Source: Polyangiales bacterium (lineage in GTDB: Bacteria > Myxococcota_A > Polyangia > Polyangiales > Ga0077539). From it: DNA of 64,000 bases. The stretch covers positions 286,525 to 350,524 of the forward strand of contig JBGARZ010000012.1 in the NCBI GenBank assembly GCA_044229975.1. Reading direction: 5' to 3'. This document shows, piece by piece, positions 1-64,000 of this stretch. Positions within the stretch are counted from its first letter, which is position 1, and every line of letters begins with the position of its first letter. Below the pieces are notes generated by a model. It ran no database searches, had not been told where the DNA came from, and saw only the letters and a program-made list of their open reading frames with translations. Both the position numbers and the translations under genes were made by a program.

Positions 1-801
1 GGACGACTGCGCCCCGACGAGGCCCTCGACCTGCTGCTCCCGGCGCTCGACGCGCTCGCCGCGGTGCACGCCGCCGGGCTCGTGCACCGCGACGTCAAGC
101 CCGAGAACCTCCACGTCACGCACGCACCCTCCGGCGCGTCGCGCTGCGCCCTCGTCGACTTCGGCATCGCCAGCGCCGTCGACCGCGACGACGACGACGC
201 CACCGGAACCCTCGCCTACCTCGCGCCCGAGCGCCTCCGCGGTGGCGCGGCGGCGAGCCCCGGCGACGACCTCTGGTCCTTCGCGGTGGTGCTCTACGAG
301 GCCCTCGCCGGGAGGGCTCCCTTCGTCGGGGCACATCGTCAGGCCCTCACCGACGCCATCGAGCGCGGCGCTTTTCCTCCGCTGCGCGACCTCGCCCCGA
401 CGGTTCCGCCCGCGCTCGCGACGCTCGTGCACCGGGCGCTCGCGCGAGACCCCTCGCAGCGTCCCGCGTCGGCCCGCACGCTCCACGACGAGCTCGCCGG
501 TCTCCGCGCCCGCCCCTCGCGGCGGCGCCTCGCGGCCCTCGCGGCCTTCGCGCTCGCAGCGCCCGCGGTGTGGTTTCTGCGGCCCGTACGCGAGCCCGCC
601 TTGCCTCGGACGACGAGCGCGGTGCCGACGATCGTCCCCGTCGAAGCGACCTCGACCGCGACCTCGGACGTACCCGCTCCCGCCGCGCCGCTGCGCCCCG
701 TGACGGTGGCTCCGCGACGCCCCACCGGACGCGCGGCTCCGACCCCCGCCGAACGCCCATGGTTGCAGCCGCTGCCGGGCAAGCTCCGGGGGACGCCGTG
801 A
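1..801 (+). CDS. Ser/Thr protein kinase, 5'-partial, with C-terminal TM segment and Pro-rich tail
   Basis: Frame open from base 1. Motifs HRDVKPEN, DFG, GTLAYLAPE, DLWSFAVVLYE; hydrophobic LAALAAFALAAPAVWFL. Confidence 0.93.
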   Translation, partial: GRLRPDEALDLLLPALDALAAVHAAGLVHRDVKPENLHVTHAPSGASRCALVDFGIASAVDRDDDDATGTLAYLAPERLRGGAAASPGDDLWSFAVVLYEALAGRAPFVGAHRQALTDAIERGAFPPLRDLAPTVPPALATLVHRALARDPSQRPASARTLHDELAGLRARPSRRRLAALAAFALAAPAVWFLRPVREPALPRTTSAVPTIVPVEATSTATSDVPAPAAPLRPVTVAPRRPTGRAAPTPAERPWLQPLPGKLRGTP

Positions 802-1745
802 CCTCCTCGCGGCGCGTTGCGGCCTGCTTCGTCGCGCTCGTCCTCGCCGGGTCGTCGGCCCGCGCGCAGGAGGCACCGCCCTCGCCCGCGGCGCTCCAGG
901 GGCTCTTCGACCGCGCGGTGGAGCTCAGCCGCGCCGAGCGCCACGACGAGGCCATCGCCCTCTACGAGCAGGTGCTGCGCCACGACGACGAGCCCCGCGT
1001 GCGGCGCAACCTCGCCCTCGCCTACCGCGCCCGCGGCCGCGACGTGGAGGCCGTCGAGCAGCTCGATCGCTACCTCGCCGCACCGCTCCCGGAAGACCGC
1101 GACCACCTGCGTGAGCTGCACACCCTGCTGGACGACCTGCGCGCCCGCCTCGCGTCGGTAACGGTGCGGGTCACCCCCGCCGACGCCGAGCTACGCGTCG
1201 ACGGCAGAGCCCGCCCGGGCGCGCGTGAGCTCTCCCTCACCGCGGGCCCCCACACGCTCGAACTCACCCGTCCCGGTCACCGCTCCCTGCGCCGCGAGCT
1301 CGACCTGCGCCCCGGTCAGCGCGCGGAGCTCGACGTCACGCTCGAAGCGCTCCCCGCCCTGGCGTCTCTGCGCGTGGTGCCGACACCAGAGCAGGCGTCC
1401 ATCGCCGTCGATGGACACCACCGCGGCACCGGCGTCGTGGCGTTGGAGCTCACCCCCGGCGCGCACCTCGTGGAGGCCAGCGCGCCGTCGCACGAGGGCG
1501 CTCGACGCGCAGTGACCCTGGGGCCGGGGCAGACGCTGCTGCTCGATCTCAGGCTCGCGCGAATTGCCGAGCCGACGCCCGCGCGACCGCGTTGGGCGAT
1601 GCCCGTGGCGATCGCCTCCTCGGTGGTCGTCGTCGCGGGCGTCGTCGCCGCGGTGCTCGCGCTCACCCTCGACCGCGAGGAGCCCGCGCCTACGCGAGAC
1701 CCCGCGAGCCTCGCCCCCGATTGGGGCACCTTCCGTATGCCGTGA
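798..1745 (+). CDS. Exported TPR + PEGA domain protein with C-terminal TM
   Basis: GTG overlaps the kinase TGA (GTGA). Signal peptide, TPR-like helices (EAIALYEQVL..NLALAYRARG), two PEGA-like repeats (VTPADAELRVDG..GPHTLEL; PEQASIAVDG..GAHLVEA). Confidence 0.85.
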   Translation: MTSSRRVAACFVALVLAGSSARAQEAPPSPAALQGLFDRAVELSRAERHDEAIALYEQVLRHDDEPRVRRNLALAYRARGRDVEAVEQLDRYLAAPLPEDRDHLRELHTLLDDLRARLASVTVRVTPADAELRVDGRARPGARELSLTAGPHTLELTRPGHRSLRRELDLRPGQRAELDVTLEALPALASLRVVPTPEQASIAVDGHHRGTGVVALELTPGAHLVEASAPSHEGARRAVTLGPGQTLLLDLRLARIAEPTPARPRWAMPVAIASSVVVVAGVVAAVLALTLDREEPAPTRDPASLAPDWGTFRMP

Positions 1746-1757
1746 ACCAGTACCATC

Positions 1758-2003
1758 CCACAGGGGACTCCAAGGGCTGATGGGCAAGCACCCACTCAGG
1801 TCAGCCCAACGCCCCTCGGCGTCGCGAAGCGACGGGGCGACCGCTCACCTCTCGGTCACCGTCCGAACGCCGGACGTCGCACGCGCCTGAACGGAGCCCC
1901 GAGTGACTGGAATGTCCGCGTCTCCCCGTCGCTTCGCGACGGTGAGGGGCGTTGGGTTGACGTGAGTGGATGCTTGCCGACCCACTCCTCAAGTCCCCGG
2001 TGG
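1758..2003. repeat. Long imperfect inverted repeat (MITE-like or structured element) between convergent genes
   Basis: 1783-1837 is the reverse complement of 1924-1978 (55 bp, 5 mismatches). Outer arms CCACAGGGGACT / AGTCCCCGGTGG; inner hairpin GTCCG-AACGC-CGGAC at 1861-1875. Confidence 0.85.
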
Positions 2004-2023
2004 AGAGGTTTGAGAGTCGGGGT

Positions 2024-3832
2024 CTACCAGCGCACGCGCGTCGGCGTGCACGATCGCGCAGCAGCGGTCCCGTCGCCGAGCTGCCCGAGGTCGTTGGCGC
2101 CCCAGCACCACACCTCGGCGTCGCCGCGCAGGGCGCACGCGAAGGCCGATCCGGTGACCACCTGACGGACGTCGGTGAGACCCGCCACGCGCGAGGGCGA
2201 TCGCACCCGATCGGTCGACGCGACCTCGACGCCCGTCTGGCACTGCTCGGACATCCCCCAGCACGCGACGGTGTTGCCTTCCTCCAGCGCGCACGCGAAG
2301 CCGAACCCGACGCTCACGTCCGCCGCACGGAGGCTCGCGATGGGCGTACCGGGCGCCGCGCGATCGACCCCGGCGGGATCACCCGTGCCGAGCAGGCCAC
2401 CCTCACCCCAGCAGCGTACGGCGTGGGTTCCGCGCTCCAGAGCGCAGGTGAGGCCGTGGTTGATGTTGCCAGCGGTCACGATGCGGTCCACCGCCGGGAG
2501 ACCAGCGATCGCCGTCGGGGTGGTGCGGCAGAGCGTGGACCCCGGGCACGCCATGGAGGCCCCCGACGCCTGCCCGAAGCGGTTGGCGCCCCAGCAGTAC
2601 GCACCGCCGGCAGCGGTCCACGCGCAGACGTTCTGGTAGCCCGCCGCGAGGCCCGCGACGCCGCTCCCGAGGCCGCCGACCGTCACCGGTGCGTCGCGGT
2701 CCGTCGTGGTCCCGTCGCCGAGGGTGCCCGCGCGGTTCTCGCCGACGCAGCGCACCGCGCCGTCGCGCTGGAGCGCGCAGGCGAAGCGCAACCCGACCGC
2801 CAGCGACTGCACACCGGTGAAGCCCGCGACGCCGGGGAGCTCGACGCCCGTGCAGCGCATCGCGCCGTCGTTCAAGACACAGGTACCGTTGGTGCCGAGG
2901 CTCACATCGTCCGTGAACCCGAAGGACGACGCCCTCACCGGGCGCGACACCCGATCGGTGCCTGTGGCGACCCCGAGGTTTCCCGCGACGCTCGACCCCC
3001 AGCAGCGGAGCGTTCCGTCGCTCATGCGCGCGCAGACGCTCCCGGCTCCGGCCGACAGCGAAAAGATTCGCACCGGTGCGCACGGCCCCGGGAAGCAGCC
3101 TTCGAGCATGCCGCAGCGGCGGTCGCAGGCCCCGCAGTGGCGCACGTCCCTGATGAGGTCGGTGCAGACCCCGTCGCCCTCGCAGGCCGTGCAGCCGTCG
3201 ACGGCGTCCGCGACGTCGCGCACGTCGGGCACGTCGGCAGGGGCGTCTCGGGCGTCGTCGTTCGCGTCGCGCGGGACGTCGACGGCGGCGTCACGGGTCG
3301 TCGCACCGGCGTCGGGGTCGAGGTCCGTGTAGCCGCCCTCGGGGAGTGCCGCGTAGTCGAGCAGCGGGCGCCGCAGGATGGGCTGCGCGCAGGTTCCGTC
3401 GCCGCCGCAGGTGGCACCCGCCGGACAGGACGGAACGCCCACACACCGCGCGTTGAGGTCGAAGACCGCCAGCAGCGTTCGCCCCTCGATGAACTCCACG
3501 GTGCCGAGCTGCGTGAAGGTGGCCCCGCTCTCCAGCTCGGCGACCACCTGGATGTTCACCGGCGCCGCCGTGCCAGGCCGCGCCGGGTGCACGGCGAACT
3601 CCCCCGGAAACGAGCTGCGCCCGGGCCCGAGGAAGCAGCGCTCCCCCTCGCCGAAGGGCCGCGGCGCGCCCGGTGTCTGCAACGTCCACCGCACGCAGCG
3701 CAGGCGCGGCGGGCGGTTGGCGTCCGTCGACTGCACGCGGACCACGATGACCGTGGGGCTCGTCGCCACGGACGTCTCGAAGAGCTTGCACGACGCACAC
3801 GCGAGCGCGAGGCAGAGGACGCCGCGCCTCAC
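2024..3832 (-). CDS. RCC1/BLIP-II repeat lipoprotein
   Basis: Lipobox-like LACASC, Cys-rich knot, Asp/Ala linker, repeated CA..DG.V.CWG.N..GQLG units. Confidence 0.9.
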   Translation of the reverse strand: MRRGVLCLALACASCKLFETSVATSPTVIVVRVQSTDANRPPRLRCVRWTLQTPGAPRPFGEGERCFLGPGRSSFPGEFAVHPARPGTAAPVNIQVVAELESGATFTQLGTVEFIEGRTLLAVFDLNARCVGVPSCPAGATCGGDGTCAQPILRRPLLDYAALPEGGYTDLDPDAGATTRDAAVDVPRDANDDARDAPADVPDVRDVADAVDGCTACEGDGVCTDLIRDVRHCGACDRRCGMLEGCFPGPCAPVRIFSLSAGAGSVCARMSDGTLRCWGSSVAGNLGVATGTDRVSRPVRASSFGFTDDVSLGTNGTCVLNDGAMRCTGVELPGVAGFTGVQSLAVGLRFACALQRDGAVRCVGENRAGTLGDGTTTDRDAPVTVGGLGSGVAGLAAGYQNVCAWTAAGGAYCWGANRFGQASGASMACPGSTLCRTTPTAIAGLPAVDRIVTAGNINHGLTCALERGTHAVRCWGEGGLLGTGDPAGVDRAAPGTPIASLRAADVSVGFGFACALEEGNTVACWGMSEQCQTGVEVASTDRVRSPSRVAGLTDVRQVVTGSAFACALRGDAEVWCWGANDLGQLGDGTAAARSCTPTRVRW

Positions 3833-5538
3833 AGCGGCACCTCCACCCGCGCCGGTGCGCAGTCGTCCGCGGCGCGCGAACGCCCGTCACCGAGCTGCCC
3901 CTGCGCCCCTTCGCCCCAACAGCGCACCTCGCGCTCGCCAGTGATCGCACACGCATGCGCGGCGCCCACGGCGAGCACCCGCGCGCCGGAGACCGGCACG
4001 TCCACGGGTCGATCGGCGGTGGCTCCGACGGCGCGACCGAGTCGGCAGCGGTCGGCGGCGCCCCAGCAGCGCACGGCACCGTCGCGGGTGAGCGCGCAGG
4101 CGTAGCGCTCGCCGACCTGCACGTCGGTCGCAAGCGTTCCCTCGATGGCGGCCCCCGGCGCGACGACCTCCGCAGACGACCCGCCCGGTCCGAGGCCCAC
4201 GTAGGACCGCGTCCCCCAGCAGCGCACGGCGCCCGCGCGATCGACGGCGCACCCGAGGCCCCACGGGTCTCCCACAGCGCTCGCCCTCGCATCGACGCGC
4301 AGCACGTCCGCGAGACCCGGCAAGGTCTCGGCGCGCCCGCGGCACCGTGTCGGTGAGCAGCTCAGGAGCGTGGCGTCGGTCTCGTCGACCCCGAGCACGC
4401 CGCCGATCGACAAGCCCCAGCACGCGACGCGCCCGTCGGTCACCGCGCAGGAGACGTCCCCGTGCGCCGACACCTGCTGCGCCGTTGCGAGGCCCTCGAC
4501 CGTCGCGAGGGACTGCGGGCTCTCGGTGAGCGCCTCGCCAGACTGCCCGTGGAGGTTGTCCCCGGCGCAGCGCACCGCGCCGTCGTCGAGCAGCGCGCAC
4601 GCGTGGGCCCGCCCCACGGTCACCGCCGTCGCCCCGCGCAGCCGCTGCCACGACGCGGGAATCGATCGCGACGGCCGGCACAGCACGCTCCCGTCGACGC
4701 GCGCCGCGCACACGAACGACGACAGCGCCAGCGAGCGCGTCCCATCGAGCTCGGTGACCCGCTCAGGCGAGGGCACCGCGCGCCCGTCGGCGGAGGCAGA
4801 CCAGACGTCCGCGCCCCAGCACCAGACCTTCCCCTCGCGCGACCACGCGCAGGTGCTCGCGGCCCCCGCGGCGAGGCCCACCAGTCGATCGCAGGCGGCG
4901 CCCACGCACCCCGCGTCGGTCGTACGGGTGGCTGCGTCCGTCGCGTCCGCGCCCTCCGTCGTCGCGTCGACGCTCGCGTCCGATGGGGTCGACGCGTCGA
5001 AGGGAGGCGGCGTGCGCGTGGGGTCGGTGTAGTCGGGAAGGGGGTCGCGGCGAATCGGAACGCAGCGCCCACCGGCCCCGCAGGTCTGGTCCGTGGGGCA
5101 CGGCGCGCGACCCACGCAGCCGCCGAAGAGGTCCATCAGCAGCAGGGTGGTGGCGCCGCGGCGGAAGTGGACCTCGGCGATCTGCACCACGGGCTCGGCG
5201 CCTTCGCGCTCGCCGATGACGCGCACGAGCTGTGAGGCGTCGAGCGAGAGTGGGCCCGGCAGCAGCCAGAGGTTGGTCGGGGCCAGCGGGCGCTCGCCCT
5301 CGCCGAGGGTTCTCCCTTCGCGAAGCCACGGGCGATCCGCGTCGCCCGAGGTGACCTCCACGCGCACGCCGGTGAGGCTCTCGGCGGTGGCTCCGTCGGT
5401 GGCCTGGATGCGCACCACGATGCGCGTGCCGGGCGGGACCGTGAGCTCGGTGGTGGAGTCGCACGCGGCCGCGACGAGCAGCGCGAGCGTCGGGAGGCGC
5501 CACGCGCCCGGGGGTCTCGTCGTCGGGTGTCCGCCCAT
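3829..5538 (-). CDS. RCC1/BLIP-II repeat lipoprotein (paralogue of 2024-3832)
   Basis: LVAAAC lipobox, same N-terminal module, RCC1 repeats (CAL..DGAVRCWG). 4-bp overlap with the downstream gene. Start chosen at ATG 5538. Confidence 0.88.
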   Translation of the reverse strand: MGGHPTTRPPGAWRLPTLALLVAAACDSTTELTVPPGTRIVVRIQATDGATAESLTGVRVEVTSGDADRPWLREGRTLGEGERPLAPTNLWLLPGPLSLDASQLVRVIGEREGAEPVVQIAEVHFRRGATTLLLMDLFGGCVGRAPCPTDQTCGAGGRCVPIRRDPLPDYTDPTRTPPPFDASTPSDASVDATTEGADATDAATRTTDAGCVGAACDRLVGLAAGAASTCAWSREGKVWCWGADVWSASADGRAVPSPERVTELDGTRSLALSSFVCAARVDGSVLCRPSRSIPASWQRLRGATAVTVGRAHACALLDDGAVRCAGDNLHGQSGEALTESPQSLATVEGLATAQQVSAHGDVSCAVTDGRVACWGLSIGGVLGVDETDATLLSCSPTRCRGRAETLPGLADVLRVDARASAVGDPWGLGCAVDRAGAVRCWGTRSYVGLGPGGSSAEVVAPGAAIEGTLATDVQVGERYACALTRDGAVRCWGAADRCRLGRAVGATADRPVDVPVSGARVLAVGAAHACAITGEREVRCWGEGAQGQLGDGRSRAADDCAPARVEVPL

Positions 5539-5589
5539 CGCGGCGCGACGATGCGTGCGAGGCCCCCGGAGCGTCAACACGGGATGTTC

Positions 5590-7323
5590 TCAGCGGGCGG
5601 CGGTCGGCACGAAGCCTTCGAGGCGGTAGATGGTGTAGCCGTCGCGGGTGGTTCCGTTGGTGATGCGCTCACCCGACCAGCGCACGCTGCTCACCGGGAT
5701 GGACCAACCCGGGTCCGTCGTCGCGAAGTTGTCGCCTCGCCCGGGGTGGAACCACGAGTACAGCGGCACGGTGTTGGCCGGCTGCGGACGCCGCGGGTCG
5801 TAGACGTACCCTTCGAGGCGGTACTGCGTGTAGCCGTCCTGGGTCATGCCGCCGACGATGTGCTCGCCGTTCCAGGTGACGGTGGCGGGGTTGGTCGACC
5901 AGCGCGGATCGGTACTGACGAAGTTGTCCTCGCGCGCGCCGCTGTGCCAGCTCCACAGCGGGAGCGTTCCTGCGGGCTGCGCCTGCCGCGGCGGAAAGAC
6001 GTAGCCCTCCAGGCGGAACATCCGCGCGTCGGCCTCCTGCTCACGCGGCGGGTCGAGCCGCACGCCGCTGACGTCGGGCGCGACGCCGCGCGGGTCGGAG
6101 GTCCAGCGCGGGTCGGACGTGAAGAAGTTGTCCCCGCGCGACGGGCTGAACCAGTTGTAGACCGGCAGGCGATCGCTGGCCGCACGCGACTCGGCGTAGA
6201 GCACGTTGTTGAGCCACTCGCCGATGGGCGCCGCGGCGCGACGATCGACGCCCGCCGGGTCGTACGGGAAGGTCAACAGCGAGCCCGCGCGCCGGAGGTT
6301 GATCCCCGTGAGGGTGTAGCGACCGCCGCCCGCTTCGGTTCCCTGGCAGATGCCCGCGACGTAGTTGCGCAGCACGCCGTCCGCCCCGCGCCGCTGCATG
6401 AACAGCGGGCTCCCGGAGTCGCCGCCCTCGACCGTCGACCCACCGGCGCCAGCCACGCGGAGCATCACGAGGTCCATGCGAAGCGGGTACTCGCCGTAGC
6501 TCATGCCCACCGCGCGACGCGTGGGGTTGGCGGGCGAGAAGCCCACGGCGCGGTAGGTCTGCGTCGAGAGGAAGGCGCGCACCTCGGCCTCGGAGTCGAA
6601 GAGGTGCGACAGCACCGGCATGGGCGTGGCGGTGGTGGCGGCGACCGGCGCGTCGAGCTCCATGATCGCGATGTCCGCGTAGCCCGGGATGCTGTACCGC
6701 GAGGAGGTCGCCGTCCCGATGGGCGAGGCGTGCGACGGGCCGAAGTTCACGCGAAACTTCGGCTCCTTGAAGAAGCACCGCTGCGTCGAGGCCTGCCACG
6801 TCCACGCGCCGCAGCGGGTCACGCCTTCACAGGCCGCCTGACAGGCGGCCGCCGTCGCGAGGGTGGCCGTGGTGTAGTTGAAGTCCGTGATGATGCGGTC
6901 GGCGTAGCGGATCGCGTTGCCCTTGTAGCCAGAGGTCCAGCCGGGGTTGGGGGTCGCGTTGGGCATGTTGTACGTGCGCCACGTCGGCGTGCGGCTGTCC
7001 CACAGGCCCGAGTCGCCGGGGATGTTGGTGCCGTTGAGGCAGTGACCCGCGGTGAGCACGAGCCGAGGGCTCACCAGCACGCCGGTGCAGTGCGTTGCGC
7101 CGGGGTTCGAGCCGATGCTCACCACGGCGTTGTTGGGCAGCGCCGACGGGTCGGATGCGGCGCCTGTGAGCTCGCCGACCTGCGTGTCCATCTCCTCCTC
7201 CCATTGCCCGTCGACGGGCGCGCACGAGGCGCCGATCGCAGTGAGGGTGATCGCCGCCATCGCCCGCAAGGGGCGCCGCGCGCGGAGTGGGTTGTGGCCG
7301 GTCGAACGCTTCGTCGTCTTCAT
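5590..7323 (-). CDS. Secreted trypsin-like (S1) serine protease with an inserted PAN/Apple module and three C-terminal repeats
   Basis: CTGVLVSPRLVLTAGHC (His), YADIAIMELD (Asp), GGDSGSP (Ser). PAN-like CQAACEGVTRCGAWTW..RCFFK. Three repeats of W.SP.RGDNF.T.DP.W...YRLEGYV. Confidence 0.88.
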   Translation of the reverse strand: MKTTKRSTGHNPLRARRPLRAMAAITLTAIGASCAPVDGQWEEEMDTQVGELTGAASDPSALPNNAVVSIGSNPGATHCTGVLVSPRLVLTAGHCLNGTNIPGDSGLWDSRTPTWRTYNMPNATPNPGWTSGYKGNAIRYADRIITDFNYTTATLATAAACQAACEGVTRCGAWTWQASTQRCFFKEPKFRVNFGPSHASPIGTATSSRYSIPGYADIAIMELDAPVAATTATPMPVLSHLFDSEAEVRAFLSTQTYRAVGFSPANPTRRAVGMSYGEYPLRMDLVMLRVAGAGGSTVEGGDSGSPLFMQRRGADGVLRNYVAGICQGTEAGGGRYTLTGINLRRAGSLLTFPYDPAGVDRRAAAPIGEWLNNVLYAESRAASDRLPVYNWFSPSRGDNFFTSDPRWTSDPRGVAPDVSGVRLDPPREQEADARMFRLEGYVFPPRQAQPAGTLPLWSWHSGAREDNFVSTDPRWSTNPATVTWNGEHIVGGMTQDGYTQYRLEGYVYDPRRPQPANTVPLYSWFHPGRGDNFATTDPGWSIPVSSVRWSGERITNGTTRDGYTIYRLEGFVPTAAR

Positions 7324-7383
7324 CGGTTGCTCTGCTCCATTGGGCGGGACGCTTCGTGGCCCCGCCGATGGAGCACCCTCTTC

Positions 7384-7398
7384 GCAGGGTGCGTGCCA
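7384..7398 (-). promoter_or_regulatory. sigma54 (-24/-12) promoter for the protease gene
   Basis: Minus strand reads TGGCACGCACCCTGC against consensus TGGCACG-N4-TTGC (one mismatch, correct GG-N10-GC spacing), about 60 bp upstream of ATG 7323. Confidence 0.72.
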
Positions 7399-7437
7399 CG
7401 CGCATCTCCCAGGTTTTCTCGCTGGAGAGGGCCGCCG

Positions 7438-7476
7438 GTCGGGGAGCAGGATCGCCGTCGGGGATTGCGATCCCCG
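7438..7476. promoter_or_regulatory. Candidate enhancer (UAS) for a sigma54 activator
   Basis: GTCGGGGA direct repeats at 7438 and 7457, plus dyad CGGGGAT-N4-ATCCCCG at 7459-7476, upstream of the sigma54 promoter. Confidence 0.4.
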
Positions 7477-7504
7477 CGACGGGGCGTGTGATAGGGAGCG
7501 AGCG

Positions 7505-9256
7505 ATGAGCCTGGTGGTGCGGTTGTATGCGTCGGGTCTCGCGGTGCCGACGACGGTGACGCTGGCGCCCAACACGGGCGCGCTGGTGGGTCGTCGACCG
7601 CACGGCGACCCGTGGTCGACGCGGGCGCTGCCGGGTCGCGCAGAGGGCGCGACGCAGGTGACGATGCCGTCCGGCACGGTGAGCGAAAACCACCTGTGGC
7701 TCTGGTACGACGGCACCTCACTGCACGGCGTGGACCTCGGGAGCACCAACGGAACACGCTGGCGTCTCGCGCCGGGCTGCGCCGTCCATGCGTCGGCGGA
7801 CACACCCGCGGAGCTCGATCTGGGCGAGGTGTCGGCGGCGCCGCCCGATCATCCCGAGGCGGCGCAGTGGGAGGACGAGGCGGGCTTCCGCGAGGCGGTG
7901 CGCTCGTCGGTGGCGGAGTGGATGGCGCAGCGCGGGCTCGCGGCGCGAGTGGCCGTCGAGCGCGAGGGGACGGAGGGCGCCGGGCGGGCGCTGGCGCCGC
8001 TCGGAGAGGGGTGGTTTCTCGCGGTGGAGGACGCGCGGGCGGCGCGGGCGGCGCGAACGGAGTTCCCTGCCTTCGCGCGGGCGCTGGAGGTGGTGCGCGC
8101 GTACGCGCGCTCGCAGCGGGGCGAGCTGGAGGTCGAGCGCGACAGCGGGCACGACGACCTGGTGCTCGCGTCGGCGACGATGCGAACGCTGCACCGTCGC
8201 ATCTGCCGCGCGGCTCGACACGGGCTCGGGGGGATCCTGCAAGGCGAGTCGGGCGTGGGGAAGAGCGCGCTGGCCCGGTGCTTCCACGAGCACTCCGAGC
8301 GACGTGGTGCCCCGTATCTGGAGACCAACCTCGCGGAGGACTCGGACGACCGCACGCTCTTCCTCGTGAAGCTCTTCGGGGCGCGCGCCGGGGCGGCGTC
8401 GGGCATCACCCGCGACCGCGTCGGGCTGGTGCGCGGCGCCCACCGGGGGACGCTCTTCCTCGACGAGGTCGGGAGCCTGCCGCTGGAGGTGCAGGGGGTG
8501 TTGCTGCGCTTCCTCGACACCGGCGAGTACCGGCGCCTCGGAGACGCGGGCGACGCGCCGCCCGAGCGCGCGGACGTGCGCGTGGTGGCAGGCACCAACG
8601 TCGACCTGCGCGCGGCGGTGCGCAAAGGAACCTTCCGCGAAGACCTCTGGTGGCGCCTCTCGGGCGTGGTGGTGGAGATCCCCCCGCTGCGCGAGCGACG
8701 CGACGACGTGCGCGCCTTCCTGGCGGGCGAGCGGATCGACCTCGGCGACGGACCCATCGCGGTGCCGGAGCTGCTGTCCATCGACGCACGCGCGGTGATG
8801 GAGGGGCACCCATGGCCGGGCAACTTCCGCGAGCTCAAGGGCTTCGTGGCGCGGCTGCCGTTGTTCACCGACGGTGCACCGCTCACGGGGGCGCAGTGCC
8901 GCGCGGCGCTCGACGCGGGCGCCCTGGTGCGCAGCGAGCCGCCGCCTCCGCCCGAACGGAGCACAGCCCCGACGGGCCACTGGGACGACCTGATGCCGAG
9001 GGCGCTGAAGCTCCTCCCGCGGTTGCTGGCGCAGCGAGGCCGAGACCCGGCGGTGCTCGACGTGCAGGTGCTCACCGAGGAGGTGTTGTTGCCGCTGTGC
9101 CTCGCCCGCGCGCTCGGGGTCGAAGGGTGGGCGACGCTCCCGGCGCGGCCCGAGCCGAGCTACCAGCGCCTCGCCGAGCGCATCGGGTACCGCGACGGCA
9201 AGAGCGTGCGGCAGGGGTTGCAGCGCTACCTGGAGCTACGCGCGCTGGAGGAGTGA
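7505..9256 (+). CDS. FHA-domain sigma54-activator-family (bEBP) AAA+ regulator with atypical GAFTGA loop
   Basis: FHA motifs (GR..VSENH..DLGSTNGT), Walker A GESGVGKS, TLFLDEVG, FREDLWWRL, WPGNFREL, C-terminal HTH-like segment. Loop reads LFGARAGAASGI. Confidence 0.9.
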   Translation: MSLVVRLYASGLAVPTTVTLAPNTGALVGRRPHGDPWSTRALPGRAEGATQVTMPSGTVSENHLWLWYDGTSLHGVDLGSTNGTRWRLAPGCAVHASADTPAELDLGEVSAAPPDHPEAAQWEDEAGFREAVRSSVAEWMAQRGLAARVAVEREGTEGAGRALAPLGEGWFLAVEDARAARAARTEFPAFARALEVVRAYARSQRGELEVERDSGHDDLVLASATMRTLHRRICRAARHGLGGILQGESGVGKSALARCFHEHSERRGAPYLETNLAEDSDDRTLFLVKLFGARAGAASGITRDRVGLVRGAHRGTLFLDEVGSLPLEVQGVLLRFLDTGEYRRLGDAGDAPPERADVRVVAGTNVDLRAAVRKGTFREDLWWRLSGVVVEIPPLRERRDDVRAFLAGERIDLGDGPIAVPELLSIDARAVMEGHPWPGNFRELKGFVARLPLFTDGAPLTGAQCRAALDAGALVRSEPPPPPERSTAPTGHWDDLMPRALKLLPRLLAQRGRDPAVLDVQVLTEEVLLPLCLARALGVEGWATLPARPEPSYQRLAERIGYRDGKSVRQGLQRYLELRALEE

Positions 9257-9263
9257 CGGCGGG

Positions 9264-10823
9264 TCAGTCCAACAACCGCGCGACCGCCTCGGACAGCGCC
9301 GCCGCGTCGTGGGGCTTCGCGAGGAAGCCGCGCACGCCGAGGTCGAGGATGGCCTGCGCCTCGTCGTTGAGCGCATACCCGCTCACCAACAACACCGGGA
9401 TCGCCGCGTCGTGCTCTCGCAGCGCGAGGTACGTATCGCGACCGCCCATGCGCGGCATGTTCATGTCGAGCACCACCGCGGCGAGCTCACCGTGGTGGCG
9501 CTCGTAGCGCTCCACGGCCTCGACGCCGTCGGCGGCCTCGATCACCTCGTAGCCGCTGGTGCGCAGCGCGAGGGCGGCGGCCGCGCGCACCAGGGCCTCG
9601 TCCTCCACGAGCAGCACCTTGCCCTGACCGGGTCGCAGCACGCGCGACGCGGCGGGCGGGGAGGACTCCGGGCGCGGTCCGGCGGCGGCCGGGAGCAGCA
9701 CGCGCATGGTGGTTCCGCGCGGGTGGTTGGGCGCGACCTCGACGGCGCCGCGGTGGCTCTGCGCGACGCCGTAGACCACCGCGAGCCCGAGGCCGGTGCC
9801 CGCGCCCGAACCCGTCGCGCGGGTGGTGAAGTACGGCTCGAAGATGCGGTCGCGCAGGGCGGGGTCGATGCCCGTCCCGGTGTCGCAGACCTCTAGCGCG
9901 GCGTGCGGTCCGGGCGCGAGGGGCGGCAGCGTTGCGGCGAGGGCGGCGTCGACGTCGACCGCACGCGTGCGAACGGTGATGGTGCCAGCGCCCTCGATGG
10001 CGTCGCGAGCGTTGAGGAGGAGGTTCATGATGACCTGCTCCAACTGGGTGACGTCGCCGACGACGTCGACGGGGTCGCCTTCGAAGCGCACCTCGATGCG
10101 GCGGTCGACGGTGCGGCCGACGATCTCGGCGACGGAGCGCGCGGCGGCGTCGAGGGCGACGCGCTGCGAGAGGTTCTTGCCGCGGCGGGCGAAGCCGAGG
10201 AGCGAGCGGGTGAGCTTCGCGGCGCTGTCGGTGACCTGGTCGATCTGCCCGAAGGCCGCGAGCCGCGCGGGGTCGGCCTCCCCCGCGCGCAGGAGAGACG
10301 ACAGGATCTTGATGGTCGCGAGGAGGTTGTTGAAGTCGTGCGCGACGCCGCCGGCGAGGTTGCCGATGGAGTCCATGCGCTGGGCCTGCCGGAGCCGCGC
10401 TTCGCCCTCGGCGCGTGCTCGTTCGGCGAGCACCTCGCGGGTGATGTCCGTGAAGCTCTCGACGACGTGGGTGATCTCCCCGCGCTCGTCGAAGAGCGGC
10501 TTCGCGAAGACGCGCAGGTGCACCCGTCCACCATCGTGGCGGTGGATCACCAGGTCGTCGACCACCACCTCCGCCCGCGCCTCCAGAACGCGCTCGAAGG
10601 GCATGCGCCCCTCGGGGTAGGGATCGCCGTCGACGGTGTGCACGCCGTAGGGCCCGACGTAGTTGCCGCGCTCGGCCTCGGGCGGTCCCTCCAGCCCGAG
10701 CACCACGCGAAACTCCCGGTTGGTGTAGACGGTCTCGCCACCCGGCACGGTGCCCACCCAGATCGCGGTGGGGAGCTCGTCGGCGATCATGGCAATGGAG
10801 TCGAGGTCGCGCGGCGTGGTCAT
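9264..10823 (-). CDS. PAS-domain hybrid histidine kinase (HisKA-HATPase-REC)
   Basis: AHDFNNLL H-box, NARDA N-box, DTGTG, FEPYFTT, GTGLGL; REC LLVEDE..VVLDMNMP. Confidence 0.93.
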   Translation of the reverse strand: MTTPRDLDSIAMIADELPTAIWVGTVPGGETVYTNREFRVVLGLEGPPEAERGNYVGPYGVHTVDGDPYPEGRMPFERVLEARAEVVVDDLVIHRHDGGRVHLRVFAKPLFDERGEITHVVESFTDITREVLAERARAEGEARLRQAQRMDSIGNLAGGVAHDFNNLLATIKILSSLLRAGEADPARLAAFGQIDQVTDSAAKLTRSLLGFARRGKNLSQRVALDAAARSVAEIVGRTVDRRIEVRFEGDPVDVVGDVTQLEQVIMNLLLNARDAIEGAGTITVRTRAVDVDAALAATLPPLAPGPHAALEVCDTGTGIDPALRDRIFEPYFTTRATGSGAGTGLGLAVVYGVAQSHRGAVEVAPNHPRGTTMRVLLPAAAGPRPESSPPAASRVLRPGQGKVLLVEDEALVRAAAALALRTSGYEVIEAADGVEAVERYERHHGELAAVVLDMNMPRMGGRDTYLALREHDAAIPVLLVSGYALNDEAQAILDLGVRGFLAKPHDAAALSEAVARLLD

Positions 10824-10907
10824 CGGTGGGTCCGTTGGGCGCGCGCAGACTATCGAAGCGCGCCGCGACGGTCACGGCTTGTTGAGCGCCGCGAGGGTGT
10901 GGCAATC

Positions 10908-11348
10908 GTGCACAGCGTGAGCGCGGTGGTGAGGGTGGTGGTGGGGCTGGCGTTGTCGCTTGGACTGGCGGCGTGCGGTGCGAGTCGCAGGCGCGAGGTG
11001 GGTGAGCCGGTGACGATCATCGTGGTTCCGGCGGGGCATCCGGTGCCGGTGTATCAGGGCGTGTGGCCGACGATGAGGCCGACGCCGGACGCAGGGATGG
11101 TGGAGCTGCCGTCGCTGCCCGAGGGGTTGTCCCTCGCCTACGTCGGCGGAACGGTCTTCCAGGTCGGCGTGGACGGCGGGATCTTCGCCGACGTGACCGA
11201 GGTCGCGGACGCGGGGCCCTGCGGCGGGACGCGCGATTGGTGGCACCTCGACGAGGGGGTCTGGCGGACGAATGGAACGTTGGTCACTGGGGGCCGCGGC
11301 AGCGCCGAGGCCATCGGCCACTGCATCGAGGCGACACGTCCGCGGTGA
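10908..11348 (+). CDS. Hypothetical lipoprotein
   Basis: VVVGLALSLGLAAC lipobox at the 3' end of a long shadow ORF; start uncertain. Confidence 0.6.
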   Translation: MHSVSAVVRVVVGLALSLGLAACGASRRREVGEPVTIIVVPAGHPVPVYQGVWPTMRPTPDAGMVELPSLPEGLSLAYVGGTVFQVGVDGGIFADVTEVADAGPCGGTRDWWHLDEGVWRTNGTLVTGGRGSAEAIGHCIEATRPR

Positions 11349-11494
11349 GTCAGCGGTCCGGAACACCTCGACGTGCTCGCCGCCCGCCAGGGCAAGATCA
11401 ACGAGGGCCGCGCCCGCGCCCGAGCCGCCACGCCCGAGCCCACCCCGAGCTGACCCGCACTGACGGCGTGATCGCGGTCCCCTCTCTCAATCCA

Positions 11495-12088
11495 TCAATA
11501 CAACGGACCCAGCACCAGCCGCGGGTCGGGGTAGATCGTCAGCGCGTGCGCGCGGTCGGCGTCACTCACCGCCCCCGGCAGGTCGTGCACCTCTGGTCGC
11601 ACCAATGACAACTGGAAGTGCAGGTGCGGGTTCCATCCGCCGTTTTCGTGGCGGTCGCCGACCCAGGCGATGACCTCGCCGCGCGCCACGGGCTGCCCCT
11701 CGTAGCGCCCCTCCACCGAGCGCGCCGACAGGTGGCCGTGCAGCGCCCACACCGTTCGCCCGTTGATCTCGTGCTGCGTGACCAGCGTGAAGCCGTAGTC
11801 CCCTGGCGCCGGGTTGTCCCCAAACCGGTGCACCACACCGTCCCAGAACGCATGCACCCCCTCCCCCACCGGCGCCGCGATGTCGACCCCGACGTGCACG
11901 TCCCGCGTCCCGGCGAAGAGCGCGGTGGTGTACATCCCGCGGCGCTTCTCGTCGTAGCGACCGACGCCGTACTCCGACCGCATCGCCCGTTCGGGGTCGT
12001 AGCCCGCGGTGAAGTCGTAGACCTCGTACCCGACTGGCAGATCGATCACCGGGGCGAACACGCAACCGCTCACGTCGAGGCTCGTCAT
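11495..12088 (-). CDS. M23 family metallopeptidase (stand-alone, no signal peptide)
   Basis: HVGVD (HxxxD), LHGHL, GDRHENGGWNPHLHFQ (HxH). Confidence 0.88.
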   Translation of the reverse strand: MTSLDVSGCVFAPVIDLPVGYEVYDFTAGYDPERAMRSEYGVGRYDEKRRGMYTTALFAGTRDVHVGVDIAAPVGEGVHAFWDGVVHRFGDNPAPGDYGFTLVTQHEINGRTVWALHGHLSARSVEGRYEGQPVARGEVIAWVGDRHENGGWNPHLHFQLSLVRPEVHDLPGAVSDADRAHALTIYPDPRLVLGPLY

Positions 12089-12151
12089 GGCGCGCCGAGG
12101 GATACCACCGCCGCAGGGGCGCTGACCTTCGCGGTGTGCGAAGTTCGTGGC

Positions 12152-12820
12152 GTGGACGACGCCCCGACCACCCGCGCGCCCGACGAGTACGAGCGCCAGT
12201 ACATGGACGCCGACCGGGCGCTGCTCATCGCGCGGGTGCGGCAGCTCCTGTGGCTGCGCCTCGCGCTCGCGGCCTTCGTCGCGGCGATGGTGGTCGTCAA
12301 CGTCCAGCAGCTCATCGTGATCGTCCCGCGGCTGTGGGAGCTGCGGCACGTGGCGCCGGGGGCGGTGGCGGCGTTCTTCGCGGCGTGCGTTCCGTTCTGG
12401 GCGCTGGTGCTGTGGTTTCCGGTGGCCGAGCTCGTGGGCGCCGTCACGCGCGTGGTGCTCACGCCGACGCACCTGCGGGTGCACCGCGGCTTCGGCACGA
12501 CGGACATTCCCCTCGACGCCGTCACGGGCGTCGCGGTCGAGCAGACGAAGCGGTGGTTTCCGGCGCGCCTGTCGCGGCGCGACGCGGTCTACCAGAGCTT
12601 CCGCACGAAGGACTCCGTGCGGGTCGAGTGGGTCGATGCGAAGGGCCGACCGCGAAGGTTGTGGGTCTACCTGGACGGCGCCGAGGCGCTGCGCGAGCGC
12701 ATCGAGCGGGCGCGCGGCGGAGGCACCGGGGTGCGCATCGACGTCGGGGCGACGGACGAAGAGACAAGCGACGAGGAGTGGGCGACGGAGCGCGAGGAGT
12801 CAGCGAGGCGGCGCTCTTGA
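12152..12820 (+). CDS. Hypothetical membrane protein (2 TM plus PH-like C-terminal region)
   Basis: Two hydrophobic helices followed by RVVLTPTHLRVHRGF..IPLDAVTGV; start uncertain. Confidence 0.65.
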   Translation: MDDAPTTRAPDEYERQYMDADRALLIARVRQLLWLRLALAAFVAAMVVVNVQQLIVIVPRLWELRHVAPGAVAAFFAACVPFWALVLWFPVAELVGAVTRVVLTPTHLRVHRGFGTTDIPLDAVTGVAVEQTKRWFPARLSRRDAVYQSFRTKDSVRVEWVDAKGRPRRLWVYLDGAEALRERIERARGGGTGVRIDVGATDEETSDEEWATEREESARRRS

Positions 12821-12822
12821 GC

Positions 12823-12847
12823 GGGCCGGGGTTCACCGTGCAGGCTC
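12823..12847 (+). repeat. Truncated copy of the REP-like element family at 20983-21288 and 63852-63989
   Basis: GGGCCGGGGTTCACCGTGCAGGCTC, 24/25 identical to the other copies; fills the gap between two convergent stop codons. Confidence 0.75.
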
Positions 12848-13523
12848 AGAGATCCATCACCCCGCGCCCGTTGGCGCAGCGCACCCGGCGAAACCCGAAC
12901 GCCCTCAGCCCCGCCCGGCTCTCCGGGCGCGCGATGCTCTCCACCATCTGCTGGTCGCACATCGCCGTGTCGAAGCGCAGCGAGGTGCTGCGCTCGTCGG
13001 CCACGTGAACGCACCCGAGGCCCCGCGGCGACAACTGGTCGATGTCCGCCGCGAGCTCGGTGCGCATCCGCTGCTTCGTTCGCTCGTCCTCCGAGGCCGC
13101 GTCGGCGTGGTCGCGCAGGTGCGTCGAGAGCGCCCTCGCCGCCGCCCCCAACAGGTTGCCCTGCCGACGCCTCACCTCCGCCATCAACGCCGGCACCGCG
13201 GCCCTCTCGGGTGACCCCTCCGGAATCGCCGACGTGTGGTGCTCCACCCCCCCAAACGACCCGCCCGTCTGCGTCTCCGGGTCGTAGCCCACCGTCAGCG
13301 CGCGGCGCGCCTCGGCCAGGTGCTGCGCGGGCGTCATCGCGCGAAAGCGGGCGTGCGCCGCCTCCATCCGCACGCGCGCTTCTTCAGGCGACACGATGGT
13401 TCCGATGGCCACGTCGCTCTCGGTGAGCGCGCGGCCGTAGAGCGCCACCGCCCCCACGCACGCCGCGGGAATGGCCAACACCAGGGCACCGATGACGACC
13501 ACCCGACCCGCTGCGTTCGACAT
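12846..13523 (-). CDS. Hypothetical protein with N-terminal membrane anchor
   Basis: ATG start, hydrophobic N-terminus, genome-typical codon bias. Confidence 0.7.
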   Translation of the reverse strand: MSNAAGRVVVIGALVLAIPAACVGAVALYGRALTESDVAIGTIVSPEEARVRMEAAHARFRAMTPAQHLAEARRALTVGYDPETQTGGSFGGVEHHTSAIPEGSPERAAVPALMAEVRRRQGNLLGAAARALSTHLRDHADAASEDERTKQRMRTELAADIDQLSPRGLGCVHVADERSTSLRFDTAMCDQQMVESIARPESRAGLRAFGFRRVRCANGRGVMDL

Positions 13524-13560
13524 GACCGGGACGATACACGCATCCCGGTCGGCGCCGGAC

Positions 13561-15636
13561 CTACCGGACGATGTACCGCAAGGTGTAGGTCATACCGCTG
13601 CCGCCGATGCGCTCGTCGACCACCAGCGCATGCAGGCCGCGCGCGGTCGTCACGTTGTTGAGCCGCGAGCCGTAGCTGAGCGTGTCCGCCCCCGAACCCG
13701 TACCTCGGCAGTTGCTACCGCCCATGGTTCCGCCGTCGTCGTTGCAGGTGCTCTCGGTGTTGGTCACGGCGCTGCGGATGTAGATCGCCGGGTCGTAGTT
13801 GGTCGTGCCGATGCGCCGCGTGTACGTCCCGCCGTCGCTCGCGCACAGGCTGAAGAACTGCTGCGTCCCGCCGCACGTCGTGAACCACCGGACGTCCTCG
13901 CCGGACGCCGTCCCGCCGCAGGTTCCGGCGATGCGCCCGGTGCCCACGAGCACCGTCGACGTCGAGCCGTCGCCCCGGAGCCGATCGGTATAGAAGTACG
14001 ACCCGAGGTTGCTCGGCAGGTGCTGCACCCGCAGCGTGAAGGTGCCGGTGCCGCAGCCGCCGACCACCACGTACCAGGTGCCCGCGCCGAGCACGCCCGC
14101 GGTCTGTGAGTTGAGCCCGCTGCTGAAGCCCGCCGCGCTCGACGCGCAGCCGCCGTCGTCGTTGCAGAGCCCGAGGTTGGTGTTGCCCGACCCGGACTGC
14201 GCCGCCACCGGGACGCCCATCTCGTTGGTGATGGAGAGCGACGTGTCGAGCGTCGAGCCCGCCGTGTCGAGGTACACCACCTCCTGCTGCGCCAGCGTGA
14301 AGCGGTACCAGACGTCCGCTCCGCTCGTGCACCCGCACGGAACCGTCGGCCCATCATGCGTCGCACCGGTCGTGGTCCCGGTGACGGTGGTCTCGGCGGC
14401 GCCGAGGGCGATCACCCGCGCGGCCGCCCGCGCGTCGTTGGCAGGCGCGCAGGCCCCGGCCGTACACGACGTCCCGCTGGCGCACGCCGTCCCGCACGCG
14501 CCGCAGTTGGCCGTGTCGGTCTGCACGTTGACGCAGCGGCCCGAGCACTGGGTCTGCCCGGCCGTGCACACGGTGCTGCACGCGCCCGCGCTGCACGTCG
14601 ACGGGGCGGTGCAGGCCCGCGCGCACATCCCGCAGTTGGCCGCGTCGGTCTGGAGGTTGACGCAGCGGGTGCCGCACAGGGTCTGACCCGTCGGGCACGC
14701 GCACGCGCCCGCCACGCAGGACGTCCCGGTCATGCAGGTGGTGCCGCACGCGCCGCAGTTGGCGGGGTCGGTGCGGGTGTCGAGGCAGCGCCCGGCGCAC
14801 GCGGTCTGACCCGTCGGGCACGCGCACGCCCCCGCGGTGCAGCGCTGGCCCATGGTGCACGCCGTCCCGCACGCGCCGCAGTTGGCGCTGTCGGTGGTGA
14901 CGTCGACGCAGGCCGACATGCCGCCCGACGCGCAGGCCCGGCCGGGCGCGGGGCACGAGCTACGGCACGCGCCCGCCACGCAGCTCTCGCCCGCGCCGCA
15001 GGACATCCCGCACATCCCGCAGTTGCCGAGGTCACCCATCGTGTCGACGCACGCGGCGCCGCAGCGGGTCTGCCCCGTCGGGCACGCGGCCGGAGAGCAC
15101 GCGCCCTCGGTGCAGCGCTCGCCCGCGGCGCACGCCTGGCCGCAGCCGCCGCAGTGGGCGGGCGCGATGTTGGTGTCGACGCACATCCCGCCGCAGTCGA
15201 TCTGTCCGGTGGTGCACGTCGCAGCGGCCTGGCAGGTGCCGGCCGAGCAGGTCTGCGCGGCCGAGCACGCCTGGCCGCAGGCGCCGCAGTTGGTGGTGTC
15301 GCTGGTGGTGTCGACGCAGGCACCGCCGCAGTCGGTCTGCCCGCCGGGGCAGCGCGCGCGGCACACGGAGGCGGTGCAGTCCTCGGTGGCGCCGCAGGCG
15401 CGGTCGCACGAGCCGCAGTGGAAGCGGTCGCTGGCGAGGTTGAAGCACTCGTTGCCGCAGCGGGCCTGACCCTCCGGGCAGGTGAGCGGGTTGGTGATGC
15501 CCGCGTCGTCGCCGGTGTCACCCGCGGCGCTCGGCACGTCGTCCTCTCCGGTCGGAACCATCGTGTTGCCAGCGCAGCCGACAAGGGCCACAACGAGGGG
15601 AAGAGCGAACCACCGAAGCCAGGGCGCCAGTCGCAT
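13561..15636 (-). CDS. Cysteine-rich repeat lipoprotein (myxobacterial type) with C-terminal beta-sandwich domains
   Basis: LVGC lipobox; eight C.D..TD..NCG.CG..C repeats; two DV(W/R)(Y/W)...CNDDGG modules. Confidence 0.88.
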   Translation of the reverse strand: MRLAPWLRWFALPLVVALVGCAGNTMVPTGEDDVPSAAGDTGDDAGITNPLTCPEGQARCGNECFNLASDRFHCGSCDRACGATEDCTASVCRARCPGGQTDCGGACVDTTSDTTNCGACGQACSAAQTCSAGTCQAAATCTTGQIDCGGMCVDTNIAPAHCGGCGQACAAGERCTEGACSPAACPTGQTRCGAACVDTMGDLGNCGMCGMSCGAGESCVAGACRSSCPAPGRACASGGMSACVDVTTDSANCGACGTACTMGQRCTAGACACPTGQTACAGRCLDTRTDPANCGACGTTCMTGTSCVAGACACPTGQTLCGTRCVNLQTDAANCGMCARACTAPSTCSAGACSTVCTAGQTQCSGRCVNVQTDTANCGACGTACASGTSCTAGACAPANDARAAARVIALGAAETTVTGTTTGATHDGPTVPCGCTSGADVWYRFTLAQQEVVYLDTAGSTLDTSLSITNEMGVPVAAQSGSGNTNLGLCNDDGGCASSAAGFSSGLNSQTAGVLGAGTWYVVVGGCGTGTFTLRVQHLPSNLGSYFYTDRLRGDGSTSTVLVGTGRIAGTCGGTASGEDVRWFTTCGGTQQFFSLCASDGGTYTRRIGTTNYDPAIYIRSAVTNTESTCNDDGGTMGGSNCRGTGSGADTLSYGSRLNNVTTARGLHALVVDERIGGSGMTYTLRYIVR

Positions 15637-15755
15637 GGGGGCCTCCTAACACGATCGGCGCCGTAGGACAGCGGGGGGCCCCTCCCTGGCAGCCGTCATG
15701 TGTCACGGTCATCGTTCGCCCCACCGCCGACCCACCGAAGAGCTGAAGCCCACCC

Positions 15756-17876
15756 GTGAACCGAACCATCCCCATCGCCACCCTCCCCTCCACGCTCCGG
15801 GTCGAGGACGCCGTCGAGGCCGCGTGCGCGGCTGATATCGCCTTCATCGAGGAGCGATTGCGTCGCGGCACCTCGGTGCTCGTCGAGTGCGACAAGGAGC
15901 TCTCCCTCTACCTCTACCTCGCCGTCCGCGGACGCCTCCGCCGCACCAAGGACGCGCCCAAGCTCGTGGTGGTCGATGGCCGCCCGGCGCCGGATGTTCC
16001 GTACCGCGGCAACCTCCCGCGCATGTTGGAGCAGCTCACGGAGTCCATCCGCGGCAGCGTCGATCGCACCATCATCGTGCTGCTCCACCTCGACGTGCTG
16101 ACCACCACGCACACGGGGCTCACCCTCGAAGCGCGCGAGTCGATTCCGTTGTTGTATGAAAACCCCGAGGCGGTGCTGCTGGGGTTTCGCGACCCGAGCT
16201 TCGAGGTGCCGAAGGTCATCCGCGAGGTGTTTCCGGCGCGGCGGGAGATCACCGGGATTCCGCGCGAGGCGCTGCCGAAGATCATCACGCAGCGCGAGGC
16301 GAAGTCCCTGCACGCGACGGAGTTCGACCCCTTCGGGATGTACAAGTACGTCTCGGGGTTGAACCCCGTCCGGCTGCGTCGCTTGTTCGGCGAGCTGGAG
16401 CTGCGGCGCGAGGCGGGCGCGGGTCGCTCGCTGGCGCAGGAGGTCTATGCGGACATCCGCAAGCAGACGGTCACCGACGACATCGAGCTCCCCACGGTCG
16501 ACCTCGACGCCGACATCGGCGGCTATGGCGAGGTGAAGACGCGGTTGAAGGAAGAGCTCATCGAGCTCATCCAGCGCAAGGACGCGGTGGGCAGCGAAGG
16601 CGACATCGCGGCGATCGAGTCGCTGCTGCCGCGCGGGGTGATCTTCCATGGGCCACCGGGGACGGGGAAGACGTACTTCGCCAAGGCCATCGCGACGGCG
16701 CTCAACGCGAGCGTGATCATCGTGTCGGGCCCGGAGCTCAAGTCCAAGTGGGTCGGTGAGAGCGAAGAGAATCTTCGCCGGGTCTTCCGACAGGCGAGGC
16801 AGAGCGCGCCCGCGGTGGTGGTGTTCGATGAGATCGACGCCTTCGCGGCGCAGCGCGGGACGTACACCGGGTCGGGCGTGGAGCACTCGATGGTCAACCA
16901 GCTCCTCACGGAGATGGACGGCTTCCGCAAGAACGAGATGGTCTTCGTGGTCGCCACCACGAACTTCCTCACCTCCGTCGACGGCGCGCTGATGCGTCCG
17001 GGGCGCTTCGAGTTTCTCATCGAGATTCCGGCGCCGACGGCGGACGACCGCAAGGCCATCGCGACGATCTACAGCCAGCGCTTCGGGCTCAACCTGTCCG
17101 ACGCGGTGATCTCGCACCTCGTTCGCCGCACCGAGGGCCTCGCCGACCGCGAGAAGAACATCCCCTTCTCGGGCGACCACCTCCAGTCGGTGTGCCGCGC
17201 GCTCAAGCGACAGTCCCTTCGCACGGGGACGACGATGTTTACGACCGAGGACATCGACCGCGCGCTGCAACGGAAGACCCGCCGCGCCATCGTGCTGAGC
17301 AAGGAGGAGGAGCGGGTGATCGGCGTTCACGAGGCGGGGCACGCGCTCATCGCGATGCTGCTGCCGAAGGCGACACCCCCGGAGCGCATCTGCATCGCGC
17401 AGGACCAGGAGGGCGCCCTCGGGTACGTGCTGCGGGCGGCTCGCACGCGGCCGTACGTGACGACGGAGGACGAGATGCGCGCGGACATCTGCGTGGGCCT
17501 CGGGGGCCAGACGGCCGAGCGCATGATGCTGGGCGAGGTGAGCGTCGGGGCCTACGCCGACCTGCAACAGTGCAACCTCATCGCGCGGGCCATGGTCGAG
17601 GAGTACGGCATGAGCGGGACGCTCGGCGCGCGCGTGATGCTGGAGGACGAGTCGGGCCGCAGCGGGATGGGCGCGAGCGAGGCGCGGCGGGTGCGCATCG
17701 ACGCGGCCATCGACGAGATCCTGCGGGCCGAGCAGGCGCGCGCGACGGAGCTGCTGGGCAAGAACCGCGAGCTGCTCAACGCCCTGTGGACGCTGCTGCT
17801 GGAGAAGAAGGTGCTGGAGGGCGAGAGCCTCACGGGCTTCTCCGCGACGGTCACAGGCGCGGCTCCCACTCCGTAG
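15756..17876 (+). CDS. Soluble AAA+ ATPase fused to an M41 (FtsH-type) zinc protease
   Basis: GPPGTGKT, PELKSKWVGESE, VVFDEID, DGALMRPGRFE, then HEAGH and GAYADL. No TM helix; about 240-aa N-terminal region. Confidence 0.9.
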   Translation: MNRTIPIATLPSTLRVEDAVEAACAADIAFIEERLRRGTSVLVECDKELSLYLYLAVRGRLRRTKDAPKLVVVDGRPAPDVPYRGNLPRMLEQLTESIRGSVDRTIIVLLHLDVLTTTHTGLTLEARESIPLLYENPEAVLLGFRDPSFEVPKVIREVFPARREITGIPREALPKIITQREAKSLHATEFDPFGMYKYVSGLNPVRLRRLFGELELRREAGAGRSLAQEVYADIRKQTVTDDIELPTVDLDADIGGYGEVKTRLKEELIELIQRKDAVGSEGDIAAIESLLPRGVIFHGPPGTGKTYFAKAIATALNASVIIVSGPELKSKWVGESEENLRRVFRQARQSAPAVVVFDEIDAFAAQRGTYTGSGVEHSMVNQLLTEMDGFRKNEMVFVVATTNFLTSVDGALMRPGRFEFLIEIPAPTADDRKAIATIYSQRFGLNLSDAVISHLVRRTEGLADREKNIPFSGDHLQSVCRALKRQSLRTGTTMFTTEDIDRALQRKTRRAIVLSKEEERVIGVHEAGHALIAMLLPKATPPERICIAQDQEGALGYVLRAARTRPYVTTEDEMRADICVGLGGQTAERMMLGEVSVGAYADLQQCNLIARAMVEEYGMSGTLGARVMLEDESGRSGMGASEARRVRIDAAIDEILRAEQARATELLGKNRELLNALWTLLLEKKVLEGESLTGFSATVTGAAPTP

Positions 17877-18008
17877 GCATCCGCCCTTCATCCGCCCACT
17901 GCGGGCGCGCAACGACCCCCTCGACGCCGCGTTGGTCTTCGCGGTACCCCATCGAAGGTCAACGACCGCCGAGCACCCGGCATCGGCTCCTGTTGCGTCT
18001 CACCCGGA

Positions 18009-20969
18009 ATGCCCAGCGCCCCCACCAGAGAACTGCGCGAGGAGCTCGTCGCCGCCGCAACCGTCGGCGCGGCGTTCTTCGTCGTCACCCTCGGGAGCGT
18101 CGCCCTCACCGCCGGGCAGGAGAACGTCGCGGCCCTCCGCCTCGGCGGCGCCATCCTCCTCGGCGTGCTGCTGCGTCGGCCGCCCGCGCGTCCGTGGCTG
18201 TTCTTCGCGTTCTCCTTCGTCGCGCTCTTCGTCACGGTCACCGTCGCCGGCCGTCCCTGGTGGTCCGCCGCCGTCACCACGACCCTGCGCATCGGCGAGA
18301 TCGCCCTCGCCTACGTCCTCCTGCGCGCGCACGCCCCGGCCGTCGCCGGGCTCCGCAGCCTCACCGCCCTCGCCCGCGTCGGCGCCGTGGCCGTCCTCGC
18401 GACGCCCCTCCTCGGCGGCGTCGCCGGGGCGGGCATCCTGCACCTCGGCCGCGGCACCCCCTTCCGTGTCACGTTCGTCAACTGGTGGATGGGCAACGCC
18501 TTCGGGATGCTCGCCGTCCTCCCGCTGGTGCTCGCGTGGTCGCCCGAGCGCCTGCGCTCCCTGCGCGCCCACGCCGGCCGCGCCCTCGTCGGGCTCGTCA
18601 CGACCCTCGCCACCACCGCCGTCGCGCTGGAGTTCATGGCGCGGCCCTTCGTGGTGCTCACCCTGCCGCTGGTGATCGTCGCGCTCACCCTCGGGCTCTT
18701 CGAGACGACGCTCGTCTGCGCGCTCAACGCCGTGCTCGTGGTGACCCTGCGCTCCCTCGACGGGCTCGGCGTGCTGCACGTCCCCGGGGCCGACCACCTC
18801 GGCGAGCTCACCCACGCGCAGGTGCAGTTCTTCTGCGCCATCGGGCTCGTGGCGCCGCTCACCGCGAGCGTCCTCAACGCCCAGCGCGCGGAGGCGGCGC
18901 GGCTGCTGGCGGAGAGCGAGGCGCGCATCCAGGCGATCACCGACAACATCCCGGCCCTCATCGGCTACCTCGACGCCGACCTGCGCTACCGCTTCAACAA
19001 CCTCGCCTACGAGTCGTGGATGAAGCTCCCGCGGTCGGCCTACGAGGGCCGCACCCCCGCGGAGGTCTACGGCGACGAGGTGGCCGCCCCGATGATGGCG
19101 TTGCTGCGCGAGGTGCTGGGTGGAGGGCGCCAGGAGTTCGAGCGCACGCTCCCCACCGGGCGCGTGGTCTCGACGGTGCTGGTTCCCGATGAGCGCGACG
19201 GCGCGGTGCACGGCGTCTACCTGCTCTCCTTCGACGTGACCGAGCGGCGCGCCGTGGAGGAGGCCCTCTTCCGCGAGAAGGAGCGCGCCGAGGTGACGCT
19301 GCGCTCCATCGGCGACGGGGTGGTGACCGTCGACCTCGCGGGCAACGTCGACTACCTCAACCCGGTCGCCGAGGTGATGACCGGGTGGTCGCTCGACGAG
19401 GCCCGCGGCCGCCCCTCCAGCGAGGTGATGCGCCTCGTCGACGAGAGCGGCGAGGAGACGGGATTGTCCCCGCTCAGGCTCGCCGTGCAGGAAGACCGCA
19501 TCCTCGGCCTCGCCAGCGACGCGCTGCTCGAACGTCGCGACGGGTACCGCTCGCCGGTGGAGGACTCCGCGGCGCCCATCCACGACCGCGACGGCAACGT
19601 CATCGGCGGCGTGATGGTCTTCCACGACGTGAGCGAGGCGCGCGCGATGTCCATCAAGATGTCGCACCTCGCGCAGCACGATCACCTCACGGGCCTGCCC
19701 AACCGCATCCTGCTGCAAGACCGCTTCGCGCAGGCCGTGGCGCGGGGGAAGCGGGAGTCGACGTGCCTGGCGCTGATGTTCCTCGACCTCGACGGCTTCA
19801 AGCACATCAACGACTCGCTCGGTCACGAGGTGGGCGACCTGCTGCTGAAGGAGGTCACCGCGCGGCTCACCCGCGTGGTGCGCGCGTCGGACACGGTGAG
19901 CAGGCAGGGTGGTGATGAGTTCGTGATCCTGCTGCCGCGGGTGCGGGAGGTCGCCGACGCGGCGCTCGTCGCGGAGAAGCTGCTGGAGGCGGTGCGGCGG
20001 CCGGTGGTCATCGAGGGCGCCGAGCTCAACGTGACGTTGAGCATCGGGGTGAGCCTCTACCCCAACGACGGAACCGACCCCGCGGTGTTGATGAAGCACG
20101 CCGACGCGGCGATGTACCAGGCCAAGCAGGGCGGTCGCGACCAGTGCCGCTTCTACACGAAGGAGATCAGCGAGCGCGCCGACCGGCGATTGATGCTGGA
20201 GAGCAGCCTGCACCAGGCGCTGCGCAACCGGGAGTTCGCGGTGCACTACCAGCCCAAGGTGGGCTCGGCCGACGCGGCCATCACGGGCATGGAGGCGCTG
20301 GTGCGCTGGCGGCGCCCGACGGGCGAGGTGGTGCCGCCGGGGGAGTTCATCCACATCGCGGAGGAGAGCGGCCTCATCGGGCGCATCGACCTGTGGGTGC
20401 TCGAAGAGGCGTGCCGGCAGAACCGCGCGTGGCAGGACGCAGGGCTCTTGTCCGTGCCGGTGGCGGTGAACCTCTCGATGGCCTCGTTGGAGGTCGATCG
20501 TTTCCTGGAGCAGCTCGGGTTGATCCTGGAGCGCACCGGCCTCGCGCCCGAGTGGCTGGAGATCGAGTTCACCGAGAGCCAGATGTTGAAGGACACGGCG
20601 CGCTTCGAGCAGCTCATCGCGGGCGTGACGGGCCGCGGGGTGAAGGTCGCCATCGACGACTTCGGCACCGGGTACTCCAGCCTCAGCTACCTGTGCCGCT
20701 ACCCCTTCAACATCCTGAAGATCGATCGTTCGTTCGTGAACGATCTCGGCGGCGGGCACCGGCAGGTGGCGCTGGTCGACGCCATCGTCCGCATGGCCGA
20801 CGCGCTGGGCTACCGCGTCGTCGCCGAAGGGGTCGAGACCCCGGAGCAGGAGACGCTGCTGCGCGGCATGAAGTGCCACGAATTGCAGGGGTATCGGTAC
20901 AGCCGACCCGTGCCACCGGATGAGTTCGTGGGACTGCTGCGGCGGCGGTCGATCATGCCGGCGGCGTAG
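18009..20969 (+). CDS. MASE1-PAS-PAS-GGDEF-EAL diguanylate cyclase/phosphodiesterase
   Basis: Multi-TM N-terminus with WWMGNAFG, two PAS domains, D.LTGLPNR, QGGDEF, EALVRW, DDFGTGYSSL, EGVET. Confidence 0.95.
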   Translation: MPSAPTRELREELVAAATVGAAFFVVTLGSVALTAGQENVAALRLGGAILLGVLLRRPPARPWLFFAFSFVALFVTVTVAGRPWWSAAVTTTLRIGEIALAYVLLRAHAPAVAGLRSLTALARVGAVAVLATPLLGGVAGAGILHLGRGTPFRVTFVNWWMGNAFGMLAVLPLVLAWSPERLRSLRAHAGRALVGLVTTLATTAVALEFMARPFVVLTLPLVIVALTLGLFETTLVCALNAVLVVTLRSLDGLGVLHVPGADHLGELTHAQVQFFCAIGLVAPLTASVLNAQRAEAARLLAESEARIQAITDNIPALIGYLDADLRYRFNNLAYESWMKLPRSAYEGRTPAEVYGDEVAAPMMALLREVLGGGRQEFERTLPTGRVVSTVLVPDERDGAVHGVYLLSFDVTERRAVEEALFREKERAEVTLRSIGDGVVTVDLAGNVDYLNPVAEVMTGWSLDEARGRPSSEVMRLVDESGEETGLSPLRLAVQEDRILGLASDALLERRDGYRSPVEDSAAPIHDRDGNVIGGVMVFHDVSEARAMSIKMSHLAQHDHLTGLPNRILLQDRFAQAVARGKRESTCLALMFLDLDGFKHINDSLGHEVGDLLLKEVTARLTRVVRASDTVSRQGGDEFVILLPRVREVADAALVAEKLLEAVRRPVVIEGAELNVTLSIGVSLYPNDGTDPAVLMKHADAAMYQAKQGGRDQCRFYTKEISERADRRLMLESSLHQALRNREFAVHYQPKVGSADAAITGMEALVRWRRPTGEVVPPGEFIHIAEESGLIGRIDLWVLEEACRQNRAWQDAGLLSVPVAVNLSMASLEVDRFLEQLGLILERTGLAPEWLEIEFTESQMLKDTARFEQLIAGVTGRGVKVAIDDFGTGYSSLSYLCRYPFNILKIDRSFVNDLGGGHRQVALVDAIVRMADALGYRVVAEGVETPEQETLLRGMKCHELQGYRYSRPVPPDEFVGLLRRRSIMPAA

Positions 20970-20982
20970 GCGCCCTCTCATG

Positions 20983-21288
20983 CCGATTCACCCCTTGGAC
21001 GTTCGCAAGGTGGGGCCGGGGTTCACGGTGCAGGCTCCGCGTCCGTCGCGCTCCGTTCACCCCGGGCAATGGTAGGGGGGTCACCCCGCCGCTGCGCGAC
21101 GGGGTTGCAGGCCCGAGATCCATCGCGATCCCGATCAACGAAGCGGGGGCAGTGACTTCCGTTGCAACCCCATCGCAGAGCGATGGGGTGACCCCCTACC
21201 ATTGCCCGGGGTGAACGGAGCGCGACGGACGCAGAGCCTGCACCGTGAACCCCGGCCCCACCTTGCGAACGTCCAAGGGGTGAATCGG
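20983..21288. repeat. Inverted pair of REP-like elements (REPIN/BIME-like) between convergent genes
   Basis: 20983-21109 is the near-perfect reverse complement of 21163-21288. Each arm carries GTAG followed by hairpins. A third copy lies at 63852-63989. Confidence 0.92.
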
Positions 21289-21290
21289 TA

Positions 21291-23345
21291 CTACCGCCGC
21301 ACCAGCGACGACACCGCCGCGAGCAGCGCGCCCAGGTCCACCGGCTTCGAGACGTACCCGTCGAATCCTGCCCGCTGCGCGCTCGCGCGGTCTTCGGCGC
21401 GCGCGTACGCCGTCACCGCGAGCACCCGCGTCGCCCCGCCCCCGTCGGGCGGCAGCGCGCGCACGCGGCGCAGCAGCTCGTACCCGTCGACCGAGGGCAT
21501 CCCGATGTCGGACACCAGCACGTCGGGGCGCGTCCGTACGAGCAGCTCCAGCGCCTCCACCGCCGACCCCACCGTCGTCACGCGGGCGCCCGCCGTCTCC
21601 AGCATGAACGCCACCAGCGCACGCGCGTCGGGCTCGTCGTCGACCACCAGCGCTCGCACCCCCGTGAGCACCGGGCCATCCGGCGCAGACGGCTCGTCCG
21701 CCGACGCTGGGCCCGGGCGGTCGGACGCTGGTCCCTCCTCGTCGTCCCGCAGCGGCAGCCGCACCCGAAACACCGCCCCGCGGCCCAACCCATCGCTCGC
21801 GGCGGACACCGAGCCACCGTGCACGTTCACGAGCTGACGAACGATCGCCAGCCCCAACCCGAGGCCCCCGTGCGCGCGGCTCATGGTGCTGTCCGCCTGC
21901 CGGAAGCGGTCGAACACATGCGGCAGAAACTCCGGCGCGATGCCGCTCCCCGTGTCGCTCACCTCGACCTCCGCGAACCCATCGCGGGCGAAGAGACGCA
22001 GCGCGACCCTGCCGCCCTTCGAGGTGAATTTCAGGGCGTTGGAGAGGAGGTTCCAGGCCACCTGCTGGAGGCGGTCGGGGTCGCCGTGGATGCGCCCGAC
22101 GTCCGCGTCGAGCGCCGCGGTGAGCTCGATGCCCTTGGCCTCCGCCGTCGGCCGCACCGCGTCCATCGCGGCCAGCAACACCTCGCGCATCCCCACCGGG
22201 CGAAACTCCACCCGCAGCTTGCCGGAGATGATCCGCGACACGTCGAGGATGTCCTCGATGATCTGCGCCTGCGCCTTCGCGTTGCGCTCGATGGTCTCGA
22301 TGGCCCGCTGCCGGCGGTCGGGCGAGATCTGCGCGCCGAGCAGCATCCGCGACCACCCGAGAATCGCCGTCAGCGGCGTGCGCAGCTCGTGCGACACCGT
22401 CGCCAGGAACTCGTCCTTCATCCGGTTGGCCGCCTCGGACTCCCGCAGCGCGGCCTGCTCGCGCGCCCGCAGCGACGCCCGCTCGGTGATGTCCGTCAGC
22501 GACACCACGCACCCGAGCGCCTGGCCCTCCGCGCTCACCAGCGGGCCCGCCGACGCCAGCAGGCTCGCGTCGCTCCCGTCCGCGCGGGCCATGGTCACTT
22601 CGACCCCGCTCAGCACCTCGCCCCGCAGCGCGGCGCCCGGGATGCCGCCCTCCCCCAACGCATCGCCGCGCAGTGGAAACGCCATCGCGAAGGGTCGCAG
22701 CAGCGGGTTGTGCGCCGCCAGCCGGTGCGCGCCGCGGCTCGCCCGGATGACCCGCGCGTGGGGGTCGCACACCACGATCGCCTCGGTGCTCTGCTCCAGG
22801 ATGGAGGCCGCGAGGCGCTCGGCCGCCACGATGGCCTGGTTGCGCTTCTGGTCGGTGAGGTCGGTCACCACGAGGCACACGCCCGGGACCTCCCCCTCGC
22901 CGCTCGCCGTCGCCGACAGGTGCACCGGCACGACGGCCCCGACCGCGCTGACCAGCTCGAGCTCGGCGCGCGCCGTCTCTGGCGCGACGAGGCCCAGCAG
23001 CGCGTCGAAGGTGGGCCGCCACGACGTCCGCACGAAGCGGTGCACCTGCGAGCCCGTCACCCGCGCGAGCGGCGTCGCCACCATCGCGGCGAAGCGGCGG
23101 TTGCAGTAGAGCACCGTTCCGTCGAGGCCCACGATGGCCGCGCCCTCGTCCATGGTCTCCACCAGCCGCCGGTACCGATGATCGGCGCCCTGGAGCGTGA
23201 ACACCTTCTCCCCTTCGGGAGAGTGCACCACCAGCGCGTCGACGTGGCCCGAGCGGATGGCGTCGAGCGTCTGCTCGGCCTCCTCCAGGCGCTCGCGCAG
23301 CGCCTCGATTTCGGCCTTCGTGTCGGCGCGCGTCCTTCGCGCCAT
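21291..23345 (-). CDS. PAS-PAS hybrid histidine kinase, last gene of the kai operon
   Basis: FLATVSHELRTPL, NLLSNALKF, DTGSG, FDRFRQ, GGLGLGL; REC VVDDE..VSDIGMP. ATG overlaps the kaiB stop (TGATG). Confidence 0.93.
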   Translation of the reverse strand: MARRTRADTKAEIEALRERLEEAEQTLDAIRSGHVDALVVHSPEGEKVFTLQGADHRYRRLVETMDEGAAIVGLDGTVLYCNRRFAAMVATPLARVTGSQVHRFVRTSWRPTFDALLGLVAPETARAELELVSAVGAVVPVHLSATASGEGEVPGVCLVVTDLTDQKRNQAIVAAERLAASILEQSTEAIVVCDPHARVIRASRGAHRLAAHNPLLRPFAMAFPLRGDALGEGGIPGAALRGEVLSGVEVTMARADGSDASLLASAGPLVSAEGQALGCVVSLTDITERASLRAREQAALRESEAANRMKDEFLATVSHELRTPLTAILGWSRMLLGAQISPDRRQRAIETIERNAKAQAQIIEDILDVSRIISGKLRVEFRPVGMREVLLAAMDAVRPTAEAKGIELTAALDADVGRIHGDPDRLQQVAWNLLSNALKFTSKGGRVALRLFARDGFAEVEVSDTGSGIAPEFLPHVFDRFRQADSTMSRAHGGLGLGLAIVRQLVNVHGGSVSAASDGLGRGAVFRVRLPLRDDEEGPASDRPGPASADEPSAPDGPVLTGVRALVVDDEPDARALVAFMLETAGARVTTVGSAVEALELLVRTRPDVLVSDIGMPSVDGYELLRRVRALPPDGGGATRVLAVTAYARAEDRASAQRAGFDGYVSKPVDLGALLAAVSSLVRR

Positions 23346-23686
23346 CAGCCATCCCCTCGGGGCTGGAGGTTGAGCCCGTGGAGCACGCGGGCCGTGTCGG
23401 AGAGGTCGCCGATGAGCCGCCGCAGCGGCCCCGGGCTCTCCCGGATGAGCGTCGGCACCGCGAGGATCTGCTCCGCCTTGGCGCGCTCGGGCTCTTGATA
23501 GACGTCGATCACTTCGAGCTGGTAGCGGCCCTTCAGGTAGGCCGCGCACACGGCCTTGAGGTTGACGAGCGCGCGCATCGACTGGGGCGTCCCTCCCGCG
23601 ACGTACAGCCGCAGCACGTAGCGCGACGACGCGGTTCCTGCGAGCGCAGCCTCGAAGGCAGTCGACGAGCTCTTCGAGGGCTTCAC
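23345..23686 (-). CDS. kaiB: Circadian clock protein KaiB family (copy 2)
   Basis: [43 protein letters not shown]. Confidence 0.93.
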
Positions 23687-24039
23687 GGCGCGCGCTTGCG
23701 GGTCGAGGGCGGCGGCACCGGGCGGAGGTTCAACCCCACCAGCACGCGCTCGGTGTTGGAGAAGTCCCCGATGATCTTCTTCACCGGCGGCGGGAGCTGC
23801 CGCACCAGCGTGGGAACCGCGAGGATCTGATCACCTCGCGCCAGCGCCGGGTTGATGAGCAGGTCGACGACCTCGATGCGGTAGCGCCCTTTGAGGTGCT
23901 CCTCGCAGATGCGCTTGAGGTTGGCGAAGGCCTCCAGGCTGCGAGGCGTCTGCCCGGCGACGTAGAGCCGCAGCTCCCACTGCTCCGGCTCGGGGGCCTT
24001 CGCCTTCGCCGCGGCGGCCCTCTTGCGCGGGGCGCTCAC
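23683..24039 (-). CDS. kaiB: Circadian clock protein KaiB family (copy 1)
   Basis: [52 protein letters not shown] overlaps the kaiC TGA. Confidence 0.93.
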
Positions 24040-25826
24040 GGCTTCCTCTTCGGCGCCACCAGGGCGGCCGTGTGCTTGCGCGCGCCCGTGCCGCTGGTGC
24101 GCAGCCGACGGATCTCCTCGCGGTCGGAGCCGATGCGGGCCTCGCGCCCGGCGGCCTCGTCGATGGCGCTGGTCATCTCGTCGACCTCCGCGGCGAACTC
24201 GGCTTGCAGCGCCAGGAGCTGCGCCTCGAAGGCCGCGCGCCGGCGGGTGAGGGTGCGCTGTCGACGGTCGGCCTCCTGTCGGCGCGTGAGGGCGGCGGCT
24301 TCGTCGGCCGCCACCTGGGCGACGCGGGCGGTGCCGGTGAGCACCCCGCCGGGGACGGAGTACACCTCGACGAGCTCGACGCCGTGGTCGGAGATCACGA
24401 ACTCCCGCACCTGGTTGGAGTGGGCCATGCCGCGGGACTTCACGACGTAGAGCCCGCGGTTGCGCTCGCCCCCGGCCTCCAGGTCGCGGAGCTGGAACCA
24501 CGTGTCGATGAGGGACGAGATGCCGATGGTGGAGTCCTCGGCGCTGGGGTTGTCGGTGAGCGACGTGAGGAGCGTGGAGATGCCCTTCACCTTCAGGCGG
24601 TCGAAGAGGCGCACCAGCATGGCCTTCACGTCGTGGGCGGTGCCCGCCGTGAGGAGGCTGGAGATGGGGTCGACGACGACGATCTGCGGCGCGATCTCGT
24701 CGACGGTCTGGTGCATGCTGATGAGGTGCATCTCCAGGCCGAAGAGCGTCGGGCGCGCGGCCTGGAAGCGCAGCAGGCCCTTCTTCACCCAGGCGTCGAG
24801 GTCGATGCCGATGGAGCGCATGTTGCGGACGACCTGCGCGGGTGACTCCTCCAGGGCGAAGTACACGCACGACTCTCCCCGCCGACACGCGGCGTCGACG
24901 AAGGACGCGGCGACGCTGGTCTTGCCGGTGCCCGCGGTGCCCGAGATGAGAACGCTCGACCCGCGGTAGTAGCCTTTGCCGCCGAGCATGTCGTCGAGGC
25001 GCGCGATGCCCGTGGAGACGCGGTCGGTGGACACCTCGTAGTCGAGGCCGAGGGCGGTGACGGGCAGCACCGACAAACCCCCGTTGGCGATGAGGAAGGG
25101 GTACTCGTTGGTTCCGTGGGAGGAGCCGCGGTACTTCACGATGCGGAGGCGGCGGGTGGACACCTGCTCGACGACGCGGTGGTCGAGCACGATCACGCAG
25201 TCCGAGACGTACTCTTCCAGGCCGTAGCGGGTGAGCGTTCCTTCGAGGCGCTCGGCGGTGATGACCGCGGTGACGCCGCGCTCCTTCAGCCAACGAAAGA
25301 GCCGACGTATTTCGCCGCGCAGCATGAGGGCGTCGCTGAAGCCGCCGAAGAGAACCTCCAGGGTGTCGAGCACGATGCGCTTCGCGCCGACGGCGTCGAT
25401 GGCCGCCCCGAGGCGCACGAAGAGCCCTTCGAGGCTGTACTCGCCGGTCTCCTCGATCTCGTGCGGGTCGACGTGGATGTAGTCGACGGCCATGAGCTTC
25501 TTGGCGCAGAGGCCGTCGAGGTCGAAGCCCAGCGAGGCGACGTTGGCGGAGAGTTCGTCGGCGGTCTCCTCGAAGGCGACAAAGACGCCGGGCTCGCCGT
25601 AGCGCGTCGCACCGCGGACGAGAAACTCCATGGCGAGGAGGGTCTTGCCGCAGCCCGGACCGCCCGAGACGAGCGTGGGGCGACCGGCGGGGAGTCCGCC
25701 GCCGGTGAGCTGGTCGAGCCCGTCGATGCCCGTCGCCGCCTTGGCGATCATGCGGGGCGACGAAGGAGTGGTTCGGGTGGGGCGAGGAGGACGAGCGGGA
25801 GGGAGTGAGCGTTTCTTTGGCTTCAT
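24036..25826 (-). CDS. kaiC: Circadian clock ATPase/kinase KaiC (double domain)
   Basis: [53 protein letters not shown]. Start is 25826 or alternatively 25751. Confidence 0.96.
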
Positions 25827-25920
25827 GGTGTTGGCGCACCGGGTGCCGTAGGCCGCGCGCTCCCACGAGCGTGTCCTGCATCGGTGACATCCAACTGGTT
25901 GGTGACCTCCCCGCGAGGCG

Positions 25921-26919
25921 TCAACGGGGGGCGATGGCGACGGCCTCGACCGGAGGAATCGACAGCAACGTCGCTCGTTCGAGCACCCCGGTGGGTCCCA
26001 TGTCCCAGAGCCTCGTCTGCTGCGGGGCATCGGGGACGCCCGCCTCGTCGACGCGCGCCGAGAAGGCCAGCGGACGAAACGGCAGCTCCAGCCACCACTT
26101 GATGTCCTCGACCACGAGCCATCGACCGTCGACGCGCTTGCTCCACCGGAAGCGCGGGAAGTCACACGCCGCGAGAAAGGCCCTTAGCAGCGGGTCGCGC
26201 CGCGCCACCGTCGCCGCCTCGTCGTCGCGCCCGGAGTCCACGCGCTGCCACCGCGCGAAGCCGAGCGGCGTCGCGGCCCCGACGAGGTACTGCGACCCGA
26301 GGTCGACGATGACCAGCCAGCGCCACGGGGCCAGGAGGCGCGGTTCGAGCACCGGCTCGACGCCTGGGTGACCGAGCGCGGAGAGCTCGCGGCGCGCTCG
26401 CGCGGTGAGCCACGATCGCACCGCGACGGCCGTGAGCAGGTACGCGCCGACGGCCGACAGCGCGATGAGGTGACGACCGCCGAAGAGCCCGGCGGCGAGC
26501 AGCGCGAGGACGATCGGGTCGACGATGAAGTGCGATCGCGTGGTGAGGCGCGCGGGGGAGAAGGGGAAGCCGAGGGCGGTTCCGAAGCTGGTGACGACGT
26601 CGAGGAGCAGGTGCGTGGCGATGGCGGCGACGGCGGCGAGCGCGAGGCGAACGACACCAGCACCGGCCGCGGGCGTGAGGAGGGCGACGGCCACGACGGG
26701 GATGGCGAGCGCGAAGGCGGGCAGGGCGCCGTGGAGGGCGACGCGGTGGTAGCGCCAGCCGGCGAGCTTGCCGCGGATCTCGACGAGGGCGTCGAGGTCG
26801 GGCGCGACGCCCGCGACGGCGCCGACGAGGGTCATGGCGGTGGCGAGGGCGGGGCGATCGGCGGGGGCGAAGCAGCGGGCCGCGAGGGCGCCGGCGAGCG
26901 CGTGGGCGATCAGGTCCAC
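25921..26919 (-). CDS. Membrane metal-dependent hydrolase (YdjM-like)
   Basis: DLIAH, APDLD, YHRVALH, THLLLDVVTSFGT, IVDP motifs; several TM helices. Confidence 0.85.
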   Translation of the reverse strand: MDLIAHALAGALAARCFAPADRPALATAMTLVGAVAGVAPDLDALVEIRGKLAGWRYHRVALHGALPAFALAIPVVAVALLTPAAGAGVVRLALAAVAAIATHLLLDVVTSFGTALGFPFSPARLTTRSHFIVDPIVLALLAAGLFGGRHLIALSAVGAYLLTAVAVRSWLTARARRELSALGHPGVEPVLEPRLLAPWRWLVIVDLGSQYLVGAATPLGFARWQRVDSGRDDEAATVARRDPLLRAFLAACDFPRFRWSKRVDGRWLVVEDIKWWLELPFRPLAFSARVDEAGVPDAPQQTRLWDMGPTGVLERATLLSIPPVEAVAIAPR

Positions 26920-27743
26920 GCGTGGCCCCGATCGTTGCGGCCGAGGGTGTGGAGCACCGGGCGGCCGTCGCGGGAGAGGGCGACCTGGGACACGCGCGCG
27001 CCGACGGTGGCGTGGAGGCGGTCTTCGCAGCGGTCCATGAGCTCCTCGTCGCCGCCGGGGGTGCGGGCGAGGGGCGCGAGGATGCGGGCGCGCACGGTGA
27101 GACCGAAGGTGGGGAGCACACCGCCGCGGCCGAGAAATTTCGCGATCTCCTCGAAGACCACGGGGATGACCACGGCGTCGGGCGCTCCGGCGAGGAGGGC
27201 GCGCAGGCCGGGTCGGTGGAAGGTGGCGATGGACTCGTCGCCCCAGGGCTTGCGGCCTTCGGGGAAGATGATGGCGCCGCGGCGGCGCTCGGTGATGCGC
27301 TGACCGAGCGCGTGGAGGCGGGCTTCGTTGCCCTCGCGGTCGCCGCGCTGGAGGATGAGGGAGCCGGTTCCGCGGAGGAAGACGCTGACGGTGGGGCACC
27401 AGCGGTCGAGGCCCGCGCGGGCGACGTAGGCGGGCGAGTCTTCCATGAAGACGCACGCGCCCAGGAGCAGGTCGACGGGCGGCTGGTGGTTGGCGACGAC
27501 GATGAAGGGCGCGTGGCCGACGGCCGCGGGCATCGCGCCTTCGACCTCGAAGCGCATGCGAAACACCACGCGGAAGATGGCGAGGTACGCGCGCGCCGTG
27601 GCGGCCACCGCGCGATAGAAGGCGGGCTCACCGCCGAAGCGCAGCGCGAGGTGCATGCGCAGGTCGTACGCAAACAGAACGATCACGATGAAGGGCGCCG
27701 CGACCGCGAGGGTCGCGAGGTCGAGGGCGCGACGCGGGCTCAC
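26910..27743 (-). CDS. Lysophospholipid/glycerolipid acyltransferase (PlsC-like)
   Basis: ANHQPPVD (HxxxxD) and IFPEG; overlaps both neighbours. Confidence 0.87.
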   Translation of the reverse strand: MSPRRALDLATLAVAAPFIVIVLFAYDLRMHLALRFGGEPAFYRAVAATARAYLAIFRVVFRMRFEVEGAMPAAVGHAPFIVVANHQPPVDLLLGACVFMEDSPAYVARAGLDRWCPTVSVFLRGTGSLILQRGDREGNEARLHALGQRITERRRGAIIFPEGRKPWGDESIATFHRPGLRALLAGAPDAVVIPVVFEEIAKFLGRGGVLPTFGLTVRARILAPLARTPGGDEELMDRCEDRLHATVGARVSQVALSRDGRPVLHTLGRNDRGHAWT

Positions 27744-28942
27744 GCCGACACCGCCACGGCGAAGGACGACGCACGGGCCGCGGGGACGCGTGATGAGCGG
27801 GTGAGGCGTGGACCGAAGAAGCGCTCGACGAAGGCGGCGCCGGGGGCGGAGCGGGCGGCGGCGAGGGCGGCGTGTTGCCAGCGCGCGAGGAGGGCGGGGT
27901 CGGCGGCGAGGCGTTCGAGGGAGAGGGCGGCGAGCTCGGTGTCGCGGGTGGCGGCGCCGGCACCGAGGGACTCGACGAGGCGGGCGTGGGGCGCCTCGTG
28001 GGCGTGCCAGTCGAAGGCGACGACGGGGGTTCCGGCGGTGAGGGATTCGGTGACGGACATGGGGCCCGCGCGGAGGAGCGAGACGTCGGCGGCGGCGAGG
28101 CGGTCGGGGAGGTCGGCGACGAAGCCGTGGACGCGGAGCTCGACGTGGCGCAGTGAGCGAGCGAGGGCGGTGAGCGAGCGGCGGAGGTCTTCGCCGTGGC
28201 CGCAGACGGCGTCGATGACGAGGGAGGCGCCGAGGGGGCCCGCGTCGAGGCGGCGCAGGAGGGGGATGAGACGGGAGGCGCTGGTTCCGTCGGCACCGGC
28301 GACGGCGGCGACGCGGAGGCGACCGTCGGCAGAGGGCGCGCGGGTGGTCGCGGCGGAGCGGCAGGGCAGCAGCGGGATGCGAACGACGCGCTCGGGTGCG
28401 ATGCCGACCTCGCGGGCGCGAGCGACGGCGGCATCGGACGCGACGACGTAGCAGTCGGCCTCGGCGAACCACGCGTGATGGGGTTCGTAGTCGAGCATGA
28501 CGACGGCGGTGCGGGGGCGGACGGGGAAGGAGCGCGCGAGGGCGTCGAGGCAGTGGGCGGTGGAGAAGTGGGTGGCGACGAGGAGGTCGGGGGCGAAGGG
28601 GAGGCGAGCGCGCAGGCGCGGGGTGTAGAGGGCGCGCACGACGGGCGAGAGGGCGCGCACGACGGAGCGATGGTCGGTGCCGTTGTAGAAGGCGCGCCAG
28701 AGGGCGTCGGAGTGGGCGCGGACGCGGGCGAGGAAGGGGAGCGAGCGGATCCAACCGCGGTCGTAGAGGTCGACGGTGTGTTGCTCGACGCCGTCGCCGA
28801 ATGCGTCGGTGGCGAGCGACGCGAGGGCGCGGGCGGAGGCGTGGTGGGCGCCGCCGCTACCGGCGCTGAGGTAGGCGATGCGGCGCGGCGGAGGGACCAG
28901 GGTGGGGGCCGAAGCGGGGTTGGACGGACGAGGGCTGAACAT
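27740..28942 (-). CDS. GT-B glycosyltransferase, MGDG-synthase/UgtP-like
   Basis: SAGSGGAHHASARAL, PDLLVATH, DY..HHAW, GFVADL..AADV..RAGPMSVTE..HE..HA. Confidence 0.82.
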   Translation of the reverse strand: MFSPRPSNPASAPTLVPPPRRIAYLSAGSGGAHHASARALASLATDAFGDGVEQHTVDLYDRGWIRSLPFLARVRAHSDALWRAFYNGTDHRSVVRALSPVVRALYTPRLRARLPFAPDLLVATHFSTAHCLDALARSFPVRPRTAVVMLDYEPHHAWFAEADCYVVASDAAVARAREVGIAPERVVRIPLLPCRSAATTRAPSADGRLRVAAVAGADGTSASRLIPLLRRLDAGPLGASLVIDAVCGHGEDLRRSLTALARSLRHVELRVHGFVADLPDRLAAADVSLLRAGPMSVTESLTAGTPVVAFDWHAHEAPHARLVESLGAGAATRDTELAALSLERLAADPALLARWQHAALAAARSAPGAAFVERFFGPRLTRSSRVPAARASSFAVAVSA

Positions 28943-29053
28943 GGGTGTGACGCTCCTCCGGGGACACGCGGTGGTGAGCCGATGGCCCCGACGGAGAGGC
29001 GTTGAGCACGAAGAGGACCAACCGCGATGACAGCGGATTTGCGCGGTGGCGAG

Positions 29054-29105
29054 AGGGGATTGCGCAGGGCGATTGCACAAGCGGGTTGTGCAGTGGGGTT
29101 GCGCA
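29054..29105. promoter_or_regulatory. Four 13-bp direct repeats (core TTGYRCA), candidate regulator sites upstream of the glycosyltransferase-kai gene run
   Basis: AGGGGATTGCGCA, GGGCGATTGCACA, AGCGGGTTGTGCA, GTGGGGTTGCGCA at an exact 13-bp period. The middle pair forms the dyad TGCACAA-N5-TTGTGCA. Confidence 0.5.
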
Positions 29106-29156
29106 CGGGGCGGGCGGGCGGGGTAGCGGGGCGAGCGGTGGGCGGGGGGCGGGCGG

Positions 29157-29205
29157 GCGGTCACTGGGGGCCACGCCGCGGCGTCCGCGCGGCGCACGAC
29201 GGTCA
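29157..29205 (-). repeat. Single inverted copy of the 53-bp repeat unit found at 31482-31767
   Basis: Reverse complement reads TGACCGTCGTGCGCCGCGCGGACGCCGCGGCGTGGCCCCCAGTGACCGC, matching the array units. Confidence 0.8.
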
Positions 29206-29302
29206 CATCAACGCGCCCGACCTTGCTGAGATCCGGACATGCCTCCTATAAGCGACCGTCGTTCGGATCACGGCGGGTGGTCGTCGCCTCGGAGGAGCAT
29301 TC

Positions 29303-31186
29303 ATGCGGCGGATGGCCAGCGGACTGACGGCGACGATGCTCGCCGCAATCGTCGTCGCCGGGTGTGAGCGCCCGCGCACGGAGCTGGTGGTGCGCGTCGA
29401 CTCCGAGGTCGCGTGGGGACCATCCGCGACGGTGCAGGCCATCACGCTCACGGTTCGACGCGGCGGCCCGTCTGGGGTCCTGCGCAGCCAGCGCACGACG
29501 ACGCTCGGCACGGACGACGGACGCCTCCCGCTGCCACTCCGGGTGGGGGTGCTTGCCTCGGACGACGACACCGAGACGCCCGTCTGGCTGGAGGCGCTCG
29601 GGTGCAGCAACCCCAACGGCTGCACGCCCGCGACGGCGGTGGTCGCGCAGCGCGCGGTGGTGCGCTTCGGCCGGCGGCAGACGGTGGAGGTGCCGCTGCT
29701 GCTGGCGTCGGCGTGCGTGGGCGTCGTGTGTCGGAGCGATCAGCGCTGCGAGGCGGGGCAGTGTGAGGCGGCGACGACGGCGCCCGTCGGCGGCGTGGAC
29801 GCGGGCACGCGGGACGCCGTGGTCGATCGGGTGACGGCGGTCGACAGCGGGACGACGGATCTCGGGAGTGATGTGGGCGGCACGGACGCGGTGGCGTTTG
29901 ACGGGCCCTCGAGTTGCGGCGCGTTGGAACTCTCCTGCGGAGGCGCCTGCCGCCGGGTGCTCACCGATCCGATGCACTGCGGCGACTGCAACGTGATGTG
30001 CCCCACGGTCGCTGGCGCGACGGCGACGTGCATGGGCGGGCGCTGCGGGTACTCGTGCGACGGTGCCCACGCCGACTGCGACGAGCGCGCGAGCAATGGG
30101 TGTGAGTCCGAGCGAGCCGTGGACCACGCGAACTGCGGCCGGTGCGGGATGGCGTGTACCGACGCCCAGGAGTGTCGCGATGGCGCGTGCGGCGCGTGCG
30201 GGACTGGCCGTGAGTGGTGCACGGGACTCGGCTGCACAACCCTCCGAGACAACGACATGAATTGCGGAGGATGCGGCACTGTTTGCCCGCTCGGATATGT
30301 CTGCCGAGGGTTCTCCTGCACCGCCAACGTCTGCGACGCGGGAGTGCCAGTGGATGCGGAGGGGCGCGCGATCTGGTTGCAGTGCCCGGGCGGGTGCGTG
30401 GACACGGAGCACGACCCACGAAACTGCGGGCGTTGCGGGAACGTCTGCCCGCCGGAAAACGCCACTTGTTACGGTGGTGGGTGTCGGGATGGGATGTGCC
30501 CCCAGGGCTTCCGTCTGCTGCCCGCAGGTTCGTTCATGATGGGTGGCGACGACGCAGGTCCCTTGCACCGCGTCACCTTCGCCCGCGCCTCTTGCATCAT
30601 GGATCACGAGGTCACGGCAGTGGAGTATTCCAACTGTCGCGACCGTGGGTGCGTGGAACCCACGACAAGCGCAGCGTGCCCTTCGTCGACGCTAAACTGG
30701 CCCACCACGGGGCATGATTGGCTGTCGGTAAACTGTCTGCCGTGGTCGGCCGCTGATGCCTACTGCCGCACGATGGTCGGTCGTCTGCCGACCGAAGCTG
30801 AGTGGGAGTACGCCGCACGCGGTACCGACGGTCGCGCATACCCGTGGGGCAACGCGGCACCCTCCGTCACAGACACCCCGCAGCGCCTTTGTTGGAATCG
30901 AACGGACGGCTCCTGCGACTGGCGAGAGTTCACGGCGGGCGCGTCTGCGTTTCACGCCTTTCACATGGCGGGCAACCTCGCCGAGTGGGTCGCGGATTGG
31001 CACGGCGCGTATCCATCGGGCGCGCAATCCGACCCGCGCGGGCCTTCCTCAGGGACGGAGCGAGTGGTGCGTGGCGGCTCGTGGATGCAATCGACGCCGA
31101 GTGCGTTTACAGCCACGGCGCGAGCAAGTGCTCCTCCCACTACGGCGAGCGCGGCCTACGGGTTCCGCTGCATCTGGACGCCTTGA
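29303..31186 (+). CDS. Lipoprotein with Cys-rich repeats and a C-terminal FGE-sulfatase (SUMF1/CLec-fold) domain
   Basis: VVAGC lipobox; D..NCG.CG repeats; F.MG, HEVT, RLPTEAEWEYAARG, YPWG, MAGNLAEW, RVVRGGSW, GFRC. Confidence 0.92.
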   Translation: MRRMASGLTATMLAAIVVAGCERPRTELVVRVDSEVAWGPSATVQAITLTVRRGGPSGVLRSQRTTTLGTDDGRLPLPLRVGVLASDDDTETPVWLEALGCSNPNGCTPATAVVAQRAVVRFGRRQTVEVPLLLASACVGVVCRSDQRCEAGQCEAATTAPVGGVDAGTRDAVVDRVTAVDSGTTDLGSDVGGTDAVAFDGPSSCGALELSCGGACRRVLTDPMHCGDCNVMCPTVAGATATCMGGRCGYSCDGAHADCDERASNGCESERAVDHANCGRCGMACTDAQECRDGACGACGTGREWCTGLGCTTLRDNDMNCGGCGTVCPLGYVCRGFSCTANVCDAGVPVDAEGRAIWLQCPGGCVDTEHDPRNCGRCGNVCPPENATCYGGGCRDGMCPQGFRLLPAGSFMMGGDDAGPLHRVTFARASCIMDHEVTAVEYSNCRDRGCVEPTTSAACPSSTLNWPTTGHDWLSVNCLPWSAADAYCRTMVGRLPTEAEWEYAARGTDGRAYPWGNAAPSVTDTPQRLCWNRTDGSCDWREFTAGASAFHAFHMAGNLAEWVADWHGAYPSGAQSDPRGPSSGTERVVRGGSWMQSTPSAFTATARASAPPTTASAAYGFRCIWTP

Positions 31187-31191
31187 GTGGT

Positions 31192-31416
31192 TCAGTAGCG
31201 CGCTGCCAACCCTTGGGTTGCCCGACTCCCCTGCTTGAACCGCCGGACTTCCTCTGGTGAGCCGCGCGCCTCTTCCCCATGAGCCGCCGAGCTCCTGCCC
31301 CATCAGTTGAGCGCCTGTCGCTCGCCAGTCGCCCGTCTCCCGCTTGTGAGTCGCTTGCCTCCTCCCGCCGAGTCACCCACCTCCCGCCCGTGAGTTGCCC
31401 GCCTCCTCCCGGTGAG
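31192..31416. repeat. Degenerate 22-bp tandem array (10 units)
   Basis: Units start at 31192, 31214, 31236, 31258, 31280, 31303, 31325, 31347, 31369, 31391 (plus TGAG at 31413). Approximate consensus TGAGTCGCCCGCCTCCYSCCNN. Confidence 0.72.
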
Positions 31417-31481
31417 GGTCGCGACCCCCATGCCAACGGTCGCCCACCGCCTGATCGCACAATTCGTCATCCCGTACGAAA

Positions 31482-31767
31482 GCCCCGGCGACTGCGGGCC
31501 TGACCGTTGCGCGCCGCGCTGACGCTGCGGCGTGGCCCCGGTGACTGCGGGCCTGACCGTTGCGCACCGCGCTGACGCCGCGGCGTAAGGCCGGTGACTG
31601 CGGACCCGACCGTTGCGCGCCGCGCTGACGCTGCGGCGTGGGCCCCGGTGACTGCGAGCCTGACCGTCGCGCGCCGCGCTGACGCTGCGGCGTAAGCCCG
31701 GGTACTGCGGACCTGACCGTTGCGCGCGGCGCGGACGCCGCGGCGTGGGCCCACCCACTGCGGGCCC
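31482..31767 (+). repeat. 53-54-bp tandem array (5 units plus a partial unit)
   Basis: Units at 31482, 31535, 31588, 31641, 31695, consensus GCCCCGGTGACTGCGGRCCTGACCGTTGCGCGCCGCGCTGACGCYGCGGCGTR. Unit ends alternate GTG/GTA. Internal palindrome ACGCCGCGGCGT. Confidence 0.93.
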
Positions 31768-31771
31768 CGGC

Positions 31772-32578
31772 TCACTCCACCGTCGCGAAGAACTCCTCCA
31801 GCGCGCTCGTCACCGCCGCGGGCTCCTCCAGCGTCGTCGTGTGCCCCGCGCGGGCGACCGCGACGAAGCGCGCCCCCGCGATGCCCTCCGCCGTGCGCCT
31901 CGCTCGCGCTGCGACCACGGCCCGATCGCCCTCCCCCGAGATCACCTGCGTCGGCGTCTTGATGCGCCCGAGGAGGTGCGTCACCGGGCGGCGCATGAGC
32001 ACACCCTCGATGGCCACCTCCACGGCGCGCGGATCGAGGGCCGCCAGCTCCGCGCGCAGTGCCTCGCGCTCGACGACGCGCGCCGGGTCGGTGAGGAAGT
32101 CCTCGCCAAACATGATCCGCATGACCCGCGACGACAGCGGACCAACCCCGAAGGCGCGCGCCCCGAGGGTCATCGCGCGGTACTTCGGGATGCTCGCCCG
32201 TGGCTCGGCGTCGGCCGCGCTGGCGATGAGGGTGAGCGAGCGCAGCAGGTCGGGGCGGTAGACCGCGAGGCGCAGCCCGACGAAGCCGCCCATGGAGAGC
32301 CCGACGAAGTGGCACGGGCCCACGCCGAGCGCCTCGATGACGGCGGCGGCGTCGTCGGCGAGCGTGTCCATGTCGCATCCCTCGCGGGTGAAGGCGCTGC
32401 GGCCCTGCGAGCGGAAGTCGAAGCGCACGCACCGTCGCGTGCCCCGCAGCGCCGCCACCTGCGGCTCGAACATCGCGCCGCTCCAGAGCAGCCCGTGCGC
32501 GAACACCACCGGGGTCAGCGCGCCGTCGCCGGTGTCTTCGTAGTAGAGGTCGGCGCCGTGGACGTTGAGGCGGGGCAT
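31772..32578 (-). CDS. Alpha/beta fold hydrolase
   Basis: AHGL, FDFRSQGRS, GLSMGG nucleophile elbow, GEGD, AGH. Confidence 0.92.
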   Translation of the reverse strand: MPRLNVHGADLYYEDTGDGALTPVVFAHGLLWSGAMFEPQVAALRGTRRCVRFDFRSQGRSAFTREGCDMDTLADDAAAVIEALGVGPCHFVGLSMGGFVGLRLAVYRPDLLRSLTLIASAADAEPRASIPKYRAMTLGARAFGVGPLSSRVMRIMFGEDFLTDPARVVEREALRAELAALDPRAVEVAIEGVLMRRPVTHLLGRIKTPTQVISGEGDRAVVAARARRTAEGIAGARFVAVARAGHTTTLEEPAAVTSALEEFFATVE

Positions 32579-32707
32579 CGCGTGGGTGCATCGCCCGGAC
32601 GACGCCACGCGGTCAACTGCGACGAACTGACGTTCGGGGGAGGCGTCACGTGACGAAGCCCCGCGTTGCACCCGCGCGCGCCCTGCGTGTAGCTTCCGCC
32701 GTCGACA

Positions 32708-32989
32708 ATGCACGCGGTGGTTCCACGCAACGGGGTGCGCTACGAGCTGACGTTTCGCGAAGGCGACGCGGCCTCCGCCCGCTATGACGCCGAGGTCTTC
32801 GCCAACGGCGTCACCGGCCGCGCCCTCGTCCACATCCGCCGCGACGGCGCCTCCGTCGAGGGCCCTCCCTCGGACATCGCCGACGCCCACCTCGCGCAGC
32901 TCCTCGCGCTCGCCAAGACCCTCGGCAAGCGCGACGACGCCCCGTGGCCGCGGCGCATCAACCGATGGCGCTCTCCCGGCGTCCGCTGA
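32708..32989 (+). CDS. Hypothetical protein
   Basis: 93-aa ORF with typical codon bias, overlapping the next gene. Confidence 0.6.
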   Translation: MHAVVPRNGVRYELTFREGDAASARYDAEVFANGVTGRALVHIRRDGASVEGPPSDIADAHLAQLLALAKTLGKRDDAPWPRRINRWRSPGVR

Positions 32990-34128
32990 CCATCGCGCGA
33001 CCCGCGGCGCTCGCCCTCGCGGCCGCGCTCGCCGTCCCGTCGGTGGCGCGCGCGCAGACCGCCGACGCCCCCGAGGTCGCCCTCGTCACCATCGGCCCCG
33101 GCGACGACGTCTTCTCGCGCTTCGGCCACGCCGCCCTCTGCGTGCGCGACCCCGCCACCCCGCAGGGCCGCTGTTACAACTACGGAACCGCCGACTTCAC
33201 CACGCCCGCCCCCCTCACCTGGGCGGTGCTCCGCGGCCGCGGCCGCTTCTGGGTCTCCATCGTCGACGAGCCCGCCATGGTCGCCCACTACGCCCGCGTC
33301 GAAGACCGCACCGTCTGGCGCCAGGTGCTCGCGCTCCCGCCCGAAGCGCGCCGCCGCCTCGCCGATCGCCTCGCCTGGGACGCCCTGCCCGCCCATCGCC
33401 ACTACGTCTATCACCACTATCGCGACAACTGCACGACGCGCCTCCGCGACCACCTCGACGCCGTCTCCGACCACGCCCTCGCCCCCGCTCGCACCACCGT
33501 CACCGAGCGCTCGTGGCGCGATCGCACCCGCGAAGGATTCGCCAGCGACCTGCGCCTCCTCGGCCTCGTCGAGCTCCTCCTCGGCAGCACCCTCGACGCC
33601 CCCATGAACCGCTGGGAAGAGATGTTTCTCCCATCCGTGTTGCGCGAAGAAGTGGGCCGCGTCCTCAACTCCCCCGGCGTCGCCGTCTCGACCCGCGTGC
33701 GCCCGCTGCCCGAGGGAGAGCCCACCCGGGGCGTTGGTGTTGTCATCGGCTACGCCGTCGCGCTCGCGCTCCTCGGGCTCGTCGGCGGATCATCCCGACC
33801 GCGCTTCCTCGCCGCTCCCGCGCGGGTGATCGCGGCCGTCGCGCTGGCGGTTCCGGGCCTCGTGCTGTGGCTGATGGTGGCCGCCTCCACGCTCCCGGAG
33901 CTGCGCCACAACGCCGTCGCGCTGGTGCTCTTCCCGACCGACCTCGCGCTGGCGTGGCCGTCGACGTGGCGGCGCTACGGTCGCGCGCGCCTCGTGCTAC
34001 TGGTGCTGTCGTTGCTGGCGTGGTGCGCGGGGTGGTTCGCGCAGTCGGCGGTGGGAGTGCTCTCGCTCGGGGCGCTGCTCTGCGTCGGCGCGCTCACCCG
34101 CTCGGAGCGGGCGCGGCCTACGGAGTGA
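32965..34128 (+). CDS. DUF4105 (Lnb-like) membrane protein
   Basis: L.TIGPG..FGHAAL, YNYG, Y.YHHYRDNCTTR, MFLP, followed by several TM helices. Confidence 0.85.
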   Translation: MALSRRPLTIARPAALALAAALAVPSVARAQTADAPEVALVTIGPGDDVFSRFGHAALCVRDPATPQGRCYNYGTADFTTPAPLTWAVLRGRGRFWVSIVDEPAMVAHYARVEDRTVWRQVLALPPEARRRLADRLAWDALPAHRHYVYHHYRDNCTTRLRDHLDAVSDHALAPARTTVTERSWRDRTREGFASDLRLLGLVELLLGSTLDAPMNRWEEMFLPSVLREEVGRVLNSPGVAVSTRVRPLPEGEPTRGVGVVIGYAVALALLGLVGGSSRPRFLAAPARVIAAVALAVPGLVLWLMVAASTLPELRHNAVALVLFPTDLALAWPSTWRRYGRARLVLLVLSLLAWCAGWFAQSAVGVLSLGALLCVGALTRSERARPTE

Positions 34129-35875
34129 CCGTCGTGCGGATGGGCATCGCGGTGTACTGCCGCCGCTCGCGGTAGGCCGCCATCTCGTCGGGCGAGATGG
34201 CGCGGCCGATGATGAAGAGGTCATCGACCGTTCCGTGGATGCCGAGCTGGGCTTCGCCGTCGTTCATGTCGGCGCCGATGACCACCGGGGCGGGCGGGTA
34301 CTGGATGGGCGCCTCCGGGGGGTACACGCAGGTGTTGGGGGCCTGCATGCCGTCGACGGTGCCGGGGCAGAGATACGGGCACGCCTGCCAACACGTTGGC
34401 GTTCCGGCGCCGCCGTCGGGGAGGTCGCCGGGGTAGCAGGGCGCGACCAGCGGCTGCGACATGGGGACGGCCGGGTTGGCCGGGCAGTAGCGACCGCCCG
34501 GCGGGAAGAGGTCGAGCTGCTGGGGATAGTCGTAGGCGTTGCCGTCGTAGTAGCTGCGGCGGATGGTGTGGGGCCGCTGCGTGGTGTCGAGGGTGAACGC
34601 CAGGAAGTGCCAGTGGTTGGTGAAGGCCGCGCCCGAGAGCGGCTGCGTGGTGGTGATGTGCGCGTACTGCATCACGTCGGTGCACGGCTCGACGCACGAG
34701 TTGCCCTGGTAGAGCGTGTCGTCCTCGCCGTCGCCGCGGAAGAAGATCGCCCACGGGTTGAAGATGGCGTTGTTGACGATGTGCGGATCGGTCTCGGGCA
34801 GCCGCCAGAACGCCGCGCGCGTCGTCTGGTCGGGCATGCCGAAGCACACCACCGTCTGGAAGTTGTCGGTGAAGTGGTTGGACGGCGTGGTGGGGTTGAC
34901 CCACACGCCGACGGTGAGCTGCTCGCGCGCCGTGTTGAAGGGCGCCGGGCTGGTCGAGCGCCAGTTGATCACGCGGTTGGGCGAGATCATCAGGCCCGAC
35001 GCCTTGAGCACCGGCACGCTCGGGAAGTTGAGCGAGTGCTGGTTGCGCGTGAAGCGACCGGCGGCGTTGAGCAGCGACGGGGGCGAGTCGTCGCTCCAGA
35101 GCGGCGGGCGGGTGGCCACGTCGACGGGCGGCGAGTCGTAGGGCGTCTGGAGGATGTACGCGTCAAACGGAACCGCCGCCGGACCGCCGACGGGGCAGGT
35201 GCGGGAGCCGGTTCCTTCGTCGAAGGTGTACGCGCCGACGAGGTTGGGGGCCTGGTAGGGGACGCGGTCGAAGGTGTCGTCGTAGCTCTGCGCGGCGGGT
35301 ACGGCGGTGGCGCCGCCGTAGTGCATCGTGAGCGTGGTGGTTCCGGCGGCGATGGAGGGCGCGCGCACCCAGACGATGCCCATGGCGCAATCGGTGACGA
35401 AGTGCGGCGCCCACTCGTTGGTCGCGGTGCGGAAGACGAGACGGTCGCAGGTCGCGCCGATGGCGGTGCGCACGGCCATGGGGAGCTCGACGCGCACCTG
35501 GAGGTTGGTGAGCGGCCCGGTGGCGCCGGTGATGGCGACGCTGCCGTGCGACGGGAGCCCGCAGTCGGGACGACCCGCACAGGGATCGGTGCGCGCGGGC
35601 GCCACGTACGGGGTACACGCAGGGCGCGTGTCGGGGACATCGGGGCGGGGGCCGCTGTCGACGGGGGGCGGATCACCGCCGTCCACGGGTACGAGCATCC
35701 CGTCGACCTCGATGAAGCCGCGGTCGGTGGGGGGCACCACGGGCATGTCGTTGGGGTCGGTGCCTCCGTCGTCCGTTCCTTCCGGGGGCATCAGGCTCCC
35801 ACGCGTCGGACACGCGGCGGAGAGCAACCCCAGCGCCACCAGCGGAACACCCAGTCGAAGCGAGCGCGTACCCAT
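34118..35875 (-). CDS. Lipoprotein with DUF2341-like and LamG-like domains
   Basis: LSAAC lipobox; LTNLQVRV..VWVRAPSI..MHYG; YTFDEGTG, TVGVWV, WHFLAFT, VDDLFIIGRAIS. Confidence 0.8.
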   Translation of the reverse strand: MGTRSLRLGVPLVALGLLSAACPTRGSLMPPEGTDDGGTDPNDMPVVPPTDRGFIEVDGMLVPVDGGDPPPVDSGPRPDVPDTRPACTPYVAPARTDPCAGRPDCGLPSHGSVAITGATGPLTNLQVRVELPMAVRTAIGATCDRLVFRTATNEWAPHFVTDCAMGIVWVRAPSIAAGTTTLTMHYGGATAVPAAQSYDDTFDRVPYQAPNLVGAYTFDEGTGSRTCPVGGPAAVPFDAYILQTPYDSPPVDVATRPPLWSDDSPPSLLNAAGRFTRNQHSLNFPSVPVLKASGLMISPNRVINWRSTSPAPFNTAREQLTVGVWVNPTTPSNHFTDNFQTVVCFGMPDQTTRAAFWRLPETDPHIVNNAIFNPWAIFFRGDGEDDTLYQGNSCVEPCTDVMQYAHITTTQPLSGAAFTNHWHFLAFTLDTTQRPHTIRRSYYDGNAYDYPQQLDLFPPGGRYCPANPAVPMSQPLVAPCYPGDLPDGGAGTPTCWQACPYLCPGTVDGMQAPNTCVYPPEAPIQYPPAPVVIGADMNDGEAQLGIHGTVDDLFIIGRAISPDEMAAYRERRQYTAMPIRTTVTP

Positions 35876-35958
35876 AGGCCACTCAACCTATCGGTCGGCG
35901 GGCATCCCGTCGAGGGACGTGATGCGCGGCGCCGGTGGTACGGTGCGCGTCGCCGTCG

Positions 35959-36753
35959 ATGCTTACCCGCGCGGTAAAGCTCTGCCTCCCCCTGCTGCTC
36001 GCCGCGCCCTCTGCGCTCGCGGTCGACCTGACCACCTCGCGGCGGCTGGAGCTCAACCTCCTCGGCGGCTCGATCGTCGACTACTCGGTGCTCGGCGTCT
36101 CGGCGGGGCTCTTCGCCGTCGGCGCCCTGGTGCTGGAGCCGCCCTCCACGTCGCAGATCGCGCCCCTCGACGGCCTCGGCCACCGGGACCGCAACGTTCC
36201 CATCGGTCTCACCACCGACCTCGTCTTCGCGGTGGGCTCCATGGGCGCCATCGGCGGGGCCTTCCTGGTCGAGCGCGGCCTCGGCGCGCGCGGCTGGCTG
36301 TGGATTCGCACGGCGCGCATCCTGCTCGAAGCCGAGGCCGTCACGCTGGGCGTCGTCACCATCGTCAAGAACTTCGGCGGCGTCTGCCGGCCCCGCGCGT
36401 GGGACGACGCCACCGCCTCCTGCGACAGCACCAACCCCGAAGACCGTCGCTCGTTTCCGTCGGGCCACACCGCCCCGCTCGCGGCGCTCTCGGGCGCGTC
36501 GCTCGGCATGTGGCTGCTCCCGTCGGGCCCGCGCAGCCGCGGCCACGCCGCGCTCTTCTTCGCCACCACCGCGCTCGCGGCCACCAACACGGTGCTGCGC
36601 GTCGCCGCGGGCGCCCACTCCTGGGTCGACACCTCCGTCGGCTTCGGCCTCGGCTTCGGGCTCGGCTTCGCCACTGCCGCACTGCACGTCCGCAGCGTCC
36701 CCGTGGTGGTGAGCGCGTCGACGTCGGGCGTCTCGCTGTCGGGGAGCTGGTAG
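35959..36753 (+). CDS. PAP2 family phosphatase
   Basis: K....RP, SFPSGHT, LRVAAGAHSWVD. Confidence 0.9.
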   Translation: MLTRAVKLCLPLLLAAPSALAVDLTTSRRLELNLLGGSIVDYSVLGVSAGLFAVGALVLEPPSTSQIAPLDGLGHRDRNVPIGLTTDLVFAVGSMGAIGGAFLVERGLGARGWLWIRTARILLEAEAVTLGVVTIVKNFGGVCRPRAWDDATASCDSTNPEDRRSFPSGHTAPLAALSGASLGMWLLPSGPRSRGHAALFFATTALAATNTVLRVAAGAHSWVDTSVGFGLGFGLGFATAALHVRSVPVVVSASTSGVSLSGSW

Positions 36754-36770
36754 GGGGCGCCCGATTCCCC

Positions 36771-38912
36771 CTACTCCGTCACCAGCTCCCCCTCGAACAG
36801 ATCGAAGATCGCGTCATCCGCCCGGCTCTCCGGGTTGCGCGCGAGCGCCCTCGCCACCAGCCAGTGGCGCCCCGCGGTCATCTCGATGGGCCTCGACCAC
36901 TCGCCCGTCGCCGGCGCCGCGGTCGCCGCGTAGCCGTCCCACGGCACCAGCAACCGCCCCTCGATCGAGAGCTGAAACCGCCCCTGGTCGGGCCCCGTCA
37001 CGCCGCGCATCCGGAAGCGGTACCGCCCCGCGTGCGCCAGATCGAACGGAACCCCCAACCGCCCGCCACGCTCCACCGCGAACACCCGCAGCGCCCGCTG
37101 ACCGCTCGTCGGGATGAGGCAGCACTCCAGCGTGTGGATGATGCCCGCGCTCAGCCCGATGGGGCGCTGCAACGACGGCCACGCGCGCTCCATCTCCACC
37201 CGCAGCCCCGGCCCCGGCGCGCTCGACCCCACGCGCAACACCCGCCGCTCATCCACCACCAGGAACACCGGCAGCTCCGGGTGGTAGCGCCGCAGGTCGG
37301 CCTCGCCCGCGTTGTCGGAGTACACCAGCACGCGCTCGTCGCCGTCGCTCCAGGGGTCGAGCGCTTCGAGGTACGAGTGCACGTCGGGGATCAACACGAT
37401 GCCCCGCTCGATGTGCTCCCGCGCCATCACCGGACGGATCGGGATGCGCGGGTCCTGCACCCGATGGATGCTCGCGAGGCCGACGCGCCACATCGACGGG
37501 AGCATCACCCCGCCGAAGGCCAGGTAGCCCAGCGCGAAAGCTCCCTGCCACTGCTCCTTCGTCCAACGGCGGAGCGACGCCGCGCGACCCGCTTCACCCA
37601 TGGCCCGCGCCAGCAAGGCCGCCACGAAGGGCATCGCCGGGAAGACGTGCCGCGCGCCATGAACGATCCCGTTGCCGTAATAGAACAGCCCGTACACCAC
37701 GGTGAGCGCCACCGCGAAGAGCCCCGCGACGAGGGCCTCGGTCGAGGGCCACACCACCAGCGCGACGAAGGCGAGGACGGCCATCCACGCGGCGAAGAAG
37801 TTCTCGTCGCCGAAGCGGCCGGTGCGCTCGGACACGATGCGGAAGGCGTCGTCGGGCGTGTACCCGTCCTCGCCGAACGAACGTCGCTCGCCCGGGTGTT
37901 CGAGCGAGCACCCGATCTCGCGGCCGAAGCCGAGGCGCAGGCACCCACGCGGATGATCTGATCGGTTGGCGTATTCGAGCACCGTGGCCGTGCGGAAGTC
38001 GCCCGTCCCCGCGCGCTGCTGCGTCGCCACCATCGCGATGAACGGCAGCCCCGCCAGCACGCCCACCGCGATGAGCTTCGCCGGGAAGCGCCGCGTGATC
38101 GCCGCGTAGCCCAGCGTCGCCGCCACCACCGACGCCAGGACGAAGCCGTCGAGCATGCGCGCCGAGAACACCCAGCCCACGCACGCGCCCAGCAGCACCG
38201 CGCGACGCCAGGTGGGGGACGTCCGGAGGTCGAGCGCGAGCACGATCGCGAAGGCGCAGAGCACCCCGACGAAGGCGTGCGAGAGCAGGTCGGAGGTCTC
38301 GACGCCGCGCGCGTAGGTGGGAGCCGCCATGAGCAGCGAGAGCCGCGCCGTGAACTCGTCTTGCGTCACGCGCTTCGCGAGCAGGTACTGCGCGATGGCG
38401 AGCGCGCCGCCGACGACGATGCCCGACAGCCACGGGATTCCGAGGCGTACGAAGGGCGCGAGGAAGAGCGGATAGCCCGGCACGAACACGCTGTGAAAGC
38501 GCCCGTCCCTCCCCTCGACGAGGAACTTCACCGACGACGCGAGCCGCGGCGCCGACACCGGGATCGCGAGGTCGAGGTGCCCCAGCGCCCTCCCCTGGAG
38601 GATGTAGATGCACGCGTCGCCGGAGATGACCTGGCCGTGCATCGCGCCGCGCCACATCCACGCCGTGAGGGCGCCGCTCGCGACCACGGCGACGCCCACG
38701 AAGGCCCACGTCGGCAGCGCCAGCAGCGCCACCCGCAGCGCCTTGCCCACCGCGGGTACGAGCAAGCACACCGCCGCCGCCACGGCCATCGCCGCGAGCG
38801 CCTTGAGGAGCAGCGGCTCGTGGACGTCGGCCTTCATCGCCGCCCAGGAGAGCGCGGCCCACGCCACGAGCATCGCCGCGCCCGCCGCGCGCTGGACCCA
38901 CGGGCTGTTCAT
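36771..38912 (-). CDS. Multi-TM GT-C-like glycosyltransferase
   Basis: DACIY..Q after an early TM, PGYP, many TM helices, GARHVF, soluble C-terminal domain. Confidence 0.7.
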   Translation of the reverse strand: MNSPWVQRAAGAAMLVAWAALSWAAMKADVHEPLLLKALAAMAVAAAVCLLVPAVGKALRVALLALPTWAFVGVAVVASGALTAWMWRGAMHGQVISGDACIYILQGRALGHLDLAIPVSAPRLASSVKFLVEGRDGRFHSVFVPGYPLFLAPFVRLGIPWLSGIVVGGALAIAQYLLAKRVTQDEFTARLSLLMAAPTYARGVETSDLLSHAFVGVLCAFAIVLALDLRTSPTWRRAVLLGACVGWVFSARMLDGFVLASVVAATLGYAAITRRFPAKLIAVGVLAGLPFIAMVATQQRAGTGDFRTATVLEYANRSDHPRGCLRLGFGREIGCSLEHPGERRSFGEDGYTPDDAFRIVSERTGRFGDENFFAAWMAVLAFVALVVWPSTEALVAGLFAVALTVVYGLFYYGNGIVHGARHVFPAMPFVAALLARAMGEAGRAASLRRWTKEQWQGAFALGYLAFGGVMLPSMWRVGLASIHRVQDPRIPIRPVMAREHIERGIVLIPDVHSYLEALDPWSDGDERVLVYSDNAGEADLRRYHPELPVFLVVDERRVLRVGSSAPGPGLRVEMERAWPSLQRPIGLSAGIIHTLECCLIPTSGQRALRVFAVERGGRLGVPFDLAHAGRYRFRMRGVTGPDQGRFQLSIEGRLLVPWDGYAATAAPATGEWSRPIEMTAGRHWLVARALARNPESRADDAIFDLFEGELVTE

Positions 38913-38919
38913 CGAAACC

Positions 38920-40272
38920 CTAACCCTGCAACCGCGCGAGCAGCTCTCCCGCCACGCGCTCGCCGCTCTGCACGGCGCCTTCCATGTAGCCCGTCCACGC
39001 GGTGGCGGTCTCTGTTCCTGCGAAGTGCACGCGACCCATCGGCGCGCGGAGCAACGGACCTTCGACGGAGAGCGACCCGAGCACCGGGTTGCACACGGGG
39101 CAGCCGCCCGTCCACGGATCTTCGGCCCAGTCCTTCTCGATCATCGCGTGGGGCGCACCGCCCGCCTCGCCGAACCACCCCTTGAGCTGCGCACGAACGC
39201 GCGCCAGGCGCTCCTCCTTCGGCGTCATGCTCCAGGCGCGGGCGTGACGGCCGACCACGAAGCAGAGCAGCGCGGCGACCTTGCCGTCGACGCTGGTGTT
39301 GTCCACCACGTAGCTCACGGGGCCTTCGTCCGAGACGAGCTCGCCCGCGACGCCCTGCTCCTTCCAGAACGGTCGATCGTAGATGGCGGCGACCTTCACG
39401 GTGGCGCCCATGGGCATGCGCGACCAGAGGCGCGAGCGGGCGGTCTCGGGCTCCGGGTCGAAGGTCATCTTCGGCAGGAGCGACGGCGGCAGACACAGCG
39501 CGACGTAGCGCCCGTCGATGGTCTCGGCGTCGGTGGCGACCGAGACGTGGTCGTCGCGCTGGGTGACGGAGCGCACCGGGGCGTCGAGGGTGATGTGCTC
39601 GGCGAGGCCACGCGCGAGGTGCTGCGCGAAGGCGCCGGCGCCCTCGACGAGGCGGGTCTCCTGCGAGCCGTTGTCGATCTCCGTGTGCGAGAGGAAGTTG
39701 TCGCCCGCTCGCATGTAATAGAGAAACCAGAGCGCGGAGATTTCCGCGGGCTCGACGCCGAGCACGGTGCGCACGGAGACGTCGAAGAGGTCGCGCGAGC
39801 GGCGGGTGTGGAGCTGGGCGTCGCGCCACTGCGACAGCGGCAGGTGGTCGAGCGCGGTCGCGTCGGTGAGGGACCACGGCGCCTCGACGTCGACCTTGTT
39901 GGCGAGGCGGTCGAGCTTCCAGATGGAGAGCTGCATCTCGGCGAGCTCGAAGGGGTTGAGTCGGGGGATGCGGCCCTGCCAGCGCATCATCTTTCCGCCC
40001 ATCCACATGCGGCGTTCGCCGTCGTGGAAGGTCTTGAAGCGCTCCATCTTGAAGCGGTCGGCGAGGGCGATCATGCGCGACTGGGTGGGGCCGATCCACT
40101 GGGCGCCGAGGTCGAAGGTGGCGCCGTCGAGCTCGGCGAGCTCGGTGCGGCCGCCGACGCGGGGGCGGGCTTCGAGCACCCGCACGCGGGCTCCACCGGC
40201 GACGAGGCGCTCAGCCGCGGTGAGGCCCGCGAGGCCGGCGCCGACGACCAGGACGTCGTTCATCTGCGACAT
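38920..40272 (-). CDS. Flavin monoamine oxidase family protein
   Basis: VGAGLAGL, EARPRVGGR, DLGAQWIG, DW..DPWTGG, FAGTE..GYMEGAV.SGER. Confidence 0.94.
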   Translation of the reverse strand: MSQMNDVLVVGAGLAGLTAAERLVAGGARVRVLEARPRVGGRTELAELDGATFDLGAQWIGPTQSRMIALADRFKMERFKTFHDGERRMWMGGKMMRWQGRIPRLNPFELAEMQLSIWKLDRLANKVDVEAPWSLTDATALDHLPLSQWRDAQLHTRRSRDLFDVSVRTVLGVEPAEISALWFLYYMRAGDNFLSHTEIDNGSQETRLVEGAGAFAQHLARGLAEHITLDAPVRSVTQRDDHVSVATDAETIDGRYVALCLPPSLLPKMTFDPEPETARSRLWSRMPMGATVKVAAIYDRPFWKEQGVAGELVSDEGPVSYVVDNTSVDGKVAALLCFVVGRHARAWSMTPKEERLARVRAQLKGWFGEAGGAPHAMIEKDWAEDPWTGGCPVCNPVLGSLSVEGPLLRAPMGRVHFAGTETATAWTGYMEGAVQSGERVAGELLARLQG

Positions 40273-40343
40273 GCGGGAGCGTATACCAAGGGCGTGTTGC
40301 GCTTGTCTTGGGCGGCGGTGCGGCCCATACGATCGGGCGCGTG

Positions 40344-41513
40344 ATGAAGCATCCGTCGCGGTACGTTCGGCTCGATCAGGCGCGCGCCCGGTACGGCAAC
40401 AAGAGGGTCGAGCGCTTCGGGGAGTTCTTGATGGAGGGCGACCCCCTCGCCGACAGCGTCATCGATGCGTTGGCGGCGCTGCCGGTGCCCGCGCGGCAGG
40501 CGATGATCGACCGCGCGCTCGACGAGGGCATCGACGCGGTGCCCGAGGCACCAGAGGCGATGCGGGCGCTCTTCGCGCAGCTCGATCGGGTGCCGTTCTG
40601 GATGGATGAGGCGCGGGTCGACCGCGGGGGTGCGGCGTTTCTGCGGTCGGGCGTGCTGGGCGGCGTGGTGCTGGGGGCGTACTCGCTGGTGGCGGGCTAC
40701 TGCTCCCCAGCGGGCAACAAGCCGCTGGCGCTCTCGGGGCGGCTGTCGTCGGACGCTTCGCGGCGCCTCGCGGAGACCTCGCGCTTCGTGCAGGCGGTGT
40801 CCAGTCCGGGCGGGATGCGGCGCTTCGGGGACGGGTTCAAGTCGGTGGTGAAGGTGCGGCTGATGCACGCGAGCATCCGCCAGATGCTGCGCCGCTCTCC
40901 GAAGTGGAACACCCCGGCGTGGGGCGTTCCCATCAACCAATACGACATGAGCGGGACGACGCTGCTCTTCTCCTTTGTCGCGATGGATGGCCTCGACAAG
41001 ATGGGCTTTTCGTTGATGTCCGAAGAGCGCGAGGACTTCATGCATCTGTGGCGCTATTGCGGATATCTCATCGGGGTCGACGAGGAGCTGCGGTGCGCGA
41101 CGGAGGCCGAGGCGCGCGAGCTGTGGGAGCTGCTGTCGACGACGCAGGCGCCGCCGGACGACGACTCGCGGGCGCTGGCGCACGCGCTGCTCGACAGCGG
41201 GGTGACGGGCGCGCGGACACCCGAAGAGCGGGCGCGGGCCGAGCGGCTGCGCGTGGCGGGCTACGCGCTGTCGCGGCACCTGATGGGCGACCAGTTCGCG
41301 GACTGGCTGGGGTACCCGAAGACGCCGTGGCGACACGCGGTGCGGGCGTTTCAGGTGGTCAACGAGCGCGCGGCGGGGGTGGTCGCGAAGACGACGGGGC
41401 TGCCCTTCGCGCGGGTCGAACGGGGGATGCGCTACTGGCGCTTCGTGGTGGAGCAGGGGCTGCGCGGGGTGCCGGCGACGTTTGCGATGCCCGATGGGGT
41501 CGCGCGAGGGTGA
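40344..41513 (+). CDS. DUF2236/MpaB (Lcp-like) oxygenase family protein
   Basis: GDPLAD, RRLAET, KVRLMHASIR, WGVPINQYDM, HLWRYCGYLIG. Confidence 0.88.
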   Translation: MKHPSRYVRLDQARARYGNKRVERFGEFLMEGDPLADSVIDALAALPVPARQAMIDRALDEGIDAVPEAPEAMRALFAQLDRVPFWMDEARVDRGGAAFLRSGVLGGVVLGAYSLVAGYCSPAGNKPLALSGRLSSDASRRLAETSRFVQAVSSPGGMRRFGDGFKSVVKVRLMHASIRQMLRRSPKWNTPAWGVPINQYDMSGTTLLFSFVAMDGLDKMGFSLMSEEREDFMHLWRYCGYLIGVDEELRCATEAEARELWELLSTTQAPPDDDSRALAHALLDSGVTGARTPEERARAERLRVAGYALSRHLMGDQFADWLGYPKTPWRHAVRAFQVVNERAAGVVAKTTGLPFARVERGMRYWRFVVEQGLRGVPATFAMPDGVARG

Positions 41514-41524
41514 CGGGCTCCCGC

Positions 41525-41539
41525 TGGCACAGCACGTGA
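41525..41539 (+). promoter_or_regulatory. Possible sigma54-type promoter (atypical -12)
   Basis: TGGCACAGCACGTGA: good -24 element, but GA instead of GC at -12; about 63 bp upstream of ATG 41603. Confidence 0.3.
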
Positions 41540-41602
41540 AACCCGATCGGCCGAGGGGTTCAACGCACCTCGCGTGAAATCCTTCTCCGTCGGGAGTGAG
41601 CC

Positions 41603-42601
41603 ATGTCGTCTGTTGGGAAGAGGGTCTTCGTCGGGTTGGCCAGCGTCTTGGGCGTCGGGGCGGTGCTGTGGGGCGGCTTCGGCCTCAACTACTGGATCGC
41701 CTTGAAGGACGACAGCCACGTCGTCACCGGCGCCGTCGCGGTGCGCAGCGGCAGCGAGGCGTACGTCGCGGTGTCGGGCTACGCGGTGCGCATCTCCGAG
41801 AGCGGCGACCGCGGGCACCGCCGCACGCGCACGTCGTTTTTTCCGCGGCTCACGACGTACCGCCTCTCGGATGGCGCGCCCGTCGCGAGGCGGCAGTACA
41901 GCGAGCTGTTTCCGCGGTTCTCGTATGTCGACACGGTGGTGCGCGCGCTCACCGCGACGCCGGGCCGGCTGTGGGTCATGAGCAGCGATCGGGCGACGGC
42001 GCTCCACGCGGTCGACCCGGTGACGCTCGCCGACGTCATCGACCACCACGCGCTGGAGGCGAGGGTTCCGGCGCTCGCGGCGGGGCTGCACATGGCGCGC
42101 GGCTCGTCGGAGTCTGCCGTCAACGTCGTGCGCGGCGAACTGGTCTTCCGGGTCAACTCGGGGGCGTGGCTGTCGCTCGACCCGGCGGCCGTGACGGCCC
42201 GCACGCTCGCCCCCGACGGCCGCGACACCGAAGAGACGCGTCGCGCCGAGCCGGCCCGCAGCAACCCCGCCGTCGAGCGCGCGGTCGCCAACCGACCCGA
42301 GTGGCTGGAGCCCGAGGTGGTCGCGGTGAGCGACGTCGACGGCGTGGCCGACCCGGGGGTGAGCTACGTGGTCACGCGCTCGTCCCTCGACGGCGACACC
42401 GCCCGCGTCCGCGTCACCCGCTGGAACACCACCGGCCCGACGCCCGTCGCGGCCTGGACGCAGTCGCTCGACGCGGTCGCGCCGGCGTGTTGCCAGCGAC
42501 TCGTGTGGCGCCACCAGGGCGCCGCGGTGCTCTGGTACGACCACTGGCTCATCGCGCTCGACGACGCGACGGGCGCGACCCGCTGGGTGCGACGCCTGTA
42601 A
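41603..42601 (+). CDS. Membrane-anchored hypothetical protein (PA2928-like, probable beta-propeller)
   Basis: N-terminal TM; ends LIALDDATGATRW; TAA stop. Confidence 0.7.
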   Translation: MSSVGKRVFVGLASVLGVGAVLWGGFGLNYWIALKDDSHVVTGAVAVRSGSEAYVAVSGYAVRISESGDRGHRRTRTSFFPRLTTYRLSDGAPVARRQYSELFPRFSYVDTVVRALTATPGRLWVMSSDRATALHAVDPVTLADVIDHHALEARVPALAAGLHMARGSSESAVNVVRGELVFRVNSGAWLSLDPAAVTARTLAPDGRDTEETRRAEPARSNPAVERAVANRPEWLEPEVVAVSDVDGVADPGVSYVVTRSSLDGDTARVRVTRWNTTGPTPVAAWTQSLDAVAPACCQRLVWRHQGAAVLWYDHWLIALDDATGATRWVRRL

Positions 42602-42780
42602 GGGCTCTCCAGGGTATGGGATGGGCTGATCGCACGCCCAGTCCGGCCGCCCTGCGGCTTACGTCCTCACTCGACTCCCGCGCCGTAGCAACGCTACGGC
42701 TTGGTCGCTCGCTCCGGGCGCGCTCGCAGGTCGACTCGGCCTGGACGCACGCTCAGCCCACCCCATACCCTGGAGAGCCC
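42602..42780. mobile_element. 179-bp MITE with about 28-bp terminal inverted repeats and a TAA target-site duplication
   Basis: GGGCTCTCCAGGGTATGGGATGGGCTGA ... TCAGCCCACCCCATACCCTGGAGAGCCC (one mismatch), flanked by TAA at 42599-42601 and 42781-42783. Confidence 0.85.
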
Positions 42781-42819
42781 TAACACGCCGACACGTGCCA
42801 GCGCGCGACACGGGTTGTG

Positions 42820-43278
42820 TCAGCGCTTCGTCGGGTCGCCCTGCTTCGCGTTGAGCGCGACGGCCTCCTTCACCATGCGGGTGATCTCGGCGGTCGGAAC
42901 CTCCGCGAGCGACGCCACCTTGAGGTGCTTCATGCGGTCGCCCTCCCCTTCGAGCAGTCCCTTCGGGTCGGCGAGCTCGGCGCCCCGCCAGAACCCGAAG
43001 GTCACGTGGTTCTTCGAGGCCCGCACATACGCGAACGGGCCGCTCGACTCGAACACCGGCTGCGACCACTTGATCGCGACCGTCGCCGCGGGTGCAGCCG
43101 CGCGTACCAGCTTCGCGAGCGCCTCGACGACTGGTCGCCACCCCTCATCGACGCCCTGGAGGTACGTCTCGAAGGTCATCCCTGCCTTGGGCGACACCTT
43201 GGGCACCACCCGCTTCGTCGGAGCCGTCTTCGCGGTCGGCTTCTTCTCTGTCGTCGCGGTCTTCTTCGCGGTGGCCAT
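42820..43278 (-). CDS. DUF1801 domain protein
   Basis: IKWSQPVF, HVTFGFWRGAELADPKGLLEGEGDRMKHLK. Confidence 0.88.
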   Translation of the reverse strand: MATAKKTATTEKKPTAKTAPTKRVVPKVSPKAGMTFETYLQGVDEGWRPVVEALAKLVRAAAPAATVAIKWSQPVFESSGPFAYVRASKNHVTFGFWRGAELADPKGLLEGEGDRMKHLKVASLAEVPTAEITRMVKEAVALNAKQGDPTKR

Positions 43279-43328
43279 CGTGGGTGCTCCTTCGGCGCGA
43301 GCATCTCACACCCCGCCGCCGACACCCC

Positions 43329-44456
43329 TCAGTCCACCGCCTCCAACGACGGCGGTCGCAGCACGCAGCCGCCGACCACCTCACCCCGCCACTTCGCCCG
43401 CATCGCCTCCTTGAACTCCCCCAGCGGGAAGACGTGCGAGACGTGCGGACGGAGCGTCGCCTCGGCGGCCCACGCAAGCACGTAGGCGAGCCGCGGCGGG
43501 CGCAGCGACGGGTCGTGCACCGTTGAGATGACCGTCGGGCAGCCGAGCACGTCGAGGCCCTTCATCATGATGAGGTTGGTCGGGAGCTGGTTGGCGTTGG
43601 GCGCCCCGCGCATCCCCTTCGCCCGGGCGACGAAGGGCGTCGCGGCCCACCCCACCACGAGGTACCGCGCGCCGAAGCGAACGCACCGCAGGCTCTCCAC
43701 GGACACCTCGTCGCCGCCGACGCCGTCGTAGACCACATCGACGCCGCGGCCTCCCGTCAGCGACTTCACCTCGTCGCGGAAGGGGAGCGATCCGTCGGGG
43801 CCGCGCGTGCACAGGACGTGGTCGGCGCCCTCCGCGCGCACCACCGCGAGCTTCTCCGTCGAGCGCCCGGTGGCGATGACCGTGGCGCCGATGCGCTTGG
43901 CGAGGTGCACGGCGGCGAGGCCCGTCGACCCGGACGCCCCATGGATGAGCACGGTCTCTCCGGGTTGGAGTCGGCCGCGCGTCACGAGGCAGTGGTAGGC
44001 GGTCTCGTAGTTGCCGAGCAGGTTGCACGCCTGGTCGAAGGAGAGCTCGCCAGGCACGCGGTGCACCGCCTCGATGGGTGCGACGCCGTACGACGCGAAG
44101 CCGCCCCACGCCTGGTAGGCGCCGAGCGAGCGCGGACCGGCGAGCAGCCCGTCGACGAGCACGCGGTCGCCGACCTCGATGCCCGTTGCGAGAGGTCCGC
44201 GCCAGGCGACGGTTCCGGCGTATTCGAGGCCGGGCGTGTACGGTGGCTTCGGTGGGTGCTGGTACTGCCCGCTGGTCATGAGCAGGTCGACCCAGCCGAC
44301 GGATGCGCTGGCGATGGCAATGAGAACGTCGCGCTCACCGAGCGCCGCGACGTCGGGCGCGGGCATGGCGACGAGCGAGGCGTGGTGCTCGATGGCGTCG
44401 AGCGGCGCCTCACCGAGCTCGGAGACGAGGACACGCTGGCCGGGGAGGAGGGTCAT
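43329..44456 (-). CDS. NADPH:quinone oxidoreductase (MDR family)
   Basis: GQYQ..P.PPYTPGLEYAG, IHGASGSTG, GVDVVYDGVGG. Confidence 0.92.
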   Translation of the reverse strand: MTLLPGQRVLVSELGEAPLDAIEHHASLVAMPAPDVAALGERDVLIAIASASVGWVDLLMTSGQYQHPPKPPYTPGLEYAGTVAWRGPLATGIEVGDRVLVDGLLAGPRSLGAYQAWGGFASYGVAPIEAVHRVPGELSFDQACNLLGNYETAYHCLVTRGRLQPGETVLIHGASGSTGLAAVHLAKRIGATVIATGRSTEKLAVVRAEGADHVLCTRGPDGSLPFRDEVKSLTGGRGVDVVYDGVGGDEVSVESLRCVRFGARYLVVGWAATPFVARAKGMRGAPNANQLPTNLIMMKGLDVLGCPTVISTVHDPSLRPPRLAYVLAWAAEATLRPHVSHVFPLGEFKEAMRAKWRGEVVGGCVLRPPSLEAVD

Positions 44457-44511
44457 CGCGGGCGATGATCGCCCAGGACGGAGCGTCGGTGTCGGCAGAG
44501 AGCGGCAGCCC

Positions 44512-45063
44512 CTACAGCAGCGGCTCGATGGCCCGCGCGAGCTCTTCCTCCGACGCGGTGCCCGCGTGGCGCAGCCGCACCTCGCCGTTTTTGTCGACGA
44601 GCACCAGCGTGGGCAAGCCCTGCACGTTGAACGCACGCGACCCCTGACCGCCGACGTCATACACCATCAGGTAATCGAGCCCGAAGCGGCGGCGAAACTG
44701 CGGCACCAGCGCGGGGCCGCCCTCGTCGACGTTGACCCCCACGACCTGCAAGCCGCGACTCGCGTAACGACGGTGCAGCGACGCGAGGATGGGCAGCTCG
44801 ACCCGGCACGGCGCGCACCACGTGGCCCAGAAATCCAGCAGCACCGGCGAGCCGCGCAGCGCCCGCAGGTGCACCCGCTCGCTGGAGAACTCCCCCGCCG
44901 TGCTGATGGCCGGGAGGTCGAAGTCCGCCGCGGGGCCGTAGTGCCTCGGGCGCAACCCCATGAACAACAGCGACCCCAGCAGCACCACCCCCAGCACAGG
45001 GAACAACACCCGCTCGGCGAGCAGGCGATCGACGAGCGTGGGCTTCGGGGGGGGAGATGCCAT
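44512..45063 (-). CDS. TlpA/ResA-like thiol-disulfide oxidoreductase
   Basis: N-terminal TM; DFWATWCAPC, GLPTLVLVD. Confidence 0.93.
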   Translation of the reverse strand: MASPPPKPTLVDRLLAERVLFPVLGVVLLGSLLFMGLRPRHYGPAADFDLPAISTAGEFSSERVHLRALRGSPVLLDFWATWCAPCRVELPILASLHRRYASRGLQVVGVNVDEGGPALVPQFRRRFGLDYLMVYDVGGQGSRAFNVQGLPTLVLVDKNGEVRLRHAGTASEEELARAIEPLL

Positions 45064-45106
45064 GGGCGAGGCGGACGATCCCACGAACGGCCGCGAAGGC
45101 AAGACC

Positions 45107-47374
45107 TCACTGCGGCGGCGCGATGACCCTCGTCGGCGCGCGAAACACCCGCCGGCCCGCCGCGGGTGAGGCCAGCGCGAGGCTCTGCCAGGCCAGGGCG
45201 CGCGCGATGGGACGCATCGACGCGAGGTCGTCCCCGCTCGGGTCGTCGACGCTGCGAAGAGACAATCCCCCGCCGAGCGCCAGCGACCGCGGGAGAGCGA
45301 GCAACCCCCCGAAGCGCAGCCCGAGGCCGCCGCGCGCGTCACCCTCCACCGTAAACGCCCGGTCGTGCAGGGCGTCCAGGTCGAGCACCGAGCGCCCCTC
45401 CATCTCCGACGGAACCTCCACCGCAAACGTCGCCAGCGCCGTCGCCGCCGCGTCGATCACGCCGAGCGGCGCGCCCAGCATTCCCCCAGCGGTGAACCCG
45501 GGGCCCCGCAGCAGCATCGCCGTGGTGTTGACCTCGCGCAGGGTCATCGGGCCCTCCCACACCGAGCGCTGCTCGCCCAGCGGGAGCCCGCGGTCGCCCA
45601 CCACCATCACCAGAACCTGGCCGTCCATGTGCGCGTCGGTGAGGCGTTCGAGGAGGAGGGCGAGGCCCTGGTCGACGCCGCGCAGGGAGGCGTCGTAGAG
45701 GAGGTTGAGGCGGGCGCGGTCTTCGGGGTGGTTGTCGAGGTTGACGTCGCCGCGGTGGCCGCGCTCGGCGAGGACCAGGGTCTGCGCGGGGGTCATGGTG
45801 CCCTCGTAGGTTCCGGCGTCGGCCGACGTGACGTGCTCGGCGGCGGCGATGGACTCGGTCGACGGGTCGAGCGGAAACGCTCCCGCGCGGCTCATCACCA
45901 GCGTGAAGGTCTGCGCCGAGTGTGTGTGCGTGAGCTCGTCGGCCACCGCCGCGAGGGTCGTGTCGGTGCGGCAGGTGCCGGGGTGGTCGGGACAGTTCCA
46001 GCGGGTGGCGCAGCCGCGGTCGGCGCCGCTGCCGAACCACACCGGGTCTTCGCTGAAGCAGCTCACGGCGACACCGCGCGCGGCGAGCTCGGAGGTGAGC
46101 GTCGGCGCCTCTTCGGCGAGCAGGTCGGTCTGCTCGACCACGTGATGAACGTCCACCGGCAATCCCGTCGTGGCGGTCATCAACGACGCCCACGGGCGCG
46201 GACCGGGGGACGTGACGAAGGCGCGGGTCCCCTCGCGGAGCATGCGCGCGAAGCCCCCGTGGGTGAGCCGCGGGGAGAGCCGCGGCCAGAGGCGATCGGG
46301 TCGCAGGCCGCGCACCACCACCATCACCACGTGCGTCGGTCGCGTCGGCGACGCGGTCGTGGCGCGCGCGAACTCCAGCCGCGGCGCGGCGACGGCGAGG
46401 CGGCTCTCGGTTCCTTCGACGGCCTGCACCGTGATGCGCGCGGGGCGACCGGCGAAGCGCGCGAGGTCGAGGGAGACCTCCGTCCAGGCGCGGTTGGGGG
46501 CGATCTCGAAGCGACGCTCCAGGGGTTCGTCGCCGTCGAGCTCGACGCGCACGCGGGCGATGAGCGGAGGCGGCGGGCGGCTCGATCCGCGCGGACACTC
46601 GGCGCCAAGCGCGGCGCGGAAGGTGGCGCCCGTCGGGAGCACGCGGGTGATGCCGAGGGCGGTCGGCGGGTGGAACGTCAGCGCGCGGCGCGGCGGCCCT
46701 TCGAGGGTGACGTCGCTGAGGAGCCCGGACACGACGGTGGGTGATGCGTCCGAGCGCGCGAGGTGCACCCAGTCGACCTCCAGGGCCGGGCGCGGAGCCA
46801 TCCCGGGCTTGAGGCGGGAGGTTCCGAAGCGCAGCTCGACCTCCGCGGGCGTGCGGGTGTAGCGATCGCGCGGGATCGGGACGCTCACCACCCCGACGGC
46901 GTTGTTGGCCGGGAGCGCGGCGGTGCGGACGAGCAGCCCGTCGACGATGACCGCGACGGCGCGGCTGCTGGCCCGGCGCACCCGCAGGCGGATGAACGAC
47001 GGCGCGTCGAGGGGGTCGTCGTCACCGCCGCCGTGGCCCTGGTCGATGGGGACGCGGAGCGAGAGGCGCGTGCCGATCTCGGCCCAGGAGTCTCCCTGGA
47101 GGGTCTCGTTGCGCAGCGGAGCGGCGCCATAGACGAAGGCGGAAGCCTGGGGTTCGCCGAGGTCGACGACGGGCCCGTCGGTGTCGATGGACGAGCGGGT
47201 GAAGGCGTCGAGGAGGTCGAGCACCACGGGACCGGTCGGCGTCGGGGCGTCCGAGCGGGCGCGGGCCGGGCGGGTGTCGACCGGGGGGCGCTCGCTGCGA
47301 TGACAGGCGCCGAGCGCGAGGAGCAGGAGGCAAGGGGCGAGGTTCGTCGCCCGATTCCGCGGCCTGAAGGCCAC
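45107..47374 (-). CDS. Sulfatase/alkaline-phosphatase-fold lipoprotein, probably catalytically degenerate
   Basis: LALGAC lipobox; VVMVVVRGLRPD, LYDASLRGVDQGL, VGDRG, MEGRS. Start is GTG 47374 or ATG 47422, both inside a repeat. Confidence 0.75.
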   Translation of the reverse strand: MAFRPRNRATNLAPCLLLLALGACHRSERPPVDTRPARARSDAPTPTGPVVLDLLDAFTRSSIDTDGPVVDLGEPQASAFVYGAAPLRNETLQGDSWAEIGTRLSLRVPIDQGHGGGDDDPLDAPSFIRLRVRRASSRAVAVIVDGLLVRTAALPANNAVGVVSVPIPRDRYTRTPAEVELRFGTSRLKPGMAPRPALEVDWVHLARSDASPTVVSGLLSDVTLEGPPRRALTFHPPTALGITRVLPTGATFRAALGAECPRGSSRPPPPLIARVRVELDGDEPLERRFEIAPNRAWTEVSLDLARFAGRPARITVQAVEGTESRLAVAAPRLEFARATTASPTRPTHVVMVVVRGLRPDRLWPRLSPRLTHGGFARMLREGTRAFVTSPGPRPWASLMTATTGLPVDVHHVVEQTDLLAEEAPTLTSELAARGVAVSCFSEDPVWFGSGADRGCATRWNCPDHPGTCRTDTTLAAVADELTHTHSAQTFTLVMSRAGAFPLDPSTESIAAAEHVTSADAGTYEGTMTPAQTLVLAERGHRGDVNLDNHPEDRARLNLLYDASLRGVDQGLALLLERLTDAHMDGQVLVMVVGDRGLPLGEQRSVWEGPMTLREVNTTAMLLRGPGFTAGGMLGAPLGVIDAAATALATFAVEVPSEMEGRSVLDLDALHDRAFTVEGDARGGLGLRFGGLLALPRSLALGGGLSLRSVDDPSGDDLASMRPIARALAWQSLALASPAAGRRVFRAPTRVIAPPQ

Positions 47375-47526
47375 GGCACTCCTCGGGAAGGCCCTGCGGG
47401 CCTTCAACTCACGAGGGTCCATCGAACCACCGGGGCGCTGCGTTCGGGACGTCGATCGACTCCACTGGAAGAGCAGGCCCGTAGGGCCTGCCCGAGAAGT
47501 GCCGTGGCCTTCAGGCCGCGGAATCG
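47352..47526. repeat. REP-like inverted pair with IS200/IS605-end-like hairpins
   Basis: 47352-47403 is the reverse complement of 47475-47526 (52 bp, 3 mismatches). Arm hairpins CCGTGGCC-TTCA-GGCCGCGG and AGGCCC-GTA-GGGCCT. Confidence 0.88.
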
Positions 47527-47564
47527 AGCGGAGCAACGGCCATGGAAAGGGTAGTGGCGAAGGG

Positions 47565-50500
47565 TCAACGTTCGGAGGGCGGTTCGAGCACGGCGGCCAT
47601 GCCGCGACGGACCACCACGAACTGGTTGCTCGTCACGACGCCGGCGCGAAACTGCACCGAGTAGAAGCCCTCGCGCAACACCCGCTGGAGCGGCGCCGTG
47701 CCCACCGCGCGGCGGCTGATGGACACCTCGACGGGCGTCCCCGGGCGGCGCGGCAGCGGAATCACCAGCACGCCAGAGTTGGCCGAGAGGGTGCCGCCGT
47801 CGAGGTAGAGCGCGGCCTCGCGGTAGGGTCCGTTGACGGTGACCGACGGGGCCGGGCCCTCGGGCACCGCGCTCGTCGGGAGGATCTCCGCCTCCGCCGA
47901 CGGCGCAGGAGCCTGCGGGGTCGCGGGCTCTGGCGTCGCCGCTCCGCCCGCATCGCGCGCGGTGGGTGCGGGTGCCTCCAACGCAGGCGTCGGCGCGTCC
48001 TCCGACAAGAACCAGCGCACGGCGCCGTAGCTCAGCGCGAGGGCCGCGGCGACGCCCGCCATGAGCAGGAGCGGACGCGTCCACGAGGGGTCGTCCGGGA
48101 CCACGCTCGACGACTGCGACGTCGTCGCGGAGGCCTTCGCCTTCGCAGGCAGGACGTAGGCCGTCGCGTTGGTGGAGGTCTTGATGTCGGGCAGCTCCAG
48201 CGGCTCGAAGTCCGGCGCCTCGGTGGGCTTCGCCTCGACCTTCGCCTCGGCCTCGACGACCTTCTCTGCCTCTTCGACCTTCTTCTCCTCGGGCTTCTCC
48301 TCGGGCGCGCGCGACGTGCGGTGAACCACCAGCGCGATGGGCGGATCGGGCTCTTCGTCCGATGGATCGACGGTCGCCAGCGCGTCGCTCGGAGGGGATA
48401 CCTCGACGGGCGCGATCGCCTCGATGGGCGCCGGGCGGTCTTCCTCCGCGATGGGGCGAACGGTCTCCCTCGCGTGCTGATCGTCCGTCGCCGCGATGAG
48501 CTCGGGGCCGTCGTCGGAGGCCACCACCATGAGCGACGACGAGGAGAGCTCTTCGACCTCCTCGACGGGCGCGGCGGGCGCTGGCGCGATGGGCTCCAGG
48601 TCCCAGTGTTCGTCGGCCGACGGCTGGATCTCGGTGCCGGGCGCCGGGGTCGTCGCGCGGGTGGTCCGCACGGGCTCCTCCACCGAGTCGCGCAGCTCGC
48701 GCCATACCGCGTCGGCGAGCGAGTCCACCGGCACGGCGCGCGGCGGTCCGAGCGGCCGCGTCACCTTGGCGAGCACGTCGTCGAGGTCGGCGCGCGCGGG
48801 CTTCTTCTCGGCGTCGATGCCGAAGGTCTCCCAGGTGGTGGCTCCCTCCTTGGCGGCCTCGGTCTCGGCGCGCTCGCGACGGGTCGCCGCGAGGTCTTCG
48901 CGGTTGCGACCCACCACCCGCTGGATGGCACCGCGGCGCGACAGCTCGATGAGCAGCGGTTCGAGGTCCTGCGGGGCGAGGCCGTCGCGCAGCACCATGT
49001 CGCGGGGCGCGTCGCCCTGGACGAGCTGCTCCACCGCCGCGCGCAGCGGCGTCGGCAATGAGCGCGCGTAGTCCAGCGCCGCGTCGGCGTCGAACTCCAC
49101 CCGCACCACCTCCAGCAGCGCCGCGCCCGACACGGCCTCCTCCAGCGCCGTGACGCTGCGGGCGCTGCGGTCGAGCACCTCCGCGAGCGGACCGTGGAGG
49201 TTTTCGCGCACCGGCGTCGACGAGCGGCGCACCCCGAAGCGCGCGGCGTTGAGGCCGAGCGCGCGGGCCAGCGCCTGCACGCCGCGGGAGAGCGATCCGT
49301 CCTGCACGGTGCGCACGGCCGACACCAGCGCTCCGGCCCGAATCTCCAGCTCCGTCACGCTGCCGGAGTCGGCCAGCGACACGGTGGCGTCGCCCAACGC
49401 CTTCGCCGTCGCCTCGATGAGCGCGAAGGACCCCACCCGCTCCAACCGACCGCGCACCTCCGCGCCCGGCGGTAGGTCCGCGATGCGCTTGAGCGTCCGC
49501 ATCCGCGAGCGCAGCGTCGAGCGCACCCGCGCCAGCACGGCGCCGCCGTCGGCTTCCTTGCGGAGGTAGCCCGACGCCTGCGCGCCGAGCTCGCGCATGC
49601 GGATGAGCAGGTCGTCGCGCCAGGAGAGCAGCACCACGGGCGTGTGGCGCAGGGCCACGTCGCGGCGGATCGCACGACACAGCGCGAAGCCGTCGACGCC
49701 CGGCATGAGGATGTCGGCTAGCACCACGTCGGGGCGCTCACGACGCGCGGCTTCGAGGGCCTCGGCGCCGTCGGTGTGCGCGCTGACGATCATCCCCGCG
49801 CCGCGCAGGAGGTCACCGAACTGCGCGACGACGGCGGGGTCGTCGTCGACCACGAGCGCGCGGCGGCCGGGCAGCGGGTCGTCGGCGCCGTCGTCGGGTC
49901 CGGTGCCGTCGGCGGTGGTTCCGGGTGCGAAGACCTCGGCGCCGGGCAGGCCGCGCGGGGAGATGGGGAGCTCGAAGCGGACGGTTCCGCCGGAGCGCTT
50001 CTCGACGACCGAGCGGATGCGGGCGATGGCCTCCCAGGTGACGGCGAGCACCTCGTCGCCCGCGCCGAGGGAGACGCGCTCCTTGCGGCTCATCGGGAGC
50101 GCGGCGCCGACGAGTCCGCGGCGGATCTCCTCCTGGAGCGCGCGGATGAGCTCATCGAGGGTGAGCTCGCCGAGCTCGTGGGCGCTGGCGGGCGGCAGCG
50201 ACGGAGAGCCACGGAGCGCGCGGTGGATGCGCGAGCGGAGGGCGGCCGTGTCGGCGTCGGATTCGAGGATGTCGAAGGCTTCGGGGCAGCGCTCGCGGAC
50301 GGTGGCGGCGGGCTCGCCGTCACAGGCGATGACCACCACGGGGATGAAGCGAACGAGCGAGTCGGCGGCGACGGAGGCGGCGAGGGCGACGCCGTCGTAG
50401 GGCGAGTCGTCCTCGGCGATGATGACGTCGGGCGCGGTGTCGCGGGCGCGGTTGAGGGCCTCGTCGGCGGTGTGGGCGAGCACGACGTCGGCTTCATTGC

Positions 50501-51074
50501 CGAGGGCGTCGAGCAGGGCGCTCGCGCGGATGGACGAGCCGACGAAGAGCACCTGCGTGGCGTGCGCGAGGGGGGTGCGCGCCGGGAGGATGGACGCGGT
50601 GCGGCGGCCCGAGACGGCGCGCGCGAGGTCTTGCAGGCCGGGGGCAAACTCGTCGCCGAAGCCGGCGGCGCCGGGGATGAGGGTGCGGGTGACGGGGTGA
50701 TCGGAGCGCGACGACGGGGGGACGGCCATGGCGCGGGCGCCGGGGGCGTCGGGGTCGCGGGTGTCGAACTCCACGCGGTTGGGGAGCGAGGCGACGAGGG
50801 AGGTGAGGCGATCGAGCTGCGGGCGCGTGAGGGAGGCGGAGGTCTTGGCCTCGTCGAGGGCCTCGTCGGTGGCCTGGAGGGCGTCGGCGAAGGAGCCGAG
50901 GCGGTGCTCGCGGGCGACGGTGAGCACGGCCTGGATGCGGCGGCGCAGCTCGGCGCGCATGCGGAGCTGGCGCGGGTCGGCCAGGACGGCGCCGAGGGTG
51001 GCCTTGATCTCGACGATCTTCCGGGGCAGGTGCCGGACGAACGCGCTGCGTGGATCTTCGTCAGGAGTCTGCAC
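47565..51074 (-). CDS. Large membrane-anchored response regulator (Hpt-like, pseudo-REC, REC, DUF4388-like, acidic linker, TM, PEGA-like)
   Basis: Intact REC LVVDDD..VLADILMPGVDG; degenerate REC PDVIIAE; VRGRLERVG; TM LLLMAGVAAALALSYGAV. Confidence 0.82.
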   Translation of the reverse strand: MQTPDEDPRSAFVRHLPRKIVEIKATLGAVLADPRQLRMRAELRRRIQAVLTVAREHRLGSFADALQATDEALDEAKTSASLTRPQLDRLTSLVASLPNRVEFDTRDPDAPGARAMAVPPSSRSDHPVTRTLIPGAAGFGDEFAPGLQDLARAVSGRRTASILPARTPLAHATQVLFVGSSIRASALLDALGNEADVVLAHTADEALNRARDTAPDVIIAEDDSPYDGVALAASVAADSLVRFIPVVVIACDGEPAATVRERCPEAFDILESDADTAALRSRIHRALRGSPSLPPASAHELGELTLDELIRALQEEIRRGLVGAALPMSRKERVSLGAGDEVLAVTWEAIARIRSVVEKRSGGTVRFELPISPRGLPGAEVFAPGTTADGTGPDDGADDPLPGRRALVVDDDPAVVAQFGDLLRGAGMIVSAHTDGAEALEAARRERPDVVLADILMPGVDGFALCRAIRRDVALRHTPVVLLSWRDDLLIRMRELGAQASGYLRKEADGGAVLARVRSTLRSRMRTLKRIADLPPGAEVRGRLERVGSFALIEATAKALGDATVSLADSGSVTELEIRAGALVSAVRTVQDGSLSRGVQALARALGLNAARFGVRRSSTPVRENLHGPLAEVLDRSARSVTALEEAVSGAALLEVVRVEFDADAALDYARSLPTPLRAAVEQLVQGDAPRDMVLRDGLAPQDLEPLLIELSRRGAIQRVVGRNREDLAATRRERAETEAAKEGATTWETFGIDAEKKPARADLDDVLAKVTRPLGPPRAVPVDSLADAVWRELRDSVEEPVRTTRATTPAPGTEIQPSADEHWDLEPIAPAPAAPVEEVEELSSSSLMVVASDDGPELIAATDDQHARETVRPIAEEDRPAPIEAIAPVEVSPPSDALATVDPSDEEPDPPIALVVHRTSRAPEEKPEEKKVEEAEKVVEAEAKVEAKPTEAPDFEPLELPDIKTSTNATAYVLPAKAKASATTSQSSSVVPDDPSWTRPLLLMAGVAAALALSYGAVRWFLSEDAPTPALEAPAPTARDAGGAATPEPATPQAPAPSAEAEILPTSAVPEGPAPSVTVNGPYREAALYLDGGTLSANSGVLVIPLPRRPGTPVEVSISRRAVGTAPLQRVLREGFYSVQFRAGVVTSNQFVVVRRGMAAVLEPPSER

Positions 51075-51151
51075 GGGTGCCGTTGAGGTGCAGCCTTAAC
51101 CGAACGCCGCGGGCAGGGCCAAGTTCCGGGCGGACGTGCTAAGGGCGGCGC

Positions 51152-52198
51152 GTGAAGTTCATCGACGAGGCAGAGATCGACGTGGCGGCGGGCGACGGTG
51201 GCGCCGGGGCGGTGTCCTTCCGGCGGGAGGCGCACGTTCCGTTTGGGGGGCCCAACGGCGGCGACGGCGCACGCGGCGGGAGCGTGGTGGTGGTCGCCGA
51301 CGAGCAGGTCGGGACGCTGCTGGAGTTTCGCTTCCGCCCGCGGTGGCAGGCGGAGAAGGGCGAGCCCGGCGGTCGCACCGACTGCAACGGCAAGAGCGGC
51401 GAAGACCTGGTGATGAAGGTCCCGGTGGGGACGCTCATCGTCGATCTGGAGACCAACGAGGTGCTCGCCGACCTCCACACCAAAGGCCAGACCGTGGTGG
51501 TCGCCAAGGGCGGCCGCGGCGGCCTCGGCAACATGAACTTCGCCACGCCATGGGACCAGGCGCCCCGCAAGGCCCAACCGGGTGAGCCGGGTGATCGGCG
51601 CAAGCTGCGGCTGGAGCTGAAGCTCCTCGCGGACATCGGCATCCTCGGGTTTCCCAACGCGGGCAAGAGCACCTTCATCGCGGCGGTGTCGCGGGCCAAG
51701 CCGAAGATCGCCGACTACCCCTTCACGACGCTGGTGCCGAACCTCGGGGTGGTGCGGGTCGACGACGACCGGAGCTTCCTCATGGCGGACATCCCGGGTC
51801 TCATCCCGGGCGCGGCCTCGGGCGCGGGGCTCGGGGTGCGCTTCCTGAAGCACGTCGAGCGCACGCGGGTGCTCTTGCACCTCATCACGGTGCAGGACGA
51901 GGACATCGACCTCCTGGCCCGCTACGACGCGCTGATGAAGGAGGTCACGCTCTTCGGCGAGGAGCTCGCACAGCGGCCGCAGATCGTGGCCGTGAGCCAG
52001 ATCGACCTGCCCGACGCGCGGGCCGCCTGGGAGCTGTACAAGCCGATGTTCGCCGAGCGGGGCATCGAGCTGCGGGCCGTGAGCGCGGTGAGCGGCGAAG
52101 GGGTGCGCGAGCTGGTGTTCGCATTGGACGCGGCGCTGAAGGCAGCGCCCCCGGTGGAGCCGGTGGCCTCGACGCTGACCGTCACCGACGGGGAGTGA
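51152..52198 (+). CDS. obgE: GTPase ObgE/CgtA
   Basis: FIDEA..GDGG..FRRE..GGPNGGDG, GFPNAGKST, YPFTTL.PNLG, DIPG, FLKHVER. Confidence 0.98.
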   Translation: MKFIDEAEIDVAAGDGGAGAVSFRREAHVPFGGPNGGDGARGGSVVVVADEQVGTLLEFRFRPRWQAEKGEPGGRTDCNGKSGEDLVMKVPVGTLIVDLETNEVLADLHTKGQTVVVAKGGRGGLGNMNFATPWDQAPRKAQPGEPGDRRKLRLELKLLADIGILGFPNAGKSTFIAAVSRAKPKIADYPFTTLVPNLGVVRVDDDRSFLMADIPGLIPGAASGAGLGVRFLKHVERTRVLLHLITVQDEDIDLLARYDALMKEVTLFGEELAQRPQIVAVSQIDLPDARAAWELYKPMFAERGIELRAVSAVSGEGVRELVFALDAALKAAPPVEPVASTLTVTDGE

Positions 52199-52251
52199 GG
52201 GGCGGAGGGGCCGGTGGCCGTGGGTTGAAAACCTGATCCTTCCCGGAATCA

Positions 52252-52794
52252 TTGGGAGTCGTGGGGCCAAGTGGAATCACCCCGTTGGGGAGCGCCGGCT
52301 CCGCGTTCGCGGTCGCCACGCTGCCGCTACCCTTCGCGGCGACCTGGGCGGCGTGGCCGCACCTCCCGCGCTTCGAAGCGGCGGGCGACGTGGCCCTCGG
52401 CCTTCGGTTGCTCGTCGGCGCGCTGACGTTGCTCGCCTTCGTGGTGGCGTGGGCGATGGCGCTGCTGCCGCTCCGTCGTCGCACCGAGTTGCCGCCGCTC
52501 TCGCAGGGTCTGTCGGACGTCTCGGTGCGATCGATCGGCGCGGCCTACGAGAAGGCCCGCTTCGAGCAGCACGTCGACGCCACATCCGCATCACCCGCGG
52601 CGCGGCGGCGCTACCACCTGCGCATGGCCGCGGCCGGAGCGCTCGTCGCGGTCGTCACGGGTGGACTCTCCGCGGCGATGTTGAGCGAGCCGTCGGGGGT
52701 CGTGTTGTTGTGGTTCCCGGTGGCGGCGGCGGTGAGCGTGGCGCTCGCGGTGTACCACCTCGTTCGGGCGCTACTCGCGCCGGCGGATGATTGA
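52252..52794 (+). CDS. Hypothetical membrane protein
   Basis: Three to four hydrophobic helices; stop overlaps the next ATG; start uncertain. Confidence 0.6.
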   Translation: MGVVGPSGITPLGSAGSAFAVATLPLPFAATWAAWPHLPRFEAAGDVALGLRLLVGALTLLAFVVAWAMALLPLRRRTELPPLSQGLSDVSVRSIGAAYEKARFEQHVDATSASPAARRRYHLRMAAAGALVAVVTGGLSAAMLSEPSGVVLLWFPVAAAVSVALAVYHLVRALLAPADD

Positions 52795-54632
52795 TGGAGC
52801 CCACGACCTTCACCCTCGCGCTCGACGCAGTCGACCCCGCCGTCAGCGTCGCGCCATCGCAGCTCCGCCGCGCGCGCAACCGCGTCTGGCGGATCATCAC
52901 CGCCCGCTTCTGGAAGCACCTGAGCCTGCACGAGCGCGTCTCGCTCGGGGCCTTCACGGTCGACGGCGACGCCACGCACATCACGGCGCGCTGGGACGCG
53001 CCCCCCAGCGGACCCGCCCGGCTCGCCCACCTCGCCGAGCTCGCCGCGGCGATGGAGGAGGTCGCCGTCACGAAGGTGTTGGCGCCGCTCGGTCTGCGTC
53101 CTCGCTCGCTGCGGGTCGGGCTCGACGCGCTGGACCCCGTCGCGACGGCGTGCGGCCTATGCCGAGCCGCGCGGTCCGAGCCGATGCGTTGGCTGGCCCT
53201 CCCCCCGGAGTCGCTCGACGCGCTGCGCTCGCTCACCGTGAGCGCCCTGCGCGCCGCGCCCGACGACACGATCGGGACCCTGACGGCGCTGCTCGCCTCG
53301 CCCGATCGGGGGACGGCCGTCGCCGCCGCGGACGCGCTCACGCGGCTGCTCCGACCGGCCCGCGCGGCGGAGCGTTCGGCGCTGGTCACCCTGGTGGTGG
53401 CGGCGTGGCGACACCCGGACGAGCACGTCGCGCGGGCGGCGCTGCGGTGCGCGCAGGCCCTCGGGACGAAGGCGCCGGCTGGGGCGCTCGACGCGTGGGT
53501 CGACGCGGTCCGACGCTTCCGTGACGACGACGACGCGCTCGCCGTGCTGGCGCCGCTCGCGCGGGCGGCCGTGCGCTCGAACGCGCTCGCCGCGGCGCTG
53601 TCGGCATGGCTGCGGTCGTCCCACGGCGCGCGTCGCTTCGGGTGCGCGCGGCTGAGCGAGATCCTCTACGCGGCTCCCGCGAAGTGGTCGCCCGGACACG
53701 CGGCGGCCTTCGCGGCGCTGGTCGCGGCCGCCGAGGAGGAGGTCTCGGTCGAGTACGTCCCGCTGCTGCTGCGGTACATGGACCGTCTGACCGCGGCCGC
53801 GACCGCGGCGCTGCTCGCGTGGCTCGACGCGGCCGACGCCGAGCTCGTGGAGGTGGCGCGCGACCTCTTCGCGCAGCAACCGTCGCACCCGGCGCTCGAC
53901 GCCGCGTGCCTGCGCCTGCTGCGGCAACCGTCGCCCGAGGCATGGGCGCACGGCTTCGCGATACGAAACTGGGCGGCGCTCGACGACGCGCGGTACTCGG
54001 CCGCGGTCGACCTGTTGCTGACCGCGGCGGCACAGGCGGACGGGACCCCGGTCGACGAGGCGTTGCGCTTGTGCCTCGATCAGATGCTCTGCCACAACCT
54101 GGGCTGCGCGTGGTCGGCCACCCCGCGGCTCGCCGCCGTGATGCTCGCGCCCGGCACGAGCGACGCGCGCCTCGACGCGACCGCCGAGCACCTCCTGGGC
54201 TGGTGGGCGAACGGGCTGCGCGACGAGAAGCTCCGCGTGGTGGAGGCGTTCGTGAACAACGGCCACACGGCGGTGCTGTCGCGGGCGTTTCGCACCTTCG
54301 CGAAGCGAAATCCGCGCGGCGAGGGCGCGGCGCGTGTCGCGCGGCTCGGGCTCGGGTTGAGCTGGTCGATGCAGCGCGCGGGTGCGTGGGCGGAGGGCGG
54401 CGAGGTGGCGGGCGTCGCGGCGGCCATCGCGCCCGACGCGTCGCGGCCGAACCTGCTCTACAACCAGGCCTGCGGGTTCGCGATGACCTGCGACGCGGAG
54501 GGCACCGCGCGCGTGCTCGGGGAGGCCATCGCGCTCGACCCGAAGCAGGCCGACGACGCCCGCGCCGACGCGGACTTCGCCCCCGTACGGAGCCACCCCG
54601 CGCTGGTGGCGCTGCTCGGCCCGGCGGACTGA
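52794..54632 (+). CDS. Helical-repeat (HEAT-like) protein with a C-terminal TPR-like cap
   Basis: Ala/Leu-rich helical repeats; C-terminal LLYNQACGFA..AIALDP..ARADADF..VRSHP. Confidence 0.72.
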   Translation: MEPTTFTLALDAVDPAVSVAPSQLRRARNRVWRIITARFWKHLSLHERVSLGAFTVDGDATHITARWDAPPSGPARLAHLAELAAAMEEVAVTKVLAPLGLRPRSLRVGLDALDPVATACGLCRAARSEPMRWLALPPESLDALRSLTVSALRAAPDDTIGTLTALLASPDRGTAVAAADALTRLLRPARAAERSALVTLVVAAWRHPDEHVARAALRCAQALGTKAPAGALDAWVDAVRRFRDDDDALAVLAPLARAAVRSNALAAALSAWLRSSHGARRFGCARLSEILYAAPAKWSPGHAAAFAALVAAAEEEVSVEYVPLLLRYMDRLTAAATAALLAWLDAADAELVEVARDLFAQQPSHPALDAACLRLLRQPSPEAWAHGFAIRNWAALDDARYSAAVDLLLTAAAQADGTPVDEALRLCLDQMLCHNLGCAWSATPRLAAVMLAPGTSDARLDATAEHLLGWWANGLRDEKLRVVEAFVNNGHTAVLSRAFRTFAKRNPRGEGAARVARLGLGLSWSMQRAGAWAEGGEVAGVAAAIAPDASRPNLLYNQACGFAMTCDAEGTARVLGEAIALDPKQADDARADADFAPVRSHPALVALLGPAD

Positions 54633-54747
54633 CCGCGCTCCCCCATTGCCTTCTGATCGCAACGCCCGCGCTCTTGTGTTCAGCGCGGTTTCAGCTCGGC
54701 GAGCGCGACAACCACCTGCCCCTCGACTGATCGGCTACCGTCGCGAC

Positions 54748-55284
54748 ATGCGCTCCCTCGCCGACCGGCTCGCGCTCGCCCGAGGCATCCAGGCTCTGTG
54801 GTACCCGCAGCGCACCGGCGCGTGGTTGAAGGCAGTGCCTGTCACGGGGCTGCTCGCGGAGCATTCGTTCGCGACGCCGCGCGATGTCCTGCAAGCGTTC
54901 CTCGACGACGGCCTCTACTACTACACGCCCGAGGACTCGGCCTACGGCAGCTTCACCACCTGCGCGTGGCGGCCGGTCACCCGCGCCGAGCTGGAGCGCT
55001 GCGTTGATGCGGTGCTCGGCGAGGCCGCCGCGGGCATCGCCAGGGTCCACGCCGAGGAGGCTGCCGAGCGGGCCCAGGCCGAGGCGGAAGGTTGGCACCG
55101 CACACCCCAGCAACCATTCGAGGGCGACATGATCGACCTCGACGCCCTGCGCCGATGGTTCACCGACGAGTTGTGGGGCGAGGTTGAGCCGACGTGGTTC
55201 ACCAACATCGGACCCGACTACCGGGGCGAGCCCGCGGTGATCGGCGTCGACCACGACGTGCTCGCGCTCCTGTGGCGACCGTGA
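54748..55284 (+). CDS. Hypothetical protein
   Basis: Globular-looking ORF with typical codon bias; start chosen at ATG 54748. Confidence 0.65.
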   Translation: MRSLADRLALARGIQALWYPQRTGAWLKAVPVTGLLAEHSFATPRDVLQAFLDDGLYYYTPEDSAYGSFTTCAWRPVTRAELERCVDAVLGEAAAGIARVHAEEAAERAQAEAEGWHRTPQQPFEGDMIDLDALRRWFTDELWGEVEPTWFTNIGPDYRGEPAVIGVDHDVLALLWRP

Positions 55285-55309
55285 CCTTCGCTCGCGACGA
55301 CTCCTTCCG

Positions 55310-55828
55310 CTATCGCGCGACCTCCAGCTCCGCCGGCCTCGCCGGTTGAGGCGGCGGCGCCCGGTGGTTCGTCACCGACGAGAGCACGACCGCCGCCAGC
55401 AGCCCGACGTCGAGGCCCGCCGAGATGATCATCTCGTGACGGTCGCCCCGGCTGTCGACCGTGTACTGGTGGGCGACCTCCAGGTCGACGAAGCTCGCCA
55501 CGAGGTACAGCCGCAGCCCGTTGCGAACGCCCCACACCACCTGATCGTCGCGCGTCCCGACCAGCGCGCGGGGTGCCCACCCGACACCGACGGTGTCCCA
55601 GAGAAAGCCGAACCCGTAGCCCGCGCTCCACAGCGTCTGGTCGACCCGGCCGTAGCCCGCCGTCGACGAGAACCCGAGCTCGAGGCCCATCAGCACATGA
55701 CGCGAACCGCCCGCGGGGAGCAGCAGCTTCATACCCGCGGTGAGCCCACCGACAAAGGCGGCGCCCTCGTCGGGCGCGACGCCGACGCCGACGCCGAGCC
55801 CGATGGATCCACGGAGCGAGGGCCACAT
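55310..55828 (-). CDS. Hypothetical beta-strand-rich (outer-membrane-like) protein, possibly 5'-truncated
   Basis: Alternating Gly/aromatic beta pattern (WSAGYGFGFLW, VWGVRNGLRLY); no signal peptide visible. Confidence 0.5.
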   Translation of the reverse strand: MWPSLRGSIGLGVGVGVAPDEGAAFVGGLTAGMKLLLPAGGSRHVLMGLELGFSSTAGYGRVDQTLWSAGYGFGFLWDTVGVGWAPRALVGTRDDQVVWGVRNGLRLYLVASFVDLEVAHQYTVDSRGDRHEMIISAGLDVGLLAAVVLSSVTNHRAPPPQPARPAELEVAR

Positions 55829-55968
55829 CTCCGGACGGCGACGCTGCGCTCCGGGGTGGGAACACCGGCACCGTGGTCTGCCGAATCGACCGGACCATCG
55901 GCGCTTGCGTCTGCGGGGACGCGGGCGGTCCGGCGACTGACCGAACGCCTCTGACGGCCTCGCCGGTC

Positions 55969-56871
55969 TTAGGAGCCCCCGCACGACGACCGGCGCCCCG
56001 CGACGAGTGTGACAGGCGCCGCCACGCCGTGCTCGACGCGCCCCACGTCGACGAGGCCGTGCCCGCGCAGGAGCTCGGCGGCCTCGTCCACCGCCCAGGG
56101 GTGACCCCCCGAGCGGACGGCGCGGAGCTCGGCGAGCGCCTCGGCGATGGGCTCGCGCGGGCCGCCGTAGAGCCCCACCAGGAGCCAACCGCCGGGCCGC
56201 AGCGCCCGGTGCACGCGCCCGATCGCGGCGACGCACACGCCCATCGGGAGAAACGGCCCCGGCACCCACGCCGCGTCGTAGATCCCCTCCTCGTCGAGGG
56301 TGCGGACGTCCTGGTGACGGACCGTCACCCGCCCGCCGAGGTCGGGCGCCGCCACGTTCGCACCGGCGAGCGCGAGCGCCGGCGGCCACACGTCGAGGCC
56401 CACCACCCGCAAGCCCGCGAAGCGCCGGGCCATCGCGACGGAGAGCCACCCGACGCCGCACCCCACGTCGAGGAACGCCCCTCCCTCCGCGCCCAGCGCC
56501 GCGCCGAGCCCTTCGAGTTGTGCGCTCGCACCCGCGATGGCGTCGGCCGCGCTGATCGAGGCGCGCCCCTGCGCGTCGAGCACGACGGGATCGTCGTAGG
56601 TCCAGCCGCAGGGGCGGGCGGGGTCTTCGAGGAGGTCGTGGGCCTGCCGGAAGAACGCACGGATCGCTCCGATCGCCGCGGCCTCCTCTGCCGCGGTGAG
56701 CGCCTCGGGCAACCCCAGCGCGGACGCCACGGCGGCGAGCCGGGCGCCCACCGCGGGGTCTACCGCGAGCCCCTCGCGGCGGGCGCGGAGGTGGGCGCCG
56801 AGCGCGGCCAGGGACTCGGTCGCGCTCGTCAATCGGAGCACCGTGGTCATCAACGCGGGAGGTGTGTTCAT
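55969..56871 (-). CDS. Class I SAM-dependent methyltransferase
   Basis: FLDVGCGVG, GLD, QDV, YDAAW, ALRPGGWL. Confidence 0.92.
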   Translation of the reverse strand: MNTPPALMTTVLRLTSATESLAALGAHLRARREGLAVDPAVGARLAAVASALGLPEALTAAEEAAAIGAIRAFFRQAHDLLEDPARPCGWTYDDPVVLDAQGRASISAADAIAGASAQLEGLGAALGAEGGAFLDVGCGVGWLSVAMARRFAGLRVVGLDVWPPALALAGANVAAPDLGGRVTVRHQDVRTLDEEGIYDAAWVPGPFLPMGVCVAAIGRVHRALRPGGWLLVGLYGGPREPIAEALAELRAVRSGGHPWAVDEAAELLRGHGLVDVGRVEHGVAAPVTLVAGRRSSCGGS

Positions 56872-57151
56872 CGGGATGGATCACTATCGCCGTCGAGGGG
56901 GTAGACCGCCAGTGTCCACCGTCCCTGGAGAACACCGTACGTCTTCTCCATCGGGCCTCTCATCGTTGTTGGCAATGTCGTACTGCTCATCATTGTGGAG
57001 TGAGGAGAATCCCCTCCACGACGCCGCTTTCTCAAGCATTGTTTGGACGTCATTTCGTTGCGGCCGTGCCGGGTCCGCACATAGGTTCTGCCCACACCCC
57101 AACACCGTGAGAGAGCGATCGGGAATCGCTCTCCGCGAGGAGCGTAGACCT

Positions 57152-58765
57152 ATGTCTCGTACCACGGATACGTCTGTCTCTCGTTCCACGTGGAGCGCCG
57201 CGATCGTCGTCCTGCTGAGCACCGGCTGCGGTTCGAGCGATGCTCCGAACGACGCAGCCGTCACCACCGACGTCCAGACCGCCACCGACGTCCAGACCGC
57301 CACCGACGTCCAGACCACCACCGACGTCCAGACCGCCACCGACGTCCAGACCGCCACCGACGTCCGGACCACAACCGACGTCCAGACCACAACCGACGTC
57401 CAGACCGCCACCGACGTCCAGACCGCCACCGACGTCCAGACCGCCACCGACGTCACCACGATGACCGACGCCGCGGTCGACGCCGCCACCGTCGACGCGG
57501 TCGACGCCGCCGTCGACGGCGGAACACCCGACGTCCCACCACCACCGCCGCAGGCGATCCTCGGCCTCGTGCGGGCCAACGCCGGCACGCTCTACCGCGT
57601 CGGATCTGGCGTCGTCACCGTTGGGGAAGGCGCAACCTGGAACACCTGCGCCACCGGATATTCGGTGATCGGTCGCGACTTTCAGCCCAACGGCTTCTGG
57701 CTTTGCGCCGCGACCGAGTTCGCCGAGCGGCGTTTCCATGTCGGCAACGTCGTCGGCGGGGTCAACGCGTTCTGGAGCCTCCAGCGGGGCAACGTCACCG
57801 CGCGGGGTACGGGGATGCGCGATGGGTGCACCGCGAGCTCCACCCTCATCGGTCGCAGCGGAACCATGACCGATGGGTTCTGGGTCTGCATGGACGGCGC
57901 GATGGTCGGTCGATACGCGCGGGCCTGGGAGTTCGACGTCGACGGCAGCCTCGCCGGGTGGACGCCCAACGGAACGCCCCCCGTCACCGTCGCGTCGGGC
58001 CGGGTCAGCTACACCGACACGGGCACCGACCCGTACCTCGTCTCCCCCAACGACCTCGACCTCGACGCGTCGAACTCGCTCGTCTACGTCGGCCTCCGCA
58101 ACGGGACGGCGAGCACCGAGGCGCGGCTCTTCTTCGTGCCCTTCAGTCCCTTGGGGGCGAGCTTCACCATGGCGAACTCGGTCGCCGCGACGACCATCGC
58201 CAGCGACACCGCCAGCCGGGAGATCGTCTTCGACATGAGCGCCCACCCCGAGTGGCGCGGCACCATCCGGCAGATCCGCGTCGACCCCGGGACGACCGCC
58301 GGCACCTACGCGATCGACTACATCCGGGTGCAGTCCCCTTCGGTGCGCTCGCTGAATCCGCGCTGGTCCTTCGACGCCGGCGCCGAGGGATGGACCGCCA
58401 TCCGAGGCGCGCTGGCCTGGGCGGACGGCACTCTCACCCACCGGGTCGACGTCAACGACGGGGCCATCGAGAGCCCGACGTTCAGCGCCCCGGCGGCCTC
58501 GCGCTCGCGGGTGCGCCTGCGCGTCCGCAACGGGCTCTCCGAGACGGGCGGGGAGGTGTTCTTCACCACGGCCACGGAGGGCGGCTTCGCGCAGGCGAGG
58601 TCGGTGCCCTTCGCGATGGTCGCGAGCGACGGCGGCTTCCGGGAGTACGTCGCGGACATGACCACCAACCCCGCGTGGACCGGCACCATCACGCAGCTCC
58701 GCGTGGACTTCGGCGGCACGGGCCGCGGCGACGTCGCCATCGACTGGATCGGCCTCGACGAGTGA
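57152..58765 (+). CDS. Lipoprotein with a TDVQTA repeat stalk and two tandem carbohydrate-binding-like beta-sandwich domains
   Basis: LSTGC lipobox; two W.FD....GWT...FF...DM...P.W.GTI.Q.RVD.G...ID.I domains. Confidence 0.83.
   Translation: MSRTTDTSVSRSTWSAAIVVLLSTGCGSSDAPNDAAVTTDVQTATDVQTATDVQTTTDVQTATDVQTATDVRTTTDVQTTTDVQTATDVQTATDVQTATDVTTMTDAAVDAATVDAVDAAVDGGTPDVPPPPPQAILGLVRANAGTLYRVGSGVVTVGEGATWNTCATGYSVIGRDFQPNGFWLCAATEFAERRFHVGNVVGGVNAFWSLQRGNVTARGTGMRDGCTASSTLIGRSGTMTDGFWVCMDGAMVGRYARAWEFDVDGSLAGWTPNGTPPVTVASGRVSYTDTGTDPYLVSPNDLDLDASNSLVYVGLRNGTASTEARLFFVPFSPLGASFTMANSVAATTIASDTASREIVFDMSAHPEWRGTIRQIRVDPGTTAGTYAIDYIRVQSPSVRSLNPRWSFDAGAEGWTAIRGALAWADGTLTHRVDVNDGAIESPTFSAPAASRSRVRLRVRNGLSETGGEVFFTTATEGGFAQARSVPFAMVASDGGFREYVADMTTNPAWTGTITQLRVDFGGTGRGDVAIDWIGLDE
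57266..57454 (+). repeat. Coding 18-bp VNTR (about 10.5 copies)
   Basis: ACCGACGTCCAGACC(GCC/ACC/ACA) repeated, encoding TDVQT(A/T). Confidence 0.95.
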
Positions 58766-58799
58766 CCTTCGCGGCGGGAGCGCCCGGGCTTTGCGGATC

Positions 58800-60179
58800 G
58801 TGAATCCACGATATCGTCTGCCCGTGACCCCGGGGTTCCTCCGTCGCGAAGCGGCTCGCCCCCCCGCCGACGATGCCGCGTTCGACGTGTACGCCGCGGA
58901 GGTCGTCGCGCAGTTCGCGGTCTTCGCCAGCCTGCTCCTGCTCTTCGGCACCCTCGCGTGGTGGCCGCTCGACGCGCTGGTCTGGCCCGAGGACCGCTTC
59001 GCGCCCGCCTTCTTCTGGCTGCGCGTGCGCGCCTCGGCGGTCGAGCTCCTCTCGCTCGCGCTCTTCATCGCCTCGTCCCACGCCCGCCGTCACTCCCTCG
59101 TGGTCGCGCCCTTCATGTACGTGCTCTTCGTCGCCAGCATCGGCTACTCCCTCGGCGAGCTCGGGGGCCCTGACCTCACGTGGCTCGCCGACGGAGCGCT
59201 CGCGGTGTTGCCTCCGGTGCTCCTCCCGCTGCGGCTGCGGGCGCGGCTGGTGGTCACCGCGGCCGTGGCGGCGGCCCTCATGGGGGGCTTCATCCTCCCC
59301 TTCGAGGCCAACCGCGCGGTGCCGACGATCGCTGCGCAGGTGGCCTTCCTCGCGTTCGCGTCGCTGAGCTCGGTGCTGGCAGGCGCGCTCGCCACGCGCT
59401 TCACCCGGCAGAACTTCTTCCAGAAGCGCGAGCTCGACAAAGCCAACGCCGCGCTCGCGCGCCTCACCGACGACCTCTCTCTCCGCGTGGCGGAGCAGAC
59501 CCAGGAGCTGCGCGACCTCGCGATCCACCTGGAGCGCGCGCAGGAGTCCGAGCGGCGTCGCATCGCCCGCGAGCTGCACGACGACTTCGGCCAGCGGCTC
59601 ACCGCGATGCGCATCACCCTCGCGCGCGTCGAGCGCCGGGTGGGCGAGCGCGACGACGACCTCCCCGACCTCCTCAACGACCTCTCGGCCCTGGTCGACG
59701 GCGCCTCCGGCGCCGCGCGGGATTTCGTCTCCGAGCTCCGCCCGCGGGTGCTCGACGACTACGGGCTCGTCGCCGCGGTCGAGTGGCTCTGCGAGCGGGT
59801 GCGCGCGCGGGAGGGGATGCAGTGCCGGCTCACCGTGTCGCCGGGGTTCCCCGATGGTGTGGCGCAGCCCGACCCCGAGAGCGCGCTGTGCCTCTTCCGC
59901 GTGACGCAGGAGGCCACGACCAACGCGCTCAAGCACGCGAGCGCGACCGCCCTCGACGTGTCGCTCTCCGTCGAGGGGGACGTCTACACCGTCACGGTGC
60001 GCGACGACGGCGTCGGCTTCGACCCCGACGCGCCCGCACAAGGCTTCGGCCTCCTCGGCCTGCGCGAGCGCCTCCGCGCCGCCGACGGAACCCTCTCCCT
60101 CGACGCTCGCCCCGGCCAGGGCACCCGCGTGACCGCGTCCCTGCGCGCGGCGCCTACCACCCAGGAGGAGCTGTCATGA
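58800..60179 (+). CDS. Membrane sensor histidine kinase (HisKA_3, NarX-like)
   Basis: ERRRIARELHDDFGQ, QEATTNALKHA, DDGVGFD, GFGLLGLRER; start uncertain. Confidence 0.92.
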   Translation: MNPRYRLPVTPGFLRREAARPPADDAAFDVYAAEVVAQFAVFASLLLLFGTLAWWPLDALVWPEDRFAPAFFWLRVRASAVELLSLALFIASSHARRHSLVVAPFMYVLFVASIGYSLGELGGPDLTWLADGALAVLPPVLLPLRLRARLVVTAAVAAALMGGFILPFEANRAVPTIAAQVAFLAFASLSSVLAGALATRFTRQNFFQKRELDKANAALARLTDDLSLRVAEQTQELRDLAIHLERAQESERRRIARELHDDFGQRLTAMRITLARVERRVGERDDDLPDLLNDLSALVDGASGAARDFVSELRPRVLDDYGLVAAVEWLCERVRAREGMQCRLTVSPGFPDGVAQPDPESALCLFRVTQEATTNALKHASATALDVSLSVEGDVYTVTVRDDGVGFDPDAPAQGFGLLGLRERLRAADGTLSLDARPGQGTRVTASLRAAPTTQEELS

Positions 60180-60832
60180 CCAAAGTCTTCGTCGCCGATG
60201 ATCATGCGGTGGTGCGCTGCGGCGTGTCGGTGCTGCTGCGCGAGCTCGGGGGCTTCGACGTCGTGGGTGAGGCCGAGGACGGGCGCCAGGTGCTGAACTC
60301 TCCGCTGCTGGCCACCTGCGACGTGCTCGTGCTCGACCTCTCGCTGCCGAAGGTCGGCGGCCCGGAGGTGCTGCGTCGCGTGAAGGCCGCGCACCCCTCC
60401 CTCGCGGTGGTGGTGCTCTCGATGCACCCCGAGGACCAGTTCGCGCGGCGCGCGCTGGCGGACGGCGCGGCGGCCTACGTCTCGAAGGAGCGCCCACCTT
60501 CGGAGATCATCGCCGCCGTGCGTCGGGCGGCCGAGGGCGTGCGCGACGAGCCGACCGCGGGCGACGCCGAGGCGAGCGCCGCGCGGCCGCACGCGACCCT
60601 CACGCGACGCGAGCACCAGATCTTCATGCGCGTCCTGCAGGGGACCCCCGTGATCGACATCGCCGCGGAGCTCGACGTCAACGCCTGCACGGTGAGCAAC
60701 CACCTCGCCAACGTGCGCAAGAAGCTCGGCGTCACGTCCCTCCCGGACCTGGTGCGCTACGCCATCGCCGAGGGGCTGATCGAGGTCGGCCCGGGCGCGA
60801 ACCCGGAGGGTCGACCGAAGACGGAGGAGTGA
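60176..60832 (+). CDS. NarL/LuxR family response regulator
   Basis: VADDHAVVR, VLDLSLP, LTRREHQI..IAAEL..TVSNH...KKL; ATGA overlap with the kinase. Confidence 0.94.
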   Translation: MTKVFVADDHAVVRCGVSVLLRELGGFDVVGEAEDGRQVLNSPLLATCDVLVLDLSLPKVGGPEVLRRVKAAHPSLAVVVLSMHPEDQFARRALADGAAAYVSKERPPSEIIAAVRRAAEGVRDEPTAGDAEASAARPHATLTRREHQIFMRVLQGTPVIDIAAELDVNACTVSNHLANVRKKLGVTSLPDLVRYAIAEGLIEVGPGANPEGRPKTEE

Positions 60833-60839
60833 GGGCGCG

Positions 60840-61322
60840 CTACTGCTCCGGCCGCCCGTCGTAGGTGAGCGACCACTCCACGTGGGGGCTGAGCTGGTTG
60901 TTGTTGCCGCTCAGGAGCACCTGGAGCTCGCGGGTGTTGGGGTCGTACTGCACGTTGCCGCCGACGCGCATCGGGCCGCGGTAGTGGTCGATGTCGATCT
61001 CGCAGACCGGCATCGGGGTCAGCACGAGCTGCCCGTGGTGGGCGTTGGGCTCCGGGTCCATCTGCACCTCCACGGTGCAGTTGGGCAGCGCCATGCGGTA
61101 CCGCCGCTCACCGACCGCCGGCGTGAACGTCACCCGCACGTTGCCGCGCGGTCGGTCGGTGTTCCACCACTGGACGTTGACCGCGCCGTTGGGGGCCGTG
61201 GGGCTGGTGTCCACCTGCACGCGCCCCCGCTCGGTCACGGTGCCCAGGTAGGCCGGGGCGGGCCCCGACTTCTTGCACGCGACCAGTGACGCGAGGCCCA
61301 ACCCGAGGATCGCTCGTCTCAT
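60840..61322 (-). CDS. Hypothetical lipoprotein
   Basis: MRRAILGLGLASLVAC lipobox. Confidence 0.75.
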   Translation of the reverse strand: MRRAILGLGLASLVACKKSGPAPAYLGTVTERGRVQVDTSPTAPNGAVNVQWWNTDRPRGNVRVTFTPAVGERRYRMALPNCTVEVQMDPEPNAHHGQLVLTPMPVCEIDIDHYRGPMRVGGNVQYDPNTRELQVLLSGNNNQLSPHVEWSLTYDGRPEQ

Positions 61323-61406
61323 GACCCGCCACGGTACCCGAGACCTGCGCCGGATGCGCGGGCGCAGCTTGCCGAAGCCATCACAGCCGACGAACATGGA
61401 ACCCCT

Positions 61407-62906
61407 GTGCGTAGCCAGGAGGGACAAGCGACGCTGCGTTGGCCCGCGCTCGTCGCCCTCGTGCTGGTCGCATGCAGCGAGGCGGCGATCGTCCCGCCGA
61501 CCCGTCGCTCCATCACACACCGCGCCCCGCTGCACGCGACCGACGGTGGCCCCGCCGTCACCCACGACGCCCACGTCGCCCACGACGCCGCCACCTGGGA
61601 GGTCCCTGCCGAGCCGCAGCGCGAGGGCGACCCTGCGCTCGGCTACCGCGCGCTCGTCAACGAAGGTTACGTCACCTGCGGCATCCCCGCGCGCGTCTAC
61701 CGCTCGCTCTTCGGCGCGGCGCCCGCGGCCATGCGCCTGCCCGACCGTGACGCGCGCAACGCGCCGCTCCCGTACAACTTCACCGCGTCGGTCTCCCCGC
61801 GCGGCCACGAGATCGTCTCGGCCAACTGCCTGACGTGCCACGCGAGCGTGCTCCGCGGGCGCCTCGTCGTCGGGCTCGGCAGCGCCAACGTCGACTACAC
61901 CCAGAACACCGGCGCGCTCGCGCTCGGGGCGACCTTCCTGGGGGGTGGCGCGGCCGAGCGCGCCGAGCTCTCGCTGTGGGGCTCGCGCGTGGGAGCGACC
62001 GCCGACTACCTGGTCACGCGCACGGTCGGCGTGAACCCCGCCGACAACCTCGCCGCGGCGCTGTTCGCGCACCGCGACCCGCGCACGCTCGCCTGGAGCG
62101 ACCGCGCCCTGCTCGACCCGCCGCCGCGCGAGGTCGTGCCCGTCGACGTCCCGCCGTGGTGGCGCATGCGCAAGAAGAACGCGATGTTCTACAACGCGTC
62201 GGGTCGCGGCGACCACGCGCGCATCATGATGACCGCCTCGGCGCTGTGCACCGACTCCGTCGCCGAGGCGCGCCGCATCGACGCGTACTTCCCGCACGTC
62301 CGCGCGTACCTCCGCTCGCTGCGCCCGCCACCGTGGCCGTGGCCCGTCGACGCGCCGCTCGCCGAGCGCGGGCGCGAAGTCTTCGACCGGACCTGCGCCC
62401 GCTGCCACGGCACCTACGGCGACGGCGAGAGCTACCCCAACCTCGTCGTCGGCCTGCGCTCCGTCGGGACCGACCCGGTGCTCGCCCGGGGCGCGGCCCA
62501 GTTTTCGGGGCGCTTCGTCGACTGGTACCGCGACAGCTTCTACGGCGAGCGCTCGCGCATCGAGCCGCAGGAGGGCTACGTCGCGCCGCCGCTCGACGGG
62601 GTGTGGGCGACCGCGCCGTTCTTGCACAACGGGTCGGTGCCGACGCTGGCGACGCTGCTCGACAGCCGCGCGCGCCCGCGGTTCTGGACGCGCGACTTCG
62701 ACGACACCGACAGCTACGACCGAACCGCCGTGGGCTGGAGCCACGCCGCGCTCGACCACGGGCAGCGGCCCGACGACCCGCCGCGGGAGCGGGCGCGGAT
62801 CTACGACACGACGCTGCCGGGCTACTCCAACGCGGGCCACACCTACGGTGACCGTCTCACCGACGACGAGCGCCGCGCGGTGATCGAGTACCTGAAGACG
62901 CTGTGA
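61407..62906 (+). CDS. Di-heme c-type cytochrome lipoprotein (RoxA/peroxidase-like)
   Basis: LVAC lipobox; CLTCH and CARCH; PPLDGVWATAPFLHNGSVPTL; YDTTLPGYSNAGH; IEYLKTL. Confidence 0.87.
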   Translation: MRSQEGQATLRWPALVALVLVACSEAAIVPPTRRSITHRAPLHATDGGPAVTHDAHVAHDAATWEVPAEPQREGDPALGYRALVNEGYVTCGIPARVYRSLFGAAPAAMRLPDRDARNAPLPYNFTASVSPRGHEIVSANCLTCHASVLRGRLVVGLGSANVDYTQNTGALALGATFLGGGAAERAELSLWGSRVGATADYLVTRTVGVNPADNLAAALFAHRDPRTLAWSDRALLDPPPREVVPVDVPPWWRMRKKNAMFYNASGRGDHARIMMTASALCTDSVAEARRIDAYFPHVRAYLRSLRPPPWPWPVDAPLAERGREVFDRTCARCHGTYGDGESYPNLVVGLRSVGTDPVLARGAAQFSGRFVDWYRDSFYGERSRIEPQEGYVAPPLDGVWATAPFLHNGSVPTLATLLDSRARPRFWTRDFDDTDSYDRTAVGWSHAALDHGQRPDDPPRERARIYDTTLPGYSNAGHTYGDRLTDDERRAVIEYLKTL

Positions 62907-62930
62907 TCGCGGGCCCCCGCCTCCATGCGT

Positions 62931-63320
62931 TCAGGCCGGGTCACGGTTGGTCAGGAGTGACCCCACGCCGCGGCCCGTCGTGCGCGGGAGGCCGACCAGC
63001 ACGGCCAGCGCGAGCACGAGGTCGCCCGCCGCGAGCCAGCGGATGAAGGCGCCCGCCTCGTCGAGGTGGAGCGCGAAGACGAGGACGACGAAGGTGAGGC
63101 GGATGCAGGCGTTCCAGTAGGGGAGGGAGCCGTGGCGGCGGAGGTCGGCGCTGCTGTAGAGCAGCGTGAGGGCGGCGAAGATCGCGAAGAGCGACGGGAG
63201 CCAGAGCCAGAGCGCCGCACCCGGCGGGCGTACGCCGAGCACTCCCAACAGACCCGGCGTCAGGAACGTCACCGCACCGCCGACGTTGTAGAGCGCGCAG
63301 AGGCGGACGAAGGTCTTCAT
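62931..63320 (-). CDS. Small membrane protein
   Basis: Four hydrophobic helices; ATG overlaps the upstream stop. Confidence 0.72.
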   Translation of the reverse strand: MKTFVRLCALYNVGGAVTFLTPGLLGVLGVRPPGAALWLWLPSLFAIFAALTLLYSSADLRRHGSLPYWNACIRLTFVVLVFALHLDEAGAFIRWLAAGDLVLALAVLVGLPRTTGRGVGSLLTNRDPA

Positions 63321-63760
63321 CGCCGCGCCTCCCGCCGGAGGGCGACGAGGAGCAGCACGCCGAGGGCGGTGTGCGAGGGGATGGCGGCGAGGACGCCGAC
63401 GCGGGCCTGCGCGTTGGCGAAGATCCCCTCGTCGGCGAGGAGCCACCAGAGAGCACCGTCCACCGCGGAGCTCGCGAATTGGTAGAAGGCCAGCGCGCGG
63501 ACGACCCCGAGGTGGGGCGCATCGCGCATCGTCCAGGCGATGGCGGCCTGCGTGGCGAGCGACACCGCGAGGAGCTTGACGATCCATTGGCCGTCGGGGC
63601 TCAGCACCCAGCCGGTCGTGGGGGTGACCAGCCGCGGAGGCATGAGCCCCGCGACGGCGTAGAAGGCCTCGAGCCACGCGGTGACGCGGAGCAGGAAGCG
63701 GAGGTCGGTGAGGCGACCGCCAGAGGCGGCGACGGAGGGTCGTGGGTCGGGCGTGTCCAT
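63317..63760 (-). CDS. Small membrane protein
   Basis: Four hydrophobic helices, 147 aa. Confidence 0.72.
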   Translation of the reverse strand: MDTPDPRPSVAASGGRLTDLRFLLRVTAWLEAFYAVAGLMPPRLVTPTTGWVLSPDGQWIVKLLAVSLATQAAIAWTMRDAPHLGVVRALAFYQFASSAVDGALWWLLADEGIFANAQARVGVLAAIPSHTALGVLLLVALRREARR

Positions 63761-63851
63761 GGCCCGGAGGGTGCGGTGGTGGGGTGTCGGCCGACACGGC
63801 AGGGCGCGCCACTGCCCTCGCAGAGCGCGCCAATGATTCCGATCCGCCCGA

Positions 63852-63989
63852 TGGACGTTCGCGAAGTGGGGGGCCGGGGTTCACGGTGCAGGCTCCGCGT
63901 CCGTCGCGCTCCGTTCACCCCGGTCCATGGTAGGGGGTCACCCCGCCGCTGCGCGACGGGGTTGCAACGGAAGTCACTGCCCCCCGCTT
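63852..63989 (+). repeat. Third copy of the REP-like element at 20983-21288 (may continue past the window end)
   Basis: TGGACGTTCGC..GGGGCCGGGGTTCACGGTGCAGGCTCCGCGTCCGTCGCGCTCCGTTCACCCCGG..GGTAGGGGGTCACCCCGCCGCTGCGCGACGGGGTTGCAACGGAAGTCACTGCCCCC. The last part matches the reverse complement of 21141-21166. Confidence 0.92.
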
Positions 63990-64000
63990 TTCGTCGGTCA

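What the first reader, a model, noticed from the sequence alone, without database searches (positions are those of the whole stretch)
21291..25826. KaiA-less kaiC-kaiB-kaiB-hybrid kinase operon in an apparently non-cyanobacterial genome: candidate hourglass timer with its own output kinase
Seen: four translationally coupled genes (overlapping start/stop codons). KaiC has two intact ATPase domains, ISSLIDTW at the phosphosite position, and a long charged C-terminal extension ([30 protein letters not shown]). The two KaiB copies are clearly diverged. The PAS-PAS-HK-REC begins with a distinctive helical segment (LEEAEQTLDAIRSGHVDALVV). Established: S. elongatus KaiC has S431/T432, whereas Rhodobacter sphaeroides KaiC has an SS pair plus a coiled-coil tail and works without KaiA. 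Inference: one KaiB may act as timer partner and the other as an adaptor to the kinase, standing in for the KaiB-like domain of SasA. Similar operons occur elsewhere, but their physiology is largely uncharacterised.
Basis: partly seen in the sequence, partly recalled or inferred. Interest (0 to 1): 0.75.

Follow-up and report, generated by a model that had tools for sequence, protein, structure and literature searches.

The report
Kai hourglass operon with dedicated kinase
This non-photosynthetic bacterium carries an intact four-gene copy of the KaiA-free clock module known from Rhodobacter, and its kinase begins with a short domain absent from Pfam that travels almost only with these Kai genes and likely links them to the cell's response.

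Summary
In detail: kaiC-kaiB-kaiB-PAS-PAS-HK-REC with overlapping stop/start codons. KaiC is 53% identical to R. sphaeroides KaiC, with the SS sites and tail. No kaiA, SasA-like domain or reaction-centre gene was found (genome 93% complete). The operon type is known (kaiC-B-PAS/HK, Ma 2016; kaiCBB, PMC5944118), and this scan found it before on other DNA (54 findings, at least 52 genomes). What I tested: the kinase's ~55-residue N-terminal 'cap' has no Pfam or PDB match and about 4,600 sequence clusters. It sits directly behind kaiB in 162 of 168 copies. All 38 genomes with a full-length cap match in three class samples carry kaiB. It fronts varied outputs and also heads the R. sphaeroides KD131 kinase. 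The two KaiBs belong to two conserved paralogue groups. Either can stand alone with the cap (28 and 10 of 139 complete operons), so the second KaiB is not an obligate SasA-like adaptor. Best reading: an ATP/ADP-driven KaiBC switch with hourglass kinetics, probably read by the kinase through the cap. Binding and timing are inferred, not shown.

The parts
24036..25826 (-). kaiC, KaiC2/R. sphaeroides type: double ATPase, SS phosphosites S437/S438, C-terminal coiled-coil extension (about residues 500-580); alternative start at M26
23683..24039 (-). kaiB1, first-position paralogue group, which includes KaiB_RS; keeps Val at the position of KaiB_RS V83 and the three fold-switch prolines
23345..23686 (-). 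kaiB2, second-position paralogue group (faster evolving, DxYQ signature, His at the V83 position, three prolines kept)
23166..23345 (-). Kai-linked N-terminal 'cap' of the kinase (about residues 6-60): predicted long helix plus beta-hairpin; no Pfam or PDB family
21291..23345 (-). soluble hybrid histidine kinase: cap-PAS-PAS-HisKA(H319)-HATPase-REC(D613)

Best explanation
The operon encodes a Rhodobacter-type KaiC with two KaiB paralogues and a hybrid kinase, and likely works as a slow energy-charge switch (an hourglass reset by ATP/ADP) whose state is likely read by the kinase through its conserved N-terminal cap. Steps: (1) KaiC would form a tail-joined dodecamer and autophosphorylate S437/S438 without KaiA at high ATP. 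This was shown for KaiC_RS and is inferred here from 53% identity and intact motifs. (2) At low ATP/ADP, fold-switched KaiB would bind the CI ring and favour dephosphorylation (shown for KaiB_RS, inferred here). Both KaiBs probably bind KaiC; KaiB1 is likely the slow fold-switcher and KaiB2 likely more readily fold-switched. (3) The cap would dock on the KaiB-KaiC assembly, most likely on KaiC-bound KaiB in the way CikA does, and change H319 autophosphorylation and transfer to D613 (inferred from gene linkage and domain shuffling only). With no reaction-centre genes, the driver is more likely feast-famine or oxygen swings than light.
For: KaiC matches 8DBA at E 4e-185 with SS, EE and P-loop residues aligned; SS is invariant in 77 aligned relatives. 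KaiC_RS biochemistry is from Pitsawong et al.. The cap follows kaiB directly in 72 of 80 KaiC-selected GTDB loci; 7 are cut by contig ends and 1 (L041) truly lacks it. Reverse test: 44 of 46 strong cap-selected metagenome loci have kaiB directly upstream, and the other 2 start at the contig edge. Overall 162 of 168 distinct caps. Genome samples: 13 of 13 kaiB-positive genomes of 151 have the cap; 10 of 11 of 201; 15 of 15 cap-positive archaeal genomes of 121 have kaiB. The cap is absent from two genus relatives whose kai cassette is of another type. The cap stays while the rest of the protein changes: HisKA, HisKA_2, HisKA_3, HWE, GGDEF-EAL, HD, LuxR and STAS outputs, and a GAF in place of PAS. 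It is also repeated in tandem in some proteins. It is not a KaiB-like fold, which argues against SasA-style mimicry. It is kept with tail-less KaiC (4 loci), so the tail is not its required partner. One cap-PAS-KaiB fusion exists (P0016, a single contig).
Against: All evidence for contact is genomic linkage; kin and transferred cassettes are not independent events. No cap column tracked the KaiB type once lineage was considered. L041 has kaiC-B-B without a cap gene, and one methanogen cap gene lies away from its kai operon (L204). Synechocystis kaiC2B2 knockouts changed neither rhythm nor fitness (PMC9846126, passages). No response regulator or HPt gene lies in the operon, so the target is unknown. 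The fold-state asymmetry of the KaiBs rests on one position (V in 93% of first-type, 25% of second-type) and on an AF2 model without a matched control.
Confidence: 0.55

Rival explanations
1. KaiB2 is a specialised adaptor that recruits the kinase, while KaiB1 is the timer partner.
For: Two conserved paralogue groups: 87 of 87 first-position KaiBs form one 98%-supported group and 87 of 87 second-position copies lie outside it. When a second-type KaiB is present it is always next to the kinase (111 of 111 complete operons). It has its own signature and evolves faster (52% versus 67% mean identity).
Against: 28 complete operons, including R. sphaeroides KD131, pair the same cap with a first-type KaiB alone, and 10 with a second-type alone. 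KaiB2 keeps the residues shared with KaiB_RS that I recall forming the KaiC interface. No cap change tracks loss of KaiB2.
Confidence: 0.15
2. The cap binds KaiC directly, for example at the CI ring in competition with KaiB as SasA does, and the KaiBs only reset KaiC.
For: KaiC2 is the constant member of all 139 complete operons, while either KaiB can be lost. Tandem caps would suit a multivalent ring. This is a variant of the best explanation and shares its linkage evidence.
Against: The cap is not a KaiB-like domain. None of the 139 complete cap operons has lost both KaiBs.
Confidence: 0.15
3. The kinase is the input: its PAS domains sense redox or oxygen and set the KaiBC state, as proposed for R. 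sphaeroides.
For: Two PAS domains. The proposal is cited in PMC5520375 and PMC10931921 (passages).
Against: The cap is fused to many effector types, such as cyclases, HD domains and LuxR, which suits an output better than an input. PAS can be replaced by GAF (L027). No LOV-type motif is visible in the sequence.
Confidence: 0.08
4. The cap is only a dimerisation or assembly element, and the genes are co-inherited as a cassette without direct Kai-kinase contact.
For: The N-terminal helix looks like a coiled coil (only weak coiled-coil matches). The cassette is patchy (4 of 251 genomes in the host phylum) and occurs on plasmids.
Against: A generic dimerisation element should occur on non-kai kinases, yet full-length caps were found only in kaiB-positive genomes in three class samples. 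The helix is shortened in Acidobacteriota while the AIxxGxVDA-hairpin core is kept.
Confidence: 0.07

Closest known systems
R. (Cereibacter) sphaeroides KD131 KaiBC hourglass (PDB 8DBA, 8FWI, 8FWJ; Pitsawong et al., 10.1101/2022.11.28.518275) and its kaiC-kaiB-HWE kinase operon on pRSKD131A
   Same: KaiC 53% identical with SS sites and tail; KaiB1 56% identical and in the same group; no kaiA; the downstream kinase carries the same cap (52 bits; cap plus PAS 37.5% identical).
   Different: A second KaiB paralogue; a HisKA-REC hybrid kinase instead of an HWE kinase; a host with no reaction-centre gene, so no photosynthetic day-night ATP/ADP swing.
R. palustris kaiC-B-PAS/HK operon (Ma et al. 2016, PMC4794148); kaiC-kaiB-HK/GGDEF context group (De Luca et al. 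2011, PMC3164672); kaiCBB of Thiodictyon (PMC5944118)
   Same: The same gene order and a signalling gene next to kaiB; the two-kaiB arrangement is already named in passing.
   Different: In the passages read, none describes the conserved cap or treats the two KaiBs as distinct paralogue groups.
S. elongatus KaiABC with SasA and CikA outputs
   Same: KaiC/KaiB core and a histidine-kinase output.
   Different: No KaiA, SS instead of ST, a long tail, and a kinase N-terminus that is not KaiB-like.
Ramlibacter KaiC-HK pair with the RtaNt N-terminal domain (PMC3164672)
   Same: The idea of a dedicated KaiC-interacting N-terminal module on a co-transcribed kinase.
   Different: That group lacks kaiB and its module is described as receiver-like; the cap occurs with kaiB and has no receiver match. 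The sequences were not compared directly.

Membership tests
KaiC2-KaiB2 (R. sphaeroides-type) system | Double ATPase KaiC with intact P-loops and EE pairs | tested here: met
KaiC2-KaiB2 (R. sphaeroides-type) system | SS phosphosites | tested here: met
   S437/S438 align to S413/S414
KaiC2-KaiB2 (R. sphaeroides-type) system | About 50-residue C-terminal coiled-coil extension | tested here: met
   aligned to 8DBA through residue 576
KaiC2-KaiB2 (R. sphaeroides-type) system | Adjacent kaiB with the three fold-switch prolines; no kaiA | tested here: met
   genome 93% complete; a divergent KaiA3 was not searched with its own model
KaiC2-KaiB2 (R. sphaeroides-type) system | Downstream PAS kinase gene | tested here: met
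KaiC2-KaiB2 (R. sphaeroides-type) system | Dodecamer; ATP/ADP- and KaiB-dependent phosphorylation cycle | not testable with these tools
   needs biochemistry
Light-reset daily hourglass of purple bacteria | Photosynthetic day-night ATP/ADP swing | tested here: not met
   no type II reaction centre, control rang; type I centres not searched; rhodopsin search had no working control
Cyanobacterial KaiABC oscillator | kaiA and ST phosphosites | tested here: not met
SasA-type kinase | N-terminal KaiB-like domain | tested here: not met
   A KaiB profile finds only the two kaiB genes in the genome yet detects distant KaiB-like domains in relatives; the model shows helix, hairpin, PAS
Tail-less KaiC cassettes (KaiC3-like) | Tail-less KaiC outside the KaiC2 group | tested here: not met
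   window KaiC lies in the 98%-supported group with KaiC_RS, apart from six other-type KaiCs
Fold-locked KaiB (Legionella or KaiB-TV-4 type), for KaiB2 | Fold-switched state favoured when free | tested here: inconclusive
   AF2 gives the fold-switched topology but KaiB1 was not folded alone as a control; V83 position relaxed

The most novel reading that the evidence does not exclude
The cap is the missing, universal reader of KaiA-less KaiBC systems: a plug-in domain of thousands of sequence clusters that docks on the KaiB-KaiC complex and wires it to kinases, cyclases, phosphodiesterases or transcription factors across bacteria and methanogens. The two-KaiB form, with a slow and a fast KaiB, is ancestral, and the 'primordial' R. 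sphaeroides KaiBC is a reduced version of it.
Probability: 0.35. Interest if true: 0.8.

Novelty: new variant of a known kind. Interest (0 to 1): 0.45.

Why it matters
What KaiA-less KaiBC systems control, and how, is open: the reconstituted R. sphaeroides hourglass has no characterised output in the papers I read. The kinase next to kaiB in that same strain carries the cap, so the output question can be tested at once with already purified KaiC_RS and KaiB_RS plus one 55-residue domain. The split into two conserved KaiB groups, with single-KaiB operons scattered among two-KaiB ones, also bears on whether Rhodobacter KaiBC is primitive or reduced. This locus itself is one ordinary copy of a widespread cassette.

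Tried and rejected
Complex prediction of KaiC (without tail), KaiB1 and cap-PAS with alignments: verdict 'no answer', score 0.00 against a mark of 0.32, controls not folded; not evidence either way. Mean-field coevolution on 105 paired KaiB1/KaiB2/cap rows (effective 66 for 247 columns): too shallow, no usable inter-protein signal. Idea that the cap is a duplicated PAS N-terminal half: hhalign probability 0.2, rejected. Idea that cap hairpin residues track the adjacent KaiB type: the differences follow lineage, since two-KaiB members of the same KaiC clade share them. Pfam, PDB sequence and Atlas searches of the cap gave only weak coiled-coil or unnamed hits; Foldseek listed only PAS-containing proteins. 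Promoter scan found nothing above chance. Rhodopsin search had no ringing control. Neighbour clustering found no conserved fifth gene; the largest real cluster was a response regulator in 15 of the 128 loci L016-L143. The scan look-up by sequence returned nothing. Rows dropped before the 168 count: caps under 45 bits (L142 and L143, truncated, no kaiB upstream; L182; L169), duplicates, the window's own copies, and L180/L183 from unpublished G533. In one search one weak partial hit (G382, E 5e-6) had no kaiB. In one search, 9 of 24 KaiB-positive genomes had no cap, all with weaker KaiB matches (E 1e-20 or worse).
Full report
Observation. The four reading frames are as described: kaiC 25826-24036, kaiB1 24039-23683, kaiB2 23686-23345 and a kinase 23345-21291, all on the minus strand with GTGA, GTGA and TGATG junctions. 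KaiC passes the NCBIfam KaiC cut-off but not the cyanobacterial TIGR02655 cut-off. Its best solved relative is R. sphaeroides KaiC (8DBA, E 4e-185), far ahead of cyanobacterial KaiC (E 5e-93). Against the KD131 protein it is 53% identical over 550 residues, with both Walker lysines, both EE pairs and the SS pair aligned. The kinase is PAS-PAS-HisKA-HATPase-REC with its catalytic motifs present.

Host. The genome is 10.0 Mb and 93% complete. It has no KaiA (control rang), no type II reaction centre (control rang), and no other KaiB, KaiB-like domain, cap or close KaiC. Neighbouring MXAN_6577-like genes point to a Myxococcota-type host. The cassette is patchy. One of 8 genus relatives has a close KaiC (82%, at a contig end), 4 of 251 sampled phylum genomes have the cap, and 13 plasmid records carry a KaiC above 50% identity.

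The cassette. In the 80 best GTDB loci, from many bacterial phyla and Methanosarcinaceae (more existed), a gene with the same N-terminus follows kaiB in 72. Of these, 41 have two kaiB, 29 one and 2 three; 7 loci end too early and L041 lacks the gene. I call the conserved segment (about residues 6-60) the cap. AF2 models it as a long helix and a beta-hairpin ahead of PAS (mean pLDDT 92). It has no consistent Pfam family and no significant PDB match, yet 4,574 clusters at 50% identity match at E 1e-10 or better, nearly always at the N-terminus among the 150 listed. Among 94 of those 150 proteins, outputs were HisKA 39, HisKA_3 11, HisKA_2 5, HWE 3, and single GGDEF, HD, LuxR and STAS proteins. 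L047 has GGDEF-EAL, L027 has GAF straight after the cap, and some proteins repeat the cap.

Linkage tested in reverse. Searching metagenomes with the cap alone gave 48 loci: 44 have kaiB directly upstream, 2 start at the contig edge and 2 are weak truncated matches without kaiB. Over all loci, 162 of 168 distinct caps have kaiB directly upstream; 3 lie at contig edges, 2 are second copies within kai loci and 1 is remote in a kai-bearing genome. Whole-genome samples, drawn without regard to kai apart from the centre genome of each, agree. In the class of G287, 13 of 151 genomes have KaiB and all 13 have the cap, plus one weak partial cap hit. In the class of G285, 10 of 201 have the cap and all have KaiB, while 1 distant KaiB has no cap; one of the 10 (G533) is unpublished. 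In the archaeal class of G288, 15 of 121 have the cap and all have KaiB, while 9 genomes with weaker KaiB matches have none. Two genus relatives with a different kai cassette have no cap. Kin are not independent, so I give no test statistic.

The textbook system has it too. On plasmid pRSKD131A, kaiC and the single kaiB (WP_002725098.1, the KaiB_RS of the NMR work) are followed by an HWE kinase. Its first 50 residues score 52 bits on the cap profile, and cap plus PAS is 37.5% identical to the window kinase.

The two KaiBs. In a 221-row tree (few columns, quick method), all 87 first-position KaiBs, 28 of 38 single KaiBs and KaiB_RS form a 98%-supported group; all 87 second-position copies and 10 singles lie outside. 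A profile-based recount gave 99 B1-B2, 28 B1-only, 10 B2-only and 2 three-KaiB complete operons. On the KaiC tree, single-KaiB operons are scattered among two-KaiB ones, and starred branches force at least 5 changes for B1-only. This fits an old duplication with repeated losses, but the sample is centred on my query and the root was not tested. Both groups keep the three prolines that gate fold switching in KaiB_RS and the motifs I recall forming the KaiC interface (recalled, from no call). The Val whose change to Asp drives the predicted switch to the fold-switched state in KaiB_RS (V83) is Val in 93% of B1 and 25% of B2, and His in the window's KaiB2. AF2 gave KaiB2 the fold-switched topology, without a KaiB1 control, so this is a lead only.

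Mechanism. For KaiC_RS it is shown that KaiC phosphorylates itself without KaiA, forms a tail-joined dodecamer, and is dephosphorylated at low ATP/ADP when fold-switched KaiB binds CI. I infer the same here. The kinase is most simply the output, because the cap is constant while effectors are swapped. The cap needs neither the KaiC tail (four tail-less loci) nor a particular KaiB. It is not KaiB-like, and none of the 139 complete operons has lost both KaiBs. I therefore favour docking on KaiC-bound KaiB, by analogy with CikA and KaiA binding KaiB's edge strand (recalled), over direct KaiC binding. With no reaction centre, and with many carriers being anaerobes or methanogens by their record titles, an energy-state switch with a delay of hours is more likely than a light-reset daily timer. 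Synechocystis kaiC2B2 knockouts had no rhythm or fitness effect, whereas R. palustris growth depended on kaiC in 24-h cycles, so the physiology is unsettled.

Literature seen. Pitsawong et al. 10.1101/2022.11.28.518275: parts 1-3 of 6. De Luca et al. PMC3164672: section 17 and passages. Passages only: PMC4794148, PMC5520375, PMC10931921, PMC10808063, PMC11372060, PMC5944118, PMC9846126, 10.1101/2024.06.03.597139, 10.64898/2026.04.01.715469. No supplements were read; Fig. S6 of PMC3164672 and S1 of PMC4794148 may show more of the gene contexts. Min et al. 2005 was seen only as cited. The kaiC-B-PAS/HK operon and the name kaiCBB are in print. Eight searches of an open-access library found no description of the cap or of two KaiB paralogue groups; subscription papers and book chapters were not searchable. 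Earlier notes of this scan had already remarked on the cassette and the conserved kinase N-terminus on other genomes.

Verdict. A real, intact member of the KaiC2-type system; the two-KaiB, cap-kinase form is a variant of a known kind. The value lies in the cap as a concrete, testable candidate for the unknown output link, including in the already reconstituted Rhodobacter system. Interest 0.45.

Noticed in passing
window 20982-21289: A roughly 310-bp near-perfect palindrome (arms of about 120 bp) between the converging GGDEF-EAL and kinase genes, with 25 matching places in this genome. No matches to it were listed for genus relatives among the rows shown. It looks like a recent MITE- or REP-like element.
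   Followed up: partly
L207 and L208 (G001:C224, G003:C88): Genus relatives carry a different kai cassette: kinase, kaiB, tail-less kaiC, a REC-KaiB fusion, and in L208 a further REC and KaiC-like gene. It has no cap, and this genome lacks it.
   Followed up: partly
P0005-P0019: KaiB-KaiB, KaiC-KaiB and cap-PAS-KaiB (P0016) fusion proteins, each on a single contig; some may be frameshift or assembly artefacts.
   Followed up: partly
L054, L087, L152-L156 (G288): Methanosarcinaceae with three kaiB genes per operon and up to four cap-bearing operons in one genome.
   Followed up: partly
L038, L049, L060, L063, L090, L092, L094: Bacteroidales-type operons end in a short 235-250 aa cap-PAS protein with no kinase domain; its C-terminal part was not identified.
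   Followed up: partly
L065 and L066: Near-identical kai cassettes in records titled Kuenenia and Chitinophaga (KaiC branch lengths about 0.002): recent transfer or a binning error.
   Followed up: no
window 18009-20969 (+): A MASE1-PAS-PAS-GGDEF-EAL gene converges on the operon; not seen as a conserved neighbour elsewhere.
   Followed up: partly
window 15756-17876 (+): A soluble-looking AAA plus peptidase M41 (FtsH-like) protein with an unusual N-terminal region.
   Followed up: no
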